Assembly (NCBI GenBank): GCA_947629405.1
Contig: CANRDL010000001.1
Coordinates: forward strand, 73,502 to 135,825
Length of the DNA: 62,324 nucleotides
Direction of reading: 5' to 3'
Origin: an uncultured Bacilli bacterium
GTDB lineage: Bacteria > Bacillota_I > Bacilli_A > RF39 > UBA660
Below the pieces are notes generated by a model. The model did not search any database and had not been told where the DNA came from. It saw nothing but the letters and a program-made list of their open reading frames with translations. Below, in pieces: positions 1 to 62,324 of the stretch (positions are counted from its first letter, which is position 1; each line of letters opens with the position of its first letter). The translations under genes were made by a program, and so were the position numbers.

Positions 1-2
1 TT

Positions 3-872
3 GTATCAATAGTGGGAAGAGCAAATACGGGTAAAAGTACTTTATTAGATTGTATTTTACAAAAAAAAGTAGCCATTACATCATCAAAACCCAATACAAC
101 TAGAAATATAATTCAAGGAATATATAATGAAGACGATTGTCAAATTGTTTTTGTCGATTCTCCTGGTATTTCTTCTCCTAAAAACAAATTAGGAAAAATT
201 TTAAATAAAGAATCTCTTTCTTTATTAAACGATGTTGATGCAATAATTTTAGTAGTTGATGGTTCTACTGCTTTAGGACCAGGCGATAAATATATGATAA
301 ATGCATTAAATAATTCTGATGTTCCAGTTATTTTAGCGATAAATAAAATTGATAAAATTAGTAAAGAAAACATTTTGTTTAAAATAAATGAATATAAAGA
401 TTTATATTCTTTTTCGGAAATAGTACCAATAAGTGCTAAAACTAATGATAATATTGAAAGATTAATTGAAGTAATAAAAAAATATTTGACAGATAATATT
501 AAATATTTTGAAGATGATTTATATACAACTAACAGTATAAACTTTATGATTTCTGAATATGTACGCGAAAAATTATTAGAAGTATGTGAACAAGAAATAC
601 CTCATAAAATAACTTGTTCAACGGTTTACTATAAAGAAAAAAAAGATATTATTGAATGTGGAGTAAATATTATTGTTGATAGAGATTCTATAAAAAAAAT
701 AATTATTGGCAAAAAAGGAACTCGTTTAAAAGAAGTAGGGATTGCTGCTCGAAAAGAAATTGAAGAATTGTTAGGTAAAAAAGTTTATTTAGAACTTCGA
801 GTTAAAACAATAAAAAACTGGCTTGATAAAGACAAATATTTAGATAATTTAGGTTTTAAAAATAATGAATAA
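3..872 (+). CDS. era: GTPase Era, 5' end cut by the window edge
   Basis: The frame is open to position 3. It reads VSIVGRANTGKSTLL (P-loop) at the start, then DSPG and NKID GTPase motifs and a C-terminal KH-like region. The era / small ORF / recO order is typical of Bacillota. Confidence 0.9.
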   Translation, partial: VSIVGRANTGKSTLLDCILQKKVAITSSKPNTTRNIIQGIYNEDDCQIVFVDSPGISSPKNKLGKILNKESLSLLNDVDAIILVVDGSTALGPGDKYMINALNNSDVPVILAINKIDKISKENILFKINEYKDLYSFSEIVPISAKTNDNIERLIEVIKKYLTDNIKYFEDDLYTTNSINFMISEYVREKLLEVCEQEIPHKITCSTVYYKEKKDIIECGVNIIVDRDSIKKIIIGKKGTRLKEVGIAARKEIEELLGKKVYLELRVKTIKNWLDKDKYLDNLGFKNNE

Positions 873-917
873 AATTTTTTAATATTTCCCAATATATAAT
901 TAGAGGAGGAAATTTGC

Positions 918-1007
918 ATGAAAGATAAATATTGGGAATTATTTAAAAAAACAGGAAAAATTGAATATTATTTAAAATATAAAAGAAGTGAAAAAAATAA
1001 TGATTAA
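918..1007 (+). CDS. YqzL-like 29-aa miniprotein, not in the ORF track
   Basis: GAGGAGGA lies 7 nt upstream of ATG 918. It translates to MKDKYWELFKKTGKIEYYLKYKRSEKNND. Its stop overlaps the recO ATG (ATGATTAA). It sits between era and recO, as yqzL does. Confidence 0.55.
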   Translation: MKDKYWELFKKTGKIEYYLKYKRSEKNND

Positions 1008-1734
1008 AAAAATAAAAGGAATTATAGTTTCAACGACGCCATTTAAAGAAACTTCTAAAATTTTAAATGTCTTAACTGAAGATGGTAAAATAGTTTCAAT
1101 GATGGCAAGAGGAGTTAAACAAGTAAAAAATGTTTTGCGAAGTAAAACTAATAATTTTACTTATGGCTATTTTTATACATATTATAAAGAAGATAAATTA
1201 TCAACTCTTACTAATGTTGATATAATTAATGATTTTGAAAATATAAAAAATGATTTAGAATTAATAAGTTATTTAAACTATTTAGTTGAACTTTCCGAAA
1301 AAGTTGCTAAACAAACAACAAGCAATAATATTTTTGATTTACTAATAACCGCATTAGAAAAAATAAATGATGGCTTTGACCCAATTATTATTAAAAATAT
1401 TTTAGAAATTAAATTTTTAGATTATTTAGGTTTGAAATTAAATTTAGATAATTGTAATAATTGTGGAAGTAATAAAGATATTGTAACTATTTCATCATCT
1501 CTTGGTGGTTTTATTTGTAAAAATTGTAATGTGGAGAATCATACTACTAATTTAAAAACAATTAAGATGATTAGAAATTATTATTATGTTAACTTATCTT
1601 CTATAAGTAAATTAAATATTTCCGATGATGTAAAATTAGAAATTGATAAATTTTTAGATGAAATGTATGAAGATTATTCTGGATTATATATTAAATCTAA
1701 AAAATTTTTAAAAAATATTGTTAACTTAAATTAA
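1000..1734 (+). CDS. recO: DNA repair protein RecO
   Basis: The N-terminal OB-fold-like stretch IKGIIVSTTPFKETSKILNVLTEDGKIVSMMARGVKQ is present, plus a CNNCG...CKNC zinc motif. The start is moved from GTG 988 to ATG 1000 because of the overlapping upstream miniORF. Confidence 0.85.
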   Translation: MIKKIKGIIVSTTPFKETSKILNVLTEDGKIVSMMARGVKQVKNVLRSKTNNFTYGYFYTYYKEDKLSTLTNVDIINDFENIKNDLELISYLNYLVELSEKVAKQTTSNNIFDLLITALEKINDGFDPIIIKNILEIKFLDYLGLKLNLDNCNNCGSNKDIVTISSSLGGFICKNCNVENHTTNLKTIKMIRNYYYVNLSSISKLNISDDVKLEIDKFLDEMYEDYSGLYIKSKKFLKNIVNLN

Positions 1735-1752
1735 ATAAGTTATAATATAATT

Positions 1753-1888
1753 AAATAAGTGTTGACGGGTGTTGGAAAACCAAGAGCTATATAATTTAAA
1801 GTGATTCTTATTTTAGAATAAGTAGGGTGGAACCGCGGAAAATAATTTTCGTCCCTATATTTTAAAATAAGAATCATTTTTTTTAGAA
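1753..1888 (+). promoter_or_regulatory. T-box leader upstream of glyQS, compact and atypical
   Basis: The T-box core TAGGGTGGAACCGCG (1823-1837) pairs with CGTCCCTA (1850-1857). UGGA would pair with a U73-CCA acceptor end, as in tRNA-Gly. A 14-bp perfect helix (1802-1815 with 1863-1876) is followed by T8. A possible promoter TTGTTA-17-TATAAT lies at 1718-1746. Stem I and the specifier could not be resolved. Confidence 0.65.
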
Positions 1889-1899
1889 AGGGAGATATT

Positions 1900-3270
1900 A
1901 TGAAAGAATTTAAAATGGAAGATTTAGTTAATTTTTGTAAACAATATGGGTTTATATTTCAAGGAAGTGAAATATATGATGGGCTTGCAAATACTTGGGA
2001 TTACGGTCCCCTTGGCAGCAGATTAAAAAATAATGTAAAAGATGCTTGGCGTAAAAGATTTATTCAAGAAAGAGAAAACGCTTATGAACTTGATGCCGAT
2101 ATATTAATGCACCCTAAAGTATGGGAAGCAAGTGGTCATGTTGCCTCATTTTCTGATCCTTTACTTGACTGTAAAGAATGTAAAACTAGACATCGCGCTG
2201 ATAATTTAATTAATGATTTTACTAATTCATCTATTGGTGATAGTATGACTAATGAAGAAAGAGTTAAATACATTAAAGAAAATAATATTAAATGTCCAAA
2301 GTGTGGCAAGGCAAATTTTACGGATATTAGAGAATTTAATTTAATGTTTCAAACAAGTAGAGGAGTTACTAATGATTCTAAAAATACAATTTATTTAAGA
2401 CCGGAAAATGCTCAGGGTGAATATGTTAATTTTTTAAATGTTCAAAGAACAATGCGATGCAAATTACCATTTAGTATTGGTCAAATTGGTAAAGCTTTTC
2501 GAAATGAGATAACTCCTGGTAATTTTACTTTTAGAACTATTGAATTTGAACAAATGGAATATCAAACTTTTTGTAAAGAAGGACAAGATACAAAACTATA
2601 TGATTATTTTAAAGAATATGGTAAACAATTTTTTATTGATTTAGGAATAAAAGAAAGTGATTTAAGATTTCATGATCATGAAAAATTAGCTTTTTATGCT
2701 AAGGCAGCTTGTGATATTGAATATAAATTTCCTTTTGGTTGGGGAGAAATTAATGGAACGCATAATCGAACTAATTATGATTTAAAAAGACATCAAAAAT
2801 TTTCTAATAAGTCAATGGAATATTTAGATCCTGAAACAAATGAAAAGTATATTCCTTATGTTATTGAATCAACATATGGATTAGATAGAACTTGTTTAGC
2901 TTTACTTTTTAATGCGCATACTATTGAAACTTTAGAAGATAATACAACTAGAGAAGTTATGAAATTCCATCCATTTATTGCTCCTTATAAAGCATCAGTT
3001 TTACCCCTTGTAAAAAAATATCATGGAGAAAAAGCAAAAGAAATTTATCAAAAATTATCTAAATGCTTTATGTGTGATTATGATGAAGCCGGATCAATTG
3101 GTAAAAGATATAGAAGAGCGGATGCGGTTGGAACCCCATTTGTTATTACAGTTGACGATGAAACATTAGGCTCTAATTTAGTTACAATTCGAGATAGAGA
3201 TACAATGAAACAAATTAAAATAAATGTAAATGACATAGAAAATTATGTAAAAGAGAAAATAATTTTTTAA
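1900..3270 (+). CDS. glyQS: glycine--tRNA ligase (single-chain alpha2 type)
   Basis: 456 aa. The N-terminal FIFQGSEIYDGLANTWDYGPLG, the class II core and the anticodon-binding C-terminus are present. A GGAG ribosome-binding site lies upstream, and the gene is preceded by a T-box. Confidence 0.95.
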   Translation: MKEFKMEDLVNFCKQYGFIFQGSEIYDGLANTWDYGPLGSRLKNNVKDAWRKRFIQERENAYELDADILMHPKVWEASGHVASFSDPLLDCKECKTRHRADNLINDFTNSSIGDSMTNEERVKYIKENNIKCPKCGKANFTDIREFNLMFQTSRGVTNDSKNTIYLRPENAQGEYVNFLNVQRTMRCKLPFSIGQIGKAFRNEITPGNFTFRTIEFEQMEYQTFCKEGQDTKLYDYFKEYGKQFFIDLGIKESDLRFHDHEKLAFYAKAACDIEYKFPFGWGEINGTHNRTNYDLKRHQKFSNKSMEYLDPETNEKYIPYVIESTYGLDRTCLALLFNAHTIETLEDNTTREVMKFHPFIAPYKASVLPLVKKYHGEKAKEIYQKLSKCFMCDYDEAGSIGKRYRRADAVGTPFVITVDDETLGSNLVTIRDRDTMKQIKINVNDIENYVKEKIIF

Positions 3271-3332
3271 GTTTTTATTGCATAGAAAAAATATAAATGC
3301 TATAATTACCTTGATACTAGGAGGTTTTTCGT

Positions 3333-3761
3333 ATGAAAAATAAAAAAGGTTTTACTTTAATTGAATTACTTGCTGTAATAGTAATTTTATCAATATTAAT
3401 ATTAATTGCTTTACCAAGTGTTTTAAATATAATGAATAAAGCAAGAAGAGATGCATTTAAAGACGAAGCGGCATCAATTGCTTCTGCTGCTGAAAATGCC
3501 TATGCAGTAGAAGATGTATCATTAAGTGATTGTACAATTACTTATGAAGATTTAGTTACTAATAAATATATCAATAAAAAAGAAAATATAGCTGCTAGTT
3601 TTAGATTTGTTGATGGAACAATTACTGAAATTGAAGTAACTGATTCAAATACAAAATTAAAGGCATCAGGTACCACAAAAAATGATATCAAAGTTACAAA
3701 AGAAGATAATTTAAGTGAAGCTCCAAATGGTGAAGGAACTTGTAATATAGGAGGCGAGTAA
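3333..3761 (+). CDS. prepilin-type N-terminal cleavage/methylation domain protein (type IV pilin or pseudopilin)
   Basis: MKNKKGFTLIELLAVIVILSIL is a canonical class III signal (G-FTLIE). There is an AGGAGG ribosome-binding site. Confidence 0.8.
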   Translation: MKNKKGFTLIELLAVIVILSILILIALPSVLNIMNKARRDAFKDEAASIASAAENAYAVEDVSLSDCTITYEDLVTNKYINKKENIAASFRFVDGTITEIEVTDSNTKLKASGTTKNDIKVTKEDNLSEAPNGEGTCNIGGE

Positions 3762-3792
3762 TCGTCTTTTTTTTATTTTATTAAATTTTTTA

Positions 3793-3821
3793 TTGACAAG
3801 TGTATATTATACACTTATAAT
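3793..3821 (+). promoter_or_regulatory. sigma-A type promoter TTGACA-17-TATAAT with a 19-bp palindrome filling the spacer
   Basis: TTGACA is at 3793-3798 and TATAAT at 3816-3821. The perfect palindrome AAGTGTATA-T-TATACACTT is at 3798-3816. Confidence 0.6.
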
Positions 3822-3841
3822 TTAATTGTAAGGTGATAATA

Positions 3842-4516
3842 ATGGAAGTGAGAAATAAACTTTATAAAAATCAAGGAATACATGTAATTACAGCCCTTTT
3901 TACTGTAGAAGAAGGAATTACGAAAGTTTTACTTATTAAAAGAAAAAATAATCCTTTTAAAGGTGATTGGGTTTTAACTGGTGGAGCATTATATAATAAT
4001 GAAGATTTAGAAGAAGGTGCTTACCGAGAAATAAAAGAAAAAACAGGAATTGAAAACATTAATATAAAACAATTTAAAGCTTTTGGTAAAGTTAATCGTT
4101 CTCCCGTTATGAGAATGGTGGCTATTGGTTTTATTGGAGTTATTGATTGGAAAAGTGTTAAAGTTTTAAGAGAAACAAAAAATACATCTAATGCTGATTG
4201 GTTTCCCATTGATAAAATTCCCCCTCTGGGATTTGACCATGAAGAGATATTACACGATGCCCTTATTCAGTTACAAAAAGAAATTGTTAAAAGTAATATT
4301 TTAAAAAGTTTATTTCCCGATGGTGTAACCTTACCAGAACTTCAAAAAACATATGAAGCAATTTTAAATAAAAAATTTGATCGTCGAAATTTTCGCAAAA
4401 AAATGTTAAATTTAGATTTAATTGAAGATACCAATAAAGTTGATAAATTTGAAGGTAATAAACCCGCTAAAGTTTATAAATTTAAAGAAAATATAAAAGG
4501 TAAAGATATATTTTAA
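3842..4516 (+). CDS. nrtR: Nudix-related transcriptional regulator (NrtR-like): Nudix domain plus C-terminal winged helix
   Basis: The Nudix box GALYNNEDLEEGAYREIKEKTGI has its second catalytic Glu replaced by Lys. The C-terminal LPELQKTYEAILNKKFDRRNFRKKML...KPAKVYKF resembles the NrtR wHTH. ATG 3842 is preferred over GTG 3833 because of AAGGTG 7 nt upstream. Confidence 0.65.
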   Translation: MEVRNKLYKNQGIHVITALFTVEEGITKVLLIKRKNNPFKGDWVLTGGALYNNEDLEEGAYREIKEKTGIENINIKQFKAFGKVNRSPVMRMVAIGFIGVIDWKSVKVLRETKNTSNADWFPIDKIPPLGFDHEEILHDALIQLQKEIVKSNILKSLFPDGVTLPELQKTYEAILNKKFDRRNFRKKMLNLDLIEDTNKVDKFEGNKPAKVYKFKENIKGKDIF

Positions 4517-4540
4517 AATATATTTTTATTTTGTTCAGCT

Positions 4541-4559
4541 ATGTGTACTAAATACACTT
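4541..4559 (+). promoter_or_regulatory. second copy of the GTGTA-N5-TACACTT inverted repeat (putative operator)
   Basis: ATGTGTACTAAATACACTT has the same half-sites and spacing as the site at 3798-3816. It lies upstream of the 4627-6866 operon. Confidence 0.4.
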
Positions 4560-4626
4560 TAGGAGGTGATTTTATTTAATAAGATATTAAATTAACAATT
4601 ATGAATGATTTAAGGAAGGTGATGTT

Positions 4627-5184
4627 ATGATTTATTTAATGAGACATGGACAAGATGATGAAAGATACATTGGTGGCTGGAGTAACAATCCATTAATTTA
4701 TAAAGGTATAAATGAAGTAAAAGACAGTGCATTTTGGATAAAAAATAATTTAAAAATAAAAAAAATTATAAGTAGTGATATTCAAAGGGCCAAAGATACA
4801 GCATTAATTATAAATAAAGAAATTAATGTAGATATATCTTATAATGATTTTTTTCGCGAACAAAATAAAGGATTATTAAATGGAATGAATGCTAAATTAG
4901 CATATTTTAAGTATCAACAATTTCTAGATAATCTTAATATTTTGTCTAAATTTCCATCTGGTGAATCATTGTATGATTTATATCAAAAAATTCAAAATAA
5001 TCTAGATAAAATTTTAACAATTGATGATGATACACTTATTATCACCCATCGTGGTGTTATAAATATGCTTTATTATATTTTAAATAATATCGAACTTGAT
5101 ATGAATAAAAAAAGATTTAATGTTGATACTGCTTCCGTACATGAACTTAATGTAAAAAAGAAAAAAATTAGAAGGGTTTGGTAA
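4627..5184 (+). CDS. histidine phosphatase family protein (phosphoglycerate mutase-like)
   Basis: The N-terminal LMRHGQ (RHG catalytic motif) and a later ITHRGV motif are present. There is an AAGGAAGGTGA ribosome-binding site. Confidence 0.8.
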   Translation: MIYLMRHGQDDERYIGGWSNNPLIYKGINEVKDSAFWIKNNLKIKKIISSDIQRAKDTALIINKEINVDISYNDFFREQNKGLLNGMNAKLAYFKYQQFLDNLNILSKFPSGESLYDLYQKIQNNLDKILTIDDDTLIITHRGVINMLYYILNNIELDMNKKRFNVDTASVHELNVKKKKIRRVW

Positions 5185-5187
5185 AAA

Positions 5188-6291
5188 ATGATAAAAAAAA
5201 TATGTTTAACTGGGGGACCTGGGGTTGGTAAAACTTCCGTACTTAATAAAATTAAAGAATATTTTACACCTTTAGGATTTAAAGTAATAATTTGTGATGA
5301 AACGGCTACTTATTTTATAAATAAAGGTATAAAACCTTTTGGCGATGGCAAAATTGATATAGTTAATTATCAAAAAATTATGATAAAGTTTCAAACTGCT
5401 AAGGAAGAAATTTTTGATTATATTGCTAAAATAATTCCTGGTGATAATGTATTAATTGTTTATGATCGCGGAACAATTGATAATTTTGCGTATATAAATA
5501 ATGAAGAATCAAAAGAAGTGTTAAATGAAAGTTGTAATAAAAATTTTGTAGATTTAATGAATCAATATGATTTAGTAATTGCTTTAGTCGGTGAGAAAAA
5601 ATTTTATACAACAGAAAATAATAAAGCAAGAAGTGAAGATCCAAATACCGCTTTGAAAATGGGAAAAGAAAATTTAAAAAATTGGTTAGGACATAATAAT
5701 TTAAAGATTGTCTTGCCAAAGGATACTATTGAAGAAAAAATAGATGAAGTATTAAATATTATTGCTGAAGAATTAAATCAAAAGCAAATAATAAGACAAG
5801 AGAAATTTCTAATAGATTTAGCAAATACAAATATTGAACATATATATCAAATTGGTAAAAAAAAGGAGATTACTCAAACTTATTTAATAAGTAAACCTAA
5901 TATTGAAAAGCGATTAAGAAAAGAGATTTTTAATGAATGTGAATCATACTATTTAAGTGTTTTTAAATTAAATAAAGATGGAACAAAAACTACAATAAGT
6001 GTAAAAGAAATTACTAAAAATATATATGATACTTTAATAGAATTTAAAGATGAAGAAAAACAAGATATTATAAAAACCAGAATTTATTTTAATCATAATG
6101 GACAATATTTACATTTGGATATATTTTCTAAAGATTCTCTTGGAATATTAGAGATAAATGTTAATAAAAATGAAAATTTAAGTATACCTAATTTTATTAC
6201 AGTAATTGAAAATGTTACTAATAATTTTCAATATTATAATAAGAACTTAGCAAATAAGAATTACCAAAAAGTTAAGAAGGAGCAAAAATGA
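5188..6291 (+). CDS. AAA_28-type ATPase (NadR-kinase-like P-loop) fused to a CYTH-like domain
   Basis: The P-loop is GGPGVGKTS, and DRGTIDNFAY is typical of the AAA_28 family. The C-terminal half runs QEKFLI...TQTYL...EKRLRK...YLHLDIFS...LEINV, which resembles a CYTH tunnel fold. Confidence 0.6.
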   Translation: MIKKICLTGGPGVGKTSVLNKIKEYFTPLGFKVIICDETATYFINKGIKPFGDGKIDIVNYQKIMIKFQTAKEEIFDYIAKIIPGDNVLIVYDRGTIDNFAYINNEESKEVLNESCNKNFVDLMNQYDLVIALVGEKKFYTTENNKARSEDPNTALKMGKENLKNWLGHNNLKIVLPKDTIEEKIDEVLNIIAEELNQKQIIRQEKFLIDLANTNIEHIYQIGKKKEITQTYLISKPNIEKRLRKEIFNECESYYLSVFKLNKDGTKTTISVKEITKNIYDTLIEFKDEEKQDIIKTRIYFNHNGQYLHLDIFSKDSLGILEINVNKNENLSIPNFITVIENVTNNFQYYNKNLANKNYQKVKKEQK

Positions 6292-6866
6292 TAAAGACAT
6301 TTACAGGACCTATGCATAGTGGAAAATCATCATCTATGTTGCGGGAATATTTTAAAATTTGGAATAAGGAACATATAATTTGTTTTAAACCTAAAATTGA
6401 TAATAGAGATTTAGGAGTAATCAAGAGTAAAAGTTTTAATAAGAGTATTGAGGCAATATGTATTAATAATTTTGAAGATATTTTGCCTTATATTAACGAT
6501 TCTATAAAAAATATTTTTATTGATGAAGTGCAATTTATAAAAGGAAATGTTAATATTTTAAATTACTTATCTCTTGCTTATGATATAAATATTTATGTTG
6601 CTGGTTTAAATATTACTAGTGATTTAAAAGGCTTTTTATGTATGCCCCAAATTCTTGCTATAAGCGATGAAATTGAAATAATTAAAGCGAGTTGTTATGA
6701 TTGTGGTAAAGATGCTTCATATACTTATTATGAAGGAAAAAAAGATAATGATATAAAAGTAGGAGATGATAATTATTATCCCCTTTGTGCTAATTGCTAT
6801 AGAAAAAGAGTTGGCAATGATGAATTAAATAATTACTTTTCTAATTTATTTGAAATAAGAAAATAA
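6288..6866 (+). CDS. tdk: thymidine kinase
   Basis: TGPMHSGKSS P-loop, FIDEVQF motif, and C-terminal CYDCG...CANC zinc motif. Confidence 0.9.
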   Translation: MIKTFTGPMHSGKSSSMLREYFKIWNKEHIICFKPKIDNRDLGVIKSKSFNKSIEAICINNFEDILPYINDSIKNIFIDEVQFIKGNVNILNYLSLAYDINIYVAGLNITSDLKGFLCMPQILAISDEIEIIKASCYDCGKDASYTYYEGKKDNDIKVGDDNYYPLCANCYRKRVGNDELNNYFSNLFEIRK

Positions 6867-6870
6867 TAAC

Positions 6871-6899
6871 TTGCAATTATTTCTTTTTTTTTCTATAAT
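6871..6899 (+). promoter_or_regulatory. promoter TTGCAA-17-TATAAT for the Ser T-box operon
   Basis: TTGCAA is at 6871-6876 and TATAAT at 6894-6899, with a 17-nt spacer. Confidence 0.6.
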
Positions 6900-6905
6900 A
6901 AACTT

Positions 6906-7107
6906 ATAAATCGTTAATGAAAGATCAGTAGTTTATTTTTATTTTTAAAGAGAGTTAGTGGTTGGTGAAAACTAATAAATAAAAATTTATGAATCTCCTT
7001 TCAAGAGTAGTTAATAACTACCGGTTATAAGCCGTTATCTAAAATTAAGTAAAATAAAGGATGGCACCGCATTTATTTGCTCCTTAAGCAATAAAAGTGG
7101 TGTTTTT
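6906..7107 (+). promoter_or_regulatory. T-box riboswitch, serine specific
   Basis: Stem I elements are present (AGAGAG...GGTTGGTGAAAAC distal region). GAA-TCT-C at 6991-6997 gives a Ser specifier (UCU, or the overlapping UCC). Stem II-like hairpins follow. The T-box core is AAGGATGGCACCGC (7057-7070), closed by TCCTT (7081-7085). UGGC matches the G73 discriminator of tRNA-Ser. The competing terminator pairs 7065-7081 with 7087-7102 and ends in T5. Confidence 0.85.
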
Positions 7108-7150
7108 AAATTAAAAAAATATTATTATGAAATTTGTGATGGTGATAATA

Positions 7151-7627
7151 ATGAATAAAGATACAAATGAATTTGAAAAAGCGGAAATACTGGTTCATGA
7201 ACTTTTTAAAGATAAAGTAGATAAAGGTGGAAACCGTTATTTAGTGCATTTATATAATGTGTCGTCAAAAGGTATAAATGATTTAGAAAAAACAGCGGGA
7301 TTATTACATGATGTCATTGAAGATATTGATTTTGTTGATGAAGAACATTTACTTAAATTAGGATTTTCAAAAGAAGTAGTCCAAATAGTAAGTATAATTA
7401 CCAAAAGAGAAAATGAATCGTATAATGATTATATTGATAGACTTATTAAGAGTAATAATTTAAATGTTTTACATATAAAAAAAGCTGATTTAGAACATAA
7501 TATGGATTTAGAAAGAATAAATAATCCTACAATTAAAGATAGGGAAAGAAATAGAGTTAAATATCAACCAAATTATCAAAAAATAATGAATAAAATAGAA
7601 GAAATGGAGAGAGATTATATATGTTAG
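7151..7627 (+). CDS. HD domain protein of the RelA/SpoT hydrolase (HD_4) type, candidate small alarmone hydrolase
   Basis: GGNRYLVHLYNV, AGLLHDVIEDI and KKADLEHN match the conserved motifs of SpoT/Mesh1-type hydrolase domains. ATG 7151 follows GGTGA; the alternative start is ATG 7127. Confidence 0.65.
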   Translation: MNKDTNEFEKAEILVHELFKDKVDKGGNRYLVHLYNVSSKGINDLEKTAGLLHDVIEDIDFVDEEHLLKLGFSKEVVQIVSIITKRENESYNDYIDRLIKSNNLNVLHIKKADLEHNMDLERINNPTIKDRERNRVKYQPNYQKIMNKIEEMERDYIC

Positions 7628-8913
7628 ATATTAAATTTATAAAAGAAAATAGTGAATTAGTAAAGGAAAATATAAAAAAGAAATATCAAAATGATAAACT
7701 TTGTTTAGTTGATGAAGCAATTGATTTGTATGATTTAGTTTGTAAACTTAAATTAGAAGGTGATGAACTTAGGGCCAGAAGAAATAAATTATCGGATAAA
7801 ATTGGTGAGCTTTATAAAAATAATCAAAAAGAAGAAGCAGAAAATCACAAAAAATTAGTTGTCGAAATTAATGAAAATTTAAAACAAATTGAAAATCGTG
7901 AAGAAAGTTGTAATAAAGAATTAAAAGAAAGATTATTAGTTATTCCTAATATTATTGATCCTTCTGTACCAATTGGTAAAGATGATAGTGATAATGTCGA
8001 AATAAAAAAATATGGAAAACCAAATGTTCCAAATTATGAAATACCTTATCATACAGATATTATTGATACATTTGAAGGATTAGATAAGGATAATGCTAGC
8101 GGTAGAACATCTGGAAATGGTTTTTATTATTTAATGGGTGATATTGCTCGTCTTCATTCAGCTATGCTTGCTTATGCTAGGGATTTTATGATTGATAAAG
8201 GATTTACTTATTGTATACCACCTTTTATGATTAGAAGTGATGTTGTAGATGGCGTTATGAGTTTTGATGAAATGGAAGCGATGATGTATAAAATTGAAGG
8301 AGAAGATTTGTATTTAATTGGTACTTCCGAACATTCAATGATAGGTAAATTTAAAGATCAAATAATTGATGAAAAAGATTTACCATTAACATTGACTTCA
8401 TATTCTCCATGCTTTAGAAAAGAAGTAGGAGCTCACGGAATTGAAGAAAGAGGATTATATCGTGTCCATCAATTTGAAAAAGAAGAAATGATTGTGATTT
8501 GTAAGTCAGAAGATTCAATGGATTGGTATAATAAAATGTGGAAATTTACTGTAGACTTTTTTAGAAGTTTAAATATTCCAGTTAGAACATTAGAATGTTG
8601 TAGTGGAGATCTTGCTGATTTAAAAGTAAAATCTTGTGATGTTGAAGCATGGAGCCCAAGACAACAAAAATACTTTGAAGTAGGATCTTGTTCAACTCTT
8701 GGCGATGCCCAAGCAAGAAGATTAAAAATTCGTGCAAAAGGTGAAAAAGAAAATTATTTAGTTCATACTTTAAACAATACTGTTTTGGCATCACCTAGAG
8801 GATTAATTGCATTTATTGAAAATAATTATCAAGAAGATGGCTCAATTAAAATTCCTAAAGTTTTAAGACCATATATGGGCGGAAAAACTAAAATACAAAA
8901 AAATAAGGATTAA
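7621..8913 (+). CDS. serS: serine--tRNA ligase
   Basis: An N-terminal coiled-coil arm is followed by a class II core (TSEHSM, CFRKEVGAHG, NNTVLASPR). The start overlaps the preceding stop (ATGTTAG). Confidence 0.95.
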   Translation: MLDIKFIKENSELVKENIKKKYQNDKLCLVDEAIDLYDLVCKLKLEGDELRARRNKLSDKIGELYKNNQKEEAENHKKLVVEINENLKQIENREESCNKELKERLLVIPNIIDPSVPIGKDDSDNVEIKKYGKPNVPNYEIPYHTDIIDTFEGLDKDNASGRTSGNGFYYLMGDIARLHSAMLAYARDFMIDKGFTYCIPPFMIRSDVVDGVMSFDEMEAMMYKIEGEDLYLIGTSEHSMIGKFKDQIIDEKDLPLTLTSYSPCFRKEVGAHGIEERGLYRVHQFEKEEMIVICKSEDSMDWYNKMWKFTVDFFRSLNIPVRTLECCSGDLADLKVKSCDVEAWSPRQQKYFEVGSCSTLGDAQARRLKIRAKGEKENYLVHTLNNTVLASPRGLIAFIENNYQEDGSIKIPKVLRPYMGGKTKIQKNKD

Positions 8914-8939
8914 TTTATTTTAAATCCTTATTTTTTTTA
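8902..8939. terminator. bidirectional intrinsic terminator between serS and the ZIP transporter gene
   Basis: AATAAGGATT (8902-8911) pairs with AATCCTTATT (8923-8932). An A-run lies on one side and a T-run on the other. Confidence 0.6.
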
Positions 8940-9743
8940 TCCTAAAGCAACATCTAAGGCCATCATTATACAAAAACCGATTAGTATAATAAAAGCCATA
9001 ATATTTTTATTTTCTCCTTTTTGACATTCCGGTATTAACTCTTCAACGACAACATATATCATAGCCCCTCCGGCAAATGCTAAGCAAAATGGTAATAATA
9101 ATCTTATTTTCATGATTAATATTGCTCCAAGTAAAGCTGAAATAGGCTCAACTATAGCACTAATTTGCCCCCAGAAAAAGGCTTTTTTTCGTGAAAATCC
9201 TTCTCTTAATAAGGGAAGAGAAATGGCACTTCCTTCGGGGAAATTCTGAATTCCAATACCCATAGCTAAAGCAAATGCTGCTGCAAGTGTTGCACCGTCT
9301 AAATTATAACCTATGGATCCAAAGGCTACTCCAATGGCTAATCCTTCAGGAATATTATGAATTGTTATAGAAAAAACTAAAAGCCAAATTCTTTTTAAAC
9401 TATTATTTTTATTAGAATTTTTCGAAAATTTATTTTGAAAATGATCAAATATTTTATCACAAATAAATAAAAATAATCCCCCAAATAATACACCTATAAC
9501 TAAAGTTAACCAGACACATAAATGTAAATTTTCGGCCATATTAATTGCCGGTGCGATAAGAGAAAAAAAAGATGCAGCAATCATTACCCCGGCAGCAAAC
9601 GAAACCATACTATCTAATATAATTTTTTTCGGTCTCTTAAATAAAAATACGACTGCCGCTCCTAATGTTGTAATTAAATATGTAAATATGGCTGAAATTA
9701 ACGCTTGCATCGGATGTGGCAAGTTAATAATAAACTCTTTCAT
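8937..9743 (-). CDS. zupT: ZIP family metal (zinc) transporter
   Basis: Polytopic membrane protein with HNIPEGLAIGVAFG and IQNFPEGSAIS motifs. Confidence 0.85.
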   Translation of the reverse strand: MKEFIINLPHPMQALISAIFTYLITTLGAAVVFLFKRPKKIILDSMVSFAAGVMIAASFFSLIAPAINMAENLHLCVWLTLVIGVLFGGLFLFICDKIFDHFQNKFSKNSNKNNSLKRIWLLVFSITIHNIPEGLAIGVAFGSIGYNLDGATLAAAFALAMGIGIQNFPEGSAISLPLLREGFSRKKAFFWGQISAIVEPISALLGAILIMKIRLLLPFCLAFAGGAMIYVVVEELIPECQKGENKNIMAFIILIGFCIMMALDVALG

Positions 9744-9831
9744 TAATACACCTCTTTTTTAATATATGAATGGATATTTTTTTTGCCTAGGCAACTATTT
9801 TATGATAAAATTGTTGATGGAGTTGATATTC

Positions 9832-11256
9832 ATGAAATTTCCAAATATACAAGAAGAAAGAAAAAGAGAAAAAAATGAAAAAATTAATGTAATTTATCAA
9901 AAAAATAATTATCCTAAAGATATATTTAAAAATAAAAAATTTTTACTTAAAACATATGGTTGCCAAATGAATGTTCATGATTCGGAAATCATTAAAAAAT
10001 ATTTAACTGATTTAGGATTTTTGGAAACTAAAAATGAAAAAGATGCCGATTTGATTCTTTTAAATACTTGTGCGATAAGAGAGAATGTTTATGACAAAGT
10101 ATATGGATTTTTAGGAAGATGTAAACATTTAAAACAAGAAAAAAAGGATTTAATAATTGGCATATGTGGCTGTATGGCCCAAAGTGAAAAAGTATGTAAA
10201 ACTATCTATGAAAAATATAAATTTGTCGATATTGTTTTTGGGACTCATAATATTTATATATTGCCTAAATTATTAATAGAAAAAAGTAATAAATTAAATA
10301 TTGAAGTTTTATCTAATGACAATAATATTTATGAAAATTTTGAATATAACAGAGATTCAAAGTATACTGCGTGGGTAAATATTATGTATGGTTGTGATAA
10401 ATTTTGTACTTATTGTATAGTTCCTTATACTCGCGGAAGACAGAGAAGTAGAAAACATGAGGATATTATAAAGGAAGTTCAAGATTTAATAAAAAAAGGT
10501 TATCAAGAAGTAACTTTATTAGGGCAAAATGTCAACGCTTATGGAAAAGATAGAGAAAATGAAATCAAGTTTTCTGAATTATTGCAAAAAGTCAGTGATT
10601 TAAAAATACCAAGAATTAGATTTGTTACTTCCCACCCATGGGATTTTACTGATGAAATGATAGATGTAATTGCCAAAAATGACAATATTATGCCATATAT
10701 TCATTTACCACTTCAATCTGGTAGTAATAAAATCTTACAAAAAATGAATCGTCGATATACGAAAGAAGAATATTTAGAATTATTTAATAAAATTAAAAAT
10801 AAAATAAAAAATGTTGCTATTACTACCGATATCATAGTAGGGTTTCCTAATGAATCAGAAGAAGACTTTAATGATACATTAGATATAGTTAAAAAATGCC
10901 AATTCGACAGTGCTTTTACCTTTATTTTTTCGAAAAGAGAGGGTACACCAGCATCCGTAATGCCTGATAAAGTTTCTAAAGAAGAAAAAGAGCAAAGGCT
11001 TCAAAAATTAAATGAATTAATTAATAAATTTTCCCTTAAAAAAAATAAAGAATATTTAAATAAAATATGTAAAGTATTAGTTTTAGGCGTAAGTGAAAAA
11101 GATCAAGACAAAGTATATGGTTATACAGAAACAATGAAATTAGTAAATATTAAAGCACCAAAAGATATAATCGGTCAAATTGTTGATGTAAAAATTACTG
11201 ATGCCAAAAGTTTTAGTTTAGATGGCATATTAAAAATCGACATAAATCGTAAATGA
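9832..11256 (+). CDS. miaB: tRNA-i6A37 methylthiotransferase MiaB
   Basis: KTYGCQMNVHDSE (UPF0004 domain), radical SAM CDKFCTYCIVP motif, and a C-terminal TRAM domain. ATG 9832 was chosen (GGAG upstream); the ORF track starts at 9766. Confidence 0.9.
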   Translation: MKFPNIQEERKREKNEKINVIYQKNNYPKDIFKNKKFLLKTYGCQMNVHDSEIIKKYLTDLGFLETKNEKDADLILLNTCAIRENVYDKVYGFLGRCKHLKQEKKDLIIGICGCMAQSEKVCKTIYEKYKFVDIVFGTHNIYILPKLLIEKSNKLNIEVLSNDNNIYENFEYNRDSKYTAWVNIMYGCDKFCTYCIVPYTRGRQRSRKHEDIIKEVQDLIKKGYQEVTLLGQNVNAYGKDRENEIKFSELLQKVSDLKIPRIRFVTSHPWDFTDEMIDVIAKNDNIMPYIHLPLQSGSNKILQKMNRRYTKEEYLELFNKIKNKIKNVAITTDIIVGFPNESEEDFNDTLDIVKKCQFDSAFTFIFSKREGTPASVMPDKVSKEEKEQRLQKLNELINKFSLKKNKEYLNKICKVLVLGVSEKDQDKVYGYTETMKLVNIKAPKDIIGQIVDVKITDAKSFSLDGILKIDINRK

Positions 11257-11285
11257 TTTATGTTATTTTTTTATTGGTGATAAAT

Positions 11286-11732
11286 ATGAAAAAATTTTTG
11301 GCAATTTTTATAGTATCAGTTTTAGTTGGCAGTGTCTTTGCTTTTGTCTTATTTAAAAAATCGGATCATAATATTGAAGAAGTTGTAAACATTCAAAATT
11401 CTTATACGGCTTTTCAACTTGGTGTTTATAAAAATTTAGATAATGCTAAAAATAAAAGTAGTCAATTTAAGGGAAGTATAATTTATTATGATAAAGATTT
11501 TTACCGAGTTTATTTTTCTATTTTAAAAAGTAATTCGGGAATATCTAAAATGGACGATTATTTAAAATCCCAAAATATTAATTATTATAAAAAAGAAATT
11601 AATATAAATGATGAAAAATTTATTGATTTAGTAAATAATTATGAAAAAGTATTAATAAATACGGCTGATGAAGAAGTATTTTTAACTACTAATCAAAAAA
11701 TATTACAGGAATATGAAAAGTTAAATGTCTAA
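11286..11732 (+). CDS. membrane-anchored SPOR-like domain protein
   Basis: An N-terminal TM helix is followed by YTAFQLGVYKNLDNAKNKSS...FYRVYFSIL, which resembles a SPOR fold signature. The start is at ATG 11286, after GGTGA. Confidence 0.45.
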   Translation: MKKFLAIFIVSVLVGSVFAFVLFKKSDHNIEEVVNIQNSYTAFQLGVYKNLDNAKNKSSQFKGSIIYYDKDFYRVYFSILKSNSGISKMDDYLKSQNINYYKKEININDEKFIDLVNNYEKVLINTADEEVFLTTNQKILQEYEKLNV

Positions 11733-12411
11733 ACTTATTAAAGATTTGCCAATATCAGAAAAGCCGAGGGAAAGATTAATTAAATATGGGGTTAGCAATT
11801 TGTCTAATGAAGATCTATTAGCTATTATTTTAAGAACTGGTACTAAAAATATTTCTGTCAAAGATTTAGCATTAGATATTTTAAATTATGCTAAAGATAT
11901 AAGAAATTTAAAATATTATTCTTATAAAAAGTTTATTAATATAAATGGAATAGGTGAAGTTAAAGCAATAACCCTATGTGCCGCAATTGAACTGGGAAGA
12001 AGAGTATATTTAGATAAAGATTGTATTAATATTAAAATTAATTCTACTAAGAAAGTTTATGAACTTTTTAAAGATTACTTCCAAAATGAGTACCAAGAAA
12101 TTTTTTTGGTTTTATATTTAGATACTCAAAAAAATTTAATTGAAAAAAAGGTCTTATTTAAAGGTACTCTTAATCAAAGTATTGCTCATCCTCGAGAAAT
12201 ATTTAAATATGCTTATCTTACTTCTGCACAAGCTATCATTTGTATTCATAATCATCCTAGTGGTAATCCAAATCCTTCAAAACAAGATGATATATTTACT
12301 AAAAAAATTATCGAAATTGGTAAACTTTTACAAATTGATGTTTTAGATCATATAATTATGGGAAATAATATATATTATAGTTACTTTGAACATGGAAAAG
12401 TGGGGATTTAA
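11725..12411 (+). CDS. radC: RadC-like JAB domain protein
   Basis: EKPRERL...LSNEDLLAIILRTGT at the N-terminus and the HNHPSGNPNPS JAMM motif. Confidence 0.9.
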   Translation: MSKLIKDLPISEKPRERLIKYGVSNLSNEDLLAIILRTGTKNISVKDLALDILNYAKDIRNLKYYSYKKFININGIGEVKAITLCAAIELGRRVYLDKDCINIKINSTKKVYELFKDYFQNEYQEIFLVLYLDTQKNLIEKKVLFKGTLNQSIAHPREIFKYAYLTSAQAIICIHNHPSGNPNPSKQDDIFTKKIIEIGKLLQIDVLDHIIMGNNIYYSYFEHGKVGI

Positions 12412-13094
12412 TGAAAAAATTTATTAAGTATGGTTATTATTTAATTGTCTTACTTTTATTATTTATTTTTAAGAATCCAATTAGTTATGCTTTTAAAAAT
12501 ATTAATTCATTTTTTCAAAAAGATTCTAAAAATAATGTCCAATTAGAACTTTTAAAAGCGGAAAATAAATCATTAAAACAAGAATTAAAAAATATAAAAA
12601 ATTTTAACAAAGATAATTATGATAAATTTAATTATGTTGATTGTAAAATTATTGAAAGAAATATATATGATTTTTATGATTATATAATAATTGATAAAGG
12701 CAGTGAAAATGATATTAAAAAAGATAGTGCCGTTATTTCCGAAAAGGGGTTAATTGGCATTGTTGAAAAAGTATATAAACTAAATTCTAAAGTTAAATTA
12801 ATTACATCTGAAGATATAAATATATCAATAAAAATAAATGATACTTATGGAGTAATAGATAATTATAATAGAGATAAAAATTACTATGAAGCAACGGTAA
12901 CCAAAGATTCTAATATTAAAATAAATGATGAAATATATACATCAGGTTTAGGAATAATTCCCAGCAATATTTATATTGGTTATGTAACAAAAATTATAAA
13001 AAGCAATATAAAAGATAAAATTTATTTTAAAACTAAAAATAATATAAACGAATTAAATAATTTAATAGTTATAAAAGGAAGTAAAAATGTTTAG
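12411..13094 (+). CDS. mreC: rod shape-determining protein MreC
   Basis: TM anchor, a coiled coil (LKAENKSLKQELKNIK), then IIDKGSENDIKKDSAVISEKGLIGIVEKV. It sits after radC. Confidence 0.8.
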   Translation: MKKFIKYGYYLIVLLLLFIFKNPISYAFKNINSFFQKDSKNNVQLELLKAENKSLKQELKNIKNFNKDNYDKFNYVDCKIIERNIYDFYDYIIIDKGSENDIKKDSAVISEKGLIGIVEKVYKLNSKVKLITSEDINISIKINDTYGVIDNYNRDKNYYEATVTKDSNIKINDEIYTSGLGIIPSNIYIGYVTKIIKSNIKDKIYFKTKNNINELNNLIVIKGSKNV

Positions 13095-13494
13095 TTTATT
13101 TTTAGATGTAGCAATTTATAATTTAACCAATTATTCATCATTTTTTGTTTTATTTCCCATTTGTTATTTTTCCATCAAAAAAGAGTGGTATAAAATTTTA
13201 ATATTAGGAATAATAGTTGATATTTTGACTTCGACATGGTTAATAAATTTAGCAATATTTATGTTTATATATTTTTTTAATTATTTTTACTTTAAAATAT
13301 TTAATTTAAAATTTATTACATATTTGATTTTAATATTATTAAATTATATTATTTTTAGTTTTTTATTATATTTGATTAATAATTACAATTATTTAGAATT
13401 TGCTTATTTATTTAAATATTTATTTAATAACTTAATTATTAATATAATTTACTATTTATTAAATTATAAATTTGTGTTAAAATTAAATAAATAA
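13087..13494 (+). CDS. mreD: rod shape-determining protein MreD (by position and topology)
   Basis: Small polytopic membrane protein that overlaps the mreC stop. Confidence 0.5.
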   Translation: MFSLFLDVAIYNLTNYSSFFVLFPICYFSIKKEWYKILILGIIVDILTSTWLINLAIFMFIYFFNYFYFKIFNLKFITYLILILLNYIIFSFLLYLINNYNYLEFAYLFKYLFNNLIINIIYYLLNYKFVLKLNK

Positions 13495-13517
13495 AATTAA
13501 AGGATTGTGAATTATTT

Positions 13518-13958
13518 ATGATATTTTTTTTAAGTAATGTATTTAATATTTTTAGTTCTCTTTCATTTATCGACATTGTATTTTTTAGTTTAATTTTAAT
13601 TTTAATTATTTCCTTTGTAGGAATGGTTTATTTTGTGAAAATAAACAAAAAATTAATAAATTTAGAAATACAAGAAAAAACAAATAATTCATTAAAAGAT
13701 GAACTAAAAGATAACGATGATGAAATAACTCATTATGAAGATGATCAAGAAAAAACAGCGATAATTAGTTATTCAGAATTAATAAAAAATGCTAATCGTA
13801 ATAAAATTGTATATGAAGAAAAAAGTACTCAAGAAAAAGATCCTGATATTTCAGTCAAAAAAATAAATGTTAAAGAAAACGATCAAAAAGATTATGTAAT
13901 AAATTTAGAAAAAGAAGAGGAATTTTTAAAAGAATTAAAAAATTTACAGTCAAAATAG
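13518..13958 (+). CDS. hypothetical membrane-anchored acidic protein
   Basis: N-terminal TM helices are followed by a D/E/K-rich tail. No motif was recognised. Confidence 0.45.
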   Translation: MIFFLSNVFNIFSSLSFIDIVFFSLILILIISFVGMVYFVKINKKLINLEIQEKTNNSLKDELKDNDDEITHYEDDQEKTAIISYSELIKNANRNKIVYEEKSTQEKDPDISVKKINVKENDQKDYVINLEKEEEFLKELKNLQSK

Positions 13959-14035
13959 ATTTTAATTAAAGGAAATTACTTGTTTTAAAATATTATTTAT
14001 TATATAATACTAATATGCTTTAAAGGAGGAATATT

Positions 14036-15280
14036 ATGAAAAATGTTCATAATGTAGAAATTAAAATTAACGGTTCAGAATGGGAAAATATTCTAGATAC
14101 TGTTTTTAAGAAAAAACAAAAAGAGGCAAAAGTTGACGGCTTTAGAAAAGGAACTGTTCCAAAGGATATTTATTTAAAAAAAGTAGGTATTCAATCTTTA
14201 TATGCAGATGCTATTGATATCGCTATGAATTCTGCTTATAAAAAAATTCTTACAGAACAAAAATTAATACCTGAATGTGAACCAAAAGTTGATATTAAAA
14301 ATATTAATGAAAAAGAAGTTATTTTTGAATTTACAATCATAACAAAACCCGAAATAAAATTAGGTGAATATAAAAATTTAGGAATAAAGAAGGATAAAAT
14401 TACTGTTACTAAAGAAGAAATAGAAAAAGAAATAAACCAATTGAAAACTAAATATGCTGAAATTGTAGTTAAAGAAAATGGCTCTGTAGAAGATGGAAAT
14501 ACTGCAGTTATTGATTTTGAAGGTAAAGTAGATGGAAAAGTTTTAGAGGGAGGAACTGGCAAAGATTATCCTCTTGAAATTGGTTCAAATACATTTATAC
14601 CAGGATTCGAAAGTGGTCTTGTAGGTATGAAAGTTGGCGAAACAAAAGATTTGAATTTAAAATTCCCAGAAAATTATACCGAAGATCTTAAAAATAAAGA
14701 TGTTGTTTTTAAAGTTACAGTTAAAGAAATAAAAGAAAGAATTTTACCAGATCTTAATGAAGATTTTTATAAAGATTTAGGTTATGATGATGTAAAAGAT
14801 TCTAAACAATTTGAAGAAAAAATAAAAGCAGAACTTAAACATCGTAAAGAACATCAAGTTGAAGATAAATATCTTAATGATTTAATGGAAAAAGCTATTT
14901 CTAATATGAAAATAGAACTTAATGAAGAAATTATTCATGATGAAATTCATCGAATGATTCATCAATATGAAGAACAACTTAAAATGCAAGGTTTATCAAT
15001 TGAACAATATTTACAATTTACTAATTCTAAAATGGAAGATTTAGAAAGTCAAATGAAACCTGAAGCTGAAAATAGAGTAAAAGCTCGTTATTTACTTGAA
15101 GAAATTGCCGTTAAAGAAAATATTAAAATTACAGAAGATGATGCTAAGAAAGAAGCTAAAAACATGGCTTCAAGATATGGCATGGAAGAAGCAGAATTTT
15201 TAACAGCATTTGGTGGACTTGAAGTTGTTAAGTATGATTTAAAAATGCGTAAAGCAATGGATATTTTAAAAGAAGAGTAA
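14036..15280 (+). CDS. tig: trigger factor
   Basis: The N-terminal ribosome-binding motif GFRKGTVP and a central FKBP-type PPIase (IDFEGKVDGKVLEGG...FIPGFE) are present. Confidence 0.95.
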   Translation: MKNVHNVEIKINGSEWENILDTVFKKKQKEAKVDGFRKGTVPKDIYLKKVGIQSLYADAIDIAMNSAYKKILTEQKLIPECEPKVDIKNINEKEVIFEFTIITKPEIKLGEYKNLGIKKDKITVTKEEIEKEINQLKTKYAEIVVKENGSVEDGNTAVIDFEGKVDGKVLEGGTGKDYPLEIGSNTFIPGFESGLVGMKVGETKDLNLKFPENYTEDLKNKDVVFKVTVKEIKERILPDLNEDFYKDLGYDDVKDSKQFEEKIKAELKHRKEHQVEDKYLNDLMEKAISNMKIELNEEIIHDEIHRMIHQYEEQLKMQGLSIEQYLQFTNSKMEDLESQMKPEAENRVKARYLLEEIAVKENIKITEDDAKKEAKNMASRYGMEEAEFLTAFGGLEVVKYDLKMRKAMDILKEE

Positions 15281-15295
15281 AGCTCTTCTTTTTTT
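15270..15295. terminator. bidirectional terminator between the convergent tig and sigK genes
   Basis: AAGAAGAG (15270-15277) pairs with CTCTTCTT (15283-15290), followed by a T-run. Confidence 0.6.
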
Positions 15296-16001
15296 ATAAA
15301 ATATTATCTGATTTAATAAATTCTCTTAACATTTTAGTAATGGCTCTTTTTTCAATGCGGGATACATAACTTCTAGATATTCCCATTTCTTTAGCTATTT
15401 CTTTTTGAGTCATTTCTTTTTTATTATTAAGACCATAGCGTTTAATTATAATTTCTTTTTCTCGGCCTTTTAAATCAGTTAAATATTTTTTTAAAAGATT
15501 TACATTATTTTTAAGATGAATAGAATCGGCATAATCTTCTGATTCATCTTTTAATACATCTATTAAATTTATTTCATTACCTTCTTTATCATAACCGATA
15601 GAGTCATTTAAAGAAACATTATTATTATTTTTTTTATTTTGTCTAAAATACATTAATATTTCATTTTCAATGCATCTTGCAGCATAAGTAGTTATTTTAG
15701 TTTTTTTATCGTTTGAATAAGAATCTATTCCTTTTATTAATCCAATTGTACCAATAGAAATTAAGTCATCAGTATCAGTATTTTTTGTATCAAATTTTTT
15801 TACAATATGCGCTACTAATCTTAAATTATGTTCAATTAGTTTATTACGGGCTTCCTTATTTCCTTTAATCATTAAATCAATATATTTTTTTTCATCTTCT
15901 GGACTTAGTGGATCAGGGAAAACATTATTGGAATAACTACCAGTAAAAAACATAGCATTTTTAACAATTTCAATTAAAATATTTAAAAACATTAAATTCA
16001 C
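15294..16001 (-). CDS. sigK: sporulation sigma factor SigK (pro-sigma-K), uninterrupted
   Basis: [46 protein letters not shown]...[17 protein letters not shown]...[16 protein letters not shown] is very close to the Bacillus SigK sequence as I recall it. A hydrophobic pro-peptide of about 22 aa is present. Confidence 0.85.
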
Positions 16002-16338
16002 TCCTAATAAATTATATTTAATTAATATGTCAAAATACCAAAATAATAATGTTAACTTTACATGATTTTACATGAAAATTCTATTTTTTTATAGTACAAA
16101 ATGATATAATACTTAGAGATGGGTGGGAAGTATATAATACAGATTATCTAAATATAAATTTAAAACTAAAAATATTGAAAATGATTTATTAAAATATGAA
16201 AAAAATTATGTGTTATTTAATATAATAATATATATATGACATTTGATATATGATAAAATTGTAGGAATGTTTTTTATTATATGCTAAAGAAAATTCATAT
16301 TATTAAAATGAATAGGAATTAAAAGGAGAAATTGAAAA

Positions 16339-17670
16339 ATGATTGAAAATAAAAAAATATTAATTCAGGGAATGGCTCGAAGCGGTGTTTCTGTTGCTAG
16401 ATTGCTGGCTAAATATAACAATGACATTACTATTACAGATTTAAATGAACAAGATAATAATTTAATAGAAGAACTAAATAATTTAAAAATAAAAGTTGTC
16501 ATAACTAAAAATCAAGATGAACTTTTAGATGAAAGTTTTGATTTGCTTGTTAAAAATCCGGCAATTCGAAAAGATAATAAAACTGTCCTAAAAGCGAAAG
16601 AATTAGGAATTCCAGTAATTAATGAAATAGAAGTTAGTTATAAATTTTTACCTAAGGATGTTAAAATAATCACAATAACAGGCTCAAATGGTAAAACTAC
16701 AACTACTACTATGGTTTATGAATTACTTAAGCGTACTAACAAATGTGTTCATCTTGGTGGAAATATAGGGATACCTTTTTCTAGTTTTGTTGAAAAAGTT
16801 AAAAGTAATGATATAGTTGTTTTAGAAATATCTGACCATCAATTATGTGATATGTATGAATTTAAATCAGATATAAGTGTAATTACTAATCTTAGTAAGG
16901 TTCATTTAGATTTTCATAATGGCTATGAAGAATATAAACAAGTAAAGAAAAAAATATTTAATAATCATGATAAAGATTCAATAGCAATATTAAATTCTTC
17001 AGATAATGATGTTTTAACACTTACGAGTGATATTCCGTCTAAAAAAATATATTTTTCTTCAACTAAAGTTGCTGATGCATATCTAAATAATAATAAAATA
17101 ATATATAATAATGAAGAAGTAATTGATTGTGATGATATAAAACTTAAGGGTAAACATAATTATGAAAATATTATGGTTGCCATAATAATTTCCAAAATGT
17201 TTAATGTTAAAAATCAAGATATAAAAGAATTTTTAAAGGAATTTGGTGGGGTAGAACATCGATTAGAATATGTAAAAACCATTAATGGTATTAAATTTTA
17301 TAACGATTCCAAAGCAACGAACAATAAATCTACAATTATTGCTCTTGATTCTTTTGTAGAACCAACTATATTAATTATGGGTGGATTGGATCGAAATATT
17401 CCTTTTGATGAATTGGCTACTCATCTTAAAAATGTAAAAAAAGTTGTATGTTATGGTGAAACTAAAAATAAAATTGCAGATTTTTGTCAAAAAAATAATG
17501 TTGATGTTATTGTATTAGATAATCTAAGAGAGGCAACTCATAAAGCGTATGAAAATGCCGTATCAGGTGATGTCATATTACTTTCTCCAGCATGTGCTTC
17601 ATGGGATCAATATAAATGTTTTGAAGATAGAGGAGAAGAATTTAAAAAAGAAATAAATTTATTAAATTAG
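16339..17670 (+). CDS. murD: UDP-N-acetylmuramoylalanine--D-glutamate ligase
   Basis: GMARSGVSVARLL and ITGSNGKTTTT motifs, with Mur ligase central and C-terminal domains. Confidence 0.95.
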   Translation: MIENKKILIQGMARSGVSVARLLAKYNNDITITDLNEQDNNLIEELNNLKIKVVITKNQDELLDESFDLLVKNPAIRKDNKTVLKAKELGIPVINEIEVSYKFLPKDVKIITITGSNGKTTTTTMVYELLKRTNKCVHLGGNIGIPFSSFVEKVKSNDIVVLEISDHQLCDMYEFKSDISVITNLSKVHLDFHNGYEEYKQVKKKIFNNHDKDSIAILNSSDNDVLTLTSDIPSKKIYFSSTKVADAYLNNNKIIYNNEEVIDCDDIKLKGKHNYENIMVAIIISKMFNVKNQDIKEFLKEFGGVEHRLEYVKTINGIKFYNDSKATNNKSTIIALDSFVEPTILIMGGLDRNIPFDELATHLKNVKKVVCYGETKNKIADFCQKNNVDVIVLDNLREATHKAYENAVSGDVILLSPACASWDQYKCFEDRGEEFKKEINLLN

Positions 17671-17683
17671 GAGGGTATAATAT

Positions 17684-19036
17684 ATGTTAAATATTAAGTT
17701 AGATTCAAGAAAAGTAATTCCTGGTGATACATTTGTTGCCATAGTAGGTAGAGAAAGTGATGGACATAATTTTATTGATTCAGCTATTAAAAATGGGGCA
17801 ACAAAAGTTATAGTATCAAAAGATAAAGATTATGGTGTTGAAAAAGTAGTTGTTGATGATACTTTGCAATATTTAAAAGAATACCTAAAAGAAAAATATG
17901 CTGATAAAATAAATTCAATTAATTTAATTGGGGTAACGGGAACTAATGGAAAAACAACATCAAGTTTTATGGCCTATGAACTTTTAAAAAAATTAGGCAA
18001 AAATGTAGCTTATATTGGAACAATGGGTTATTATTTTCAAGATGAAATAAAAGAGTTAGATAATACTACTCCTAATATTATCGATTTATATGATTTAATT
18101 TTATCATCTATTGATAAAGGTTGCGATACTATTATAATGGAAGTTAGTTCTCATGCTTTAGATCAAGACAGGATATATGGTTTTAAATTTAATATTGCCG
18201 CCTTTACTAATCTAACACAAGACCATCTGGATTATCATAAAACAATGGAAAATTATTTAAATTCAAAATTAAAAATATTAGATCATTTAAAAGATGATGG
18301 TGTAATTATTGTAAATAATGATGATGATTATGCTAAATATTTTAAAAAGAAAAACTATAAAACGATTAGTTTTGATAATGGAGATTATTTAATTACTAAT
18401 TATAAAGATAAAGATATAAGTATGGAAATTGAATTTACTTATTTAGAAAGGAATTATCAAGTTAATTTAAATTTAAAAAGTAAATTTAATGTTTATAACT
18501 TTATGATAACTCTAGCAATAATAAATAATTTAGGATATAAAATTGAAGATATTTTAAATGTAACTTCAGTTATTAAAGCACCTAAAGGAAGATGTGAACA
18601 AATTAAAGTTAAAGATGGAATAGCAGTTGTTGATTATGCTCATACCCCTGATGCCGTTTTAAAAATAATTACTGCCTTTTCTGAAAATAAAAAAGGAAAA
18701 ATAATTACTTTAATAGGTTGTGGAGGAGATAGAGATCCTAAAAAAAGACCAATTATGGGAAAAATTGCTACTGAAAAATCTGATTATGTAATTTTTACCA
18801 ATGATAATCCTCGTACTGAAGATGAAAAAAATATTATGAAAGATATTCTCGATGGTGTAAAATTAAATAATTATGAAGTAATTTATGATAGAAAAGAAGC
18901 AATTAACAAAGGTATATCTTTAATAAATAAAAATGATATATTATTAGTTTTAGGTAAAGGACATGAAAATTATCAACTTATTGGTAAAGTAAAACATCAT
19001 TTTGATGATATGGAAATAATTAAAAATGCATTATAA
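17684..19036 (+). CDS. murE: UDP-N-acetylmuramoyl-L-alanyl-D-glutamate--2,6-diaminopimelate ligase
   Basis: LDSRKVIPGDTFVA and GVTGTNGKTT motifs are present. The DNPR motif (TNDNPRTED) suggests meso-DAP specificity. Confidence 0.9.
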   Translation: MLNIKLDSRKVIPGDTFVAIVGRESDGHNFIDSAIKNGATKVIVSKDKDYGVEKVVVDDTLQYLKEYLKEKYADKINSINLIGVTGTNGKTTSSFMAYELLKKLGKNVAYIGTMGYYFQDEIKELDNTTPNIIDLYDLILSSIDKGCDTIIMEVSSHALDQDRIYGFKFNIAAFTNLTQDHLDYHKTMENYLNSKLKILDHLKDDGVIIVNNDDDYAKYFKKKNYKTISFDNGDYLITNYKDKDISMEIEFTYLERNYQVNLNLKSKFNVYNFMITLAIINNLGYKIEDILNVTSVIKAPKGRCEQIKVKDGIAVVDYAHTPDAVLKIITAFSENKKGKIITLIGCGGDRDPKKRPIMGKIATEKSDYVIFTNDNPRTEDEKNIMKDILDGVKLNNYEVIYDRKEAINKGISLINKNDILLVLGKGHENYQLIGKVKHHFDDMEIIKNAL

Positions 19037-19051
19037 AAAATATAAATTTAA

Positions 19052-19081
19052 AAAGATTATTTACTAAAATAATCTTTTTTT
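19052..19081 (+). terminator. intrinsic terminator after murE
   Basis: AAAGATTATT pairs with AATAATCTTT as a 10-bp stem with a 6-nt loop, followed by a T-run. Confidence 0.7.
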
Positions 19082-19121
19082 CATAATAAAACTCCACAAT
19101 AATGTGGAGTTTATTTCAATT

Positions 19122-19198
19122 TGGTGGAGAATAAGGGACTCGAACCCTTGACCCTCTGCGTGCAAGGCAGATGCTCTAGCCAACTGAGCTAATTCCCC
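19122..19198 (-). tRNA. tRNA-Ala (anticodon UGC), CCA encoded
   Basis: The reverse complement folds as a cloverleaf. The acceptor GGGGAAU/AUUCUCC contains the G3:U70 Ala identity pair. The anticodon loop is CUUGCAC, the T-loop is TTCGAGT, and the 3' end is ACCA. Confidence 0.9.
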
Positions 19199-19214
19199 AA
19201 AAGAGAACATATTT

Positions 19215-19243
19215 AATATATCATATTAAAACTAAACTTGCAA
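19215..19243 (-). promoter_or_regulatory. promoter for tRNA-Ala, TTGCAA-17-TATATT on the minus strand
   Basis: On the minus strand, TTGCAA is at 19243-19238 and TATATT at 19220-19215. The spacer is 17 nt. Confidence 0.5.
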
Positions 19244-19340
19244 GAAAAAGTTAATAATTTAGACAAAATAATTCTTTATCTTTTAAAATATGAAAAAAAT
19301 TGTTATAATAAATAAAAATAGAGAGAAAAGATGTGATTCC

Positions 19341-20423
19341 ATGAAAAGTGCTTATATTCATATTCCTTTTTGCAAAAAAATTTGCACTTATTGTGATTTT
19401 TGTAAAATGATTTACAACAATTCATGGATTATGCAATATTTAGATGCTTTAGAAAGCGAAATTAATGATAACTATGATGGTGAAAAGTTAAAATCTATTT
19501 ATATTGGTGGTGGAACGCCATCATGTTTAAATAATGATGAACTAATCAAACTTTTTAATATTATTAATGTTTTTCAAAGAGATGAGGACATAGAATTTAC
19601 TTTTGAATGTAATTTATGTGATATAAATGAAAATTTATTGGGTATACTTAAAAAAAGTGGGGTCAATAGATTAAGCATCGGGATTGAATCATTTGATTCT
19701 AGATTACTAGAAATTATGAATCGTTCAGCTGATTATGACGATGCTTTATCTAAAATAAATTTATGTCGTAAAATGGGATTTGAAAATATTAATATTGATC
19801 TAATATATGGATTTAATATTGAGGATGTAAGCATGTTAAAATCGGATATTAAAAAGATATTAAAATTACAACCGGAACATATTTCAACTTATTCACTAAT
19901 AATAGAAGATAATACGCAAATGGGTATCAGTAAAATAAAACCAATTGATCAAGATTTAGATGCAAAAATGTATGATACTATATGCAAAATGTTAAAAAGA
20001 AAAGGTTACAATCATTATGAAATAAGTAATTTTTCTAAAATTGGTTATGAATCTTTTCATAATATAAATTATTGGAAAAATAACGAATATTATGGTTTTG
20101 GCCTTGGAGCACATGGATATATAATGGGTTTTAGATATGAAAATACTAGAAGTTTAAATGATTATCTAAAAGGAAAATTTCACTTAAAAGAAAATATTTT
20201 ATCTAAAGAAGAAAAAATGCAAAATGAACTAATGCTTTCACTTCGTCTAAAAAAAGGGATTAACATAAAAGAATTTTATCATAAATTTGGTACAAATATT
20301 CAACAGGTTTTTGATTTTAATGAAGTTATAAATAATAAAGATATTATTTATAAAAATGGCTATATTTTTATACCTGAAAATAAATTTTATGTTATGAATG
20401 AAATTTTACTGAAATTATTATGA
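19341..20423 (+). CDS. hemW: radical SAM heme chaperone HemW (HemN-like)
   Basis: MKSAYIHIPFCKKICTYCDFC is the CxxxCxxC motif in its typical N-terminal position, and a HemN_C-like tail follows. The ORF track starts at 19290, but no ribosome-binding site is visible there. Confidence 0.8.
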   Translation: MKSAYIHIPFCKKICTYCDFCKMIYNNSWIMQYLDALESEINDNYDGEKLKSIYIGGGTPSCLNNDELIKLFNIINVFQRDEDIEFTFECNLCDINENLLGILKKSGVNRLSIGIESFDSRLLEIMNRSADYDDALSKINLCRKMGFENINIDLIYGFNIEDVSMLKSDIKKILKLQPEHISTYSLIIEDNTQMGISKIKPIDQDLDAKMYDTICKMLKRKGYNHYEISNFSKIGYESFHNINYWKNNEYYGFGLGAHGYIMGFRYENTRSLNDYLKGKFHLKENILSKEEKMQNELMLSLRLKKGINIKEFYHKFGTNIQQVFDFNEVINNKDIIYKNGYIFIPENKFYVMNEILLKLL

Positions 20424-20434
20424 GGAGGAAATTT

Positions 20435-21343
20435 ATGAAAAAACTAATTATATTTATAGTATTATTAATTATTAGTTTTTTTAATATTGAAAATTGTTTA
20501 GCCATTGAAGAACCGGAAACATCTTCAAGTATTAGTTCCCAAGAACCAGTTGAAGAATCTAAAGAAGTTTCCTCATCAAGCGAAATTTCTTCAAGTGTAA
20601 AATTATCTAATGATGCTAATTTAAAATCATTAAAAATTAACAATGGAGTTTTATCTCCAAACTTTAGTCCCAATACTACCAATTATTCTTTAACAGTTAA
20701 TGAAAATATTTCTTCTGTAACCTTTAGTGCTTCTTGTAATAACTGTAAGTCAATATCAGGACTTGGTTCTTTTAAAGTATATAATGGTACAAATAATCAT
20801 ACTATAAAAGTAGTTTCCGAAGATGGACTAAATACCAAAACTTATAATATATATATTACTAAAAAAGAAAGTAACAACGAAATTGATAATTCGGTATCAG
20901 CTGATTTAAAAAGCTTAAAAGTAAGAGGCTATAAAATTTCTCCGGAATTTAGCAAATTAATAAATGAATATACTGTTACCATTAATAAAGGAGAAAAATC
21001 AATTTATATAGATTATGAAGCAGTTGAAAATGAAGCTATAGTTACTATTAAAGGAAATAAAAATTTAAAAATTGGAGTCAATAAAATTACTATAATAGTA
21101 ACCAATGGCAAAAAAGAACAAGTTTACTATTTAACTGTTAATAAAGAAAAAGCAAAAACTAAATCAAAAATTGATAAAAATACCAAAACTAATAGTAAAA
21201 AGAAAGATTATATTTTAATATCTATTATATGTGGAAGTGCTTTATTAATAATTTTAATTGCTTGGTATTTTATATTTATGCATAAAAAAGTATCTTTAAA
21301 AAGAAAAGTTAAAAAATTAAAAAAAAAAATAAATGAGAAATAA
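20435..21343 (+). CDS. secreted, C-terminally anchored protein with two cadherin-like beta-sandwich modules
   Basis: A signal peptide follows the AGGAGG site, and there is an S/E-rich linker. Two modules start LKSLKINNGVLSPNFSPNTTNYSLTV and LKSLKVRGYKISPEFSKLINEYTVTI. The C-terminus has a TM helix and a basic tail. Confidence 0.6.
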   Translation: MKKLIIFIVLLIISFFNIENCLAIEEPETSSSISSQEPVEESKEVSSSSEISSSVKLSNDANLKSLKINNGVLSPNFSPNTTNYSLTVNENISSVTFSASCNNCKSISGLGSFKVYNGTNNHTIKVVSEDGLNTKTYNIYITKKESNNEIDNSVSADLKSLKVRGYKISPEFSKLINEYTVTINKGEKSIYIDYEAVENEAIVTIKGNKNLKIGVNKITIIVTNGKKEQVYYLTVNKEKAKTKSKIDKNTKTNSKKKDYILISIICGSALLIILIAWYFIFMHKKVSLKRKVKKLKKKINEK

Positions 21344-21383
21344 TTTTTCAAACATCTAATAATATTTATTAGGTGATTTTTTT

Positions 21384-22037
21384 ATGAAGTTAATTGCTCA
21401 TCGTGGTCTTTATGGGGAAAATATTAAAGAAAATACAAAAAGGGCGTTTAAAGAAGTTTTAAAAAATAAAAAATATGTTGGTGCCGAATTTGATATACAT
21501 GAAACTAAAGACCATAAATTTGTAGTAATTCATGATTCGTTAATAAATAGAACGAGTAATGGAAAAGGTTTAGTAGCAAATTTAACATATAAAGAATTAT
21601 TAAAATATAATTTTGGCAGTTCAAAATATCCTGAAAAAATACCACTTTTGGAAGAAGTATTAAATATTTTAAAAAATAAAATTAAAGTAATTGAGATAAA
21701 AAATGTTATAAGTTTTAATTCTTTAAATAAAATTTTAAGTAAATATGAAAATATATATGTAGCTAGTTTTTATAAAAGAAATATTTTAGCATTAAAAGAT
21801 TTTAATCCCAAATATAAATTAGGTATTTTTAATAATCTGTTTAATGCTCAAGATTCTTATAAACCTTATAATTTTATTGGGATTTTTTATAAATTAGCTA
21901 CTAAAAATATTGTTAATTTTTTTAAAAATGAAAATATGGAAATTTTTTTATTTGGTATAAAAAGTATGCAACAAATAAAAAATATACAAAATAAAAATAA
22001 TTTTTATATAATTATTGATGAAAATTATTTGAAGTAA
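21384..22037 (+). CDS. glycerophosphodiester phosphodiesterase family protein
   Basis: IAHRG...ENT..AF...EFDIHETKDHKFVVIHD is the GDPD signature. Confidence 0.85.
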   Translation: MKLIAHRGLYGENIKENTKRAFKEVLKNKKYVGAEFDIHETKDHKFVVIHDSLINRTSNGKGLVANLTYKELLKYNFGSSKYPEKIPLLEEVLNILKNKIKVIEIKNVISFNSLNKILSKYENIYVASFYKRNILALKDFNPKYKLGIFNNLFNAQDSYKPYNFIGIFYKLATKNIVNFFKNENMEIFLFGIKSMQQIKNIQNKNNFYIIIDENYLK

Positions 22038-22081
22038 GTAGGAAAATAAGATATAATATTTTATAGTAAAGGAAGATAGTT

Positions 22082-24385
22082 ATGAAAAGTGATAATGAGT
22101 TAGAAATATTGATGCATAATCATGAAATAAAGGATAATGCTGCCAATATAATTAAAACTACTAAAAAATTAGTAGAAGAATTTGCCGATTCTTTGGAATT
22201 AAAAGATAAATTAGTACTTGAAGGAGCTATCTCAGAATTAAAAAATGCTTTAATAGCCAATGATATTGAACAAATAGAGGAAAAAGCGGAAGTTTTAAAA
22301 GCTATTGCAATTGAAGTATCAGATAAAATTTATGATGGTCATATTGACAATGCCCAAGAATTTGAAGAAAATAATGAAAATGATGTTAAAGACGATAATA
22401 AAGAAAATGATGACACTAATGCTGAGAATAAGAAATCTGACGATGATAAAACTAAAAAATCCTCTAAAGAAGATGATTCAGAAAACGAGGATGATGCTAA
22501 ACCTGACAAGAAAAAAAAGAATAAAAAAGGTAAAAAGTCCGATAAAAAAGATAAAAAAAAGTGGAAAGATTTTAGTAAAAAGAAAAAAGCCTTAATCATA
22601 ATTATTCCGATAGTTATTATAATTTTAATAATTTTAAGTTATTTCTTATTTATAAGAAAAGATAATGTTTTAAATGAAGATAATTACTATTATAAAAATG
22701 GTGTTTTATATTTTAAAAACTCTGATGGAATGGAAATTGGTAAATATAAATGTCAAAACAAAAATGCTGATTTATGTATGGTAGCTAATGAATTTGATGA
22801 TGATAAATTTGATAAAGTTCAAAATGTTTTAAAAAATAATCAAAAATTTTATGTAAGAAGTAAAATATATTATGATAGATATGTATTTATATTTGATAAT
22901 AGTAAAAAGTCAGCAAAAAAAATTATCCTATATGATATTAAAAAATCTAAAAATTTAAAAACATTTTATGGTGTTAAATCATATGTATTAAATAAAAAGA
23001 ATTATATTGTTGTGAGAAATAAAAAAAATAAAGAATTTTTAGTAGACATCAACAAAAATAAAATAGAAGTTTCTAAAGATGTATATGATTATATAGGAAT
23101 AATTACAAAAAATAAATCAAAATTAAATTATATTATAAAAAATGATGAAGTATATAGTATTTTAGATTCTTCTAAAGTATCTCTTTATGAAGGAAAGGGT
23201 ATAATCAAAAATTATAATGATGATTATGTTGTAATTTCTGATGATAATGAATATAAATTAATCGATTATAAAGGTAATGAAAAAGATTCTAAAGCTGATT
23301 ATATTTCGTTATATAACGATTTTTATGTATATATTAAAGATAATATTATGAATTTATATACTTATGATAAAGTTAAATTAATTCCTGAAGATATTAAATT
23401 AAATAATAAATATTACAATAAAATAAATACAATTAAAGATGGTAAAGTAGTAAGTTCTAAACAGGCATTCTCTATTAGTTATAAAAATAATGAGATTAAT
23501 ATTACAGTATATAAAAATAATAAAAAAACTACTAAGAAGTTTGATCTTAATGAATTACTTTTAAATTCTAAATTATCTTATTATTCTTACAGTGATAAAA
23601 ACTTATATTTTTATAAAGATAAAGAAAAGACTGAATTATTAGGTAAATATACATGCTCAAATAAAAATACTATAACTAAAGATAGTAATAAATTAAATTC
23701 ATGTTATATTTTCTCATCATCTAATTTTAAAGAACATATATTTTCATCAAGATATGTATTTGTAAAAGATGGTAATAATGTTAACTTGTATGATATCTCT
23801 ACTAGCAAAACTTTAAATACATATTCCGATTTAAAAGCTAGTGTAAATAATAATTTTTATATAAATGATATTGTTTATGTTACCGTTATTGATAATAGTA
23901 ATAAACAAGGACTTATAAAAATTCAAAAATCTAATATTGATAATTTAATTAACCCTAAGTATGAATTTTTAGAAATGATTAATGAAAAATATGTAAAAGT
24001 AAAAGAAAATTCTTCTTATAAATTACTAGATATAAATGGTAAAAATTTAACTGCTAATTATAAAAATAATTTTTATGCTATAAAAAATTCTAGTTCTCGC
24101 TATGAGGTATATTCTTTTGAAAGTAATAGACAAATTAGCGGGGAATTTACTAATGTTAAATTTTATGATAAATATGTCGCTGTTGTAAATGATAATAATA
24201 TTTTACTTTTATATAATTATAATGCTGATAGATTAATAGATGGTGTAGGTGTAGCATCTAAAAGCAATTTTGATATAACTGATAATGGTTCAACAACAGT
24301 AATTTCTTCTGGTGGCAATAGCTATGTATATAATAATTCTTCTATACCTTGGTTAAAAATTAATAAAGGTGAGGAAAATGAATAA
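22082..24385 (+). CDS. large single-pass membrane protein: helical N-domain, K/D/E-rich tract, TM helix, and a repetitive beta-rich ectodomain (WG-repeat-like)
   Basis: The TM segment ALIIIIPIVIIILIILSYFLFI is at about aa 170-192. Motifs recur, such as EYKLIDYKGNE, SYKLLDINGKNL and GKY[KT]C.NKN. It is paralogous to the next gene. Confidence 0.5.
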   Translation: MKSDNELEILMHNHEIKDNAANIIKTTKKLVEEFADSLELKDKLVLEGAISELKNALIANDIEQIEEKAEVLKAIAIEVSDKIYDGHIDNAQEFEENNENDVKDDNKENDDTNAENKKSDDDKTKKSSKEDDSENEDDAKPDKKKKNKKGKKSDKKDKKKWKDFSKKKKALIIIIPIVIIILIILSYFLFIRKDNVLNEDNYYYKNGVLYFKNSDGMEIGKYKCQNKNADLCMVANEFDDDKFDKVQNVLKNNQKFYVRSKIYYDRYVFIFDNSKKSAKKIILYDIKKSKNLKTFYGVKSYVLNKKNYIVVRNKKNKEFLVDINKNKIEVSKDVYDYIGIITKNKSKLNYIIKNDEVYSILDSSKVSLYEGKGIIKNYNDDYVVISDDNEYKLIDYKGNEKDSKADYISLYNDFYVYIKDNIMNLYTYDKVKLIPEDIKLNNKYYNKINTIKDGKVVSSKQAFSISYKNNEINITVYKNNKKTTKKFDLNELLLNSKLSYYSYSDKNLYFYKDKEKTELLGKYTCSNKNTITKDSNKLNSCYIFSSSNFKEHIFSSRYVFVKDGNNVNLYDISTSKTLNTYSDLKASVNNNFYINDIVYVTVIDNSNKQGLIKIQKSNIDNLINPKYEFLEMINEKYVKVKENSSYKLLDINGKNLTANYKNNFYAIKNSSSRYEVYSFESNRQISGEFTNVKFYDKYVAVVNDNNILLLYNYNADRLIDGVGVASKSNFDITDNGSTTVISSGGNSYVYNNSSIPWLKINKGEENE

Positions 24386-25343
24386 AAAAGCCTTTATAGC
24401 TACAACGGTGGCTTTAATATTATTTTTTATTGCTATTACCATATTAAGTTCATTTTTAAATAATCAAAAATCTTTAAATCAAGAAGTTAAAAAAGCAGAA
24501 GTTCCCGTAAAAACTTTAACTTTTAAAGATTCTTTTAATAAAACTATTGGTACTTATAAATGTCATTATAAAAATTGTGATTATGCAATGACTAAAATAG
24601 ATGATGATAGCTATAGTTTAGAATATTTGGTAAGTGAAGAACAAATATATGAAGATATTATTAATGATCGTTTTGCTTTAATTGAGGATTATAATGATGA
24701 AAATGATCGAAAGACTATAATATATGATATTCAAAATAATTCTAAATATATGACGGTTGATTCTATTAAAACATATAATATTGATTTAGAAAATAATTAT
24801 TTTATATTTAGTCAAAATAATAAATATGGTATTGTTAATTTAGGTGATAATCCCAAAATTTTATTTAATGCTAATTATGATTATATTGGGGTATCTAATC
24901 AAGTTGATCCTACTAAAAATAAACTTATTGCTGAAAAATTTGCCGCAATGCAAAATAATAGATGGATGATCATTGATCTATCAGGTAATGCTTTGTCGCC
25001 AATTTTTAATTCTCCAATCGCTAATTATAATGGTTTATATATTACGACAATTGAAAATGGAAAATATAAACTTTATGATTATGATGGAAAAGAGTATTTT
25101 AGTAATATAGATAAAGATTATATTAGTTTTACAGCCAAATTTGTAAATATTGTGCGAAATAAAAAATTACAAGTTATCGACCCTGCTACTAATAAAATTA
25201 TTGTAAATAATATAGATCTTGAAAAAGAAAATTATAATTATGGAAATTCATTTAATATCAAAGTTGAAAATAATAAACTAATTGTATTAATTTTTAGCAA
25301 TTCTAATAATACTAAAAAACTTTCATTTGATATTAAGGATTAA
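24378..25343 (+). CDS. membrane-anchored paralog of the preceding ectodomain (WG-repeat-like)
   Basis: An N-terminal TM anchor is followed by IGTYKCHYKNCDYAM, NNKYGIVNLGD and KYKLYDYDGKEYF, which match motifs in 22082-24385. ATG 24378 follows GGTGAGG. Confidence 0.5.
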   Translation: MNKKAFIATTVALILFFIAITILSSFLNNQKSLNQEVKKAEVPVKTLTFKDSFNKTIGTYKCHYKNCDYAMTKIDDDSYSLEYLVSEEQIYEDIINDRFALIEDYNDENDRKTIIYDIQNNSKYMTVDSIKTYNIDLENNYFIFSQNNKYGIVNLGDNPKILFNANYDYIGVSNQVDPTKNKLIAEKFAAMQNNRWMIIDLSGNALSPIFNSPIANYNGLYITTIENGKYKLYDYDGKEYFSNIDKDYISFTAKFVNIVRNKKLQVIDPATNKIIVNNIDLEKENYNYGNSFNIKVENNKLIVLIFSNSNNTKKLSFDIKD

Positions 25344-25440
25344 AAAGTAAAAAATTAATAGTTTAATTTTTTACTTTTTTAGTATAATAATTTGACTGAT
25401 AAATTTATATATTATATAATTTTAAAGGGAGATTTAGTAT

Positions 25441-26442
25441 ATGGAAACAAATATTTTTATCCCAGGAAGATTATGCCTTATTGGCGAACATTCTGATTGG
25501 GCAGCTATCAAAAATCAAAAATATGGATATGCAATTGCTACAATTTTAAAAGAAGGTATTTATGCTAAAGTTTCCAAAAATGATAAAATTATTATTTGTG
25601 ATAATAAAAATGTTATTTTAAAATCTGATTTATCATTAAAACAATTGGAACAAAATTTAAAAGATAAGTATTTAAAATATATTGCTAATGCATGTTATTA
25701 TATTTTAAATAATTATAATGTTGGTGGAATAAAAATAAATATATATAAAACCACTTTATTAGTAAAAAAAGGTTTAGCATCTTCAACAGCAATTATTTTA
25801 ACAATAATTGAATCATTTAATGAAGTATATAATTTAAAATTATCTAAAAAGAAAAAAATGCAAATTGCATATGATGTCGAACATTATCTTGGTTCAAAAT
25901 GTGGAATGTTAGATACAATTTGTGCATATAAAAATGGTACTTATTTAATTGAATTTAGAAAAACTAAAACATTAATTAGTAAAATAGATATTAGTAAAAA
26001 ATTTTATTTTATATATGCTGATTTAAATAAAAGTAAAAATACATTAAAAATATTATCCGATTTAAATAATAATTTTGATAAAAGTAAAAAAATGCAAAAA
26101 TTTTTAGGAATTCATAATGAAAGATTTGTGAATAAAGCAATAGAGTATTTAAAAAAAGGAGATTCTTTAAAATTAGGAAAAGTCATGGTAGATTTTCAAA
26201 AAGAATTTGATAAAAGTTTAATTCCTGCTTCAAAATATTTGGAGGCTCCATATTTGCACAAGTTATTAAATGATAAATTTATTAAAAAGAATTCTTACGG
26301 AAGAAAAGGCATTGGTTCAGGTGGTGATGGTGGTATTCAAATATTAGCCAAATCCAATCTAGCCCAAAAAGAAATTATAAATTATTTAAAAGAAAAATAT
26401 GATATTAATGCTATAAGTTTAGTATTAGAAGAGGAGAAGTAA
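25441..26442 (+). CDS. GHMP family sugar kinase (galactokinase-like)
   Basis: PGRLCLIGEHSDW is a galactokinase-type signature, and KKGLASSTAIILT is the GHMP ATP motif. Confidence 0.7.
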   Translation: METNIFIPGRLCLIGEHSDWAAIKNQKYGYAIATILKEGIYAKVSKNDKIIICDNKNVILKSDLSLKQLEQNLKDKYLKYIANACYYILNNYNVGGIKINIYKTTLLVKKGLASSTAIILTIIESFNEVYNLKLSKKKKMQIAYDVEHYLGSKCGMLDTICAYKNGTYLIEFRKTKTLISKIDISKKFYFIYADLNKSKNTLKILSDLNNNFDKSKKMQKFLGIHNERFVNKAIEYLKKGDSLKLGKVMVDFQKEFDKSLIPASKYLEAPYLHKLLNDKFIKKNSYGRKGIGSGGDGGIQILAKSNLAQKEIINYLKEKYDINAISLVLEEEK

Positions 26443-26444
26443 AT

Positions 26445-27368
26445 ATGGATTTAATTAGTTTAGTAGTACCTGTTTTTAATGAAGAAAAAACTATTCCCAT
26501 TTTTTATAAGGAATTTAATAAATTAAAGAAAAAAATGAAGAATGTTAAATTTGAATTAATATTTGTGGATGATGGCTCTAAAGATAATACGAAAGATGTG
26601 ATTAAAAATATTGCCAAAAATGATAAAATTGTAAGATATATAATTTTTTCTCGTAACTTTGGCAAAGATGCAGCAATGTTTGCTGGTTTGGAAGCTTCTA
26701 AGGGAGATTATACAACTACTATGGATGTAGATTTACAAGATCCACTAGATTTATTAATTCCAATGTATGATGCTGTAAAAAGTGGAGAATATGATTCAGC
26801 TGCAGCTTATAGGATATCGCGTAAAGGTGAAAGTTATATTAGAAGTTTTTTTGCTCATATGTTTTATAAATTAATGAAAAAAATAACAAAATTAGATATA
26901 AAAGATGGAGCAAGAGATTATCGTTTAATAAATAAAAATATGAAAAATGCTGTTTTACAATTGAAAGAAAAAACTCGATTTATAAAAGGTATCTATGAAT
27001 GGGTCGGTTTTAAAACTAAATGGATATCTTATGAAAATATAAATCGGGTAGAAGGAAAAACAAAATGGTCTTTTTGGAAATTATTTAAAAATTATATTGT
27101 AGGAATTACTGCTAATTCTAATTTAATTTTAACTTTAATTACTTTTTTAGGAATTTTATTTTGTTTAACTTTTGGATTACTATTAATATTATTTTTATTA
27201 TTATCTTTAGTTAATTCTACCAATTTAATAATTTTATTTGGATGTCTATTTACTGGTATTATTTTAATTGCTTTAGGTATAGTAGGTAATTATATTTCCA
27301 AAATTTATATTGAAACCCAAAACAGGCCAATATATATTGTAAAAGAAACAGAAAAAGAAATGAAATAA
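26445..27368 (+). CDS. GT2 polyprenol-phosphate glycosyltransferase (GtrB/ArnC-like)
   Basis: ISLVVPVFNEE and FVDDGSKDNT motifs, a DVDLQDP motif, and two C-terminal TM helices. Confidence 0.85.
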   Translation: MDLISLVVPVFNEEKTIPIFYKEFNKLKKKMKNVKFELIFVDDGSKDNTKDVIKNIAKNDKIVRYIIFSRNFGKDAAMFAGLEASKGDYTTTMDVDLQDPLDLLIPMYDAVKSGEYDSAAAYRISRKGESYIRSFFAHMFYKLMKKITKLDIKDGARDYRLINKNMKNAVLQLKEKTRFIKGIYEWVGFKTKWISYENINRVEGKTKWSFWKLFKNYIVGITANSNLILTLITFLGILFCLTFGLLLILFLLLSLVNSTNLIILFGCLFTGIILIALGIVGNYISKIYIETQNRPIYIVKETEKEMK

Positions 27369-27379
27369 TCATTTCTTTT

Positions 27380-28801
27380 TTATCTTATTTTATATGGAGT
27401 TGAATCTACACTTTTTATGTATTTTTTAACATTAATATTTTTTTTACTATATACTGTATTTTTATTATCACTAGAATATTTATAGTTTAAATATGTGCTA
27501 TCACAATATAAAAATTGAAAACTATAAAGGCGTCGATATTCAAAATAGGGAATATGGTATTTATTATCGTAATTTGGGCAACGAATATTTTCTTCGTTAT
27601 TTAAAATTTGTTTATCGATATATTTTTCTCTTATAACATTATAAGAGTTATAATCTATATATAAAAATCTTAATAACAAGCTATATATTAATAACAAAAG
27701 TATTTGTAATATTAATATTAAATTAATATATTTTATTTTAGTTATTCTATTTATAATAAAATAATTTATATAAAAAATAATTATATTAAAAAAACTAAAT
27801 GATATTAATAAAAGTGAACGAATTTCAACATATTTGCCAACTACTTGAGAAAAAAGAGCAATGGACGAAATAGCTAAATTTATAATTAAAATATTATAAT
27901 TTTTGGATAATATTTTTTTCTTTTTTAATTTGCAATAAATAAAGTAAAGTATAGTTAAAATTAACGTAATAAATAATATTAAAATGAAGTATTTAAAAAA
28001 ATTAATAAACATTTTATTTTTAGTAATAATTGCCCATTCTGCATTATTAAATGCATTTATTCTTATCTTTGTCGATTCAGAACAAACCATAATTAAAAAA
28101 CAAGTTGCAGTACATAGAGGAGCTCCAATAGTCCACTTTAAAATTTTTTTATTTTTCTTATAATAAAATAAAGCAGTTATTATCATATAAGTTATTAAAA
28201 CTGGAACTATATTTTCGGTAGAAAATCCTGCGATTAAAAACAAAATATAAAATAAAATTAATTTTATTTTCTTATCCTTAAATATATTTTTATTTTCTTG
28301 TAAATATCTAAAAGGAATACCTGCCAGCAAAACTATAATTGTATCAAATAGTTGATTAAAAGTTCCTGCTTCCCATAAAAATATTTCTGAAAATGCTGGA
28401 GTTAAAAAGAAAATTAAAATACTACAAAAAAGCAATAATACGGAATAATTTTTAATTTTTTTAATATTACCAAATGTGTAAAATAACATAAGATTACTAA
28501 AAATTACAAAATTTAAAGAGCTTACTATATAAAAAATATATTTTGGGAAACTACCAACAATAAAATATACTGTTTCTCCAATTCTTAAATTCCAATATAT
28601 TGCCCGGTTATAAATATGTCTTACTGTTTGTAAAAATGTTAATCTTGGTGTATAAAGATATGTATTAGCTAAACTGTTATCAATCCCAATTTGTTTTATC
28701 ACTGTTAAAATAATTAAATAGCATATTACTATAAATAAGTTTGTTAAAATTATATTTTTGTATTTTTTTAAATATTTTAATATATTTTGCAAATTAATCA
28801 C
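27380..28801 (-). CDS. polytopic membrane protein, possibly a GT-C-type glycosyltransferase (inferred from context only)
   Basis: 473 aa with more than 10 predicted TM segments. It is adjacent and convergent to the GtrB-like gene. No motif was recognised. Confidence 0.35.
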   Translation of the reverse strand: MINLQNILKYLKKYKNIILTNLFIVICYLIILTVIKQIGIDNSLANTYLYTPRLTFLQTVRHIYNRAIYWNLRIGETVYFIVGSFPKYIFYIVSSLNFVIFSNLMLFYTFGNIKKIKNYSVLLLFCSILIFFLTPAFSEIFLWEAGTFNQLFDTIIVLLAGIPFRYLQENKNIFKDKKIKLILFYILFLIAGFSTENIVPVLITYMIITALFYYKKNKKILKWTIGAPLCTATCFLIMVCSESTKIRINAFNNAEWAIITKNKMFINFFKYFILILFITLILTILYFIYCKLKKKKILSKNYNILIINLAISSIALFSQVVGKYVEIRSLLLISFSFFNIIIFYINYFIINRITKIKYINLILILQILLLLIYSLLLRFLYIDYNSYNVIREKYIDKQILNNEENIRCPNYDNKYHIPYFEYRRLYSFQFLYCDSTYLNYKYSSDNKNTVYSKKNINVKKYIKSVDSTPYKIR

Positions 28802-28904
28802 TCACTTCTTTAAATATATTTTATCATACTAAATAACAAGTTGCGAGATAAATACTTTAAAATGTATAATTATTTTGTTATAATTATTTTAATGGTGGTA
28901 AAAA

Positions 28905-30218
28905 ATGAAAGATAAAAAAGAAATAGCAAAAATTTTTAGTAATGTATCTTTTTATTTGGGAATTATATATTGTTTATTACCCTTTTTTTATTCGTTAATG
29001 AATTTATATGATAATAATAGTGCTTCTAACTTTCGTTATATGTTTATGGCTATTATTGGTAGCATTGCCTTGTTTTCATTTATAATTTATATTATTTTTT
29101 TAAAAAGAAATTGTAAATTAACTTTTAAAAATATTTTACCTTTAATTTTATTAATTTCTTTTTTAATTTGGTCATTTATTTCTTCTTGTTTATCCAATAA
29201 TAAAAGTATTTCTTTTTTAGGAACAGATTATCGCAAAGAGGGATTTTTAACCTATCTTTTCTATGGTGGATTTATTGGTATAGGGGCAATGATTAATGAT
29301 AAAAATAAATACAAAATATTAGCTAATATCATATTAATAACAGCAATTTATGGTGGAGCAATAAATTTATTAGGAAATGAAATTTCGCTTAAACTTTTTG
29401 CAACAAATCCTTATGCTGGTTTTTTTCATCATTTTAATCACTTTGCTTATTTTTTAAATATTTGTATTTTTATAGCAATTTTATTAATGTTAGATGCAAA
29501 AAAAATATTATTTAAATTATATTATTTTATAGTTTATATATTTTTGTTATTTATTTTAATTATTAATAATACCTTTGGTGTATATTTAGCAATTTTATTT
29601 TCAATTATTATTTTAATAATATATTTAATAAAAAATAAATTGTATAAATATGCCATAATAATATTTTTACCGTTTTTAATTTTATCTTGTATTTTAAAAG
29701 CTGATAATTATCAATATAATAAAACTATTGTTTTTGATAATTTTGTTGATCTTGGTTATGATTTAAAAATACTTACTAATAATTCCAAAAATACTGAAAA
29801 TAATATAAATTCTGAAATAGTAAATATTGATTCTGTTGGTAGTGATCGGGGTGGACTATGGAGAAATGGTTTAAATTTTATAAAACAAAAACCATTGTTT
29901 GGTTATGGTCCAGATAACTTAGAAAGCGAATACAATAAATTAAATATTGATATGGATAGAGCCCATAATTTGATAATTCAATTAGCAGCAACAACAGGAA
30001 TAATAGGATGTTTATTTTATTTTAGTAGTTTATTTGTAATACTTATTTATAATTTTAAAAGAAATAAATTTACGTTAGCTATTTCTTTAATAATTGTTTC
30101 TTATTTAATTTCTTCAATGTTTGGTAATTCTATGTATACTATATCTCCTTATTTTATGTTGTTGTTTGGAGTTTTAATTGGTATAAATTTGCGTTGTGAT
30201 GGTGATAATTATGTATAA
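28905..30218 (+). CDS. O-antigen ligase/polymerase (Wzy_C-like) family membrane protein
   Basis: Polytopic membrane protein with a large loop containing SDRGGLWRNGLNFIKQKPLFGYGPDN, then RAHN. Confidence 0.7.
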   Translation: MKDKKEIAKIFSNVSFYLGIIYCLLPFFYSLMNLYDNNSASNFRYMFMAIIGSIALFSFIIYIIFLKRNCKLTFKNILPLILLISFLIWSFISSCLSNNKSISFLGTDYRKEGFLTYLFYGGFIGIGAMINDKNKYKILANIILITAIYGGAINLLGNEISLKLFATNPYAGFFHHFNHFAYFLNICIFIAILLMLDAKKILFKLYYFIVYIFLLFILIINNTFGVYLAILFSIIILIIYLIKNKLYKYAIIIFLPFLILSCILKADNYQYNKTIVFDNFVDLGYDLKILTNNSKNTENNINSEIVNIDSVGSDRGGLWRNGLNFIKQKPLFGYGPDNLESEYNKLNIDMDRAHNLIIQLAATTGIIGCLFYFSSLFVILIYNFKRNKFTLAISLIIVSYLISSMFGNSMYTISPYFMLLFGVLIGINLRCDGDNYV

Positions 30219-30813
30219 AAGATTTTTAAAAAGATGTTTTGATATATTAATTTCATTGTTATTAATTATTATTCTTTCTCCACTTTTTTTATGTATATAT
30301 ATACTTATTAAAGTAAGTTCACCTGGAAAAGTAATATATAAACATAAAAGATATGGTTATAAGGGTAAAATCATAACTATTTATAAATTTAGAACAATGG
30401 TTGAAAATGCTGAAACTTTAGAGAAAAAATTTAATTTATCTCAAAAAAAGGAATATTTCGAAAATTTTAAATTAAAAAATGATTTTCGTATCATAAAAAA
30501 TGGTAAGTTTTTGCGAAAATATTGTTTAGATGAGTTGCCTCAATTATTTAATGTATTAAAAGGAGATATGAGTTTAGTTGGTCCGAGACCAATAGTAAAA
30601 AGAGAGCTTGATAAATATAAAACTAAAAAGAATAAATTATTAAGTATAAAACCTGGGCTTACTGGTCTTTGGCAAATAAATAAAAATAAAATTACTAATT
30701 ATAAAAAAAGAATGGAAACAGAACTATTTTATGTAGATAATTATAATTTTTTACTAGATTTGGAAATAATTTTTTTGACATTAATTTTTATATTTAAAGG
30801 AAATGACTATTAA
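30211..30813 (+). CDS. undecaprenyl-phosphate sugar-1-phosphate transferase (bacterial sugar transferase family)
   Basis: KRCFDILISLLLIIILSPLF, YKFRTM and LDELPQLFNVLKGDMSLVGPRP motifs. ATG 30211 follows GGTGA. Confidence 0.9.
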   Translation: MYKRFLKRCFDILISLLLIIILSPLFLCIYILIKVSSPGKVIYKHKRYGYKGKIITIYKFRTMVENAETLEKKFNLSQKKEYFENFKLKNDFRIIKNGKFLRKYCLDELPQLFNVLKGDMSLVGPRPIVKRELDKYKTKKNKLLSIKPGLTGLWQINKNKITNYKKRMETELFYVDNYNFLLDLEIIFLTLIFIFKGNDY

Positions 30814-30837
30814 TAAATAAAATTTTAAGGAGTAAAT

Positions 30838-31806
30838 ATGAAATATTCAATTTTGATTGCTGTTTATAACAAAGAAAAATATTTAGATAAATGTTTAGAT
30901 TCTATCTTAAATCAAACATATAAAAATTATGAGGTAATTGTTTGTGATGATGGCTCAACTGATAATAGTTATAATTTGTTAAAAAAATATAATATTAAAT
31001 TATACAAAAAGAAAAATAGTGGAGTATCGGATACAAGAAATTTTTTAATAAGTAAAGTAAGAACAAAATATTTTTTATTTGTTGATGCTGATGATTATAT
31101 TTCTAAAGATTTATTAAAAACTATAGATAAGTATGATAATAAAAATTACGATATATTAAGTTTTAGTGGAAAAGAAATTGATGAAAATGGAAAAATTTTA
31201 GATATATTAAATAAAGGAAAATTTTCTTGTAATGGAGAAAAAGCAATTAAAAAATTGATTTATAATAAAGCCTATTTTGATGTACCTTGGGGATATTGTT
31301 ATAATACAAATTATTTTAAAAGTTTGCATCTTTCTTATCCAAAGGGAAGAGTACATGAAGATTTTTATTTGACCCCTCTTGTTATAACTAATGCTAAAAA
31401 AATTATTGGTATCCAAAAATATTTATATTATTATGTCCAAAGTAAACAGAGTATAGTTAGAGGAAATAATAAAGCAATGTTAAATAAAAGAAAAGCAGAT
31501 ATGCTCTTTAATTATAAATTATTATGTGATACAGTTAAAAATAGTAATTTTAGTAGAAAAACTAAAGAGGACTTATATGTTTTTGCATTAAGAACCGCTT
31601 TATATTTTTGTAAATCATTAAAACTAAAAGATAAATTATCTTTTTTAAAAGAAATTAATAAAAGTGAAAATGCTAAACATTTTCGTTTTCCTAACGATGG
31701 TAGAGTAAAAAAATTCTTATTAAATATTAATTTAAGTTCATATTTAATTATAGGAATACCTTATTATAATTTAAAAGAAAAAATAAAGAGAGTGATTAAG
31801 AAATGA
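30838..31806 (+). CDS. GT2 family glycosyltransferase
   Basis: YSILIAVYNKEKYLDKCLDSILNQTYKNYEVIVCDDGSTDNS and a DADD motif. Confidence 0.85.
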   Translation: MKYSILIAVYNKEKYLDKCLDSILNQTYKNYEVIVCDDGSTDNSYNLLKKYNIKLYKKKNSGVSDTRNFLISKVRTKYFLFVDADDYISKDLLKTIDKYDNKNYDILSFSGKEIDENGKILDILNKGKFSCNGEKAIKKLIYNKAYFDVPWGYCYNTNYFKSLHLSYPKGRVHEDFYLTPLVITNAKKIIGIQKYLYYYVQSKQSIVRGNNKAMLNKRKADMLFNYKLLCDTVKNSNFSRKTKEDLYVFALRTALYFCKSLKLKDKLSFLKEINKSENAKHFRFPNDGRVKKFLLNINLSSYLIIGIPYYNLKEKIKRVIKK

Positions 31807-32462
31807 TTGGTAATGATTGGGATGTAATTTTAAATAATGTATATCAAAGTACAGGTTTTAAAAAATTTATAAAAGTAGTTAATCATGAATATGCAACTAA
31901 AACTATTTTTCCTAAAAAAGGACACATATTTAATGCTTTAAAATTAACGCCATATAAAAATGTTAAAGTAGTAATAGTAGGGCAAGATCCTTATCATGGT
32001 ATTAATGAAGCGCATGGACTTTCATTTTCAGTACAAAAAGAAATAACTCTTCCACCTTCTTTAAAAAATATTTTTAAAGAAATAAAAGATGATTTAGGAA
32101 TTATTGAACCTAATTGTGGGGATTTAACTAAATGGGCTAAAGAAGGAGTATTACTATTAAACTCTGTTTTAACAGTGGAAAAAGATAAACCTGCTTCTCA
32201 CAAAAATTTAGGATGGGAACGCTTAACTGATTATATAATAAAAAAAGTTAATGAAAAAAATGAACCAGTTGTTTTTATATTATGGGGCAATTTTGCTCGA
32301 AATAAAAAGAGCTTAATAAATAGCTCTAAACATTTAATAATTGAATCTGCTCATCCATCTCCATTTTCTGCCCGTTATGGTTTTTTTGGCAGTAAACCTT
32401 TTTCTAAAACAAACGAATTTTTAAAGAAAAATAATATTAAACCTATTGATTGGCAACTATAA
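31803..32462 (+). CDS. ung: uracil-DNA glycosylase
   Basis: GQDPYHG, AHGLSFSV and HPSPFSA motifs. Confidence 0.95.
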   Translation: MIGNDWDVILNNVYQSTGFKKFIKVVNHEYATKTIFPKKGHIFNALKLTPYKNVKVVIVGQDPYHGINEAHGLSFSVQKEITLPPSLKNIFKEIKDDLGIIEPNCGDLTKWAKEGVLLLNSVLTVEKDKPASHKNLGWERLTDYIIKKVNEKNEPVVFILWGNFARNKKSLINSSKHLIIESAHPSPFSARYGFFGSKPFSKTNEFLKKNNIKPIDWQL

Positions 32463-33008
32463 TTTAAAATCATCAATAATTTCATCATTCATATTTTTAC
32501 CATCAAAAAAGTTTAAAACTTTAATATGATGATTTTTGGCTACTAAATTAGAAGGGAAACTTCTAATTATTTTATTTAATTCTGTAGTGTATTTATTATA
32601 AAAACTTTTTGTCGCTTCTAACTTTTCATCAATCTCTAAAATTGTTTCTTTAATTTTAGAGATTTCTTTATTATTTTCTAAAACTTTATAATCATTTGTA
32701 ATTTGGTAAGCTAAATTACAATTTTCACATAATTCACGATCTAAAGAAAAATTAGATATATTTTGATTTTTTAACTCATCAAATTTATTAAAAGTATTTT
32801 TATCTATATCAGTTTTACTATTAATAATTTTGACAATTTTGGAAATATTATCATATTTTTTTCGCAATGTTTCATCTATGATGTTTTCGGCTTCTTGAAT
32901 TTTTAAGATTAATTTTTGAATATTATTATAAATTGTTATATATATAATACTAAGAATTCCAATTATTATAATTATTATTAATAAAATTATTATTAATTTC
33001 ATTTTCAT
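32457..33008 (-). CDS. lemA: LemA family protein
   Basis: An N-terminal TM helix and the C-terminal YNKYTTELNKIIRSFPSNLVA, which is typical of LemA. Confidence 0.75.
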   Translation of the reverse strand: MKMKLIIILLIIIIIIGILSIIYITIYNNIQKLILKIQEAENIIDETLRKKYDNISKIVKIINSKTDIDKNTFNKFDELKNQNISNFSLDRELCENCNLAYQITNDYKVLENNKEISKIKETILEIDEKLEATKSFYNKYTTELNKIIRSFPSNLVAKNHHIKVLNFFDGKNMNDEIIDDFKL

Positions 33009-33052
33009 TACATCCTTTACTCTTAAATTATATCAAATTATAGATAGTTTTT

Positions 33053-33766
33053 CTATAACTTTATTATTGTTTCTAATGCTAATTTTATCATATCGTTTAA
33101 ATTTTTTTCCCGCATTTCAGCCGTAATTTTTTTCTTTTCAAATTTGGAATCAACTACTGTGACAATTGCACTAGAATTTTTATTTAAATATTTAGAAGTA
33201 GCAAATAAGCCAAAAGCTTCCATTTCCGAAATTAATATATCTTTAGGAGCTTTTTTTAAATATTTATCAATGTTTATATATAAATCCAAAACATCAGTAG
33301 TATATATCATTCCTCTTTTATAGGGTAAATTTAATTTTAAAGCTTCTTTTTCAAGTAAATTATTGATTTTTTTATTACCATATAAAATATTATCATTACT
33401 ATCATTTAATATTTTATTAAAAGTAGAAAGAGAGTAAGCGGAATCAGCAATAACTATATCATTAATCTTTACTTCCTTTGATAATGCACCACTTGTACCA
33501 ATTCTAATAATATTTTTAACATTATAAAATTTATATAATTCATAAGCATATATTCCTACACTTGGTATACCCATACCACTTGATGCGACTGTTACTTTTT
33601 TACCTTTGTAAGTTCCTGAATAAATTAACATATTTCTTGTATCATTGACCAGTTTAGCATCTTTTAAAAAATTTTGAGCAATATATTTTGCCCTTAAAGG
33701 ATCACCTGGCATTATAACATTTTTATAAATATTTTTTTTATCGGTAACGATGTGAATTGGTTTCAT
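33053..33766 (-). CDS. deoD: purine nucleoside phosphorylase, DeoD type
   Basis: MPGDPLRAKYIAQNFL, GTYKGKKVTVASSGMGIPS and IRIGTSGA motifs. Confidence 0.9.
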   Translation of the reverse strand: MKPIHIVTDKKNIYKNVIMPGDPLRAKYIAQNFLKDAKLVNDTRNMLIYSGTYKGKKVTVASSGMGIPSVGIYAYELYKFYNVKNIIRIGTSGALSKEVKINDIVIADSAYSLSTFNKILNDSNDNILYGNKKINNLLEKEALKLNLPYKRGMIYTTDVLDLYINIDKYLKKAPKDILISEMEAFGLFATSKYLNKNSSAIVTVVDSKFEKKKITAEMREKNLNDMIKLALETIIKL

Positions 33767-33831
33767 AATTTTCCTACTTTCTATTTTGATTATATCTTAT
33801 ATTTTTGTTATAATCAACTTAGGTGGTAAAA

Positions 33832-34950
33832 ATGAGTAAAGTTATTGCAGAAATTAAAAATAATTTATTACAAAGAGAAAAATTTCTTTCAAAATATGCA
33901 ACTAAAAATTCTGATGCTATATATTTAAAAAATATTGATTCTGATTATCGTTTATTTTTTTATAAAGATATTGATAAAATTATTCATTCTTTATCATATA
34001 CAAGATATGTTGATAAAACGCAAGTATTTACTTTTAAAGATAATGATAATTTATCAAAAAGAATAATCCATGTGCAACTAGTAAGTAAAATTGCTAGAAC
34101 AATAGGCAGAGCATTAAATTTAAATGAAGATTTAATTGAAGCAGCTGCTTTAGGTCACGATCTAGGTCATGTTCCTTTTGGTCATTTAGGAGAAAAATAT
34201 TTAAATGAAATATCTTTAAGAAATAAGGAAGGATATTTTAATCACAATATTCAAAGTGTAAGAGATTTGTTATTTTTAGAAAACAAAAATATTTCAATTC
34301 AAACCTTAGATGCTATAATGTGCCATAATGGAAATTTTGAAAGTAATATATTTAAGCCTAAGAAAAAAACTATAGAAGAATTTTTTAAAGAATATAATGA
34401 AAGTTATCAAAATAAAACACTAATAAAAAAGTTAGTTCCCATGACTTTAGAAGGATGTGTTGTTAGAATTTCCGATATTATTGCTTATTTAGGTCGAGAC
34501 ATTGAAGATGCAATTGATTTAGGTGTTTTAAAAATTGAAGACATTCCTAAAGATATTACTGAAGTTTTAGGAAAAACTAATAAACAAATAGTAAATACTA
34601 TAGTAAGTGATGTTATTGAAAATAGCTATCAAAAAGATTACATTAAATTATCAGACAAGGTTTTTAAGGCTATTAAACAATTAAAAAAATTTAATTATGA
34701 ATATATTTATAATAAGGCCAATACCGAAGAAGAAAAACAAGAATATCAAAAAATGATTGAATATTTATTTAATATTTATTTAGAACAACTTAATAATAAT
34801 TGTCATAATTCCGATATTTATAAGATATTTTTAGATACAATGAGTGATGAATATCTAAAAAATAATTCTAAGGAAAGAATAGCAATTGATTTTATTGCTG
34901 GGATGACTGACGATTTTTTAGTAAATGAATACAAAAAATATAATAAATAA
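33832..34950 (+). CDS. dGTP triphosphohydrolase-like HD domain protein
   Basis: RIIHVQLVSKIARTIG and AALGHDLGHVPFGH motifs, and a C-terminal DFIAGMTDDF. ATG 33832 follows AGGTGG. Confidence 0.85.
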   Translation: MSKVIAEIKNNLLQREKFLSKYATKNSDAIYLKNIDSDYRLFFYKDIDKIIHSLSYTRYVDKTQVFTFKDNDNLSKRIIHVQLVSKIARTIGRALNLNEDLIEAAALGHDLGHVPFGHLGEKYLNEISLRNKEGYFNHNIQSVRDLLFLENKNISIQTLDAIMCHNGNFESNIFKPKKKTIEEFFKEYNESYQNKTLIKKLVPMTLEGCVVRISDIIAYLGRDIEDAIDLGVLKIEDIPKDITEVLGKTNKQIVNTIVSDVIENSYQKDYIKLSDKVFKAIKQLKKFNYEYIYNKANTEEEKQEYQKMIEYLFNIYLEQLNNNCHNSDIYKIFLDTMSDEYLKNNSKERIAIDFIAGMTDDFLVNEYKKYNK

Positions 34951-34985
34951 ATTAAAATTATATATAATAAGAAAGGAGGAATATT

Positions 34986-36269
34986 ATGAAATATCAAGAA
35001 TATAAAGGAAATTCTTTTAATTTATATACAATTAAAACTGATAAGTTTAAAAATTGTCAAATTGAAATTATTTTTCGAAATAATATTAAAAAAGAAGATA
35101 TAACTAAAAGAATTTTTTTATCATATATATTAACTGAAGCGACTAAAAAATATAATACTCATAAACTTTATAAAGAACGATGTGAAGATTTATATAATTT
35201 ATATTTATTTGTTCAAAATAATAAAATTGGTAAAACAATTCATACAACTTTTAAAGCCGATTTTTTAAATCCTAAATATGCTATGGATGATCTTTTAACT
35301 GATGTAATCAAAATGCTAAGAGAAGTTATTTTAAATCCTAATGTTATCAATGATGCTTTTGATAAAACTTCTTTTGATATTGTGAAAAATGATATGATTG
35401 ATGAAATAAAATCAGAAAAAGATTCTCCAATGCGTCATGCAATCTTAAAGTTAATTGAAAATATAGATGAAGATTCTGCCTTAAATATTAGAATAGATGG
35501 TTATTTAGAAGATTTAGAATTAATAACCCCAGAAAGTTTATATAAATATTATAAAGAATTTATTGCTAATGATTTATGTGATATTTTTGTAATTGGGGCC
35601 CTTGATATGGATGAGGTAAATGATAAATTTAGAAAAATATTTGATCTTTCATCAATTAAAACTAATAAATTTATCTATACCGAGGAATTAAAAACTAGAA
35701 AAAAAGTAAAAGAGGTAAATGAAGAAACTAAATTAAAACAATCTAGACTGGTTGTAGGTTACAATCTTATCAATTTAAATGATTATGAAAGAAATATCGT
35801 AATGTTTTTACTTAATATTATTTTAGGTGGAGGAAGTCTTGATTCAAAATTATATCAAAATCTTCGTCAAAAAAATGCTTTATGTTATACATGTAGTAGT
35901 ATGTATCAAAAAAATAATAGTTTAATAATTATTACGACAAGCATAGATGCTAAAAATTATAAAAAAGCAGTAAGATTAATAAAGAAATCTATTTTAGATT
36001 TAAAAAAAGGTAATATTTCCAAAAATGAAATAATTGATGCTAAAAGAAATATCATTGAGTCTCTAGATATGAATAGTGACATTGCTGATGCTTTACTTGC
36101 TAATTATATTTTTCATATATATTTAGATATGCCCCTTATAGATGAAAGAAAAGTGGAATTTCAAAAAGTAACTAAAAAAGATTTAATTAATGTAGCAAAA
36201 AAGATTAAATTAAATACTATATTTTTACTAAAAGATGGAGGTTACAATGAAAAAAATAACTCTAAATAA
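34986..36269 (+). CDS. M16 (insulinase) family peptidase-like subunit lacking the HxxEH motif
   Basis: Its size and its pairing with the next gene support the call. No HxxEH motif is present. The C-terminal M16 domain pattern LGGGSLDSKLYQNLRQKNALCY is present. Confidence 0.65.
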   Translation: MKYQEYKGNSFNLYTIKTDKFKNCQIEIIFRNNIKKEDITKRIFLSYILTEATKKYNTHKLYKERCEDLYNLYLFVQNNKIGKTIHTTFKADFLNPKYAMDDLLTDVIKMLREVILNPNVINDAFDKTSFDIVKNDMIDEIKSEKDSPMRHAILKLIENIDEDSALNIRIDGYLEDLELITPESLYKYYKEFIANDLCDIFVIGALDMDEVNDKFRKIFDLSSIKTNKFIYTEELKTRKKVKEVNEETKLKQSRLVVGYNLINLNDYERNIVMFLLNIILGGGSLDSKLYQNLRQKNALCYTCSSMYQKNNSLIIITTSIDAKNYKKAVRLIKKSILDLKKGNISKNEIIDAKRNIIESLDMNSDIADALLANYIFHIYLDMPLIDERKVEFQKVTKKDLINVAKKIKLNTIFLLKDGGYNEKNNSK

Positions 36270-37548
36270 TATCGATGAAGAAATTTTATATGAAAAATCA
36301 TCTGCTGGTTTAGATATTTTTATGTTACCAAATAAAAAAGTAAAAAGTTTTTATATAACTTTAAATGTTAAATATGGTTCTTTAATCACATCATTTAAAG
36401 AAAAAAAAGCTAAGAAGTTTATAAATGTTCCAAATGGTATTGCCCATTTTATAGAGCATATGAAATTTTATCAACCAAATGGTGTAACGGCTCATGAATA
36501 TTATAATAAATTAGGTTCAAGTATAAATGCTGCAACTTCTTATAGATATACTTTTTATGAAGTGTATGCAACAACAGAATTTAAAAAGAATTTAGATTAT
36601 TTACTTGAATATGTTTATACTCCCTGTTTTAAAAATGCCGATATTAAAACGGAAAAGGGAATTATAAAAGAAGAAATAAAAATGGGAATAGATAATCCTT
36701 CAACTATGCTTTATATGACAACAAATGAGCTTTTATATCAAAAAGATAATATGAAATATAGTATTGCTGGAGATGTGGAAGATATAAATAAAATTAATTC
36801 TAAAATGCTTCAAGAAGTATACGATCATTTTTATAAACCAGATAATATGTTTTTAGTAATTACAGGTAATTTTAATCCTGAATTAGCTGTTGCGATGATC
36901 AATGAAAAAATGAAGTCATTAAAATTTAGCAATATAGGGGAAGTTGAAATAAAAAAAATTAAGGAACCTTCTACAGTTTCTTTAGATGAAAAAATATTTA
37001 ATATGGATGTAACTTTTCCTAAATTAAAATTATCCTATAAAATGCCCTATAAAAATTTTTCTAAATTAAATCTTACAAATCCGGAATTGTCAGCCTATAT
37101 TAATATTATTTTGAAAAATAAATTTGGTATAACTTCTTCATTTTATCAAAAATTAAATGAAGAACAGTTATTAAGTAGCGGCCTTTATTATAGTTGTCTT
37201 ATTAGAAAAGAAAAAGATTATATTATTATATCTATTGAGACTGAAACTAAGTATCCTGATGATATTCGTAAAAAAATAATAGCTAATTTAAAAAATTTAA
37301 AAGTTGATGAAAAAATACTTGAACGAAGTAAAAAAATATTAATAAGTAATGCGGTTTTAAGAACTGATTCTATTCAAGTTATGAATGCCTCAATTCAAAA
37401 TGACATAGTGATGTTTGATGAAATTATGCAAGATGAATACCAAATGTATAAAAATTTAAATATGACTACTTTAAATAAAGTTCTTAAATGTTTAAATTTT
37501 TCTAAAAAAGTATATGTTCAAATTAATCCAATAGATAATCAAGACTAG
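36247..37548 (+). CDS. M16 family zinc peptidase (active-site subunit)
   Basis: GIAHFIEHMKF carries the HxxEH zinc motif. ATG 36247 follows GGAGG. Confidence 0.85.
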   Translation: MKKITLNNIDEEILYEKSSAGLDIFMLPNKKVKSFYITLNVKYGSLITSFKEKKAKKFINVPNGIAHFIEHMKFYQPNGVTAHEYYNKLGSSINAATSYRYTFYEVYATTEFKKNLDYLLEYVYTPCFKNADIKTEKGIIKEEIKMGIDNPSTMLYMTTNELLYQKDNMKYSIAGDVEDINKINSKMLQEVYDHFYKPDNMFLVITGNFNPELAVAMINEKMKSLKFSNIGEVEIKKIKEPSTVSLDEKIFNMDVTFPKLKLSYKMPYKNFSKLNLTNPELSAYINIILKNKFGITSSFYQKLNEEQLLSSGLYYSCLIRKEKDYIIISIETETKYPDDIRKKIIANLKNLKVDEKILERSKKILISNAVLRTDSIQVMNASIQNDIVMFDEIMQDEYQMYKNLNMTTLNKVLKCLNFSKKVYVQINPIDNQD

Positions 37549-37572
37549 TTCTTGATTTTTTTTTTAAAATAA

Positions 37573-37795
37573 ATTCGACAAAAAATGGCAAAAATTTCCA
37601 CAAAAACTTGACAGGGGGGGGTCTATTATATAATTTCCTTAGAAAGTAAGGAAATACTATGAAGAAAAATAAACTAAAAGTAGAATTAAAAAAATATCTT
37701 AGCCAAAAAGAAAAGATAAAAAATACCTTTATAAGCTCATGTATTATTCTAGTAGTCCTTACTTTTTTTATCTTTATAACATATTCATACTTTAT
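37573..37795 (+). repeat. copy 1 of a 223-bp direct repeat (promoter plus the first 137 nt of coding sequence)
   Basis: It matches 38926-39148 at a constant offset of 1353 nt. I saw only 3 substitutions, all upstream of the -35 element. The 137 coding nt are identical. Confidence 0.9.
37608..37634 (+). promoter_or_regulatory. TTGACA-G8-TCTATTA-TATAAT promoter with a homopolymeric G tract in the spacer
   Basis: TTGACA is at 37608-37613, the G8 run at 37614-37621 and TATAAT at 37629-37634. The spacer is 15 nt as sequenced. Confidence 0.65.
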
Positions 37796-38924
37796 AAATA
37801 AAACAGGAGAAATAGAAGTAGGAAATTTTAATTCAAGTATACCTGATGTTGAAATAATAAATAAAGAAATAGTTAAAAATACCAATAATCGACAAGTTAT
37901 ATATACAATAAAAAATAACTCAAGTAGTTATACGTATTCTTATAGTTTGTTTTATAAAATAAAAGGAACTAGAATAGCAAGTATATTTTATAAAATACCA
38001 AGTAAAGAATATTCCCATCCGGAAGGAATAATAAAACCAAATGAAACTAAAAAAATATTTCTTTTATCAAGTCCGGATACCAATCATTCTTATTTACAAA
38101 ATGATTTAACCACCGATTCTTGGGATTTTCAACTTTATAGTGGATATGAATATTCAAAGCCTAAAATAGAAGGAGGATATCAAAAAATAAATTATTCTTT
38201 ACTTTCAGAAACTGCTGAATTAAAAAATTTAAATCCATCAATAGGAACATTATCTCCTAACTTTAATTCAAGTACATTAAGTTATGAGTTACATATTCCA
38301 TCTTCTGTAACTATAACTACTATAGAGTTAACTCCAGAAATATCTAATAATGGTGAAATAGATGATAAAACAATTACTATATCGTATAATGCAAATACTT
38401 ATAGATATAATGTAGATAAAAAAATAAAATTATATGCTGAAGATGGAACTTATTTAAAAACATATACGATTAGTACTATAATAAGGGATGTTGATAATGA
38501 TGAAGATTTAAATAAAATATTTGGTAACGGAAAAATACAAAGTATTGTTTTTTTAAGTCGAAATAATCAACCAATTTTTGTAAATGGTACAAATATAGGA
38601 TTTGAAGCTGGCTCAACTCTAACTATCTATGTTCCTTTAAAGTATCAAAATTTAACAACATTTAAAAATTGTATTATAAAATGGTCATATGTAGATGGAC
38701 AAAATTTTCTTTATGAAAATAACAAAGATTGGTATTATTCTTCTACAATTGTTACTGAATCTGGAGGAATATTAAATCATTACGATTCAACTAGTTTTGC
38801 TATTCCTGGTGATTATAATTATTATGAGTTAATGGGACTTACCTATGATTTACATATTGATTATTATCGATATGGGCAACATAGCACTGGTCCAACTTAT
38901 CATATAAAATTTAAAACTCATTAA
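37659..38924 (+). CDS. signal-anchored surface protein, variable family member 1 (contains a cadherin-like beta-sandwich-type module)
   Basis: The basic N-terminus plus TM anchor (aa 1-46) is identical to the next gene. A LKNLNPSIGTLSPNFNSSTLSYELHIP module and the shared KLYAEDGTY block are present. The C-terminal third is unique. Confidence 0.7.
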   Translation: MKKNKLKVELKKYLSQKEKIKNTFISSCIILVVLTFFIFITYSYFINKTGEIEVGNFNSSIPDVEIINKEIVKNTNNRQVIYTIKNNSSSYTYSYSLFYKIKGTRIASIFYKIPSKEYSHPEGIIKPNETKKIFLLSSPDTNHSYLQNDLTTDSWDFQLYSGYEYSKPKIEGGYQKINYSLLSETAELKNLNPSIGTLSPNFNSSTLSYELHIPSSVTITTIELTPEISNNGEIDDKTITISYNANTYRYNVDKKIKLYAEDGTYLKTYTISTIIRDVDNDEDLNKIFGNGKIQSIVFLSRNNQPIFVNGTNIGFEAGSTLTIYVPLKYQNLTTFKNCIIKWSYVDGQNFLYENNKDWYYSSTIVTESGGILNHYDSTSFAIPGDYNYYELMGLTYDLHIDYYRYGQHSTGPTYHIKFKTH

Positions 38925-38925
38925 G

Positions 38926-39148
38926 ATTCGACAAAAAATGGCAAATTTTTCCACAAAAGCTTGACAGGGGGGGGTCTATTATATAATTTCCTTAGAAAGT
39001 AAGGAAATACTATGAAGAAAAATAAACTAAAAGTAGAATTAAAAAAATATCTTAGCCAAAAAGAAAAGATAAAAAATACCTTTATAAGCTCATGTATTAT
39101 TCTAGTAGTCCTTACTTTTTTTATCTTTATAACATATTCATACTTTAT
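38926..39148 (+). repeat. copy 2 of the 223-bp direct repeat
   Basis: See copy 1. It starts 2 nt after the stop codon of the first paralog. Confidence 0.9.
38961..38987 (+). promoter_or_regulatory. second TTGACA-G8-TATAAT promoter
   Basis: TTGACA is at 38961-38966, the G8 run at 38967-38974 and TATAAT at 38982-38987. The spacer is 15 nt. Confidence 0.65.
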
Positions 39149-40307
39149 CAAAAATTCTGGAGAAATAGATGTAGGAAATACTTATGCAGCAATACCAAAT
39201 AAGGATGTTACAATAATAAAAAGAGGAGAAGAAGTTCCAAATAGTAATAATCAACAATATATATATACAATCAAAAATAATTCCCATACAAATACCTATT
39301 CATATAATTTAAGTTATCAAGATAAATCATCAGGTCGTTTTCGTAAAATATATTATAAAATACCAAGTAAAGAGTATTCTCATCCAGAAGGAATAATTAA
39401 AGCTGGTGAGGAGAAAAAAATTTATTTAATATTTGAACAGGGGATAACCAAAGAAGTATTAGGAGAAATATACAATCAAAATGGTGTATGGAATGGAACA
39501 ACAGGACCTTTTTATTTTAAAGTATTTTCAAATTATGAGTATACACCACCTAAAGTAGAAGAAAATTATGTAAAAATAGAATATTCACCTCTTTCAGAAA
39601 CTACTGAATTAACCGATTTAAAAAGTTATAGTGTTGGCTATTTAATCCCATTATTTAATAGTAATATTTTAAATTATGATTTATATCTCCCAGAATATTA
39701 TTCTGATGAAGCAGTTTATTTTAAACCCACTTTAACCAATAATGGTAAAGTTTTAAATAATAAAATTGATATATATGGCAATAGTTATAGATTTAACCGA
39801 GAAATAAAATTATATGCTGAAGATGGAACATATGTAAAAAGTTATAAAATAAATAATATAAATGAAAAAGAACCAAAAGGTAATATATATAGAATTTGGA
39901 TGGAAAGTGCTCAAGGTAAAGTTTTAGGTGAAGCATTTCCTGGTAAATTATCTAGTAATGAAAATTCTAAAATAGTTGATGTAACTTTATCAGTTAAAAA
40001 TAGTGAAACAACTGAAAATTATATATATTTTAATTTCACAGATTTTAATAATTATTTAAAAAAATATTATAGAAATTATTATGTTTTCTCTGTCGAAAAG
40101 TTAATTGGCAATAATTATGCTGATACTTCAGCTTCAGATCTTTTTGATCCAACTGGAAAAATATATGAATCTAGAGATTCATTAAAATTTAAACTTCATC
40201 ATTTCTTCTATAGTGACAAATATCAAATAAAAATATATATAAATTCAACATCTTCAAGTAATTTACTTAAAACATATAATATTTCATTTCAATCTCAAAA
40301 TTCTTAA
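39012..40307 (+). CDS. signal-anchored surface protein, variable family member 2
   Basis: The N-terminal 46 aa are identical to member 1. The middle is moderately similar (YYKIPSKEYSHPEGIIK, LSETTEL, KLYAEDGTY). The C-terminal third is unrelated. Confidence 0.7.
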   Translation: MKKNKLKVELKKYLSQKEKIKNTFISSCIILVVLTFFIFITYSYFIKNSGEIDVGNTYAAIPNKDVTIIKRGEEVPNSNNQQYIYTIKNNSHTNTYSYNLSYQDKSSGRFRKIYYKIPSKEYSHPEGIIKAGEEKKIYLIFEQGITKEVLGEIYNQNGVWNGTTGPFYFKVFSNYEYTPPKVEENYVKIEYSPLSETTELTDLKSYSVGYLIPLFNSNILNYDLYLPEYYSDEAVYFKPTLTNNGKVLNNKIDIYGNSYRFNREIKLYAEDGTYVKSYKINNINEKEPKGNIYRIWMESAQGKVLGEAFPGKLSSNENSKIVDVTLSVKNSETTENYIYFNFTDFNNYLKKYYRNYYVFSVEKLIGNNYADTSASDLFDPTGKIYESRDSLKFKLHHFFYSDKYQIKIYINSTSSSNLLKTYNISFQSQNS

Positions 40308-40360
40308 TTTCATATTTATTTTTTTTAAAAAATTTATTAAAATTAATTATGGTGATATTA

Positions 40361-42490
40361 ATGAATAAAGAAATAATAGATGAAATTAGTCAAAGTGAAA
40401 ATATTATGCCAAAACAAATTGAGGCAGTTTTAAAATTATTAAGTGAAGGTAATACCATTCCTTTTATTGCTAGATATAGAAAAGAAGCAACTAATAATTT
40501 AAATGAAGAAGAAATTAGAAAAATAGAAATAGTTTATACTGCTAAATTAAATTTACTTAACAAAAAGAACGATGTAATTAGATTAATTGATGAAAAGGGT
40601 TTATTAACTGAAGAAATTAAAAATAATATTTTGAATGCAACTAAATTAGTGGAAATTGAAGATATTTATCGACCTTTTAAAGAAAAGAAAAAAACGAAAG
40701 CAACCGAAGCGTTAAACAATGGTTTAGAGCCACTTGCTAAAATGATATTATCTTTTCCTACCAATGGTGATATTAATTCATTATGTCAAAAATTTATTAA
40801 TGACAAAGTAAAAACTATAGAAAAAGCAGTCGAAGGTGCTTCATATATTATTGCTGAATGGATTTCAGATAATGCTAGTTATCGAAAGTATATTAGATCA
40901 AATATATTTAAATTTGGCATATTGATAGCTAAATTAAAAAAAGATGCTGTAGATGAAGATAGTAAATATGCAATGTATTATGATTATGAAGAACCAATAA
41001 AGTCTATTAAGCCACATCGAATATTAGCTATAAATAGAGGTGAAAAAGAAAAAATATTAACAGTATCAATCAAAATAGATAATAAATATATACTTGAAAA
41101 TTTAGAAAGAAAAATAATAAAAAATCCTAATAGTTTTGTTTGCGATATTGTAAAAAATTCTATATCAGATGCTTATAAAAGATTAATTTTTCCTAGTGTC
41201 GAAAGAGAAATTCGAAAAGAATTAAAGGAAAAAGCGGAAGAAAAAGCAATTGAAAATTTTTCAGAAAATTTAGAAAATCTTTTATTAACGCCACCAATTA
41301 AAGAAAAGGTTGTTTTAGGATTTGATCCGGCTTATAGAACAGGTTGTAAATTAGCAGTTTTAGATAAAATGGGAAATGTTTTAGAAATTGCGGTAATTTA
41401 TCCTACTAAGCCTAATGAAAAAATTAAAGAATCAGAAGAAATATTACTTAAACTTATTGATAAATATAATATTGATGTTATTGCTATTGGTAATGGAACA
41501 GCATCTAGAGAAAGTGAAAAGTTTGTTGCTAATACAATAAAAAAAGCAAATAAAAAAGTTGAATATGTTATAGTTTCAGAAGCAGGAGCATCAGTATATT
41601 CTGCATCTTCATTAGCAATTTCCGAATTTCCTAATTTATCCGTAGAAAAAAGAAGTGCTATAAGTATTGGAAGAAGACTTCAAGATGCTTTATCAGAACT
41701 GGTTAAAATAGATCCAAAAAGCATAGGTGTAGGACTTTATCAACATGACATTACAAGTAAAGCTTTAGATGAATCATTAAATTTTGTGGTGTTAAAAACC
41801 GTTAATAGTATTGGGGTTAATTTAAATACTGCATCTGCTTCTATTCTTTCCTATATTTCCGGACTTACTAAAAAAGTTATTAAAGAAATAATTGATTATC
41901 GAAAAGATAATAAATTTAAAAAAAGAGAAGATTTAAAAAAATTAAAATCTGTAAATGAAAAAATATATGAACAATCAATTGGTTTTTTAAGAATAATTGA
42001 TGGGGAAAATATTTTAGATAAAACTTCTATACATCCGGATTATTATGATAAAGTAAATAAAATGTTAGAAGATTTACAAATTAATCTAAAAGACATTGGT
42101 CAAGAAAATATAAAAGAAAAAATAAGTAATGTTAATTATGAAGATTATGGACTTGATAAGTATACTTTTTCCGATATAAAAAAATCATTAATAAGTCCTA
42201 TGTGGGACCCTCGAGATAATTTAGCAGCTCCTATTTTAAAAAGTGATATTTTAACTATTGATGATTTAAAAATAGGTGATACATTGCAAGGTACTGTTAG
42301 AAATGTTGTAGATTTTGGTGCATTTATTGATATTGGATTACATAATGATGGTTTAATTCATGTATCAAAAATATCTAATAATTATATAAAAGATCCCAAA
42401 GATATTTTAAGTGTGGGGCAAATTGTTGAAGTAAAAGTAATTGATATTAATAAAGAAAATGAACGAGTATCATTAAGCATGATAGAGTAA
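40361..42490 (+). CDS. tex: Tex-like transcription accessory protein with a C-terminal S1 domain
   Basis: IPFIARYRKEATNNL, a YqgF-like GFDPAYRTGCKLAVLD motif, HhH repeats, and a C-terminal S1 domain (GTVRNVVDFGAFIDIG). Confidence 0.9.
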   Translation: MNKEIIDEISQSENIMPKQIEAVLKLLSEGNTIPFIARYRKEATNNLNEEEIRKIEIVYTAKLNLLNKKNDVIRLIDEKGLLTEEIKNNILNATKLVEIEDIYRPFKEKKKTKATEALNNGLEPLAKMILSFPTNGDINSLCQKFINDKVKTIEKAVEGASYIIAEWISDNASYRKYIRSNIFKFGILIAKLKKDAVDEDSKYAMYYDYEEPIKSIKPHRILAINRGEKEKILTVSIKIDNKYILENLERKIIKNPNSFVCDIVKNSISDAYKRLIFPSVEREIRKELKEKAEEKAIENFSENLENLLLTPPIKEKVVLGFDPAYRTGCKLAVLDKMGNVLEIAVIYPTKPNEKIKESEEILLKLIDKYNIDVIAIGNGTASRESEKFVANTIKKANKKVEYVIVSEAGASVYSASSLAISEFPNLSVEKRSAISIGRRLQDALSELVKIDPKSIGVGLYQHDITSKALDESLNFVVLKTVNSIGVNLNTASASILSYISGLTKKVIKEIIDYRKDNKFKKREDLKKLKSVNEKIYEQSIGFLRIIDGENILDKTSIHPDYYDKVNKMLEDLQINLKDIGQENIKEKISNVNYEDYGLDKYTFSDIKKSLISPMWDPRDNLAAPILKSDILTIDDLKIGDTLQGTVRNVVDFGAFIDIGLHNDGLIHVSKISNNYIKDPKDILSVGQIVEVKVIDINKENERVSLSMIE

Positions 42491-42545
42491 GATAAATATC
42501 TTGATAAGCGAACAAATATATGGTATTCTTAACTTAGGTGATAAT

Positions 42546-43100
42546 ATGTATAACTATATTAAAGGAATAATAACAGAAATTAATCCTGGTTATATTGTTT
42601 TAGAAAATAATAAAATTGGATTTCAAATTACCGTAGCGAATCCTTATTCCTATATCGAAAATGAAGAATATAAAATTTATATTTACAGTCATATAAGAGA
42701 AGATGAATATACTTTATATGGCTTTCAAACTGAAGAAGAAAAGGAACTATTTTTAAAATTTATTAATGTAAAAGGGTTAGGACCTAAAGTTGCCATCGCC
42801 TTACTTGCTAATGGAAATGTTTCAGGCATTAAAGATGCAATTGAAAGAGAAAATATTTTATATTTAAAAAAATTTCCTAAAGTAGGGGAAAAACTTGCTA
42901 GACAAATTATTCTTGATTTAAAGGGAAAATTAGTAAAAAAAGAAAATACAGTTATTCAAGGTGATTATGAAGAATTAATATCCGCTTTAGAAAATTTAGG
43001 ATATAAAAGAAGTGATATTAATAAAGTATTACCTAATATAAACACTATTGATAAAGTTGAAAAACAGATAAAAGATGCTTTAAAATTATTACTTAAATAG
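42546..43100 (+). CDS. ruvA: Holliday junction helicase subunit RuvA
   Basis: [28 protein letters not shown] and the HhH motif [12 protein letters not shown] 42546 follows GGTGA. Confidence 0.9.
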
Positions 43101-43108
43101 GAGGGTTT

Positions 43109-44104
43109 ATGGCTAAAAGTATATTAAGTGAAAATATTATTTCCAATGATGACAAAGATGAATTATTGCGTCCCCAATATTTAAGTGAATATGTTGGGCA
43201 AAAAGAAATAAAAGAAAATATTGATGTATTTATTAAAGCTTGTAAAATGCGTGATGAAGTTTTAGATCATGTTCTTTTATATGGTCCTCCAGGTTTAGGA
43301 AAAACAACTTTAGCTCATATTATTGCCAATGAGCTTGGTACCAATATAAAAACTGCCAGTGGCCCTTCAATTGAAAAAAGTGGTGATCTAGCTGCCATAT
43401 TATCTACTTTAGAACCGGGAGATGTATTATTTATTGATGAGATACATCGTATGCCTAAATATATTGAAGAAATATTATATCCAGCTATGGAAGACTTTGA
43501 ATTGGATATTATTATTGGCAATGAAGGTTCTAGTCGAAGTATAAAAATAGATTTGCCACCATTTACTTTAGTTGGAGCAACTACTAAAGCGGGAGATATA
43601 TCTTCTCCCTTAAGAGATCGTTTTGGAATAGTATGTAAATTAGAATACTATAAAACATCTGAACTAGTAGATATAGTAAAAAGAACTAGTAGAGTTTTAT
43701 CATCTAGTATAAATGATGAAGCAGCTAAAATTATTGCCTCAAGAAGTAGAAGAACACCGCGTATTGCCAATCGATTATTTAAACGAGTTAGAGATTTTGC
43801 ATTAGTTGAAGGTAAAAATGTAATTGATGAAAATATCAGTGAACAATCTCTTAAAAGATTAAAAGTTGATGATTATGGATTAGATAAAAATGATCAAGAT
43901 TATTTGCTTAGTTTAATTAACAAATTTAATGGAGGACCTGTGGGTGTTGAAACTTTAGCTTCTTCAATTGGCGAAGAAGTATCTACCTTAGAAGATGTTA
44001 TTGAACCATTTTTATTACAGGAAGGATTTATTAAAAGAACTCAAAGAGGAAGAATAGCAACTGATAAGGCTTACCAACATTTTAATATTGAAAAAAATGT
44101 CTAA
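43109..44104 (+). CDS. ruvB: Holliday junction helicase RuvB
   Basis: [12 protein letters not shown], the [12 protein letters not shown] Walker A motif, FIDEIHR, and the arginine finger region. Confidence 0.95.
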
Positions 44105-44177
44105 AAATAAGATGTTTTTTTATTCTATTGAATCTAATTTTAGATTATGCTAATATAATTTTTGAAAAGAGTGGCAT

Positions 44178-45191
44178 ATGAAAAAGAAAAATTATTTATT
44201 TTTTTTAATATTTATATTTTTAGTTGTAATTTATAGTTATTTTAATGTAATTTATTATCATAAGCAAAATGAAAAGGCTGATGCAGTTGCCCTTAAAAGT
44301 TTTGAAAAAATTATAAAATTAGAAATAAAAGAAAAAAAACAGAAACAAGAAAAAGAAAAGAAAATAAAGAAATGTCTTGCTAGCAAAGATCAATTTACAG
44401 AAAAAAATTATAATGTTAATCTACAAACTAAAATAAACCAATTAAATGAATATTTAAATAATAATTATAATTATGCATTGGTATATCATGAATTAAATGA
44501 TAATTTTGGATTAACAAAAAATGAAAATATATCTTTTTATGGTGCTAGTATTATTAAAGTTACTTTGGCAATTTATATATATGAAAAAGCTGAAAATGAT
44601 GAATCTATTTTGAATAAAACAATAACCTATTCTTCAAAATATTATAAAGGAGGAGCCGGTGTTATTAAAAATAATATTCAATCATCATATCCAGTTAGAG
44701 ATTTAATAAAATATATGATTGAAGATAGTGACAATATTGCTTTTATGATGCTTTATAATAACTTTAATATTAATGATATTAGAAATTTTTGGAATAATTA
44801 TGGAGCAACCAAAACATTTGTTGGAAGTGATGAATTTGGATATATAACAGCAAACGATACAAAAATATATATGAATGAGTTATACAATTATTTAAATACT
44901 AATACCAAATTATCAGAAGAACTTGGAAATTATTTTTTAGCGGCATCTAAAAATTCTTATATAGCTAAAAATATTAATAAACCAGTATATTTTAAATATG
45001 GAGAAACTTCTCCATATTATCATGAAATAACTATTATAAAAGATGAAAATCCTTATATATTAAATATATTGACTACTAAATTTCCCAATAATCATATTAA
45101 TTTTATAAATAATGTTACTAATTATGTAAGTGATATTCATAAAACATATTTTGATAATAAAAAAGAATATTGTTATGAAAAATATAATTAA
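44178..45191 (+). CDS. membrane-anchored class A beta-lactamase-like serine hydrolase
   Basis: A TM anchor is followed by the S-x-x-K motif (GASIIKV) and an SDN motif (EDSDNIAF). The third box is the KTG-like FKYGE. Confidence 0.6.
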   Translation: MKKKNYLFFLIFIFLVVIYSYFNVIYYHKQNEKADAVALKSFEKIIKLEIKEKKQKQEKEKKIKKCLASKDQFTEKNYNVNLQTKINQLNEYLNNNYNYALVYHELNDNFGLTKNENISFYGASIIKVTLAIYIYEKAENDESILNKTITYSSKYYKGGAGVIKNNIQSSYPVRDLIKYMIEDSDNIAFMMLYNNFNINDIRNFWNNYGATKTFVGSDEFGYITANDTKIYMNELYNYLNTNTKLSEELGNYFLAASKNSYIAKNINKPVYFKYGETSPYYHEITIIKDENPYILNILTTKFPNNHINFINNVTNYVSDIHKTYFDNKKEYCYEKYN

Positions 45192-45243
45192 AGAATAGAC
45201 AAATTATTCTTTTTTATTTATAATTAATTTTGGATGTGACTAT

Positions 45244-46272
45244 ATGAATACAAATGATTTTGATTATGAATTAGATGAAAAAAAGATTGCTCAAACACCT
45301 CTTAAAGATAGAAGTGATTCTAAATTAATGGTTTTAAATAGGGAAAATGGTGATATAAAACATGATATTTTTAAAAATATAAAATCCTATTTAAAAAAAG
45401 GAGATGTCTTAGTTTTAAATGATACTAAAGTTATTCCCGCCAGATTAATTGGTATTAAAGAAGAAACTAATGCTTTAATTGAATTATTATTACTAAAAGA
45501 TTTGGGTAATAATATTTGGGAATGTCTTTCTAAACCTTTTAAAAGATTACATGAAAATACAATTATTTCTTTTGGCGAAGGAATTCTAAAAGCGAAGGTA
45601 ATAGAAAAAAAAGAAGAGGGGATAGTTCATGTAAAATTAATATATGCAGGAATTTTATATGAAATTTTAGATAAACTAGGAACAATGCCACTTCCTCCAT
45701 ATATTCATGAAAAATTACAAGATCAAAATCGTTATCAAACAGTATATGCTAAAAATATCGGTTCGGCAGCCGCACCAACTGCTGGGCTTCATTTTACCAA
45801 AAAATTACTTAAAGAATTAGAAGATTATGGAATAGAAATTTTATATGTTACTTTACATGTGGGGCTGGGAACATTTAGACCAGTTGAAGTAGAAGATGTA
45901 AAAAAACATCATATGCACAGTGAATTTTATATGATGAATAAGGATGTAGCAGATAAATTAAATAAAGCAAAAAAAGAACATCGAAGAATAATTTCTGTGG
46001 GAACTACTACTTGCCGTGTATTAGAAACAATCATGCATAAATATAATGAATTTAAAGAAAGTAGTGGAGAGACAGATATATTTATTTATCCTGGATTTGA
46101 TTTTCGGGCAATTGATTGTCTTATTACTAACTTTCATTTACCTAAAAGTACATTATTAATGTTAGTAAGTGCTTTTTCTTCAAAAGAAATTATCTTAAAA
46201 GCATATAAAAAAGCATTAAATAGTGATTATCGATTTTTTTCTTTTGGTGATGCCATGTTTTTATATAAATAG
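45244..46272 (+). CDS. queA: S-adenosylmethionine:tRNA ribosyltransferase-isomerase
   Basis: FDYELDEKKIAQTPLKDRSDSKLMVL, AAPTAGLHFT and VGTTTCRVLE motifs. Confidence 0.95.
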   Translation: MNTNDFDYELDEKKIAQTPLKDRSDSKLMVLNRENGDIKHDIFKNIKSYLKKGDVLVLNDTKVIPARLIGIKEETNALIELLLLKDLGNNIWECLSKPFKRLHENTIISFGEGILKAKVIEKKEEGIVHVKLIYAGILYEILDKLGTMPLPPYIHEKLQDQNRYQTVYAKNIGSAAAPTAGLHFTKKLLKELEDYGIEILYVTLHVGLGTFRPVEVEDVKKHHMHSEFYMMNKDVADKLNKAKKEHRRIISVGTTTCRVLETIMHKYNEFKESSGETDIFIYPGFDFRAIDCLITNFHLPKSTLLMLVSAFSSKEIILKAYKKALNSDYRFFSFGDAMFLYK

Positions 46273-46391
46273 AATACTGCAATATTGATTTTTTACAAAG
46301 ATATGTAAAAATATGTAAAAAAAAAAGAGAATTTTAATAATTTTACATAATAAATATGTTATACTTTTTATATAATAAGGAGGATAAAAAT

Positions 46392-46853
46392 ATGGAAAAA
46401 GCAAAAACTAATGAGTTGGTTGATAATGTAGCTAATGAAATTTTTAATCATTTGCTTATAAAAAATTTAGAAAGAGATTGTAAAGGTAGAATGACTATGC
46501 TACAAAGTGTAGCTTATACTTATCCAAATTTAGGTCTTAAAGAAGGAAGTTCAAAAGATATTAAAATTACTGAATTAGTTAATAAAAAAATTGATGAATA
46601 TGAAGAAACAAAAAATGTTTCTCAAGTACCTGAAGAACAATTAAATAATATTGCTGAACAAGTATTTAATCTTAAATTACAAAAAGAATCAGAAAAAAAT
46701 GATCCTGATTCAGCAATGTCATTATTGATAAGTGCAGCACTTGGTTATCCTAATTTTGGAATTAGAATTGGAACAATCGATGATAAAGTATTAACGGAAT
46801 TAATTAATGCAAAGGTTAATGAATATAATAAATCAAAAAACAAAACCATATAA
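46392..46853 (+). CDS. hypothetical protein with an internal tandem duplication of about 65 aa
   Basis: AAGGAGGA lies before ATG 46392. The two halves align: VANEIFNHLL...YTYPNLGLKEGSSKDIKITELVNKKIDEYEETKN against IAEQVFNLKL...LGYPNFGIRIGTIDDKVLTELINAKVNEYNKSKN. Confidence 0.55.
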   Translation: MEKAKTNELVDNVANEIFNHLLIKNLERDCKGRMTMLQSVAYTYPNLGLKEGSSKDIKITELVNKKIDEYEETKNVSQVPEEQLNNIAEQVFNLKLQKESEKNDPDSAMSLLISAALGYPNFGIRIGTIDDKVLTELINAKVNEYNKSKNKTI

Positions 46854-47403
46854 TTCTCTATATGATTTATTAAATGAATATGCCGATGATGATATTAACT
46901 TTTTAAAAAATACAAAAGAATATAAAGATTTAGATAATTATTTTAAATCTTTTTTTGGTGTTGATTTTACCTATGACCAAATTCACAAATTATTTTATAA
47001 TTGTTTTATTTATAAAAATTATATAATAAAATTTTCATCGCAAAAAATTCCTATAAATTTAGAAAAAATGCCAGAATTAGTAAATAGTTATTTTCGCCAA
47101 AATTATACCTTTAAGGATGAAGATATCATAAAATTAAATTTAGGAGTAGAAATTCAGAAATATTTAAAAAATGCCAGTTATTGTAATGAAGAAGAAATAT
47201 TTCAACTTTACAAATCACTTAGAAACAAAGGATACATATGGATGGATGCAAACATAGGAAATGCCTTAAAATATAAAGATAAATGTTATATAGTCGATTT
47301 AGAATTTATATATCCAGAAAAAGAGGCTATTTATATTAATCAGTCTAAAATGTCTAAAGAATTTGAAATAAGATATAAAAATGAAAGTTCTAATTACAAA
47401 TAA
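46807..47403 (+). CDS. hypothetical protein, weakly protein-kinase-fold-like
   Basis: YIIKF (possible VAIK-type Lys) and GYIWMDANIGNAL...YIVDLEF (possible catalytic and DFG-like Asp) are present. The start is uncertain (46807 or 46819) and overlaps the previous gene. Confidence 0.45.
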   Translation: MQRLMNIINQKTKPYNSLYDLLNEYADDDINFLKNTKEYKDLDNYFKSFFGVDFTYDQIHKLFYNCFIYKNYIIKFSSQKIPINLEKMPELVNSYFRQNYTFKDEDIIKLNLGVEIQKYLKNASYCNEEEIFQLYKSLRNKGYIWMDANIGNALKYKDKCYIVDLEFIYPEKEAIYINQSKMSKEFEIRYKNESSNYK

Positions 47404-47412
47404 AAAAATTAA

Positions 47413-47883
47413 CTATGATAAGTTAATCTTTTTTTCTTCAAAAAATTCTTTATTACCCATTCTATTAAGTCTTTCCGAATATTGTTTTTCAATTTCAAGA
47501 AAACTTTCATTATAAAATCCATAACTTCTGAAAAATAATTTTTCAAAAGTTTTGCTATCTTTAGTTAATTTTTTCATTTTTAAAGCCGTCAGTTTTGGAT
47601 CAATAGCTTCAATTAAAAATATTGCCTTTTCATATTTTTTTTTGAAAAAAAATTGTTTTGAAGTTGTATCATTATTTAAAAAGAATATTAATTTATAATA
47701 AAAATCAGTTTTAATTTTGTTATTTTGAAAATATGGCCTACTTAATACTAATGAAATATAATTACGTATTTCTTCTAGTCTTTTTGGATTAATATCTTCA
47801 TCAAAATTATTGTTATTATAAAACTTTTGATTTTCAGACTTTTTTCTTAGTTCTATTTTATAAGCATTAAAAATATTTTTCAT
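47413..47883 (-). CDS. hypothetical protein
   Basis: 156-aa ORF on the opposite strand within the queA-tgt gap. No motif was recognised. Confidence 0.45.
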   Translation of the reverse strand: MKNIFNAYKIELRKKSENQKFYNNNNFDEDINPKRLEEIRNYISLVLSRPYFQNNKIKTDFYYKLIFFLNNDTTSKQFFFKKKYEKAIFLIEAIDPKLTALKMKKLTKDSKTFEKLFFRSYGFYNESFLEIEKQYSERLNRMGNKEFFEEKKINLS

Positions 47884-47927
47884 AATATAATCCCCCTTTT
47901 TTAATCCTCGCTATTATACAAAAATAA

Positions 47928-49403
<1,476 letters not shown>

Positions 49404-49407
<4 letters not shown>

Positions 49408-49775
49408 GTTTGTTTTTTATTAACTCCAATAATACTTCCAAAAATTATACTAATTAAAATTATTATTAGATATAAAATATTACTAAAGTAGAGAGGAAAA
49501 TTTAATATTCGACCAAATATGAATAAAATTAAAATTATGGGAACTCCATATTTTAGGCCAACTAAAAGGCCTTTTTTTTGACTTTTTATTCCTCTTTGAA
49601 TACCAAAAAGTATTGAATAAACGATTACTAGTAAAAAATTTAATATTGATAAAACAAAATCATTAATTATATATATATAATTAAATAATGAAAAAATTAA
49701 TATGCTTATTACAAATAATAAAGTAAAGAATAATAATTTTTTATGTTTTAAAATAAAATTTTTCAAAATAATCAC
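49404..49775 (-). CDS. small polytopic membrane protein, function unknown
   Basis: Four predicted TM helices. No motif was recognised. Confidence 0.5.
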
Positions 49776-49840
49776 CTAATAAATAATATGTATGTTTAAA
49801 AAAACTATTCATGAAACATAATAATAATGGTGATATTTTT

Positions 49841-50488
49841 ATGGAAATTTTTACAATACTTTATCGAACATTCTTTTTTTATTTTTTTATAGTTGTCTGT
49901 TATAAATTAATGGGAAAAAGAGAAATAGGACAACTAGGCGTAATTGACCTTATTGTTTCTATCCTTATTGCTGAAATGGTTGCCATAAGTATTGAAAATA
50001 CGAATAAGACTATATTGCAAACAGTCTTGCCAATTTCTCTTTTAGTTTTATTGGAAATTATTTTAGCTTTTATTTCTTTAAAATCAAAAAAAGTAAGAAG
50101 GGCACTTTCTCCGCATCCTTCCATAATAATTTTAAATGGTAAAGTTAATTACAAAGAAATGGTTAAACAAAGATATACTTTAGAAGATTTATTGTTACAA
50201 CTTAGACAAAAAGATATTAGAAGTATTGAAGAAGTCGAATATGCTATTCTTGAATCAAATGGTAAATTATCCGTATTTAAATATGGAATATTAAAAATAA
50301 AAAAAGATTTACCTTTGCCTTTAATAGTTGATGGATCAATTCAATATAAAGCATTAGAATATTTAGATAAAACTAAAGAATGGTTAATTCATAATTTAGA
50401 TAATCAAAATTTAGAAGCAAAAGATATCTTTTATGCTTTTTATAAATCTTCAAAATTTTACATTATTAAACAAGATGAAGTCAAATGA
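49841..50488 (+). CDS. DUF421 (YetF-like) membrane protein
   Basis: MGKREIGQLGVIDLIVSILIAEMVA is typical of DUF421. ATG 49841 follows GGTGA. Confidence 0.75.
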   Translation: MEIFTILYRTFFFYFFIVVCYKLMGKREIGQLGVIDLIVSILIAEMVAISIENTNKTILQTVLPISLLVLLEIILAFISLKSKKVRRALSPHPSIIILNGKVNYKEMVKQRYTLEDLLLQLRQKDIRSIEEVEYAILESNGKLSVFKYGILKIKKDLPLPLIVDGSIQYKALEYLDKTKEWLIHNLDNQNLEAKDIFYAFYKSSKFYIIKQDEVK

Positions 50489-51129
50489 AAAAAATTATTT
50501 TAATAATATTTATTTTAGTTATTTCTTTATCATATAAAGAAGAAAAAGTTGTAAATAATAATATTAATTCTAAATATATCGCTCTTACCTTTGATGATGG
50601 TCCAAATAATAAAACTACTCCGAGATTATTAGACGAATTAAAAAAAAGAAATATTCAGGCTACATTTTTTGTTTTAGGCTTGCAAGCTGAAAAATATCCA
50701 GAAATTACTAGAAGAATAGTTAATGAAGGTCATACTATTGGAAATCATACATACAATCATTATAATTTATCTCGACTTTCTTTTTTAGAAGCCCAAAATG
50801 AATTACAGAAAACTTCTGATGTTATTTTTTCTATTACATCTATTTATCCTAAATATTATCGTCCAAGTTATGGTTCAATTAAAAAAAATCAAATAAATAA
50901 AATAAATTTAAAATTAGTTAGGTGGACATTAGATTCAAAAGATTGGCGCTATCAAAATACACCACGAATAGTAAAAAAAGTTTTAAATGAAGTTGATGGT
51001 AATGAAATAATTTTGATGCATGATATATATGATACCAGTGTTGATGCGGCAATAGAAATTATTGATAAATTAACCGTTCAAGGATATAAATTTGTCACAA
51101 TTGATAAATACTTACAGGTTTCGACATAA
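50485..51129 (+). CDS. polysaccharide deacetylase (NodB homology domain)
   Basis: IALTFDDGPN, ATFFVLG, GHTIGNHTYNH and RPSYG motifs. Confidence 0.9.
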   Translation: MKKIILIIFILVISLSYKEEKVVNNNINSKYIALTFDDGPNNKTTPRLLDELKKRNIQATFFVLGLQAEKYPEITRRIVNEGHTIGNHTYNHYNLSRLSFLEAQNELQKTSDVIFSITSIYPKYYRPSYGSIKKNQINKINLKLVRWTLDSKDWRYQNTPRIVKKVLNEVDGNEIILMHDIYDTSVDAAIEIIDKLTVQGYKFVTIDKYLQVST

Positions 51130-51168
51130 TTTTTATTTTAATTTTTATATAATATCTTAGGTGATAGT

Positions 51169-51588
51169 ATGGAGAATAAAATTAAAAAATTTGAAGATAA
51201 TTTTCAAAGAGTATATAATAATGTAAGTAAATATAAATATGATGCAGCATCTAATAATATTTCCATTTATTTTTTTGAAATGGTGGATAGAATTAATTGT
51301 TATATATTACCTAAAGATATAAATTTTAATATTGTAAGTGAAATAGAATTTTTAAAATATTTTCGGGATAAATGTATTAAAATAATAGGTATAAAAAGAG
51401 AAAATTTAAATAAATTAATAGTTAATTTAATAAATAGATATAATCTATCATTTGCTAATTTTAATTTTATAAAGGAAAATTTAGAATATGACTATCTTTT
51501 AGGATATATTAAAAATAGTGGGGAATTTGCTACAAATACTAATGTTTATATTCATTATCCTACAAAACTTATTAAAGCTAAAAAATAA
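51169..51588 (+). CDS. hypothetical protein
   Basis: 139-aa ORF with a GGTGA ribosome-binding site. No motif was recognised. Confidence 0.45.
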   Translation: MENKIKKFEDNFQRVYNNVSKYKYDAASNNISIYFFEMVDRINCYILPKDINFNIVSEIEFLKYFRDKCIKIIGIKRENLNKLIVNLINRYNLSFANFNFIKENLEYDYLLGYIKNSGEFATNTNVYIHYPTKLIKAKK

Positions 51589-51661
51589 TAATTATATTTG
51601 GCTTTTTTTGTTGGCTTAAAAATAATAAATAATATGGTATAATTTAATTGGGGATGAAGAT

Positions 51662-52294
51662 ATGGAAGTAGAAATTAATAATAAAATATATAAAGTAATA
51701 ATTATTCGTAAAAAAATAAAAAATGTTTATTTTCGAATAACTGATGATTTAGAAATTCAAGTTTCGGCCTCTCGATTAATTCCAAGTATGGAAATTAAAA
51801 ATTTAATTATAAAAAATGTTAAAGCAATAAAAAAATTAATTGATATTAAGGAACGAGAATTAGAAAGTAATAAATATTTTTATTATTTAGGAAATAAATA
51901 TAATATCATTTATGATAATACAGCAAAGCCCTATTTTGAGAATGATAATATTCATGTTCGAAACGAAGATAAATTAGCGAAATTTTATAAAGAAGAAGTG
52001 AAGAGAATATTTACTAAAAGAGTTAATGATATAAAAAATGATTTTAAGAATCTCCCTAATTTCACTTTGAAATTTCGCAAAATGAAAACTAGATGGGGTG
52101 TATGCAATTATAAGGATAATATAATTACTTTGAATACTGAGTTGTTAAAAAAAGAAGCAACTTTGTTAGACTATGTTATAATTCATGAATTATGTCATTT
52201 CTATCATCATGACCATTCGAAATCATTTTGGCAAGAGGTAAGCATTCATTATCCTTATTATAAAATGGCCCGAAAAATGCTTAGAGATATTTAA
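51662..52294 (+). CDS. YgjP-like (DUF45/M48-related) metal-dependent hydrolase
   Basis: RWGVCN and VIIHELCHFYHHDHSKSFW (HExxH) motifs. Confidence 0.8.
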   Translation: MEVEINNKIYKVIIIRKKIKNVYFRITDDLEIQVSASRLIPSMEIKNLIIKNVKAIKKLIDIKERELESNKYFYYLGNKYNIIYDNTAKPYFENDNIHVRNEDKLAKFYKEEVKRIFTKRVNDIKNDFKNLPNFTLKFRKMKTRWGVCNYKDNIITLNTELLKKEATLLDYVIIHELCHFYHHDHSKSFWQEVSIHYPYYKMARKMLRDI

Positions 52295-52337
52295 AAGAGT
52301 AAAAATTTATGATACAATTGTTATGGGAGTTATTGCT

Positions 52338-53063
52338 ATGGAAAAAATAATATCTTTAGATAATTCATATATAAAAAAAATAAGAAAATTAAAAAATAAA
52401 AAATATCGTGATCAATATAAGCTATTTTTAGTAGAGACTCCTCATCTTATAAAAGAGGCTTATAATGCTCATGTTTTAGAAGAAATTATATCTTTAGATA
52501 AACCATCTTTTCCCGTAAATTATCGATTAGTTGACCAAAAAGTAATAAAGAGTATTACATCTTTAAGTGATATTCCAAAAGAGATTGGTATAGTTAAATT
52601 TAAAAAAGAAGAAGAAATAAAAAATAAAGTTTTAATGCTTGATAATATTCAAGATCCAGGTAATTTAGGTACAATTATAAGAAGTAGTTTAGCTTTTAAT
52701 ATTGATACTATAATCCTATCTAATAATTCGGTGGATTTATATAATCCTAAAGTGATTAATGCTACCCAAGGAACATTATTTCAAATTAACATTATAAGAA
52801 GAGATTTAAAAGAGACAATTAATGAATTAAAAAATAAGGGGTTTATAATTTATGGAACAGATGTAAATAATGGAATTGCGATTGAAAGTGTCAAAAAGCA
52901 AGAAAAAGAAGCCTTTATATTAGGTAATGAAGGAAATGGTATATCTGAAGATATAAAAAATAAAGTTGATAAAAATATTTATATACAGATTAATAAAAAA
53001 TGTGAATCATTAAATGTTGGAGTAGCTGCTTCTATTATTTTATATGAATTAAATAAAAGGTGA
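52338..53063 (+). CDS. TrmH/SpoU family RNA 2'-O-methyltransferase
   Basis: LDNIQDPGNLGTIIRSS, LGNEGNGIS and SLNVGVAASIILYE motifs. Confidence 0.85.
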   Translation: MEKIISLDNSYIKKIRKLKNKKYRDQYKLFLVETPHLIKEAYNAHVLEEIISLDKPSFPVNYRLVDQKVIKSITSLSDIPKEIGIVKFKKEEEIKNKVLMLDNIQDPGNLGTIIRSSLAFNIDTIILSNNSVDLYNPKVINATQGTLFQINIIRRDLKETINELKNKGFIIYGTDVNNGIAIESVKKQEKEAFILGNEGNGISEDIKNKVDKNIYIQINKKCESLNVGVAASIILYELNKR

Positions 53064-53067
53064 TAAT

Positions 53068-53556
53068 ATGGATTATAAATTTATAGGTAAAATAGTATCA
53101 ACTCATGGAATTAAAGGTGAATTAAAAATTATAAGTAATCTTGAATATAAAGATAAATTATTTAAAGAAAATACTTACATTTATCTTGGTGATAATAAAG
53201 AAAAACATCAAATTAAAAGCTATCGAATACATAAAAATTACGATTTGATAACTTTAGATAATTTAAATAATATTAATGATGTATTAAAATATATTAATTT
53301 AAAAGTTTATAAAGATCGCAAGGATATTTTATTAAATGATGGTGAATTTTTTTATGATGATCTAATTGGCTATGATGTTATATTTAATAATAATAAAATT
53401 GGAAAAATAGTGGATTATGATAATAATACTCCTAATTTATTATATAAAATTGCTGGTGATAAAAATTTTTATATTCCTATTAATGGACCATTTATTAAAA
53501 ATATAAATAATAAAAATAAAGAAATAATAGTAGAAGATATTGGAGGTTTATTATGA
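53068..53556 (+). CDS. rimM: 16S rRNA processing protein RimM
   Basis: IGKIVSTHGIKGELKI at the N-terminus and a PRC barrel C-terminus. It sits before trmD. Confidence 0.9.
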   Translation: MDYKFIGKIVSTHGIKGELKIISNLEYKDKLFKENTYIYLGDNKEKHQIKSYRIHKNYDLITLDNLNNINDVLKYINLKVYKDRKDILLNDGEFFYDDLIGYDVIFNNNKIGKIVDYDNNTPNLLYKIAGDKNFYIPINGPFIKNINNKNKEIIVEDIGGLL

Positions 53557-54215
53557 AAATTGATATTCTTTCTTTATTTCCCAATATGTTTACTGGTTTT
53601 TTAAATGAATCTATTATTAAAAGAGCAATAGAGAAAAAGAAAGTAGAAATAAATATTATAGATTTTCGAACATATTCTAAATTAAATAATAATCAAGTAG
53701 ATGATACCCCTTATGGTGGTGGGCCAGGAATGGTCTTAAGATGTGAACCAATATTTGATTGCATTGATGACATTAAAACAAAAGATTCTAAAATTATTTT
53801 ATTAACTCCTGATGGAAAAAAATATAATCAAAAAATGGCTGTAAATTTAAAAGATGAAAAACATTTAATTATTATTTGTGGCCACTATGAAGGTTTTGAT
53901 GAAAGAATAAGAACTTTAGCAGATATAGAAATAAGTATTGGAGATTATATTTTAACCGGTGGCGAAGTTCCCGCAATGACAATAACTGATAGCATTGTTA
54001 GACTATTAGATGAAGTAATAAATAAAGAAAGTATTTGTGATGAATCTTTTAATAATAATTTACTTGATTATCCAACATATACTAAACCAAGAAGTTATAG
54101 AGGATTAAATGTTCCAGAAGTATTACTTTCCGGAGATCATAAAAAAATAGCCGAATGGCGAAAAAATGAACAAATAAAAAGAACACAAGAAAAAAGACCA
54201 GATATAATAGAGTAG
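53553..54215 (+). CDS. trmD: tRNA (guanine37-N1)-methyltransferase
   Basis: MKIDILSLFPNMF, YGGGPGMVL, CGHYEGFDER and GGEVPAM motifs. Confidence 0.95.
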   Translation: MKIDILSLFPNMFTGFLNESIIKRAIEKKKVEINIIDFRTYSKLNNNQVDDTPYGGGPGMVLRCEPIFDCIDDIKTKDSKIILLTPDGKKYNQKMAVNLKDEKHLIIICGHYEGFDERIRTLADIEISIGDYILTGGEVPAMTITDSIVRLLDEVINKESICDESFNNNLLDYPTYTKPRSYRGLNVPEVLLSGDHKKIAEWRKNEQIKRTQEKRPDIIE

Positions 54216-54223
54216 GTGATATT

Positions 54224-54658
54224 ATGGCAAGTTTTTTAATAAAAAGGACTGTTAAAACCAGTAAAATTATTAAAGTAGTAAAAGTAAAAGATAACAGTTA
54301 TGAATTTAAACCTAAAACAGGTTCTGTAAAAAAATTAATAGTAACTGATCCTTTAATAATCCAAAAAATATTAGTAGTTAAATTTAGTAATGCGATAGAT
54401 AAACTTGCTAAAAAAATATACTATTTTATAAATATTGGCGAAACTGATGATACTGATAGTGGAATTTTACTTGGGGAAATTAATAGACTTAGGGGAATTT
54501 TACTTAATAAATATCAAAAATATTTAAATAAAATGCAAGAAGAATATTTTTTAGAACAGTTAAGAATGTTAGAATTACAGCTTAGAAGTAGTCAATTTAA
54601 TTTTAATTATCATGATGAATATATACAAGAAGAAAGAAGAAGTCGTGGAGGTAAATAA
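54224..54658 (+). CDS. hypothetical protein inserted between trmD and rplS
   Basis: 144-aa ORF with GGTGA upstream. No motif was recognised. Confidence 0.45.
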   Translation: MASFLIKRTVKTSKIIKVVKVKDNSYEFKPKTGSVKKLIVTDPLIIQKILVVKFSNAIDKLAKKIYYFINIGETDDTDSGILLGEINRLRGILLNKYQKYLNKMQEEYFLEQLRMLELQLRSSQFNFNYHDEYIQEERRSRGGK

Positions 54659-54665
54659 TTTAAAC

Positions 54666-54695
54666 TTGAAAAACATATTATTATTGTGATATAAT
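54666..54695 (+). promoter_or_regulatory. extended -10 promoter upstream of rplS (TTGAAA-18-TGaTATAAT)
   Basis: TTGAAA is at 54666-54671, TG at 54687-54688 and TATAAT at 54690-54695. A leader of about 85 nt follows before rplS. Confidence 0.55.
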
Positions 54696-54787
54696 CTTAT
54701 TGCTTTTGTAATAAAGCTTAAATGCAATCCGCTGAATTTAGTTTATGATTACATGGATAATATTATATAGAAAGGAATGATTTTAAT

Positions 54788-55132
54788 ATGGCTAATTTAG
54801 TAGATAAAATTAACCAAAAACAAATTAAACCAAATATTCCTGAGTTTAGAGTAGGCGACACAGTAAGAGTCGATGTATGGGTTAAAGAAGGAAAGAAAGA
54901 AAGAATCCAAGCTTTTGAAGGTGTAGTTGTTGCTAAAAAAGGTGGAAGTGTAACTGAAACTTTTACAGTACGTAAAAAAAGCTATGGAGTAGGAGTTCTT
55001 AGAATTTTTCCTGTTAATGCTCCAAGTATTGATAAGATTACTGTTGTTAGAAAAGGTAAAGTAAGACGTGTTAAACTTAAAGGTATATTAAAAGGAATGA
55101 AAAAAGAATTTAAAATTCCTGAAAGAAATTAA
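54788..55132 (+). CDS. rplS: 50S ribosomal protein L19
   Basis: [47 protein letters not shown]. Confidence 0.95.
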
Positions 55133-55173
55133 GGTTTCCTTAATTTTTTTTAAATTGAAAGAGAGTATGATTT

Positions 55174-55659
55174 ATGAAAATATTAAAAGAAATAATTCCT
55201 TATGTAATAGTAGTTATAGTAGTTATACTAATTAGAACATTTTTAGTAACGCCAATTAGAGTAAATGGAAGTAGTATGTATCCAACCTTAAAAGATAAAG
55301 AAATAATGATTTTAAATAAAATTGGTAAAACTGTAAATGGCATAGACCGTTTTGATATAGTTGTATTAAAAGAAGATGATTATTTAATTAAAAGAGTTAT
55401 TGCGCTTCCTGGAGAAAAAATATCTTGTCAAAATGGAAATATTTATATTAATGGCAAAAAATTAAAAGATAAATATGGTTCAGGATTAACTTCTGATTTT
55501 GAACCAATAGAAGTACCTAAAAATTCTTATTTTGTAATGGGTGATAATAGAGAAAATTCTAAAGATTCAAGATATATTGGGCCTATTAATAAAAATGAAA
55601 TTAAAGGGAAAACTTCATTTATTTTATTTCCATTTAAAAATTTTGGAAAAGTTGATTAA
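55174..55659 (+). CDS. lepB: signal peptidase I
   Basis: VNGSSMYPTL (catalytic Ser), KRVIALPGE (Lys), and GDNRENSKDSR. Confidence 0.9.
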   Translation: MKILKEIIPYVIVVIVVILIRTFLVTPIRVNGSSMYPTLKDKEIMILNKIGKTVNGIDRFDIVVLKEDDYLIKRVIALPGEKISCQNGNIYINGKKLKDKYGSGLTSDFEPIEVPKNSYFVMGDNRENSKDSRYIGPINKNEIKGKTSFILFPFKNFGKVD

Positions 55660-55683
55660 GAGGATTAGAAATAAGGTATAAAT

Positions 55684-55806
55684 ATGAAAAATGTATTAGT
55701 AACAGGTGGATGTGGAGGCATTGGCTCTGCAATTGTTGATGAACTTATAAAAAATGGATATAACCCAATTGTAACTGACATAAATAAAGAAAATATAAAA
55801 AAATAA
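55684..55806 (+). pseudogene. 40-codon remnant of a short-chain dehydrogenase/reductase N-terminus
   Basis: It translates to MKNVLVTGGCGGIGSAIVDELIKNGYNPIVTDINKENIKK then stops. The TGGxGGIGxAI Rossmann motif is present, but the catalytic part is missing. Confidence 0.6.
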
Positions 55807-55879
55807 AAGAAAAATATATTAAAAACTAGCAAAATTTATATCAAAATGAAACTTTAAATATATAAAATTAACAAACAAA

Positions 55880-55910
55880 AGTAGATACATTAAAATGTGC
55901 CTACTTTTTT
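55880..55910 (+). terminator. intrinsic terminator downstream of lepB and the SDR remnant
   Basis: AGTAGATACAT pairs imperfectly with ATGTGCCTACT (one mismatch and one G-U pair), followed by T6. Confidence 0.55.
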
Positions 55911-55967
55911 AATTTAAATAGGTTTAAAATAATTTATTTTTGCCATATTAATAACAGGAGGAAATTT

Positions 55968-56159
55968 ATGACACAAAAAGAATTAGATTATGTTGAAGAT
56001 GCTATTAAGCATGAAAAAAATTTAGCATCAATAATTACTGAATCAATTGAAGTGTTAGAAGATGAAAAAATTGTATCATTTATGCAAAAACAACTAGATG
56101 ATCATAAATCATTACATAAAAAATTAATGAATTTATTGGAGGAAAAGAAAAATGAATGA
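55968..56159 (+). CDS. small helical protein co-transcribed with the CotF-like gene
   Basis: 63 aa with an AGGAGGA ribosome-binding site. It overlaps the next start. Confidence 0.55.
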   Translation: MTQKELDYVEDAIKHEKNLASIITESIEVLEDEKIVSFMQKQLDDHKSLHKKLMNLLEEKKNE

Positions 56160-56400
56160 TAAATTAATTATGGAAAATTATTTATTACTTTTAAAAAGTA
56201 CTGTAGAAGTATTTGTTCATGGAACTTTAGAAAGCTCTAATCCCGATGTAAGAAAATTATTAAAAAAAGGATTAGATATGATTATGCAAGCGCAAGCAGA
56301 TACATATGATACAATGACTAATAATGGTTGGTATACTATAAACAATGTCCAACTTGATTCTATAAATCAAACAATTCAGAATATTCAAAGTGAAAATTAA
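56152..56400 (+). CDS. spore coat protein F (Coat_F) family protein
   Basis: ENYLLLLKSTVEVFVHGTLESSNPDVRKLLKKGL...NNGWY resembles the Coat_F signature. Confidence 0.7.
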   Translation: MNDKLIMENYLLLLKSTVEVFVHGTLESSNPDVRKLLKKGLDMIMQAQADTYDTMTNNGWYTINNVQLDSINQTIQNIQSEN

Positions 56401-56425
56401 AGTAAACTTTTTGTTTACTTTTTTT
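56401..56425 (+). terminator. intrinsic terminator after the CotF-like gene
   Basis: AGTAAAC-TTTTT-GTTTACT followed by T6. Confidence 0.65.
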
Positions 56426-56448
56426 AATAATATTAATATAAAAATTAT

Positions 56449-56476
56449 TTGACAAATTATCATAATATGTTAATAT
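56449..56476 (+). promoter_or_regulatory. candidate promoter TTGACA-16-TAATAT for the giant repeat gene
   Basis: TTGACA is at 56449-56454 and TAATAT at 56471-56476. Confidence 0.45.
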
Positions 56477-56560
56477 ATAATTTAAAGAATTGGGCTTTAT
56501 ATTATTTATATTTTGCTGTTAAAAAGGGTATTTAAAAAAATTTTTTACTGAGGGAATTAT

Positions 56561-59500
56561 ATGAAATTAGATACTATTTATACTTATTTTAGTGATTATT
56601 CAGAAGAAAATGTAAATAAAATGTTATCATTTCTAACTGATAAAGAAATGGAGTTAATTAAAATTAGGTTTGGAAATAACTTAAAGGAGCAATTAGATAG
56701 TCAAAACGTTCCTAAAAAAGTTAATACTTCGAAATTTTATAATGAATTTTATAAATCACTAGTTCCAAAAATGAGAAATATTCTTAAAGAACTTACTAAA
56801 AATAATAATTTTTCTGAAGAAAAAATTAACGCTGCTATTAAATTATATTATAAAATTCATAAAAATTTATTTGTTTCTGATGATTTAGTTTATAATAGAG
56901 TGAAAATTGGTAAATATCTTCTTTCTAAAAAAAAGGAATATCATAATAAGACTATAGATATTGAATCATTTATTTTTCTTGACTCTTTAAATATGATATG
57001 GGATATAAATAAATTTAATTTAATAAATAGCTTAAAGTATCTAACAAATATAAAATCAGAATTATTATCTACTTTAAATAAAATTGTAAATAATTATGAT
57101 GAAAGTTCTATTGCCCATTTATTAGTTTTTCTTTATAAAAATAAACTAAATAATTATACCTTTTTAAATTGTTTATACGATGCCTCAGTAATATGTCCAA
57201 TTTTGAACAAAAAATTAACTGATGAGGAATACAAAATTTCAATTTTATATTTTAATAATATTGATTTAAATATTATTTTAAACGCATTTAATATTACCAA
57301 AGAAGAATTTAATAATATTAGAAAAAAATCATTAGATATTATTGTAAATAATTCTAGGTTATTAAAAATTAATTTAATTAATAAATCTTTGAAAAATATT
57401 AAACCAATATCAATTGAAAAAACAAAAGATCAAAATTTAAAGATAGATAATTTTAAACCAATTAATAAAAAAGTTACTAAATCTGTCCAACCTGAAAAAA
57501 TAGAAAATAAAAATTTAAATTTAGGTAATACTCCACAAATTAATCATAATGTAAAATCAAGTAAAAAATCTGGTCCAAAATTAAAGAGTATATATGAGCG
57601 ACTATCAGAATATCCACGTGAAAAAGTTGATGAAGTATTAGATAAATTATCCCAGTACGATAAAGAACTACTTAAAATTAACTATGGTGAAGATTTAGAG
57701 CATCCGAAAAGAAATTCAAATTGTAGTAAATATCAAAAAAATAAACTAAATAATATTCTTATACCCAAAATGAAAGATGCTTTAGAAAATCCTGAAAATA
57801 TTGATAGTATTTTAGCTCAAAAAAGTGGGACAAAATTAAAAAGTATATATGAGCGACTATCAGAATATCCTCGAGAAAAAGTTGATGAAGTATTAGATAA
57901 ATTATCTTCGAAAGATAAAGAATTAATTAAAATGAGCTATGGTGAGGATTTAGATAATCCTAAAAGGAATCCAAATTTTAGTCAATATCAAAGAAATAAG
58001 TTAAATATTATTCTTATACCCAAAATGAAAGATGCTTTAGAAAATCCCGAAAATATTGAAAATATATTTGCTAAAAAATCTGGTCCAAAATTAAAAAGTA
58101 TATATGAACGACTATCAGAATATCCTCGAGAAAAAGTTGATGAAGTATTAGATAAATTACCTTCAGAAGATGAAGAATTAATTAAAATGAGCTATGGTGA
58201 AGATTTAGATAATCCTAAAAGAAGTAAAGAGTTTAATGCTTTATACTCGACTAAATTAAATAATATTCTTATACCCAAAATGAAAGAGGCTTTAGAAAAT
58301 CCGGAAAATATCGATAATATATTTGCTCGAAAAAAACGTAATAAAAAATTAAAAAGTATATATGAACGATTTTCAGAATATTCACGTGAACAAGTTGATG
58401 AAGTATTAGACAAGTTACCTCAAAAAGACGAAGAATTAATTAAAATGGGCTATGGTGAAGATTTAGATCATCCGAAAAGAGATCCTAATTTTAGTCAATA
58501 TCAAAAAAATAAACTAAATAATATTCTTATACCCAAAATGAGAGAGGCTTTAGAAAATCCTAAAAATATTGAAAATACATTTGCTAAAAAAGGTGGTCTA
58601 AAATTAAAAAGTATATATGAACGACTATCAGAATATCCTCGAGAAAAAGTTGATGAAGTATTAGATAAATTACCTTCAGAAGATAAAGAATTAATTAAAA
58701 TTTGTTATGGTGAAGATTTAGATCATCCTAAAAGAGGGGAAAAATTTAATCATTGTAATAAAAATAAATTAAATAATATTCTTATACCCAAAATGAGAGA
58801 AGCTTTAGAAAATCCCGAAAATATTGATAATATATTTGTTCGAAGAAAAAGTGGACCAAAATTAAAAAGTATATATGAACGATTTTCAGAATATTCACGT
58901 GAACAAGTTGATGAAGTATTAGATAAGTTATCTCCAAAAGACGAAGAATTAATTAAAATATGCTATGGTGAAGATTTAGATCATCCTAAAAGAAGTAAAA
59001 AATTTGAAAATTTTCATTCATACAGAATAAATAATATTCTTATTCCAAAAATAAAAGAGGCTTTAGAAAATCCTGAAAATATTGATAATATATTTACTCA
59101 AGAAAGTTATGAAAAACTAAAAAGTATATATGAACGACTATCAGAATATTCACGTGAACAAGTTGATGAAGTATTAGATAAATTACCTTCATATGATAAA
59201 GAATTAATTAAGTTATGTTATGGTGAGGATTTAGATCACCCTAAAAGAGATCTGAGTTTTAAACGATATCATAAAAATAAACTAAATAATACTCTAATAC
59301 CAAAAATGAAAGAAGCTTTAGAAAATCCGGAAAAAATTGATAATATATTGACTAAAAAAGGTGGTCCAAAGTTAAAAAATATATATGAACGATTATCAAA
59401 ATATCCTAGAGAAAAAGTTGATGAAGTATTAGACAAGTTACCTCCAAAAGACAAGAAAATAATTAAGATGTGTTATGGTGAAGATTTAGAGCATCCGAAA

Positions 59501-61207
59501 AGAGATCCGAATTTTAGTATATATCATAAAAATAAACTAAATAGTACTATTATACCTCAAATGAGAGAAGCATTAGAAAACCCTGAAAATATTGATAATA
59601 TATTTGCTCAAAAAAATGGTTCAAAACTAAAAAGTATATATGAACGACTATCAGAATATCCACGTGAACAAATTGATGAAGTACTAGATAAGTTACCTCC
59701 AAAAGACGAAGAATTAATTAAAATATGTTATGGCGAAGATTTAGATCATCCTAAAAGAAGTAAAGAGTTTAAAGTCAATCATTCAAGTAAACTAAATAGA
59801 ATTCTTATACCTCAAATGAAAGAAGCTTTAGAAAATCCTAAAAATATCGATAATATATTTGCTCAAAAAAGTGGGACAAAATTAAAAAGTATATATGAGC
59901 GACTTTCAGAATATCCACGTGAGAAAGTTGATGAAGTATTAGACAAGTTATCTTCAAATGATAAAAAATTAATTAAGTTATGTTATGGTGAAGATTTAGA
60001 TCATCCTAAAAGAAGTGAAAATTTTGTTATTTCTAATTCAGTTAATTTAAATATATCAATTTTACCAAAGATAAGAAAAGCTTTAGAAGATCCTAAAAAT
60101 ATTGATAATATATTAGCTCCAAAAAAATGTGGACCAAAATTAAAAAGTATATATGAACGATTTTCAGAATATTCACGTGAACAAATTGATGAAGTATTAG
60201 ACAAGTTACCTCCAAAAGACGAAGAATTAATTAAAATTTGTTATGGTGAAGATTTAGAGCATCCTAAAAGAAATCCAAGTTTTAGTCGTTATCATAAAAC
60301 TAAACTAAACAATAATCTTATACCTCAAATGAAAGAAGCTTTAGAAAACCCTGAAAATATTGATAATATATTTGCTCAAAAAAGTGGGACAAAATTAAAA
60401 AGTATATATGAACGGTTATCCAAATATCCACGTGAACAAATTGATGAAGTACTAGATAAGTTACCTCCAAAAGACGAAGAATTAATTAAAATATGTTATG
60501 GCGAAGATTTAGATAATCCCAAAAGAAGTAAAGAATTTGAAAAAATTCATTCATACAGAATAAATAATATTCTTTTACCAAAGCTGAGAAAAATTTTAGA
60601 AGATCCTGAAAATATTGATAGCATATTAACAAAAAAATGTGGTCCAAAATTAAAAAGTATATATGAACGACTATCAGAATATCCTCGAGAAAAAGTTGAT
60701 GAAGTATTAGACAAGTTACCTCCAAAAGACAAGGAAATAATTAAAATATGTTATGGTGAGGATTTAGATCACCCTAAAAGAGATCCAAGTTTTAGTTTAT
60801 ATCATAAAAATAAACTAAATAATATTCTTATACCAAAAATTAAAAAAAATTTAGAAAATAAAAATAAAATAAATTATGAATACAAATTATCTCCAAATTC
60901 AACAGATACTAAATTAAAAAATATCATAATAGAAAATGATTTGAAATTAAACAATTTTGGAATATTATTAACCGGTGAATTAAATAACGATGAATTATTA
61001 ATAGCGTTATTAAAATTTGGGGTTAATATTTCTATAAAAGACATAGCTAATTATTTAAATATTAAGGAAATGGATGTAAAAAAAATCATTAAAAAAGTTT
61101 TAATAATATATAAAAAGAATATTAATCAATATATAGATAATATTGTTAAGGATATTGAAAATAATAAAGAACCTTTTGATGAAAGTAATATACATTTATT
61201 AAAATAA
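56561..61207 (+). CDS. 1548-aa repeat protein: a diverged N-terminal unit, a helical region with an HTH-like segment, 13 tandem 85-86-aa sigma-70-region-4-like modules, and a C-terminal region-4-like HTH
   Basis: A single uninterrupted ORF with a GAGGGA ribosome-binding site. No signal peptide or TM helix is present. The unit consensus is KLKSIYERLSEYPREKVDEVLDKLPPKDEELIKICYGEDLDHPKR-x10-LNNILIPKMKEALENPENIDNIFAQKSG. The C-terminal ISIKDIANYLNIKEMDVKKIIKKVL is HTH-like. Confidence 0.8.
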   Translation: MKLDTIYTYFSDYSEENVNKMLSFLTDKEMELIKIRFGNNLKEQLDSQNVPKKVNTSKFYNEFYKSLVPKMRNILKELTKNNNFSEEKINAAIKLYYKIHKNLFVSDDLVYNRVKIGKYLLSKKKEYHNKTIDIESFIFLDSLNMIWDINKFNLINSLKYLTNIKSELLSTLNKIVNNYDESSIAHLLVFLYKNKLNNYTFLNCLYDASVICPILNKKLTDEEYKISILYFNNIDLNIILNAFNITKEEFNNIRKKSLDIIVNNSRLLKINLINKSLKNIKPISIEKTKDQNLKIDNFKPINKKVTKSVQPEKIENKNLNLGNTPQINHNVKSSKKSGPKLKSIYERLSEYPREKVDEVLDKLSQYDKELLKINYGEDLEHPKRNSNCSKYQKNKLNNILIPKMKDALENPENIDSILAQKSGTKLKSIYERLSEYPREKVDEVLDKLSSKDKELIKMSYGEDLDNPKRNPNFSQYQRNKLNIILIPKMKDALENPENIENIFAKKSGPKLKSIYERLSEYPREKVDEVLDKLPSEDEELIKMSYGEDLDNPKRSKEFNALYSTKLNNILIPKMKEALENPENIDNIFARKKRNKKLKSIYERFSEYSREQVDEVLDKLPQKDEELIKMGYGEDLDHPKRDPNFSQYQKNKLNNILIPKMREALENPKNIENTFAKKGGLKLKSIYERLSEYPREKVDEVLDKLPSEDKELIKICYGEDLDHPKRGEKFNHCNKNKLNNILIPKMREALENPENIDNIFVRRKSGPKLKSIYERFSEYSREQVDEVLDKLSPKDEELIKICYGEDLDHPKRSKKFENFHSYRINNILIPKIKEALENPENIDNIFTQESYEKLKSIYERLSEYSREQVDEVLDKLPSYDKELIKLCYGEDLDHPKRDLSFKRYHKNKLNNTLIPKMKEALENPEKIDNILTKKGGPKLKNIYERLSKYPREKVDEVLDKLPPKDKKIIKMCYGEDLEHPKRDPNFSIYHKNKLNSTIIPQMREALENPENIDNIFAQKNGSKLKSIYERLSEYPREQIDEVLDKLPPKDEELIKICYGEDLDHPKRSKEFKVNHSSKLNRILIPQMKEALENPKNIDNIFAQKSGTKLKSIYERLSEYPREKVDEVLDKLSSNDKKLIKLCYGEDLDHPKRSENFVISNSVNLNISILPKIRKALEDPKNIDNILAPKKCGPKLKSIYERFSEYSREQIDEVLDKLPPKDEELIKICYGEDLEHPKRNPSFSRYHKTKLNNNLIPQMKEALENPENIDNIFAQKSGTKLKSIYERLSKYPREQIDEVLDKLPPKDEELIKICYGEDLDNPKRSKEFEKIHSYRINNILLPKLRKILEDPENIDSILTKKCGPKLKSIYERLSEYPREKVDEVLDKLPPKDKEIIKICYGEDLDHPKRDPSFSLYHKNKLNNILIPKIKKNLENKNKINYEYKLSPNSTDTKLKNIIIENDLKLNNFGILLTGELNNDELLIALLKFGVNISIKDIANYLNIKEMDVKKIIKKVLIIYKKNINQYIDNIVKDIENNKEPFDESNIHLLK
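57569..60893 (+). repeat. 13 in-frame tandem repeats with a period of 255 nt (three units of 258 nt)
   Basis: Unit starts were read at 57569, 57824, 58079 ... 58592 ... 60638. The span from the first to the last start is 3069 nt, which equals 9x255 + 3x258. Confidence 0.9.
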
Positions 61208-61233
61208 TATTACCCTATTTTAAATTTATATAA

Positions 61234-61256
61234 AGCAGGAATAAAATCCTGCTTTT
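61234..61256 (+). terminator. intrinsic terminator after the giant repeat gene
   Basis: AGCAGGA-ATAAAA-TCCTGCT followed by TTT. Confidence 0.7.
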
Positions 61257-61333
61257 GTAATCTTTACTTTATAAATAATTATAAATATATTATAATTAAA
61301 TAACATAAGGCTAATAAACTATAAGGAGATAGA

Positions 61334-62056
61334 ATGAAAGATAAGATAAATAAATTTAAAGAATGGATAGAAGAAAGTGATAATATTGTCTTTTTTGGTG
61401 GGGCAGGCGTATCTACTGAAAGTGGTATTCCTGATTTTAGAAGTAAGGATGGTTTATATAATCAGCATTATAAATATCCACCAGAAGTAATACTTAGTCA
61501 TACATTTTTTATAAATAATACTGAGGAATTTTATTGTTTCTATAAATCTAAACTAAATAGTTTAAAATATAATCCTAATATTACTCATATTAAATTAGTA
61601 GAACTTGAAAAAAAAGGAAAACTACAAGCGATAGTAACTCAAAATATAGATGGGCTTCATCAAAAAGCAGAATCTAAAAAAGTTTTGGAATTACACGGAA
61701 GTATTTACAGAAATTATTGTATGAATTGCAAAAAATTTTATGATGCTAAATATGTATTTAAAAGTAAAGGTATTCCTAAATGTTCATGTGGAGGAATTAT
61801 CAAACCAGATGTAGTACTTTATGAAGAAGGGCTAGATGAAACAACTATAGAAAATGCCATTAGAGTAATTCAAAATGCCGACATGTTGATTATTGCGGGA
61901 ACTTCTTTAACTGTATATCCGGCAAGTAGTTTGATAAATTATTTCAAAGGCAAAAAATTAGTTTTAATTAATAAAGACAGTACTCCTTATGATAATAAAG
62001 CAGATTTAGTAATAAATGATAGTTTAGGAAAAGTTTTTTCTAAAATACAATTTTAA
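61334..62056 (+). CDS. cobB: NAD-dependent protein deacylase (Sir2 family)
   Basis: GAGVSTESGIPDFRS, QNIDGLH, the zinc ribbon CMNCKK...CSCGG, and GTSLTVYPA. Confidence 0.9.
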   Translation: MKDKINKFKEWIEESDNIVFFGGAGVSTESGIPDFRSKDGLYNQHYKYPPEVILSHTFFINNTEEFYCFYKSKLNSLKYNPNITHIKLVELEKKGKLQAIVTQNIDGLHQKAESKKVLELHGSIYRNYCMNCKKFYDAKYVFKSKGIPKCSCGGIIKPDVVLYEEGLDETTIENAIRVIQNADMLIIAGTSLTVYPASSLINYFKGKKLVLINKDSTPYDNKADLVINDSLGKVFSKIQF

Positions 62057-62148
62057 AAAATTTATAGATAATGATATAATATAATAAAATTTAATATAAA
62101 TTTGTATAGAATACTTTTAGTATAAAAATAAATTAGGATGGTATAAAT

Positions 62149-62324
62149 ATGTTTTATGTGGCACAATTATTTGGAATAATAGCATTAGTAGTTCTTGTAA
62201 TGAGTTTTCAAAAAGATAAAAAAGGTACTTTATTAAAATATCAAATATTTTCAAGTTTACTATTTGCTTTGCAGTATTTATTTTTAAATGCAATTTCAGG
62301 ATGTTTAATGAATTTAATGTCATT
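62149..62324 (+). CDS. YgjV-like inner membrane protein, 3' end cut by the window edge
   Basis: AGGATGG lies before ATG 62149. It translates to MFYVAQLFGIIALVVLVMSFQKDKKGTLLKYQIFSSLLFALQYLFLNAISGCLMNLMS, and the frame is open to the window end. This is preferred over the antisense ORF in the track. Confidence 0.5.
   Translation, partial: MFYVAQLFGIIALVVLVMSFQKDKKGTLLKYQIFSSLLFALQYLFLNAISGCLMNLMS

Follow-up and report, generated by a model that had tools for sequence, protein, structure and literature searches.

In Mycoplasma hyorhinis and related Mollicutes, the vlp genes and their relatives are tandem paralogs in AT-rich genomes, with a conserved promoter, 5' leader, and N-terminus followed by divergent surface-exposed parts. 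The promoter spacer of vlp contains a poly-A homopolymer, and its products are lipoproteins that carry tandem repeats at the C-terminus. In Neisseria meningitidis, porA, which encodes a major surface protein, has a poly-G tract in its -35/-10 spacer, and the spacer length sets expression (PMC3639595). A tract of 11G gives high expression, and the level on the cell surface is approximately 2-fold lower with 10G and approximately 13-fold lower with 9G (PMC3639595). Poly-G tracts of at least 8 nt are also found in the promoters of putative surface-protein genes of Treponema pallidum: tp0126, tprE/G/J, and tprL. The tract of tp0126 is inside the -35/-10 spacer, for which 17 nt is optimal, that of tprL overlaps the -10 hexamer, and tprE/G/J are permissive at 8 or fewer G's (PMC7864442). 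For tprL in vivo, one modal length dominates and minority variants are present; the genome of T. pallidum has approximately 53% GC, so that G runs are less exceptional, and tract-length variation was measured directly (PMC7864442). In the AT-rich Campylobacter, long G/C runs occur only at contingency genes of surface structures. In its consensus genomes 53% of the tracts are G9 and 26% are G10, approximately 80% of them lie in coding sequence, and every tract of G8 or longer varies in C. jejuni NCTC 11168 (PMC6321876).

We analyzed a stretch of 62,324 nt (hereafter the window) from an uncultured Bacilli MAG with 23% GC, in which two paralogous genes, A and B, each follow a promoter with a G8 tract in its spacer. 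The locus resembled porA in having poly-G between the promoter hexamers of genes for (here predicted) surface proteins. However, the porA tract comprises 9–11 G's, is polymorphic among isolates, and belongs to a single gene, whereas the tract described here was nearly always G8, belonged to a multigene family, and was found in a Gram-positive-type, 23%-GC uncultured lineage. Promoter poly-G in a paralogous gene family was shared with T. pallidum, but length variation was measured there, whereas the lengths reported here are consensus lengths only. In contrast to Campylobacter, with its spread of lengths, all of the tracts in our data were in promoters and 97% were G8. As in the vlp system, the paralogs had a common promoter and 5' region (98.7% identity over 223 nt between A and B; approximately 15 loci), and the parallel with Mycoplasma vlp drawn in the initial annotation held for this architecture. 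It did not hold further, since the tract here was poly-G, the proteins had a predicted signal anchor in place of a lipoprotein signal and no C-terminal tandem repeats, TGA was a stop codon as in the standard code, and Mur ligases were present. Membership in the Mollicutes Vlp family was rejected on the basis of the missing lipoprotein signal and tandem repeats, the standard code, and the Mur ligases. The locus combined the architecture of a porA/tp0126-type promoter-spacer locus with that of a vlp-like family having a common 5' end, and it is a candidate member of the phase-variable class.

Promoters and expression cassettes of genes A and B

The whole promoter of gene A (37608–37634, + strand) read TTGACA GGGGGGGG TCTATTA TATAAT and was of the sigma-70 type. 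An identical second copy, also with a spacer of 15 nt, preceded gene B at 38961–38987 (+ strand). The positions of these and other features are given in Table 1.

Table 1. Positions of the features discussed in the text, in the numbering of the window
Feature	Position	Strand	Remarks
Near-perfect promoter TTGACA-17-TATAAT	3793		canonical spacing
Alternative sigma-factor gene	15294–16001	-
MurD-like and Mur ligase genes	16339–19036
Near-perfect promoter TTGACT-17-TATAAT	25392		canonical spacing
dGTPase, YfmF, and YfmH genes	34986–37548
Weak terminator-like hairpin TCAAGA-ctagt-TCTTGA	37539–37565	+	precedes a T10 run; yfmH end
Cassette copy 1	37573–37795	+	upstream element, promoter, palindrome, ribosome-binding site, codons 1–46 of gene A
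Upstream element TTCGACAAAAAATGGCA	37574–37599	+	precedes an A(n)T(m) block, then CC
Gene A -35 hexamer TTGACA	37608–37613	+	6/6 match to consensus; TTGACA or TTGACT in all 31 copies
G8 homopolymer of gene A promoter	37614–37621	+	exactly 8 nt; first 8 nt of the 15-nt spacer
Remainder of gene A promoter spacer, TCTATTA	37622–37628	+
Gene A -10 hexamer TATAAT	37629–37634	+	6/6 match to consensus; unchanged in all copies
Perfect 9-bp palindrome ATTTCCTTA-gaaag-TAAGGAAAT	37633–37655	+	gene A
Gene A	37659–38924	+	421 aa; basic N-terminal tail, transmembrane helix, three beta-sandwich domains
Cassette copy 2	38926–39148	+	gene B
Gene B -35 hexamer TTGACA	38961–38966	+
Second G8 homopolymer	38967–38974	+	gene B promoter
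Gene B -10 hexamer TATAAT	38982–38987	+
Second copy of palindrome and ribosome-binding site	38986–39008	+	gene B
Gene B	39012–40307	+	431 aa; paralog of A; cluster representative P0008
Near-perfect promoter TAGACA-17-TATAAT	45196		canonical spacing
Near-perfect promoter TTGACA-17-TATAAT	47941	-	canonical spacing

The initial annotation had placed the G8 run of gene A inside the spacer of a double-consensus promoter, and this was right in every detail. The 15-nt spacer that it had read agreed with our measurement, and its calculation that G9–G11 would give spacers of 16–18 nt was correct. It had noticed no other long G/C runs in 62 kb, and the two G8 tracts were indeed the only G/C runs longer than 5 nt in the window. 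A run of eight G's was also as improbable by chance as it had supposed, with an i.i.d. expectation of 0.007 for G runs of at least 8 nt in the window, although its figure of about 12% G was slightly off: the + strand consisted of 42.2% A, 34.7% T, 13.8% G, and 9.2% C. In our own scan of the window, promoters that matched the consensus at 11–12 of 12 positions and lay upstream of genes had 17–18-nt spacers. Because the other consensus promoters use this spacing, the G8 promoters were 2 nt under the norm of the genome, and by the same comparison a 15-nt spacer should be weak. No plausible 16–18-nt spacer was obtained from any alternative -35 or -10 register near the tract. A generic promoter scanner skips both G8 sites because it requires a 16–18-nt spacer.

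Each promoter was part of a cassette that extended from an upstream element to codon 46, and the two copies of this cassette had the 98.7% identity over 223 nt given above. Directly past the cassette, the DNA identity between A and B was approximately 70%, and further on it was 40–60%. The upstream element was common to approximately half of the related copies described below; the boundary between A and T in its A(n)T(m) block shifted (A5T3, A3T5, A2T6, and A4T4), with n+m constant at 8. The palindrome took in the 3'-terminal 2 nt of the -10 hexamer, the predicted transcription start at approximately 37641, and the ribosome-binding site AAGGA (37649–37653). Two matches to it were observed in the window against 0.01 expected. 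Folding of a read-through RNA (37622–37675) gave -12.3 kcal/mol (shuffle mean, -4.3; z = -3.4) with the ribosome-binding site paired, and an RNA from 37641 onward folded at just -1.0 kcal/mol. A terminator scan found nothing in the A–B and B–tex intervals; therefore, the hairpin could block translation of B from transcripts of the A promoter. We infer that the palindrome could be such a translation-blocking hairpin or, equally, a DNA operator. The weak terminator-like hairpin at the end of yfmH was under the GC requirement of the terminator scanner and was identified by reading the sequence. An Rfam search over 37400–39200 gave zero family matches. Since the cassette had no match in phage and plasmid collections, a mobile-element origin was rejected. 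An inverton model was also rejected, as there were no flanking inverted repeats except the palindrome itself. No recombinase domain was found among the genes called in the retrieved loci or among the scanned ORFs of the window (all but approximately 25 of its 65 ORFs of at least 100 aa).

The protein family and the conservation of the tract

The A and B proteins showed 47% identity overall and were identical in residues 1–46. The AlphaFold2 model of A (mean pLDDT, 79.5) had one long helix at residues 16–49, followed by three beta-sandwich domains. The position of this helix in the model indicates a probable signal anchor. Pfam gave a weak, sub-threshold match of A to PF12733 (Cadherin-like). 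A Foldseek search against the PDB with the model of A returned generic tandem Ig/FnIII/cadherin arrays only, and a specific function was therefore not assignable. From the transmembrane helix, the fold, and the C-terminal hypervariability, A and B are predicted, and only predicted, to be membrane-anchored, surface-exposed proteins. A lipoprotein N-terminus was rejected: the sole Cys (ISSC, residue 28) precedes the hydrophobic segment, and there was no usable lipobox. There were no in-frame tandem repeats in A and B, in which TRF gave weak AT-rich repeats of approximately 2–3 copies.

The protein family was tiny, with 24 matches in 5.8 billion proteins, all of them from ENA or NCBI metagenomes. 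The family alignment was divided into three zones: a near-invariant N-terminus (residues 1–46), a moderately conserved first domain with the motif YSHPEGIIKP, and a mosaic, hypervariable middle and C-terminus. P0004 was A-like over two thirds of its length and then had an unrelated C-terminus, and P0003, P0005, and P0006 had approximately the first 190 residues in common and were divergent afterwards. A scan of GTDB genomes with the family alignment gave one distant relative, L006 (39% identity; "uncultured Bacilli bacterium Lapin-016" bin23), without the G tract. It belonged to a distant subgroup (N-terminus MAK...; P0012, P0019, P0021, and L006) that had an extended -10 promoter and neither the cassette nor the G tract. 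In JGI metagenomes there were no matches either to the cassette with a free spacer or to ACAAAARCTTGACWGGGGGG, which suggested that the lineage was absent from that collection; it was recovered from ENA, NCBI, and Logan assemblies only. Contigs with an identical RuvB were broken at the repeat or came from strains without the genes, and added no tract lengths.

The fetched family loci and the window together comprised 220,530 nt of DNA from consensus assemblies. This pool contained 31 G/C runs of 6 nt or longer, each of which was the promoter tract described here. At least 31 promoter copies, approximately 15 of them non-redundant, were thus collected from several chromosomal sites (between yfmH and tex, beside rpoB, and in a three-gene prsA-like...ftsK array); 30 of the 31 had G8 and one had G9. 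The arrangement found in the window, TTGACA-G8-TCTATTA with a 15-nt spacer, accounted for 20 copies. A 16-nt spacer was formed in eight copies by TTGACT-G8 and an 8-nt remainder, namely TTCTATTA (6 copies), TTATATTA (1 copy), or ACTTATTA (1 copy, in L023, which was syntenic with the window), and in one copy, that of gene 2 of L001, by TTGACA-G9-TCTATTA. At 19x coverage, an assembly error may account for this G9. The last two copies (L020/L021) had TTGACA-G8 with the 11-nt remainder TACTATTATTA, giving a 19-nt spacer, and headed an unrelated gene that had another leader and encoded a secreted 562-aa protein with a classical signal peptide. Because this gene keeps the -35 hexamer and G8 at a 19-nt spacer, it is G8 that is conserved and not the total spacer length. 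When the same locus was compared over 3–5 samples, it always had G8, and the tract length was constant in the P0011 promoter (4 samples) and in the P0010 and P0016 promoters (3–4 samples).

In 14 non-redundant family copies, the 30 nt from the -10 hexamer to the ATG contained one variable column. Codons 1–46 of these copies had a mean pairwise difference of 6.8% (maximum, 12.3%), with 13 codons varying synonymously only, and the mean pairwise difference of codons 47–92 was 37.8%. All indels of the promoter and leader in the family were within the spacer, beside or in the G run, and made it 15, 16, or 19 nt long; where strains differed in this length, the change was mostly in non-G bases adjoining the tract. 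As judged from these alignments, spacer length is the sole evolving parameter of the promoter and leader. The 6.8% divergence of the leader codons suggested that the copies were not brand-new duplicates and that G8 was actively maintained. Either purifying selection or gene conversion preserves the promoter and leader together with the uninterrupted G8.

Strains with flanks more than 97% identical to those of the window differed in the genes located between yfmH and tex. In place of A and B, L023 had a single family member of 517 aa, L001 and L007 had other gene pairs (gene 2 of L007 showed 94.8% identity to B), and L025 and L026 lacked family genes altogether. The L025 site carried, in place of window positions 37610–40078, a segment of 688 nt that contained a split acyltransferase gene. 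The left junction of this segment fell between CTT and GACA at the -35 hexamer, and the 3' part of B survived as a remnant. The P0018 protein, identical in both cases, followed one upstream context and promoter variant in L020/L021 and another in L022, with a crossover downstream of the tract, and P0009 and P0016 alternated behind one upstream gene. Some of the recombinant-looking contigs were short and of low coverage, and chimeric assembly is possible for these. The turnover of gene content between strains of more than 97% identity indicated that recombination drives part of the variation. At the level of the assemblies, it shows cassette-mediated exchange to be a real source of family variation, whatever the role of the G tract.

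Explanations for the G8 tract

The best single reading of these results, which we hold tentatively, is a slipped-strand switch of the porA/tp0126 type in which G8 would be a low resting state. Each gene of the predicted surface family has a self-contained cassette with perfect hexamers placed 2 nt too close together, and G8, with its 15-nt spacer, would be a stable state of low expression. Replication slippage to G9 or G10 (spacer of 16–17 nt) would turn up an individual gene, and the longer, less stable tracts would revert to G8. Most of the population would thus have G8, and the rare cells expressing one family member or another would be hidden in consensus assemblies. In a read-through RNA, both arms of the palindrome would be present and the hairpin would cover the ribosome-binding site, whereas RNA from the cassette promoter, without the 5' arm, would be translatable; each gene would thus depend on its own promoter. 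A useful slippage rate, the control of activity by tract length, the start site, and the role of the hairpin are parts of this scheme that we infer.

Several observations were counted in favor of the switch. A homopolymer lies inside the spacer of a promoter that matches the consensus at 12 of 12 positions with sub-optimal spacing, and an uninterrupted, slippage-prone G run has persisted in a 23%-GC genome while the leader diverged. The hypervariable, membrane-anchored family, the G9 allele, the indels restricted to the spacer, and the hairpin energies were counted on the same side, as were the absence of any other long G/C run from the pooled DNA and the precedents of porA, tp0126, tprL, and the variable G8-or-longer tracts of C. 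jejuni. Against it were counted the G8 in 30 of 31 copies, constant per locus across samples, and the consequence that, if a 15-nt spacer meant OFF, most family members would be OFF in every sample; the retention of G8 where the spacer is 19 nt and the place of G8 at the low end of hypermutable lengths also weighed against it. So did the spread of lengths in consensus genomes of proven poly-G phasomes such as that of Campylobacter, and the location of most strain-level length changes outside the G run. Consensus assemblies conceal minority tract lengths, so that switching may occur behind this constancy. The phase switch put forward in the initial annotation is thus supported in its position, hexamers, short spacer, hypervariable genes, and unique G/C run, but not in the length of the tract: the invariance across strains that the annotation had named as refuting it was nearly reached (30 of 31 G8, one G9). 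An extended form of the switch is a two-tier antigenic variation, in which the G8 tract would raise single members stochastically, the hairpin would silence read-through, and the cassette would serve as a homology handle for the exchange, replacement, or loss of hypervariable gene bodies between loci and strains; we regard this form as unlikely.

The constancy of the tract is what would be expected if it were a fixed-length, non-switching cis element of a conventionally regulated promoter and the family diversified by recombination only, an explanation that we consider somewhat less probable than the switch but a serious competitor to it. Such an element might be a contact or structure for a regulator or sigma factor reading ACAAAAACTTGAC(A/T)GGGGGGGG, or might be a rigid spacer that tunes an otherwise too strong promoter; a dimeric repressor on the palindrome overlapping the -10 hexamer and the start site would be an example of the regulation. 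It would account for the retention of G8 in 30 of 31 copies despite 6.8% leader divergence, for the constancy at the same locus between samples, and for the presence of the -35 hexamer and G8 as a half-module, with another spacer and leader, before the unrelated gene of the 562-aa secreted protein. The pairing of TTGACA with a 15-nt spacer and of TTGACT with a 16-nt spacer looks like compensation of promoter strength, a perfect palindrome across the start site is in a typical operator position, and an alternative sigma-factor gene is encoded in the window (Table 1). However, this explanation leaves open why the most slippage-prone sequence in a 23%-GC genome should be used when any sequence would serve, and we know of no bacterial regulator that needs a G8 tract. 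The spacers of 15 or 19 nt are sub-optimal rather than tuned to 17 nt, there is one G9 allele, and a regulator gene was linked to none of the loci.

If the cassette, and perhaps the G tract with it, served mainly as a recombination handle or hot spot, giving homology or breakage for the swapping or loss of gene bodies, the difference in content between yfmH and tex among strains of more than 97% identity, the L025 junction in the -35 hexamer, the two contexts of P0018, the alternation of P0009 and P0016, and mosaic proteins such as P0004, P0005, and P0006 would all follow. We consider this very unlikely as an account of the tract: it explains gene turnover and not eight G's in a spacer, the approximately 200 bp of identity would be enough for homologous recombination with the G tract being unnecessary, and the crossover in L022 was downstream of the tract. 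In addition, the short, low-coverage contigs may be chimeric over the repeat, and neither a recombinase gene nor flanking inverted repeats were found at the loci. That the tract arose in sequencing or assembly, from poly-G of two-colour chemistry or a collapsed repeat, is extremely improbable. Poly-G artefacts are known in Illumina two-colour data, and many of the related contigs end at the cassette, but a 223-bp repeat would itself cause such breaks. The 31 copies came from an NCBI MAG and from more than 10 independent ENA assemblies, and all of them had the tract at one internal position between unique flanks; this recurrence indicated that it was not an artefact.

Implications and genomic surroundings

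If the tract switches, the biology of contingency loci, which are known mainly from the pathogens Neisseria, Campylobacter, Treponema, and Mycoplasma, would reach an uncultured lineage of commensal gut Bacilli. A new surface-protein family, built of three beta-sandwich domains and probably subject to pressure from hosts or phages, would also be defined. With one cassette, one tract, and many natural alleles, the system is compact and lends itself to testing. The near-invariance at G8 means that phase variation should not be called in an assembly from the presence and position of a tract alone. The turnover of the locus between strains would matter for strain tracking and for the reading of fragmented MAGs. 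A literature search, with RF39 taken as the guessed lineage, gave nothing on phase variation for comparable gut Bacilli.

No mismatch-repair genes were found among the scanned part of the window ORFs. The window also encoded ordinary housekeeping functions of the Firmicute type: dGTPase, YfmF, YfmH, Tex, RuvA, RuvB, QueA, and Tgt, together with an Era-like GTPase, RecO, tRNA synthetases, thymidine kinase, trigger factor, and two Mur ligases. Because nine long ORFs ended in TGA, the standard genetic code was assigned to the host.

Promoter elements and the fixed-length alternative

Upstream of the -35 hexamer of the tandem paralogs A and B, and in four related contigs, there was an A(n)T(m) block that occurred as A5T3, A3T5, A2T6, or A4T4, with n+m = 8 in every case; the A/T boundary shifted through substitution and the block length stayed constant. 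A rival explanation for the G8 tract in the spacers of these promoters is that it is a fixed-length element of a conventionally regulated promoter, read for example by a regulator or sigma factor. The 234-aa sigma-70-family protein encoded in the window, a possible alternative sigma factor, bears on the form of this explanation in which a dedicated factor reads the ACAAAAACTTGAC-G8 motif.

The gene for the 1548-aa repetitive protein, in which the Pfam search gave no single significant stretch, was preceded by TTGACA-21-TATAAT, a consensus promoter with an off-norm spacer and no homopolymer. A distant tblastn match (E = 1e-4) connected the 307-aa protein with the middle domain of A and B; no G-tract promoter preceded its gene. 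Downstream of gene B, the gap to tex-ruvA-ruvB was just 41 nt and no terminator was found between gene B and tex (window 40308-40348); strong activation of the B promoter would therefore carry transcription on into these housekeeping genes.

Features of the window and related contigs
Feature	Position	Strand	Description
Sigma-70-family protein, 234 aa	window 15294-16001	minus	regions 2 and 4
307-aa protein	window 20420-21343		two Cadherin-like beta-sandwich domains (PF12733, E = 3e-14)
A(n)T(m) block	window 37590-37597 and 38943-38950		upstream of -35 hexamer; homologous positions in L001, L007, L008, L011
Replaced segment	window 37610-40078 vs L025:5411-6098 and L026		688 nt in place of A and B
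1548-aa protein, internally repetitive	window 56449-61207		many fragmentary Pfam matches
P0018 contexts	L022:1-1496 vs L011:140-754 and L020:2932-4293		

Contig ends in and near the family

The contig ends of L010, L012, L016, L019, L027, and L028-L031 fell within or right beside the ~223-bp cassette heading A and B. Given these repeated breaks in assemblies of this lineage, the G8-cassette gene family is probably under-represented and fragmented in MAGs. Three assemblies (L003, L004, and L005) all stopped 131 nt upstream of P0012, a family member without a G tract. Their 52-nt left flank (positions 1-52) was unlike L002:3870-3921, with the divergence beginning in the hairpin loop of the greA terminator, and had no further match across the window and the recovered related contigs; it may mark the end of an inversion or some other structural variant.

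Replacement and possible exchange of family genes

Genes A and B were missing in two strains (L025 and L026) with flanks 97-98% identical to the window. The 688-nt replacing segment carried two ORFs of 88 aa each, the halves of a split acyltransferase gene (PF01553). Its left junction lay exactly between CTT and GACA, inside the -35 hexamer; of gene B, a 3' remnant of 228 nt was kept.

An identical coding sequence of the family member P0018 was found in different samples behind two upstream flanks and promoter variants, with the crossover between the G tract and approximately codon 46. Either the cassette has genuinely recombined here, or a contig of low coverage is chimeric.

The ACAAAAACTTGACA-G8 half-promoter also headed the gene of a 562-aa protein that is unrelated to the family and has a classical signal peptide (L020:1032-1090, and the same coordinates in L021). 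The leader of this gene had no palindrome and differed from the cassette leader, and the spacer was 19 nt, or 17 nt if the -10 hexamer is TATATA.

Follow-up and report, generated by a model that had tools for sequence, protein, structure and literature searches.

A putative family of variable cell-surface proteins with a repeated 5' module and a poly-G promoter spacer in an uncultured low-GC Bacillota

We propose that an uncultured Bacillota with a 23 % GC genome carries a small multigene family, restricted to its lineage, that encodes cell-surface proteins, which would vary by recombination and by a G-tract switch, much as in the Vlp and porA systems. We put the probability of this statement as a whole at roughly 0.55. 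Every gene of the family has its own module: TTGAC(A/T), G8, TATAAT, a palindrome over the start site and SD, an ATG, and 46 near-invariant codons. We are confident of the family, its module, gene conversion, and mosaicism. That the G tract works as a switch is an even call.

In the mechanism that we propose, homologous recombination and gene conversion would act through the identical module and through conserved islands inside the genes. This would keep the module homogeneous within a genome, shuffle the N-terminal, middle, and C-terminal domains, and alter the number of genes at a locus. At replication, slipped-strand mispairing would alter the distance between the -35 and -10 hexamers (15 nt with G8, 16 nt with G9, and 17 nt with G10), and each copy would independently go from low to high transcription and back, as do vlp of Mycoplasma hyorhinis, meningococcal porA, and Bordetella fim. 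Within one population, cells would then display different subsets of the proteins and so hedge against antibodies, phages, or a change of attachment sites. At the level of sequence comparison, the evidence shows the recombination and conversion step of this mechanism.

The repeated 5' module and its copies

Two adjacent genes, A and B, lie in the stretch of DNA that was analyzed (the window, 62,324 nt; Table 1). The earlier note on this DNA had described a 223-bp, near-identical module at their 5' ends, with three substitutions upstream of the -35 element and none in the first 137 coding nt, and direct alignment bears this out. The two copies are identical at 220 of 223 nt, at a constant offset of 1353 nt. 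The only mismatches (37593, 37594, and 37606) are 5' of the TTGACA, and the first coding mismatch between the genes is at nt 138 of the coding sequence (37796). The flanks of the two copies are unrelated 5' of 37573. The module pattern occurs twice in the window, as compared to 0.00-0.01 occurrences expected by chance. At conserved degenerate codons, genes A and B differ at 1 of 45 within codons 1-46 and at 42 of 150 downstream (binomial P = 7e-6). Judging from these counts, the identity of the module far exceeds both chance and protein-level constraint. Distant relatives with ordinary promoters nevertheless keep the 46-residue N-terminus at the protein level, so part of the conservation of the module reflects protein function.

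Table 1. Features of the locus, in window coordinates
Feature	Position	Strand	Description and basis
Terminator-like hairpin	37537..37565	+	AT-rich, AATCAAGA / TCTTGATT then T10; end of upstream M16-peptidase gene; read from sequence
Module copy A	37573..37795	+	upstream element, promoter with G8, palindrome, SD, codons 1-46 (cytoplasmic tail and TM anchor)
-35 hexamer	37608..37613	+	TTGACA, perfect consensus; TTGACA or TTGACT in 11/11 distinct copies
G8 homopolymer	37614..37621	+	in spacer; candidate slipped-strand switch; from sequence
-10 hexamer	37629..37634	+	TATAAT, perfect consensus; invariant in all copies
Palindrome	37634..37654	+	perfect, TTTCCTTA-GAAAG-TAAGGAAA (8-5-8); spans predicted start site to SD
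Gene A	37659..38924	+	ORF, 421 aa; N-in signal anchor, then three predicted β-sandwich domains
Module copy B	38926..39148	+	starts 2 nt past gene A stop codon; no terminator in between
Module copy B, elements	-35 38961-38966; G8 38967-38974; -10 38982-38987; palindrome 38987-39007	+	
Gene B	39012..40307	+	431 aa; architecture as gene A; C-terminal domain not detectably similar to gene A's
3' end of gene B	40089..40307	+	frameshifted relic in L012/L013; BLAST of loci against window, and sequences

Downstream of the module, the proteins had been described as roughly half identical with unrelated C-terminal thirds, and we agree: identity is 47 % overall, and a comparison of the C-terminal thirds of A and B gave no significant similarity (E = 0.44). 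Of the two conserved islands that the same reader named, KLYAEDGTY is in both genes; the other is YKIPSKEYSHPEGIIK, as the first Y in that reading is an F in gene A.

The module is not confined to this pair. A search for further copies, as the earlier note had suggested, found it at at least four chromosomal loci in independent metagenome assemblies (the M16/tex locus, a second tandem pair, upstream of rpoB, and upstream of ftsK), with the G tract at each and 11 distinct copies in total. This number of loci, along with gene numbers that range from 0 to 2 at one locus in different strains (see below), does away with the concern that there are only two copies and no variation in the population. 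A second concern was that the repeat was made by mis-joining or by duplicated contig ends, and to this we give almost no credence. Many short contigs of related samples do end at the borders of the module, but such breaks are what a genuine multi-copy repeat yields. Also, the copies in the window differ at three positions and have different flanks. Most directly, five contigs from four samples (L006-L010) span both modules of a tandem pair; as these come from several independent assemblies, the pair is not a collapsed or duplicated contig end. The ~200-bp multi-copy module breaks short-read assemblies of this species at these genes, so that their diversity is under-reported.

The family was seen in one set of ENA assemblies, a few Logan assemblies, and two NCBI records only. 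The exact module pattern had no match in GTDB genome representatives, JGI metagenome contigs, or IMG/VR viral contigs; the protein pattern found no relatives in JGI metagenomes; and exact-protein contig look-ups with gene A, gene B, and the relative P0003 gave no match. By Tex, the closest named relatives of the organism (66-69 % identity) are metagenome-assembled genomes labelled Firmicutes/Bacilli bacterium and "Clostridium sp. CAG:417."

Gene conversion, mosaic genes, and locus occupancy

The earlier note attributed the identity of the modules to gene conversion or homogenization, and comparisons among copies and strains support homogenization by gene conversion. First, the derived states MKKNKLK and GAAAAG are common to both copies in the window and are found in none of the 9 other distinct copies. 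The window copies are 2 of 141 nt apart and have 10-18 differences from every other copy. Second, between gene B and its ortholog in another strain (L007 gene 2), dS is 0.28 in the module but 0.09 in the body. The flanking genes resemble the body (dS of 0.07 for tex and 0.09 for ruvB), so the module was overwritten after the strains split. Third, between genes A and B, dS is 0.46-0.84 in the body as compared to 0.04 in the module.

These data also bear on a simpler scenario that does without gene conversion: after a recent tandem duplication, the bodies diverged rapidly, and purifying selection held the 5' module fixed. In its favor, genes A and B are neighbors on the same strand, and even distant relatives conserve the 46 N-terminal residues at the protein level. 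But the synonymous sites of the module are frozen as well (the codon counts above), and the bodies of A and B are far more diverged at such sites than their modules. Also, the module differs between strains, with both window copies having changed together, and the module of gene B has diverged from its ortholog three times more than the body has. These comparisons contradict the duplication scenario, which we consider very improbable.

The gene bodies are mosaics. For example, gene 2 of L006 and gene 1 of L007 are 98-100 % identical for ~540 nt and then 45-70 % identical. When clustered by segment, the genes show combinatorial N-terminal, middle, and C-terminal types. This supports domain mosaicism, with domain-sized segments shuffled among family members. 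To this extent, the suggestion of cassette exchange in the earlier note stands, but a fixed single expression site and promoterless silent cassettes were not found: at the loci examined, all copies are complete genes.

A constant 5' module before diverse, mosaic bodies would also be expected if one active promoter served exchangeable promoterless cassettes (as in pilE/pilS or vlsE), or from an invertible promoter or shufflon. However, a full promoter, SD, and ATG are present in 11/11 distinct copies, and all copies are oriented like their neighbors. Apart from a decayed relic in L012/L013, there are no truncated cassettes in the loci examined or in the window. We specifically rejected an invertible promoter or shufflon: inverted matches in 36500-41500 are only of low complexity and AT-rich, and the neighbors are M16 peptidases, tex, and ruvAB. 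Arrangements of this kind are thus very doubtful, and we return to a family of complete genes that recombine with each other.

Recombination would also be expected to alter the number of genes. A comparison of strains and metagenomes, another check that had been proposed, found 0, 1, or 2 genes at the locus depending on the strain. In L012/L013, a broken gene for a PlsC-like acyltransferase takes the place of the region from 37610 to about 40088, and the relic of gene B (Table 1) follows. Among the locus variants examined, no junction is a simple module-to-module crossover. Deletion or amplification by recombination between the direct repeats, as first suggested from the window alone, is plausible.

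An orphan family of membrane-anchored proteins

Each protein is predicted to begin with a short cytoplasmic tail rich in lysine and to cross the membrane once, N-in/C-out, with an uncleaved anchor; three Ig-like β-sandwiches would follow and be exposed at the surface. In the AlphaFold model of gene A (mean pLDDT of 79.8), a helix covers aa 16-47 and the β-sandwiches are at approximately aa 60-165, 185-277, and 290-420. Foldseek matches this model to strings of FN3, cadherin, and Ig domains; with either the whole model or the N-terminal domain alone, the only matches were generic β-sandwiches (Ig, FN3, cadherin, or PapD-like).

We rejected two other readings of the N-terminus. ISSC (aa 25-28) might be taken for the lipobox of a lipoprotein signal, but the residues before it are highly charged, with no h-region ahead of the Cys, and the hydrophobic stretch lies on the far side of the Cys; the model has one long helix across this region. 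A type IV pilin-like leader was rejected because the sequence has no G/FTLxE motif. Size variation by coding tandem repeats was also rejected, as Tandem Repeats Finder reports only short, low-scoring, AT-rich rows in 37400-40500.

Searches of Pfam, NCBIfam, PADLOC, and PDB sequences did not place the proteins in any family beyond a sub-threshold match to PF12733, for which aa 198-272 of gene A score 21.2 bits (the cut-off is 24.2); gene B has no match. The anti-phage models of PADLOC, in particular, did not match gene A, gene B, or the relative P0014. The remote matches P0023 and P0024 do carry PF12733, and a profile of the family matches hundreds of giant multi-repeat surface proteins at profile positions ~180-273. 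The middle domain of our proteins (aa ~185-277) may be of the cadherin-like PF12733 type, but those giant proteins are very large with many repeats, whereas there would be one such domain per protein here. The full-length architecture (anchor, N-terminal domain, one such domain, and a variable C-terminal domain) is found in ~15 clusters at 50 % identity among 1.84 billion. On the strength of these searches, the protein family is an orphan that is limited to this lineage.

The body of gene B evolves quickly as protein. Relative to its ortholog P0008 (L007 gene 2), dN is 0.040 and dS is 0.093, for a dN/dS of 0.44, as compared to 0.05 for tex and 0 for ruvB. The organism has a cell wall (MurD, MreC).

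The G tract in the promoter and its precedents

In the predicted promoter, both hexamers are perfect (TTGACA and TATAAT); the G8 run lies exactly between them, in a spacer of 15 nt. The two G8 runs of the modules are the only runs of six or more Gs in the 62-kb window (23 % GC); 0.006 runs of exactly G8, or 0.007 of G8 or longer, would be expected. The window contains three other promoters of the form TTGAC[AT]-N-TATAAT, all with a 17-nt spacer and all just 5' of genes. Comments on the G8 run are absent from the earlier note.

All 11 distinct copies have the same layout, with the repeat between the -35 and -10 hexamers, and in all 11 the tract is uninterrupted, although the copies differ by up to 13 % in their coding part and the genome has a GC content of 23 %. 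Polymorphism in spacer length is confined to the tract and its borders. A 16-nt spacer has arisen in three ways: from G9, from an extra T after the tract (with TTGACT), and from a post-tract segment that starts with AC (ACTTATTA, with TTGACT). None of the 11 copies has the 17-nt spacer that is predicted to be optimal. By length, the tract is G8 in 10 copies and G9 in one (L006 gene 2), as given by consensus assemblies, and one locus that was sampled in three to five metagenomes has a G8 consensus each time. If only a minority of cells had a given copy on, then the consensus would show a short spacer for every copy.

The near-uniformity of the tract over loci, strains, and samples also fits a fixed, functionally constrained element. 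In this alternative, the family would be expressed constitutively at a low level or be under a dedicated regulator, whether a factor that recognizes the G run or a dimer on the TTTCCTTA-N5-TAAGGAAA palindrome across the start site, and only recombination would create variation. The palindrome, unchanged in every copy and lying across +1 and the SD, is in keeping with this, as is the upstream element that is conserved in several copies and that also contains ATTTCC. On the other hand, a 15-nt spacer between perfect hexamers is odd for a constitutive promoter when the other strong promoters of the organism have 17 nt, and length polymorphisms in the core of the module occur only at the tract. 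We know of no regulator class that is tied to such a G run. Furthermore, intrinsic instability of runs of at least 8 Gs is known from other AT-rich bacteria (PMC3401435). Overall, we consider a fixed element unlikely, though it deserves serious attention.

The palindrome itself is a candidate operator, or it could form an mRNA hairpin if transcription starts further upstream. Folded as RNA, it has a free energy of -10.7 kcal/mol (z = -2.4); being invariant in every copy, it shows no covariation. We do not favor the mRNA hairpin as the main reading and keep it only as an alternative: from the position of the TATAAT, the start is predicted near 37641-37642, so that the left arm would not be transcribed. 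Rfam found no RNA family in the module. Upstream of module A, the terminator-like hairpin has only two G-C pairs, which is why a consensus terminator scan does not call it; it would insulate the module from upstream transcription.

Returning to the G tract as a switch, the Vlp system of M. hyorhinis has several features in common with our family: clustered genes, a homopolymer in each promoter, a conserved 5' end, a varying number of genes, and a host in the low-GC Bacillota/Mollicutes radiation. The vlp genes reportedly share a highly conserved 5' non-coding region and signal sequence and have divergent mature regions. Each of the clustered vlp genes of Mycoplasma (Mesomycoplasma) hyorhinis has its own promoter, in which changes in homopolymer length switch transcription (PMC10502178; PMC3899988), and their number varies between strains (PMC4198240). 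However, the Vlp tract is poly(A) instead of poly(G), and Vlp proteins have a cleaved lipoprotein signal instead of an uncleaved signal anchor that lacks a lipobox context. Vlp size varies by coding tandem repeats, and none were found here in 37400-40500. There is no sequence relationship (our proteins have no Pfam or NCBIfam match), and our organism is walled. Finally, switching is established for Vlp, whereas here we infer it.

Poly-G in a promoter spacer has its precedent in porA, and the hif, fim, and vlp promoters are precedents as well (PMC3899988; PMC10502178). According to PMC3899988 (citing van der Ende 1995), porA of Neisseria meningitidis has poly-G between -35 and -10, and one G more or less changes transcription via the spacing. 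The promoter homopolymers of porA and opc are thus like ours, but these are single-copy genes for Gram-negative outer-membrane porins, with no family-wide module and no mosaic ectodomains. In Bordetella fim, the tract sets the distance between the site of the activator (BvgA) and the -10. In B. pertussis, fim2, fim3, and fimX form a family for surface structures with a homopolymeric-tract promoter and independent on/off switching, as PMC3899988 summarizes it (citing Willems 1990). This small surface-gene family with a shared type of promoter resembles ours, but its products are fimbrial subunits and not membrane-anchored Ig-like proteins.

Neisseria has multiple opa genes at scattered positions, all of them complete and conserved at the 5' end; a simple repeat switches each one independently, and recombination among them makes mosaics. 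Our family is similar in having multiple complete genes with a conserved 5' end and recombinational mosaics; in opa, however, the repeat is CTCTT, lies in the coding region for the leader peptide, and acts on translation, and the products are β-barrel outer-membrane proteins. In the very AT-rich genome of Campylobacter jejuni, G8-G11 tracts mark phase-variable surface genes, and the switching rate of G8 is about 4e-4 to 1e-3 per division, with insertions as the main change (PMC3401435). There, the tracts mostly lie within reading frames and work by frameshift, whereas ours is in a promoter spacer, and the genes are unrelated. We suggest, at a little less than even odds, that a walled, genome-reduced, low-GC Bacillota lineage independently evolved a Vlp-like contingency system with at least four dispersed poly-G copies, each of which would stochastically switch a different mosaic Ig-like protein.

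If our proposal is correct, then the protein family is new, and its genes would join the few systems of phase variation by promoter homopolymers that have been described in walled Gram-positive commensals. Contingency strategies are well studied in pathogens (Mycoplasma, Neisseria, Bordetella, and Campylobacter) but there is hardly any record of them in uncultured, gut-type Bacillota. Should the G tract indeed act as a switch, then a lineage known only from metagenomes uses independent stochastic switching of a recombining family of surface proteins. The length of the G tract in each copy would then be a marker for bottlenecks and for selection by the host or by phages that could be read directly from metagenomic reads, and the orphan Ig-like family would be the exposed, selected surface of the organism.

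Two diverged genes behind a common 5' module

Modules A and B, each of which includes a promoter and codons 1–46 of its gene, can be aligned gap-free with a shift of 1353 nt and differ at three positions (37593, 37594, and 37606), all of them upstream of the TTGACA hexamer and within the upstream third of the module. The first coding mismatch between gene A and gene B is at nucleotide 138 of the reading frames, and the flanks directly 5' of 37573 and 38926 have no relation to each other. The two proteins are 47% identical overall, and their C-terminal thirds have no significant similarity to each other (E = 0.44). Two conserved islands, YKIPSKEYSHPEGIIK and KLYAEDGTY, are found in both proteins (the residue before YKIPSKEYSHPEGIIK is F in gene A and Y in gene B). 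These results agree with an earlier note that described a near-identical module at a constant offset, the same islands, and bodies diverged to about half identity. Purifying selection on the protein cannot account for the identity of the modules: at conserved degenerate codons, there is 1 synonymous difference in 45 within codons 1–46, versus 42 in 150 downstream (binomial P = 7e-6).

The earlier note allowed that the repeat might be an assembly artefact. This is ruled out by five contigs, from four samples, that cover both modules of a pair. (Many contigs end at module borders, as expected of a ~200-bp multi-copy repeat in short-read assemblies.) The further copies that the note envisaged do exist: we found ~22 relatives among 5.8 billion proteins searched, nearly all of them from one ENA metagenome assembly series, and their contigs carry the module at at least four chromosomal sites (see table). 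Two samples contain two different pairs each (L006 and L010 in ERZ27249088; L007 and L009 in ERZ27249097), which points to at least four module copies per genome, although two pairs in one sample may instead come from co-existing strains. The distant relatives P0012 and P0021 lie after greA and have a conventional extended −10 promoter (TGTGGTATACT) with neither a G run nor a palindrome, so the poly-G module belongs to one subfamily.

Features of the window and of loci from other assemblies (L numbers; P numbers are related proteins)
Feature	Location	Strand	Details
Hairpin, weak and AT-rich, then T10	37537-37565	+	End of upstream M16-peptidase gene; read from sequence
Module A	37573-37795	+	
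Module B	38926-39148	+	
−35 hexamer TTGACA	37608-37613	+	Perfect consensus; read from sequence
−10 hexamer TATAAT	37629-37634	+	Perfect consensus; read from sequence
Perfect palindrome	37634-37654	+	TTTCCTTA-GAAAG-TAAGGAAA; last base of −10 to SD
Gene A	37659-38924	+	421 aa
Gene B	39012-40307	+	431 aa
Strain-specific segment	46286-47370		ORFs 46356-46853 and 46807-47403
Repeat ORF	56561-61207	+	1548 aa
Module site 1	M16-peptidase/tex site of window		L006, L007 tandem pairs; L028 single gene
Module site 2	Second tandem pair		L008-L011
Module site 3	Upstream of 302-aa gene and rpoB		L022-L026, single gene
Module site 4	Upstream of ftsK		L027, single gene
PlsC-like acyltransferase gene	L012 5411-6106; L013 131-826		Frameshift-split into two 88-aa ORFs
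P0014	L028 1171-2724		
P0012	L001 10001-11209		
P0021	L005 439-1677		

Gene conversion, mosaic genes, and turnover of the locus

Over the first 141 coding nucleotides, there are 2 differences between the two window copies and 10–18 between these and any other copy. The two also have in common the derived states MKKNKLK and GAAAAG, which occur in no other copy. The ortholog of gene B is the second gene of the L007 pair, and dS between the two is 0.28 in the module versus 0.093 in the body (flanking tex and ruvB give 0.069 and 0.085). This excess implies that, once the strains had diverged, a paralog supplied a new module by gene conversion, so the homogenisation proposed in the earlier note is upheld.

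The bodies recombine as well. The second gene of L006 and the first gene of L007, which hold different positions within their pairs, are 98–100% identical over the first ~540 nt and 45–70% identical thereafter, and gene A relates to the first gene of L006 in alternating blocks of 57–97% identity. When segments are clustered at 75% identity, N-domain, middle-domain, and C-domain types combine freely, and one N-domain type spans both subfamilies (P0009, from a poly-G gene, and P0012).

Copy number and cassette content also vary in the population, a point that the earlier note proposed to check. In L012 and L013, whose flanks are 97.3–97.8% identical to the window, the gene pair is missing, and window positions 37610 to ~40088 are replaced by the frameshifted acyltransferase gene. 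The left junction lies just 5' of GACA in the −35 hexamer. These strains retain the initial 37 nt of module A and, from the 3' end of gene B, a frameshifted relic of 219 nt. In L028, the M16/tex site has one family gene (encoding P0014) with a quite different C-terminal region. Both P0014 and P0020 keep the module and the N-domain, and after ~aa 180 they continue into an unrelated region of ~330 aa with the motif ...YYFRG.V.NNYV.F....WRILRINGD.TIRLI..., for which there is no match in Pfam, NCBIfam, or PADLOC. None of the locus junctions has the form of a simple module-to-module crossover. Judging from these comparisons, the family genes share one expression module that has been homogenised within genomes by gene conversion, and the copies have undergone domain-level recombination, with gene gain, loss, and replacement at the locus. 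Jointly, we give the family, the conversion, and the mosaicism a probability of about 0.85.

Two nearby regions also differ between strains. The stretch 5' of the first pair gene in L007 (L007 1-54) is not the end of the M16-peptidase gene; it is unrelated sequence with a terminator-like hairpin (AATGCACT...AGTGCATT), which may point to a third gene or to inserted sequence further upstream, and the contig ends there. Also, a segment of ~1.1 kb, 6 kb from the gene pair, is missing from L012 and L013 (flanks ~97.5% identical) and is a second strain-specific indel; the first of its two small ORFs has no hit in Pfam.

The predicted protein and its host

AlphaFold with the family alignment (mean pLDDT 79.8) predicts a long helix (aa 16–47) and then three β-sandwich domains (~aa 60–165, 185–277, and 290–420). 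Foldseek matched this model only to strings of FN3, cadherin, and Ig domains, and the N-domain modelled alone (pLDDT 82) had no significant match in the PDB (the best were PapD-like Ig folds, TM ~0.5). Lysines make up 10 of the 22 N-terminal residues and are followed by a hydrophobic stretch, a predicted N-in/C-out signal anchor. (We rejected a lipoprotein signal and a pilin leader.) The middle domain appears to be of the Cadherin-like β-sandwich type: PF12733 matches it below threshold, remote matches of the protein search bear PF12733, and, over profile positions ~180–273, the family profile picks up hundreds of giant proteins built of repeats. Of 1.84 billion clusters (50% identity), only ~15 have the full-length architecture, and Pfam, NCBIfam, PADLOC, and the PDB gave no family assignment. 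The protein evolves quickly, with a dN/dS of 0.44 between gene B and its ortholog versus 0.05 for tex.

The window is ordinary chromosome, with genes for MreC, trigger factor, a sigma factor, MurD, glycosyltransferases, Wzy, UDG, two M16 peptidases, Tex, RuvAB, QueA, Tgt, and signal peptidase. Beyond the species, no Tex match exceeds 73% identity, and the nearest named ones (66–69%) come from MAGs under the names Firmicutes or Bacilli bacterium and Clostridium sp. CAG:417. The gene content and the Tex matches indicate an uncultured, low-GC bacterium of the Bacillota with a cell wall. The window also contains a long ORF without a signal peptide, in which a unit of 255/258 nt (85/86 aa) is repeated in tandem at least 13 times (70–89% DNA identity). 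It has many weak Pfam matches to Sigma-70 region 4 (whole-protein sum, E = 1.9e-35; no single stretch passes) and resembles a string of helix-turn-helix units of the sigma-70 region-4 kind.

The G tract as a putative promoter switch

The spacer between the hexamers, GGGGGGGGTCTATTA, is 15 nt long and starts with eight G. In the 62 kb of the window (23% GC), no G run reaches six apart from the two module tracts; the expectation is 0.006 runs of exactly G8 and 0.007 of G8 or longer. The three other TTGAC[AT]-N-TATAAT sites in the window (3793, 25392, 47941 minus strand) all have a 17-nt spacer and sit directly 5' of a gene, so the module promoter combines ideal hexamers with a spacing 2 nt below the organism's usual. 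The adjustable part of this spacer is, by its sequence, the homopolymer. We propose that the modules act as sigma-A promoters and that the length of the G tract would set their strength, with G8, G9, and G10 giving spacers of 15, 16, and 17 nt, and that slipped-strand mispairing at the tract would switch each copy independently.

Among 11 distinct copies, 10 have G8 and one (the second gene of L006) has G9, and TTGACA copies with G8 all have the 15-nt spacer. A spacer of 16 nt is reached by G9, by an extra T 3' of the tract plus TTGACT (both L007 gene 1 and L006 gene 1, and L022), or by ACTTATTA 3' of the tract (L028). The tract is uninterrupted in all 11 copies despite extreme AT-richness and differences of up to 13% in the coding part of the module, which argues that selection keeps it. 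The chief argument against frequent switching is that the same locus has G8 every time in three to five metagenomes. However, these are consensus sequences, and a constant G8 would also be expected if each copy were "on" in a minority of cells. The main alternative, which we consider less likely, treats the G run, perhaps jointly with the palindrome, as a fixed component of a promoter under regulation. The palindrome (−10.7 kcal/mol when folded as RNA) is a possible operator, as the predicted start site near 37641 would leave its left arm untranscribed. As for the G-tract switch, we put its chances at about even.

No terminator separates gene A from module B, which begins two nucleotides after the last base of the stop codon. 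The upstream third of the module (37573-37607 and 38926-38960; ATTCGACAAAAAATGGCAAAWWTTTCCACAAAA) is common to copies at the M16/tex and rpoB sites and is missing from those at the second tandem site, the ftsK site, and the single gene of L028; it includes ATTTCC, an echo of the palindrome half-site.

Homopolymer switching of promoters has precedents: porA of meningococcus, with a poly-G spacer, the H. influenzae hif and B. pertussis fim promoters, and the vlp promoters of M. hyorhinis, with a poly(A) tract (PMC3899988; PMC10502178). In C. jejuni, which is also AT-rich, G8 tracts switch at rates of 4e-4 to 1e-3 per division, and most of the changes are insertions (PMC3401435).

By mode of action, the nearest system appears to be Vlp, which likewise has clustered genes with divergent bodies and a homopolymer promoter for each gene, although here switching is proposed. 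As in the window pair, the divergent bodies of the vlp genes are preceded by a 5' region and a signal sequence that are conserved. We rejected membership in the Vlp family, however, as the window family lacks a lipoprotein signal and coding repeats, has poly(G) instead of poly(A), and has no homology to Vlp. The window family is probably an unrelated new example of a known contingency-type system, with the switch as its putative key step; we know of no description of such systems in this lineage. Independent switching of the copies would lead to a combinatorial display of the proteins.

Follow-up and report, generated by a model that had tools for sequence, protein, structure and literature searches.

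Poly-G tracts in the promoter spacers of two tandem, predicted surface-protein genes of an uncultured Bacilli bacterium: a candidate slipped-strand switch

Introduction

Promoter switches based on simple sequence repeats (SSRs) are textbook material for a few cultured pathogens (Neisseria, Haemophilus, Mycoplasma, Campylobacter and Bordetella), and the phase variation of gut commensals is better known from invertons. In the poly-G promoter of porA, van der Ende and colleagues reportedly found in 1995 that G11, with a spacer of 17 nt, gives high expression, G10 an intermediate level and G9, with 15 nt, a very low one. The homopolymer in the vlp promoters is said, after work by Yogev in 1991 and by Citti and Wise in 1995, to be a poly-A tract.

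The described switches that depend on a repeat in the promoter spacer include the poly-G of porA, the TA repeats of hifA/B, Bordetella fim and the vlp genes of Mycoplasma hyorhinis (PMC3899988; PMC11868660). In Neisseria meningitidis porA the poly-G run lies between the -35 and -10 hexamers, and the gain or loss of one nucleotide shifts their spacing and hence the level of transcript (PMC3899988). For the hifA/hifB TA repeats, the poly-C of opc and the poly-C of B. pertussis fim, it is again the repeat length that sets a distance, either between the promoter elements or from the activator to the -10 (PMC3899988). The M. hyorhinis vlp genes are tandem paralogs with a homopolymer in each promoter, a conserved 5' region, a variable body and combinatorial ON/OFF expression (PMC3899988, PMC11868660). 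Finally, G8 tracts of Campylobacter jejuni switch at about 4e-4 per division, with insertions favoured 11-24:1 toward G9 and the G8 to G7 change roughly ten-fold rarer (PMC3401435).

The locus described here belongs to a 62,324-nt stretch of DNA from an uncultured, AT-rich gut Bacilli bacterium, which we call the window. It resembles porA in that a run of G occupies the spacer of a sigma-70-type promoter before a (predicted) surface-protein gene. However, porA is a single gene of a Gram-negative pathogen, with longer tracts whose variation is well documented both between and within strains, whereas here we have a multigene family of low-GC Bacilli with G8 at 26 of 28 promoters and barely documented variation. 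Judged by analogy, the closest known layout (multigene, tandem, with a conserved 5' cassette) is that of vlp: in both cases tandem paralogs each have their own homopolymer promoter and a conserved 5' region, a functional analogy and not a family membership. Unlike the poly-A of vlp, the tract here is poly-G, and there is no sequence homology between the two; moreover, the Vlps are lipoproteins with C-terminal tandem repeats, whereas the present proteins have an uncleaved-looking transmembrane anchor and nothing like those repeats. With C. jejuni the locus shares an AT-rich genome in which G/C runs that reach 7-8 or more are scarce and cluster in genes for surface structures, but the C. jejuni tracts lie mostly in reading frames, where they act by frameshift, and their lengths vary among isolates, whereas the tracts considered here are in promoter spacers. 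Haemophilus influenzae hifA/hifB, N. meningitidis opc and B. pertussis fim involve other repeat types, organisms and gene families, and Bordetella fim additionally needs the BvgA activator. The variable surface gene clusters vsa, vsp and vpma of Mycoplasma also have a conserved 5' cassette that includes a short leader element; in those, one promoter is moved by a dedicated recombinase through inversions, whereas here there is a promoter per gene, in direct orientation, with neither a nearby recombinase nor inverton repeats. Our literature search found no SSR promoter switch for uncultured, reduced-genome gut Bacilli. The mechanism considered below is of a known kind; new as examples are the gene family, its lineage and the arrangement of poly-G tracts in a multigene set.

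The tandem genes and their duplicated 5' cassette

Gene 1 (37659-38924, forward strand, 421 aa, with its TAA stop codon at 38922-38924) and its paralog gene 2 (39012-40307, forward strand, 431 aa) encode proteins that are 47% identical overall and completely identical over the first 46 residues. This identical part belongs to a 5' cassette of about 222 bp that is present on the forward strand as copy 1 at 37574-37795 and as copy 2 at 38927-39148, and that consists of an A-rich upstream block, the promoter, the leader and codons 1-46 (a cytoplasmic tail plus a transmembrane anchor). The two copies agree at 219 of 222 positions; all three mismatches are upstream of the -35 hexamer and none falls between it and codon 46, whereas outside the cassette the nucleotide identity of the two genes is only 63%. 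Both copies have strain-specific codons 2-6 and encode MKKNKLK, in place of the MKKNNTK of every other strain. Since the window copies share strain-specific codons, the cassette has apparently been homogenised within this genome by concerted evolution. The initial annotation had the second promoter beginning 2 nt after the stop codon of gene 1; that distance is correct for the duplicated cassette, which starts 2-3 nt after the stop (from 38926/38927), but the -35 hexamer itself is 36 nt after it.

The surroundings of the pair are of the housekeeping type, with an HD phosphohydrolase and two M16 peptidases upstream and Tex, RuvA and RuvB downstream. No recombinase domain was found in the ORFs within ~15 kb of the gene pair, nor any credible inverton-type inverted repeats flanking the promoters. 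A model of an inverton or of a recombinase-driven shufflon was consequently rejected; the two genes are in direct orientation, each with a complete promoter of its own. On the upstream side, a weak terminator-like hairpin (37537-37565, forward strand; an 8-bp AT-rich stem followed by T10) overlaps the stop codon of the adjacent M16 peptidase gene and would insulate gene 1 from upstream transcription. Its fold, at -6.8 kcal/mol, is no better than those of shuffled sequences, and a stricter terminator scan, requiring three G-C pairs, did not call it.

A family of predicted surface proteins

The genes at 37659-38924 and 39012-40307 are predicted, largely from modelled structure, to encode surface proteins that are anchored in the membrane and built of Ig-like and cadherin-like beta-sandwich domains; the tandem pair belongs to a small family that is diversifying fast. 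The gene 1 protein has an N-terminal transmembrane anchor, a family-specific beta-sandwich domain, a cadherin-like beta-sandwich domain and a variable C-terminal domain. In Pfam it has a sub-threshold match to PF12733 (Cadherin-like; E = 4e-4), with 21.2 bits where the cutoff is 24.2, and no Pfam match was obtained for gene 2. An AlphaFold model of the gene 2 protein, built with a 21-member family alignment (pLDDT 75), has a transmembrane helix at residues 16-45 and three beta-sandwich domains, one of them at the place (~180-270) where the family profile matches cadherin-like repeats. A Foldseek search with this model returned tandem Ig/FN3 modules, the biofilm-associated protein Bap, pilus chaperones and subunits, and the S-layer protein SbsB, all with low TM-scores, so that the structural similarity is a generic one. 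A lipoprotein reading of an 'ISSC' motif was rejected, as Cys 28 precedes the hydrophobic core (modelled helix 16-45). Tandem Repeats Finder (TRF) reported two weak AT-rich arrays in gene 1 (37856-37917 and 38358-38412, scores 57) and none in gene 2.

The family is small and confined to this lineage. Exact-protein look-ups with the two window proteins themselves gave no match, and a scan of GTDB with the family alignment detected no member in any species representative. A word-indexed search of 5.8 billion proteins yielded 20 relatives, nearly all from one ENA assembly set, while a profile search of 1.84 billion representatives yielded ~15 full-length family members among the 150 matches listed. 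Positions ~180-270 of the profile also match repeats in hundreds of giant multi-repeat surface proteins, but these involve the middle cadherin-like domain only. Within the family the first ~190 residues are nearly exact between members and the C-terminal parts are mosaic; the proteins P0003, P0004 and P0005, for example, have their N-terminal half in common and different C-terminal halves. To judge from these alignments, a conserved N-terminus joined to mosaic C-termini is what one would expect of the architecture of a variable surface-protein family. In P0016 and P0020 the conserved N-terminal ~190 aa are followed by a different C-terminal domain of ~300 aa, rich in Cys and aromatic residues, a case of domain shuffling within the family.

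Elsewhere in the window (20420-21343) there is a 307-aa protein with two PF12733 domains (E = 3e-14), putatively a second surface protein; its similarity to the middle domain of gene 1 is weak (31% over 102 aa).

Poly-G spacers of the two window promoters

The promoter of gene 2 occupies 38961-38987 of the forward strand and reads TTGACA GGGGGGGG TCTATTA TATAAT, with the -35 hexamer TTGACA at 38961-38966, the G8 homopolymer at 38967-38974 and the -10 hexamer TATAAT at 38982-38987, i.e. 15 nt past the -35; the full sequence of 38960-38987 is CTTGACAGGGGGGGGTCTATTATATAAT. An identical copy of this 27-mer precedes gene 1 at 37608-37634 of the same strand (TTGACA at 37608-37613, G8 at 37614-37621, TCTATTA, then TATAAT at 37629-37634, again with a spacer of 15 nt), and 100 shuffles produced no match. 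The claim from which this analysis started, that the second promoter repeats the layout of the first, is thus borne out by an exact 27-mer at both sites: both genes have a complete promoter copy with the tract inside the spacer, and both tracts are G8 with spacers of 15 nt. By its sequence the promoter is predicted to be of the sigma-A/sigma-70 type, with the G8 run taking up the greater part of the spacer between the two hexamers. The tract and a further 7 nt are bordered by perfect TTGACA and TATAAT hexamers, and this layout is kept in 28 of 28 (predicted) family promoters.

The GC content of the window is 23.1%, and no G/C run of at least 6 exists anywhere in its 62 kb besides the two G8 tracts, the next longest being five 5-mers. 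A composition model predicts 0.007 G runs of at least 8 per window. A duplicated cassette carries both copies, which therefore do not count as independent events. Each tract is of a length (G/C of ~7-8 or more) at which slippage can be expected. Homopolymers are in general hard to sequence, and one might suppose that the identical G8 tracts are due to chance or to an artefact of sequencing or assembly. We find this scarcely believable, given the above expectation, the shuffling result and the recurrence of the feature, with 30 promoter copies altogether, in the NCBI contig and in independent Illumina/SPAdes assemblies of 10 samples.

Tract length in related contigs

The survey covered the window together with 18 contigs of 10 ENA samples that exact-protein look-ups had retrieved, 131.8 kb of DNA of the same lineage in total; tract lengths were read from consensus metagenome assemblies (Illumina/SPAdes) and the NCBI contig. 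All 30 G/C runs of at least 6 in these 131.8 kb are within TTGAC(A/T)-Gn promoter spacers, with none elsewhere: 28 precede family genes and two precede a gene for a 562-aa protein. The 28 family promoters have G8 (26) or G9 (two) and never G7. They comprise 19 copies of TTGACA-G8-TCTATTA-TATAAT with a 15-nt spacer (many of them a given locus met again in other samples), seven copies of TTGACT-G8-TTCTATTA or TTGACT-G8-TTATATTA with a 16-nt spacer and two copies of TTGACA-G9-TCTATTA, also with 16 nt. In seven of the nine 16-nt spacers TTGACA-G8-T has become TTGACT-G8-TT, a linked substitution and T insertion that is not G slippage. Pattern scans in other collections were negative: the five matches to CTTGAC-N5-25-CTATTATATAATTTCC in JGI metagenomes are chance ones, none with a G tract, and viral-contig DNA gave no match.

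The two G9 tracts, at 1563-1571 of contig L032 and 490-498 of L033, are each in the promoter of P0003, which is second in a homologous tandem pair. The two contigs represent different samples, and the gene upstream of P0003 is not the same in them; the homologous promoter has G8 in the window, L001 and L002. As G9 always accompanies P0003, a single old event may account for both. For any one gene the tract length is constant across samples, of which there are up to five (P0002, n=4; P0008, n=3; P0019, n=4; P0010, n=2). Some variation in tract length does therefore exist at the homologous second-gene promoter, but 26 of 28 tracts are G8 and each gene keeps its own length. The spacers of the homologous tandem pair are [15,15] in the window, [16,15] in L001 and [16,16] in L032. 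It had been proposed at the outset that two tracts could give four expression states; three of the four combinations of 15 and 16 nt do occur among strains, but most of the differences between 15 and 16 nt do not come from G slippage.

This near-invariance of G8 across paralogs, strains and 10 samples would suit a fixed cis-regulatory or structural element of the cassette (e.g. part of the site of an activator or repressor by which all family members are regulated together), held by selection and gene conversion, with G9 as a tolerated mutation; truly hypermutating homopolymers usually vary between isolates. The block CACAAAAAC-TTGACA-G8-T is also kept where the sequence farther upstream is unrelated (L011, L034). 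Likewise, a CACAAAAACTTGACA-G8-T block stands before the gene for the unrelated 562-aa protein, which has no Pfam match (L034 4032-4087, L035 2361-2416), at a distance of 19 nt from a TATAAT, or 14 nt from a TATTAT, and with a different leader that has no palindrome; the block could be a cis element that works irrespective of spacing. Against such a fixed element, an uninterrupted G8 at 23% GC is unstable and costly unless selection acts on its mutability or on a very specific contact, most copies have an off-optimum spacing that would be disfavoured in a constitutive design, G9 alleles occur in two genomic contexts, and a G9 spacer exists in another genus. We consider a fixed element a serious rival of the switch described below, though a less likely one. 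The G9 spacer of the other genus, 16 nt in length, belongs to an unrelated promoter, TTGACC-G9-TGCATGG-TATTAT, at 9428-9457 of L016 (CAVCAD010000110.1, the nearest GTDB relative), and this suggests that poly-G spacers are a habit of the lineage. A tRNA gene immediately precedes the L016 promoter, which lies where the contig ends. The distant orthologues of another species (P0013 in L003 and P0018 in L015) are without a G tract and have instead an extended -10 promoter, TGTGGTATACT or TGTGATATACT.

Alternatively, the main source of variation could be homologous recombination or gene conversion within the ~220-bp cassette, which would exchange coding bodies as well as the 15-nt and 16-nt promoter types, with the G tract as a passenger. 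P0014, with identical protein and coding sequence, lies behind two promoter variants and upstream flanks (L034/L035 against L036), and P0003 with its G9 follows two upstream genes (L032 against L033). These contexts indicate either recombination within the cassette or chimeric assembly across the repeat. The shared N-terminal and different C-terminal halves of P0003, P0004 and P0005, and the concerted evolution of the window copies, also fit recombination. However, some of the joins may be chimeras across the ~220-bp repeat, the absence of a recombinase gene within ~15 kb and of inverton-type inverted repeats does not help, and neither the presence of G8 nor the lack of G runs outside these spacers is explained. 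As the principal explanation recombination strikes us as improbable; it is compatible with a slippage switch and does not exclude one.

Spacer length and a slipped-strand model

Among the other pairs of TTGAC[AT] with a good -10 in the window and the related loci (G-tract promoters excluded), spacers of 17 nt account for nine of 23, 16 nt occurs once and 15 nt never. In view of this peak, the canonical spacing rule seems to apply in this lineage. The G8 promoters are 1-2 nt below the 17-nt optimum, which would be attained with G10, or with G9 in the TTGACT-TT variant. Since the 15-nt spacer of the window promoters is two nucleotides under the optimum, their transcription is probably low. The initial annotation had considered G8 to be probably low or OFF; a spacing that is off-optimum for the lineage argues for this, but the OFF state is deduced from spacing alone and would imply that 19 of the 28 collected family promoter copies are silent at the consensus level.

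The reading that we prefer, at about even odds, is that the poly-G promoters are a slipped-strand switch of the porA/vlp kind that has been caught in its sub-optimal (low) state. In such a switch each gene would be headed by its own ~222-bp cassette, whose copies recombination or gene conversion would keep near-identical, and G8, with its 15-nt spacer, would give low transcription. Slipped-strand mispairing would then add one or two G residues, giving G9 with 16 nt or G10 with 17 nt, and raise transcription; because the tract of each gene would change independently, the two genes would be switched separately. What can be seen directly (the promoter anatomy, the confinement of G runs to spacers, the family structure, the off-optimum spacing and the G9 alleles) comes in a context typical of contingency loci, namely a conserved 5' cassette, mosaic C-termini, concerted evolution, predicted surface products and few members. 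From this we infer that expression varies with tract length and that the promoters switch often and reversibly, and we hypothesize that the two genes are independently switchable. By analogy, a spectrum of G8 and G9 only agrees with the +1 bias of the G8 tracts of C. jejuni. The related strains, with one G9 variant, are weak evidence of switching; a population in which most cells have G8 and a minority G9 or G10 at any given gene would yield an all-G8 consensus, an argument of compatibility only. Caution is called for where consensus metagenome assemblies give almost no length variation at a switch-like tract. If the poly-G spacers do switch, the products would be lineage-specific variable surface proteins, probably selected on by host, phages or competitors, and G runs at 23% GC would be a simple signature for contingency loci in metagenome-assembled genomes (MAGs).

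Intergenic read-through and the leader hairpin

The lack of a terminator between the two genes, already pointed out in the initial annotation, is confirmed: a terminator scan found no terminator-like site between gene 1 and gene 2, and the 38860-38990 RNA gives a fold that shuffled sequences match (z = +0.9). A perfect 9-bp inverted repeat, ATTTCCTTA-GAAAG-TAAGGAAAT, lies at 38986-39008 of the forward strand, and gene 1 is preceded by a second copy at 37633-37655, where transcription is predicted to start at about 37640-37643. The copy before gene 2 covers the last part of the -10 hexamer, the predicted start of transcription (38993-38996, 6-9 nt past the -10) and, in its 3' arm, the Shine-Dalgarno sequence AAGGA (39001-39005), which is 6 nt before the ATG. 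The hairpin that it forms has a free energy of -9.4 kcal/mol (z = -3.6; one of 200 shuffles was equally good). In an RNA starting at 38994 this hairpin is lost and only -1.0 kcal/mol remains. The repeat is invariant in every family cassette with a complete leader sequence, and because of this invariance covariation cannot serve as a test of the hairpin; no Rfam family matches the leader or promoter region.

As the predicted start is at the end of the 5' arm, a hairpin that sequesters the Shine-Dalgarno sequence could form only in RNA that reads through from upstream. The cassette may accordingly have two layers: the poly-G spacer may set the strength of each promoter, and the hairpin at 38986-39008 may hide the Shine-Dalgarno sequence in read-through transcripts only. 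With the Shine-Dalgarno sequence hidden in such RNA, each gene would have to rely on its own promoter in order to be translated. That the cassette is indeed such a two-layer device, keeping tandem genes without a terminator independently switchable, is a long shot; were it true, the leader hairpin would be a "translational insulator" for arrays of phase-variable genes. The idea of a hairpin insulator is derived from positions and one fold, and the repeat could equally be a repressor operator. A perfect 9-bp palindrome over the -10 hexamer and the predicted start is operator-like and counts in favour of the fixed-element reading.

Host lineage and other features of the window

A comparison of Tex with GTDB gave nearest relatives with 59-64% identity, all of them uncultured gut or rumen Bacilli or 'Erysipelotrichaceae' MAGs, or Clostridium sp. 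CAG:1000; the nearest of these is the genome with the G9 promoter, L016 (64%). No synteny around Tex is shared with the nearest GTDB relatives. The long ORFs of the window are intact under translation table 11, from which we conclude that the standard genetic code is used. A group of polysaccharide genes is found at 25441-31806, with a GHMP kinase, two GT2 glycosyltransferases, a DUF6056 protein, an O-antigen-ligase-like Wzy_C protein and a Bac_transf sugar transferase. This polysaccharide-synthesis cluster implies an organism with a surface glycan and a cell envelope, and not a wall-less mollicute. Finally, the window has a 1548-aa ORF at 56561-61207 in which a 255-nt unit is repeated 12.9 times (57564-60859, 81% matches, TRF score 3919). 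Partial Pfam matches to the helix-turn-helix (HTH) of Sigma-70 region 4 are piled up over this ORF, which looks like a giant protein with ~13 HTH-like repeats of 85 aa.

Follow-up and report, generated by a model that had tools for sequence, protein, structure and literature searches.

An open reading frame of an uncultured Bacilli bacterium, lying within the 62,324-nt stretch of DNA analysed here (the window), encodes a protein made largely of repeated modules that recall region 4 of sigma-70 factors. The locus raises the question of where these modules come from and what a protein of this kind might do.

Layout of the protein and its gene

The frame at 56561..61207 (+) encodes 1548 aa (182 kDa, pI 8.9; ORF list and composition). 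An earlier note, made from the sequence alone, had described the product as cytoplasmic, and no TM helix or signal peptide was detected in it, the maximum Kyte-Doolittle 19-residue mean being 1.28. The same note had outlined 13 units, a diverged N-terminal copy and a C-terminal HTH, an anatomy that is confirmed by family profiles matching every part. The features are as follows.

56449..56476, + strand: promoter-like site TTGACA-16-TG-n-TAATAT (consensus scan, 10/12 plus extended -10 TG)
56550..56554, + strand: Shine-Dalgarno-like GAGGG, with the ATG 6 nt downstream (direct sequence reading)
56561..61207, + strand: CDS, 1548 aa (ORF list; hydropathy, composition)
56570..56809, + strand: N-terminal diverged unit, a 14th copy of the module, aa 4-83 (family unit HMM, E 2.4e-19)
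56915..57049, + strand: possible relic of sigma region 2.1-2.2, aa 119-163 (ungapped hhalign; suggestive)
57200..57343, + strand: weak sigma4-like HTH segment, aa 214-261, LTDEEYKISILYF...NITKEEFNNIRKKSL (hhalign, BLASTP)
57344..57580, + strand: K/N-rich low-complexity linker, aa 262-340 (translation)
57581..60904, + strand: 13 tandem units of 85-86 aa (255-258 bp), aa 341-1448 (TRF, unit parsing, unit HMM)
60953..61171, + strand: C-terminal sigma4-like three-helix HTH domain, aa 1465-1537 (family C-terminal profile, E 1.7e-14)
61232..61265, + strand: terminator-like hairpin (9-bp stem, 4 GC pairs), then a T-rich tail (terminator scan, sequence)

TRF reports a period of 255 bp in 12.9 copies (81% matches, 57564..60859), motif parsing divides the array into 13 units of 85-86 aa beginning at aa 341, and a family-wide unit HMM matches 13 of 13 (E 1e-22 to 1e-26). 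The N-terminal diverged unit is 33-38% identical to units of the family member P0003 by BLASTP. Between this first module and the array lies a unique region of ~260 aa, which, to judge from its sequence, may once have been a sigma core that has since decayed; statistical support for such a relic in aa 84-261 is weak. Against region 2.1-2.2 of fused sigma factors, aa 119-163 reach an hhalign score of 20.4 (shuffles 12.8 +/- 2.9, with 2 of 100 reaching 20.4), and Pfam Sigma70_r2 matches neither this segment nor the rest of the protein. The complete HTH that the earlier note had placed at about aa 220-260 is weakly supported. Residues 214-261 score 23.8 against sigma4, a value that none of 100 shuffles reaches (11.4 +/- 2.1), and they align with the true region 4 of P0003 at E 0.03 by BLASTP, but the HH probability is merely 14%. 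No family match falls in the linker, aa 262-340.

Candidate sites are present for both the promoter and the terminator that had been ascribed to the gene, but promoter-like sites abound by chance in DNA of 23% GC (76 found versus 57.7 expected), which makes the match ~85 nt 5' of the start codon weak evidence. The terminator scan places the hairpin proper at 61232-61255.

Descent of the modules from sigma-70 region 4

Membership of the protein in a wider family, and the descent of its parts from sigma4, are very probable. The resemblance of each unit's start to sigma-70 region 4, proposed earlier, is borne out by profile comparison: the family unit profile aligns with the true sigma4 of fused sigmas (hhalign 92.7%, E 4e-7) over 51 columns that run from region 4.1 as far as the recognition helix, and the PDB matches of unit profiles are mainly sigma factors, led by Firmicute SigA region 4 from S. 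aureus and C. difficile (E 7.5e-4 to 6e-3). The likeness to sigma-70 domain 4 lies in the first ~30 residues of the unit, which follow the group-1 region-4.1 pattern as E-x-V/I-D-x-V-L-x-x-L-x-x-x-D/E-x-x-L-I/L-x-x-x-Y/F-G. The Pfam models Sigma70_r4 (PF04545) and Sigma70_r4_2 (PF08281) match each unit at model positions 1-30, a single unit scoring under the Pfam threshold (14.9 bits versus 25.7).

The module, of ~75-85 aa, retains the helices of region 4.1 together with one that aligns to the recognition helix. Unlike sigma-70 domain 4, it has a fast-evolving variable loop in place of the first HTH helix, and it carries two additions, an IYExF motif at the N-terminus and a linker helix at the C-terminus; the 1548-aa protein differs further in having fourteen copies per chain and no sigma2 domain. 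In the AF2 model of a unit (pLDDT 85.6) the loop lies where the first HTH helix would be expected, in agreement with the earlier view that the canonical HTH is replaced within the units. The comparison of single units with sigma4 that had been proposed as a check gave a divided outcome: profiles support the relationship, but Foldseek with the predicted unit fold found no significant structural match and no HTH (best E 3.9, TM 0.34-0.42). The relative orientation of units is predicted with low confidence (pTM 0.37).

The C-terminal domain retains the full three-helix sigma4 topology (AF2 helices 198-209, 214-220 and 225-256, model numbering), and family arrays usually end with an intact domain of this type. 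Its family profile matches true sigma4 at HH 97.7% (E 2e-12), while Pfam Sigma70_r4 aligns over positions 5-45 of 50 at E 0.01, under the cut-off. Foldseek superposes the domain on the sigma4 domain of SigD with TM 0.75-0.80 and rmsd 1.7-1.9 A, but at E>1. Structural matches of the model containing this domain include 1s7o and 1xsv, which belong to UPF0122/YlxM and are likewise small sigma4-type domains outside a complete sigma factor.

One existing model also touches the array. The whole protein scores 42.6 bits (cut-off 37.3) with NCBIfam NF045770, the C-terminal domain of the MG284/MPN403 family, on which no literature was found. The match falls on the sigma-4.1-like part of the unit, but the score is a total over partial matches covering model positions 3-26 of 57, with no single stretch significant, and a single unit gives no match to the model at E<=10.

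Integrity of the array and its family

Tandem repeats of 255 bp are difficult for short-read assemblers, and a sister strain's assembly carries a 9-unit allele from which exactly units 4-5 and 10-11 are missing. Both would suit a mis-assembly that had inflated the repeats of a shorter gene, a possibility that the earlier note had named as one that would undo its array. All units are distinct, however, with 71-89% nucleotide identity between them and a longest exact inter-unit repeat of 92 nt, and 13 units in identical order recur in three other, independent sample assemblies. Mis-assembly is therefore rejected as extremely improbable. If either version is an artefact, it would be the 9-unit one, by collapse; another, unrelated family member, P0008, is constant at 1607 aa throughout 11 near-identical sequences (a cluster at 90% or more).

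Comparison of the units with one another gives a dN/dS of 0.17 in the sigma-4.1-like N-half (dS ~0.45) and ~1 in the loop and linker. By this sequence measure, the conserved half is under strong purifying selection in every unit, and because the ORF is also intact in four assemblies altogether, the protein is taken to be functional. These data bear on the alternative that a sigma-plus-array fusion is decaying here and the gene is its remnant, with nil or residual function. Such decay would suit the weak sigma 2.2-like and sigma4-like traces found where relatives have a sigma core, the frameshift after the first unit in the sister strain's gene, with its four absent units, and the absence of the gene from this locus in 80 related genomes. 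The constraint on the units nevertheless makes a remnant very improbable, as do the 4.6-kb frame of 1548 codons that stays open in 23% GC DNA, the recurrence of the 13-unit allele in several samples, and the presence of a promoter-like site (graded strong), an RBS and a terminator.

The earlier note knew of no comparable 13-mer, but many such arrays occur in public metagenomes. The unit profile retrieves 1253 protein clusters, 774 of them at E<=1e-10, and the best 150 representatives have 2-19 units per protein. Multi-unit arrays thus already exist in sequence databases; none is characterised, and none of the 1253 clusters has been given a functional name or is covered by a Pfam/NCBIfam model of its own. 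All family members seen come from low-GC uncultured gut Bacilli, in genomes of 22-28% GC.

Association with sigma factors and possible role

A sigma core with region 2 is present in 77 of the 150 best representatives, upstream of the array in 72 and downstream in 5. ECF41, ECF42 and SnoaL-type ECF sigma factors bear a C-terminal extension expected to modulate the sigma factor, and the array and terminal domain similarly extend a sigma core in about half of the best-scoring 150 and would be expected to modulate it likewise. To our knowledge, the C-terminal extensions described for sigma factors each consist of one globular domain and occur on ECF (group 4) members. The family extension consists instead of modules derived from sigma4 and set in tandem, as many as 14 of them when fused to a core; RpoD-like cores with regions 1.2-4 are frequent among the fusions (in P0003 the sigma part scores 338 bits to PRK09210), and the 1548-aa protein is an extension without a sigma factor.

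In other organisms, all six sigma-less arrays examined directly adjoin or overlap sigma genes, and one such gene pair is the split form of a fusion that is intact in a 76%-identical relative. The pairs resemble B. subtilis SigO-RsoA, a two-subunit or split sigma factor, in distributing sigma functions over adjacent genes. Neither SigO-RsoA nor UPF0122/YlxM has tandem repeats, and no sequence-level relation to either was found beyond the sigma4 fold.

The 1548-aa protein has no detectable sigma core or functional sigma region 2, so it cannot act as a sigma factor on its own. It also has no adjacent sigma gene, the sole one within the 62 kb being sigK, 40 kb away; around it lie rplS, lepB, Coat_F-like genes and a gene for a CobB-type deacylase. 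The sporulation (Coat_F) setting mentioned in the earlier note does not recur: such a gene lies near rplS in none of 80 related genomes, relatives adjoin sigma genes and not spore-coat genes, and neither the locus in those genomes nor the neighbours of family members gave evidence of a sporulation link.

Since members of the family are usually fused to sigma factors or encoded beside them, a transcription- or sigma-linked role of the 1548-aa protein is reasonably probable, and the suggestion of an RNA-polymerase binding scaffold, made in the earlier note, fits the strong sigma association of the family. The best overall reading, whose chances we judge to be balanced, is a family member without a sigma core that would work in transcription initiation, associated with RNA polymerase or sigma, as a multivalent mimic of sigma4 or as a tether. 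Its modules and terminal domain would engage the usual contacts of sigma domain 4, candidates being the RNA polymerase beta-flap tip, sigma4-binding regulators or partner sigma factors, and reading DNA sequence would not be the task of the units. Acting in trans, the protein might serve as a competitor, a sequestering scaffold or a co-factor of sigma-dependent transcription. The specific mechanism of a sigma4-mimic scaffold, as we infer it, is tentative.

A different use of sigma4 likeness would be as a decoy or sponge for proteins that target sigma4, shielding host transcription. Sigma region 4 is the docking site of phage anti-sigma factors such as T4 AsiA and phage G1 ORF67, and among the best PDB sequence matches of the unit is domain 4 of S. 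aureus sigmaA crystallised with ORF67 (4g6d/4g8x). The difference between 13 and 9 units in the two strains and the loop dN/dS of ~1 would be compatible with an arms race, although relaxed constraint explains the latter equally well. There is weak PADLOC and NCBIfam similarity to sigma-type MzaA, but it covers 25 residues and reflects merely shared sigma ancestry. With no defence-island context in the 62-kb window, and no phage relatives found when looked for, we regard a decoy as very improbable.

The charge of the modules bears on the choice between protein and nucleic-acid partners. Net charge ranges from -6 to +4 in the array unit cores and is negative in 10 of the 13. Unlike true sigma4, whose mean is +3.6, family C-terminal domains lack a net positive charge (mean -0.1), and the TRERIRQ start of the sigma4 recognition helix, which we take to be DNA-contacting, aligns to eeEVi in the family consensus and to KEMDVKK in the 1548-aa protein. 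The loop in place of the HTH helix, the lack of an HTH structural match and the acidic or neutral charge together favour protein partners over DNA; the lost helix and acidic cores, if anything, speak against the units binding nucleic acid. Each unit nevertheless has a basic C-terminal half and is joined to the next by a basic linker (family mean for the C-half +3.2; +1 to +7 in the 1548-aa protein, with KKSGPK-type linkers), and together with the pI of 8.9 these features leave room for DNA or RNA binding. On this basis the protein could be a polydentate DNA-binding or nucleoid-associated protein that lays its basic C-halves, linkers and terminal HTH along an extended AT-rich tract. The units descend from a DNA-binding domain, the terminal domain closely resembles the -35-binding domain of SigD in its HTH topology, and extra promoter contacts may be useful in genomes of such low GC content. 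In fused paralogues the array might then give sigma additional upstream contacts, by analogy with alpha-CTD on UP elements, and in the 1548-aa protein it might have an architectural or repressor role. Set against the absent helix and the charge of unit cores and terminal domain, this reading is unlikely.

The gene and its array of repeated units

The open reading frame (ORF) list places the gene where the earlier note had put it, and parsing of the translation bore out the tandem array described there, with 13 units of 85-86 aa each at aa 341-1448, as well as the diverged copy said to open the protein (aa 4-83, E 2.4e-19 against the family unit profile). The 13 array units match the family-wide unit profile at E 1e-22 to 1e-26, and Tandem Repeats Finder reports a repeat at 57564..60859 with a period of 255 bp, 12.9 copies and 81% matches. 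The product (182 kDa, pI 8.9) has no hydrophobic segment able to cross a membrane by hydropathy, in keeping with the cytoplasmic location that had been proposed. The gene had also been credited with its own promoter and terminator. A terminator-like hairpin does follow it, and there is a promoter-like site upstream that by itself counts for little, because chance promoter-like matches abound in DNA of 23% GC.

Features of the gene
56561..61207, + strand: ORF of the window protein, 1548 aa
56449-56476, + strand: promoter-like TTGACA-16-TG-n-TAATAT (motif scan)
6 nt 5' of the ATG, + strand: Shine-Dalgarno-like GAGGG (read from the sequence)
61232-61255, + strand: terminator-like hairpin (terminator scan)

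An assembly artefact that inflated the array is one of the less likely explanations, and was rejected because the units are distinct (71-89% identical to one another in DNA), the longest exact stretch common to two units is 92 nt, and three other sample assemblies of an allele of 98% identity, P0001, show all 13 units in unchanged order. Unit number does vary in a second allele, P0002 (locus L002), which has nine units, the loss relative to the window allele falling exactly on units 4-5 and 10-11. In this allele (L002 4359..7980), an extra A in an A-run (…ATGAAAAAATATTCTTAA…) causes a frameshift after the first unit, splitting the gene into a 75-aa ORF with the first unit and a 1093-aa ORF. 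The L002 contig is recorded in 3 samples, and the differences in unit number and frame may reflect either true polymorphism or assembly collapse. Three independent assemblies of the 13-unit allele (L088, L089 and L090) all stop about 35 nt 5' of the called start; within their positions 1-50, about 45 nt have no match to the window, and alignment starts at window codon 21. These ends could represent an alternative 5' end, a rearrangement breakpoint within the first unit, or a common assembly break.

Mean pairwise dN/dS among the 13 window units
First 44 unit columns (sigma-4.1-like half): 0.17
Unit columns 44-57 (loop in place of the HTH helix): about 0.98
Unit helix aligned to the recognition helix: 0.36
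Inter-unit linker: about 1.0

Given a mean pairwise dS of about 0.45 among units, these values indicate that the units are old enough for silent divergence and that each has been maintained as protein, demonstrating purifying selection on the array; loop and linker either lack constraint or are diversifying. A decaying remnant, a reading that the frameshifted nine-unit allele would suit and the constrained halves of the units would not, is less likely. P0001 unit 9 has an N-terminal half nearer to window unit 7 (97%) than to unit 9, that of P0001 unit 5 is tied between window units 5 and 7 (93% each), and unit 7 of P0002, the counterpart of unit 9, likewise has a unit-7-type N-terminal half. 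These patterns suggest gene conversion among units. The window loops (columns 44-57) are of two recurring types, irregularly interspersed along the array: D/N-P-x-F-S-x-Y-x-K-N-K-L-N in units 2, 4, 7, 8, 11 and 13, and S-K-E/K-F-...-H/Y-S-x-x-L/I-N in units 3, 6, 9 and 12.

Units and flanking domains compared with sigma region 4

When the whole protein is scored, the Pfam models Sigma70_r4_2 and Sigma70_r4 match at 1.9e-35 and 8e-29, respectively. The scores (120.7 and 99.3 bits) are sums of 13 partial matches, each covering model positions 1-30 only, and a single unit stays below the gathering score (14.9 vs 25.7 bits), failing as a full-domain match. Profiles of 15 units and of 53 diverse units have PDB sequence matches that are mainly sigma factors. 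The best of these are region 4 of Staphylococcus aureus and Clostridioides difficile SigA (E 7.5e-4 to 6e-3), and a few alignments, to FliA and RpoS, cover domain 4 entire. When the family unit was aligned by hhalign with the genuine region 4 of array-fused sigma factors, the match reached a probability of 92.7% (E 4e-7, 51 columns), extending from region 4.1 to the recognition-helix position.

The AlphaFold2 model of the unit (pLDDT 85.6 alone, 90-96 in a two-unit model) has helices at residues 4-7, 13-21, 25-35, 50-69 and 71-83. A loop at 36-49 occupies the site of the first HTH helix of sigma domain 4, in agreement with the claim that the usual HTH is replaced in the units. Foldseek found no significant structural neighbour of the single-unit model in PDB or BFVD, the top non-significant PDB matches being to SigA region 4 (E 3.9, TM 0.34-0.42). 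The kinship with region 4 that the earlier note had read from the unit thus stands at the level of profiles and has no significant match at the level of fold. Judged by its sequence profiles, the unit derives from sigma domain 4, an ancestry demonstrated for the unit and the terminal domain alike. The unit is not a canonical HTH, and loss of the first HTH helix is likewise demonstrated.

Several other assignments were considered. The match to the C-terminal domain model of the MG284/MPN403 family (NCBIfam NF045770; 42.6 against a cut-off of 37.3, positions 3-26 of 57) is probably a summed artefact: a single unit has no match at E<=10, and the whole protein has no individually significant stretch. 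Pfam matches to FakA-like_C, DUF4279, UBA_6, FRB and LZ_Tnp_IS481 were dismissed as summed repeat noise because they have no significant stretch or are partial and weak. Neither Pfam nor NCBIfam yielded a coat-protein match.

Against the family profile of the C-terminal domain, the last ~75 residues score E 1.7e-14, and this profile in turn matches sigma domain 4 with a probability of 97.7% (hhalign, E 2e-12), which upholds the region-4-like HTH proposed for the C-terminus. The AlphaFold2 model has three helices in an HTH arrangement and superimposes on the -35-binding domain of Mycobacterium tuberculosis SigD with a target-normalised TM of 0.75-0.80 and an rmsd of 1.7-1.9 A, the Foldseek E being >1 for this short domain inside a 270-residue query. 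Scored alone, the domain reaches 15.8 bits against a Pfam cut-off of 24.1. A 61-aa BLASTP alignment with the C-terminus of P0003, a relative in which an RpoD-like sigma core is fused to the array, shows 38% identity.

A second complete HTH had been proposed within the protein. Residues 214-261 align with sigma domain 4 at an hhalign score of 23.8, which none of 100 shuffles reaches (11.4 +/- 2.1), and the HH probability is only 14%, leaving this HTH weakly supported. Upstream, aa 119-163 show a weak similarity to sigma region 2.1-2.2 (45 residues ungapped, 20.4 vs 12.8 +/- 2.9 for shuffles, z about 2.6, score reached by 2/100). The order of these two traces agrees with a decayed sigma core, their spacing being tighter than in a genuine one. 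The stretch between the first unit and the array is possibly such a core, and the alignments are suggestive of a decayed region 2 at aa 84-213. No counterpart of regions 2.3-2.4 was found in the window protein, Pfam gave no Sigma70_r2 match to it, and a sigma-core HMM built from fused relatives left its ORF unmatched, finding only SigK elsewhere in the window. The window protein was therefore rejected as a sigma factor, since it has no detectable region 2.

A family of arrays often attached to or beside sigma factors

The unit profile was searched exhaustively with HMMER against 1.84 billion cluster representatives, matching 1253 proteins at E<=1e-3, of which 774 reach <=1e-10 and 174 <=1e-30. 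Every one of the best 150 has at least two units (range 2-19), and lengths run up to 1987 aa. Family members were defined by at least two tandem units matching IYExF..Y..EE[IV]D..[IL]..L....K.L[IL]...YG.[DN]...P......L.PK[IM]K..L. The window protein has 14 such matches (E 2e-19 to 1e-26 against a profile of 140 diverse units), followed by the sigma-domain-4-like HTH that is present after the array in 109/151 proteins surveyed (the best 150 plus the window protein). The earlier note knew of no other 13-mer array; 7/151, the window protein included, have at least 13 units, which places it at the long end of the family without making it unique.

Architectures of the best 150 family representatives and the window protein (proteins; with C-terminal HTH; median units and range)
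Sigma core N-terminal to array: 72; 57; 4 (2-14)
Sigma core C-terminal to array: 5; 4; 7 (6-14)
No sigma core, array at N-terminus: 50; 36; 5 (2-19)
No sigma core, other N-terminal region: 20; 10; 8 (4-19)
No sigma core, sigma-domain-4-like HTH before array: 4; 2; 5.5 (3-9)

About half of these best-scoring representatives have a sigma core attached, and many of the cores are RpoD-like. That of P0003 scores best against the NCBIfam Firmicute RpoD model (338 bits, under the equivalog cut-off of 572). No functional name was found among the family members looked up, the sole named record being MBQ9833930.1, 'hypothetical protein [Bacilli bacterium]', and Pfam and NCBIfam contain no model dedicated to the family. 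Word-indexed homologue searches returned three proteins for the whole protein, one for a unit alignment and five for P0012, a sigma-less array, all without names. A GTDB genome scan with the window protein had no match, and IMG/VR and JGI metagenomes held no close relatives. All family loci examined have 22-28% GC.

Additional evidence for a link with sigma factors came from the neighbours of sigma-less arrays. All six looked up in other organisms adjoin sigma-family genes. P0008 is followed by a sigma factor with eight units, stop and start overlapping; P0031 overlaps a 447-aa sigma factor upstream; P0018 lies 3' of two long sigma factors; and 3' of P0044 come two short sigma factors, one of them carrying units. 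P0012 overlaps an RpoD-like ORF on its 5' side. In this pair (L087 5343..10300), the RpoD-like ORF has a unit start at its end, and its overlap with the 12-unit array ORF is 16-49 nt. Both parts are encoded as one 1645-aa protein in a 76%-identical relative, P0179, and the split at L087 is therefore attributed to a frameshift, whether real or a sequencing error. P0036 is a member of a five-gene run of sigma and array genes.

Five consecutive same-strand genes at L086 1144..17379 (Bacilli bacterium MAG GCA_017435485.1)
387-aa sigma-like protein
600-aa protein with 3 units and a sigma domain 4
956-aa sigma factor with 2 units
1865-aa array of 19 units
1585-aa array of 16 units

No recurrent non-sigma partner gene was found beside arrays elsewhere, the neighbours being sigma or unit proteins or mutually unrelated. 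Repeated fusion to and adjacency with sigma factors are thus demonstrated for the family and are the strongest functional clue, frequent across it and not universal. The window protein is an exception, having neither a sigma core nor an adjoining sigma gene. Around its gene are rplS and lepB, a pair of small Coat_F-like ORFs and an NAD-dependent deacylase of the CobB type, and the nearest and sole sigma gene in the window, sigK, is 40 kb off.

15294..16001, - strand: SigK, 235 aa (NF004471, 332 bits; TIGR02846, 317 bits, over its cut-off)

The 240-aa SIR2 protein encoded 3' of the window gene is a canonical CobB-type deacylase. A different set of genes lies 3' of P0003 (L001 16211..23597), encoding SIR2, a dCMP/MafB19-type deaminase, an Mrr_cat nuclease, an ADP-ribosylglycohydrolase, NUDIX, GrpB and a DNA methylase, possibly a defence-like island or one related to NAD/ADP-ribose.

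Possible roles and genomic setting

Few bacterial proteins have been studied as thoroughly as sigma factors, whose known elaborations are the N-terminal region 1.1, non-conserved inserts and the single-domain C-terminal extensions of ECF sigma factors. Compared with sigma-70 domain 4, parts of the window protein belong to that known kind. What is new in the searches made is arrays of domain-4 modules with a broken HTH that end in a domain-4-like HTH and occur as extensions or neighbours of sigma factors; a full-text literature search found no paper on such arrays. The family is large, reproducible and wholly uncharacterised, comprising hundreds of clusters from uncultured low-GC gut Bacilli with 2-19 tandem modules, and it touches a central machine. 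The window member lacks the sigma context, the feature of greatest interest in its relatives, and we infer from the family that it works with the transcription machinery.

Sigma domain 4 has as partners the beta-flap tip of RNA polymerase, sigma4-binding regulators and partner sigma factors. The favoured model is that the window protein would be a multivalent mimic of domain 4, or tether, that engages these same partners, and it would act in trans because it has no region 2. The main rival, less likely and still plausible, is that the protein binds DNA in a polydentate manner by way of basic C-terminal halves, linkers and the terminal HTH. Net charge bears on this choice. The true domain 4 of fused sigma factors has a mean of +3.6, family terminal domains -0.1 and the window terminal domain +1; window unit cores range from -6 to +4 and are negative in 10/13 array units. 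These data lean toward the mimic or tether.

A third proposal, a decoy for phage anti-sigma factors, is less likely. A phage or defence identity of the protein itself found no support: its PHROG and PADLOC matches are summed partials without a significant stretch, tblastn found no match in phage or plasmid records, BFVD gave no fold match, and IMG/VR contained no close relative.

Should the arrays modulate the recruitment of RNA polymerase or competition among sigma factors, a major uncultured animal-gut group would have a layer of transcription control specific to its lineage, and the module would also add a new kind of small helical repeat scaffold. The window protein is among the longest and most regular arrays, and is thus convenient for structural and binding studies. 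A more far-reaching proposal, which we regard as a long shot, is that the arrays are an unrecognised mode of sigma extension, a programmable multivalent reader or tether whose targets are set by the loops. The hypervariable loop (dN/dS near 1, at the lost-helix position) could give each module its own DNA or protein target; array length and composition could decide which promoters, RNA polymerases and regulators meet; and free arrays like the window protein could be trans organisers or sequestering hubs in reduced-genome gut Bacilli.

The window uses the standard code and has sporulation genes, such as sigK, the presence of which indicates that the organism is, or descends from, a spore former. 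The window RplS is 71-82% identical to that of uncultured 'Bacilli bacterium' gut MAGs from rabbit, mouse, goat, chicken and Hadza human, and related records include Candidatus Ventrenecus avicola, Candidatus Coprovivens and 'Mycoplasma sp. CAG:776'. These organisms resemble the Mycoplasmatales-related uncultured Bacilli orders treated in PMC10868615.

The earlier note had tied the giant gene to sporulation through its Coat_F neighbours. That connection found no support on comparison: the linkage is seen only in this species, relatives adjoin sigma genes, and a unit protein lies within 10 kb of rplS in 0/80 related loci. The neighbours in question are two small overlapping ORFs directly 5' of the giant gene, neither with an NCBIfam match; the 82-aa ORF has a Pfam Coat_F match in the orthologous locus L002.

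55968..56159, + strand: 63-aa ORF
56152..56400, + strand: 82-aa ORF
54224..54658, + strand: 144-aa ORF between trmD and rplS, no NCBIfam match

An AT-rich hairpin with a T-run follows the 82-aa ORF at about 56401-56425. Further upstream, the 144-aa ORF is an unusual insertion into the otherwise conserved trmD-rplS stretch.
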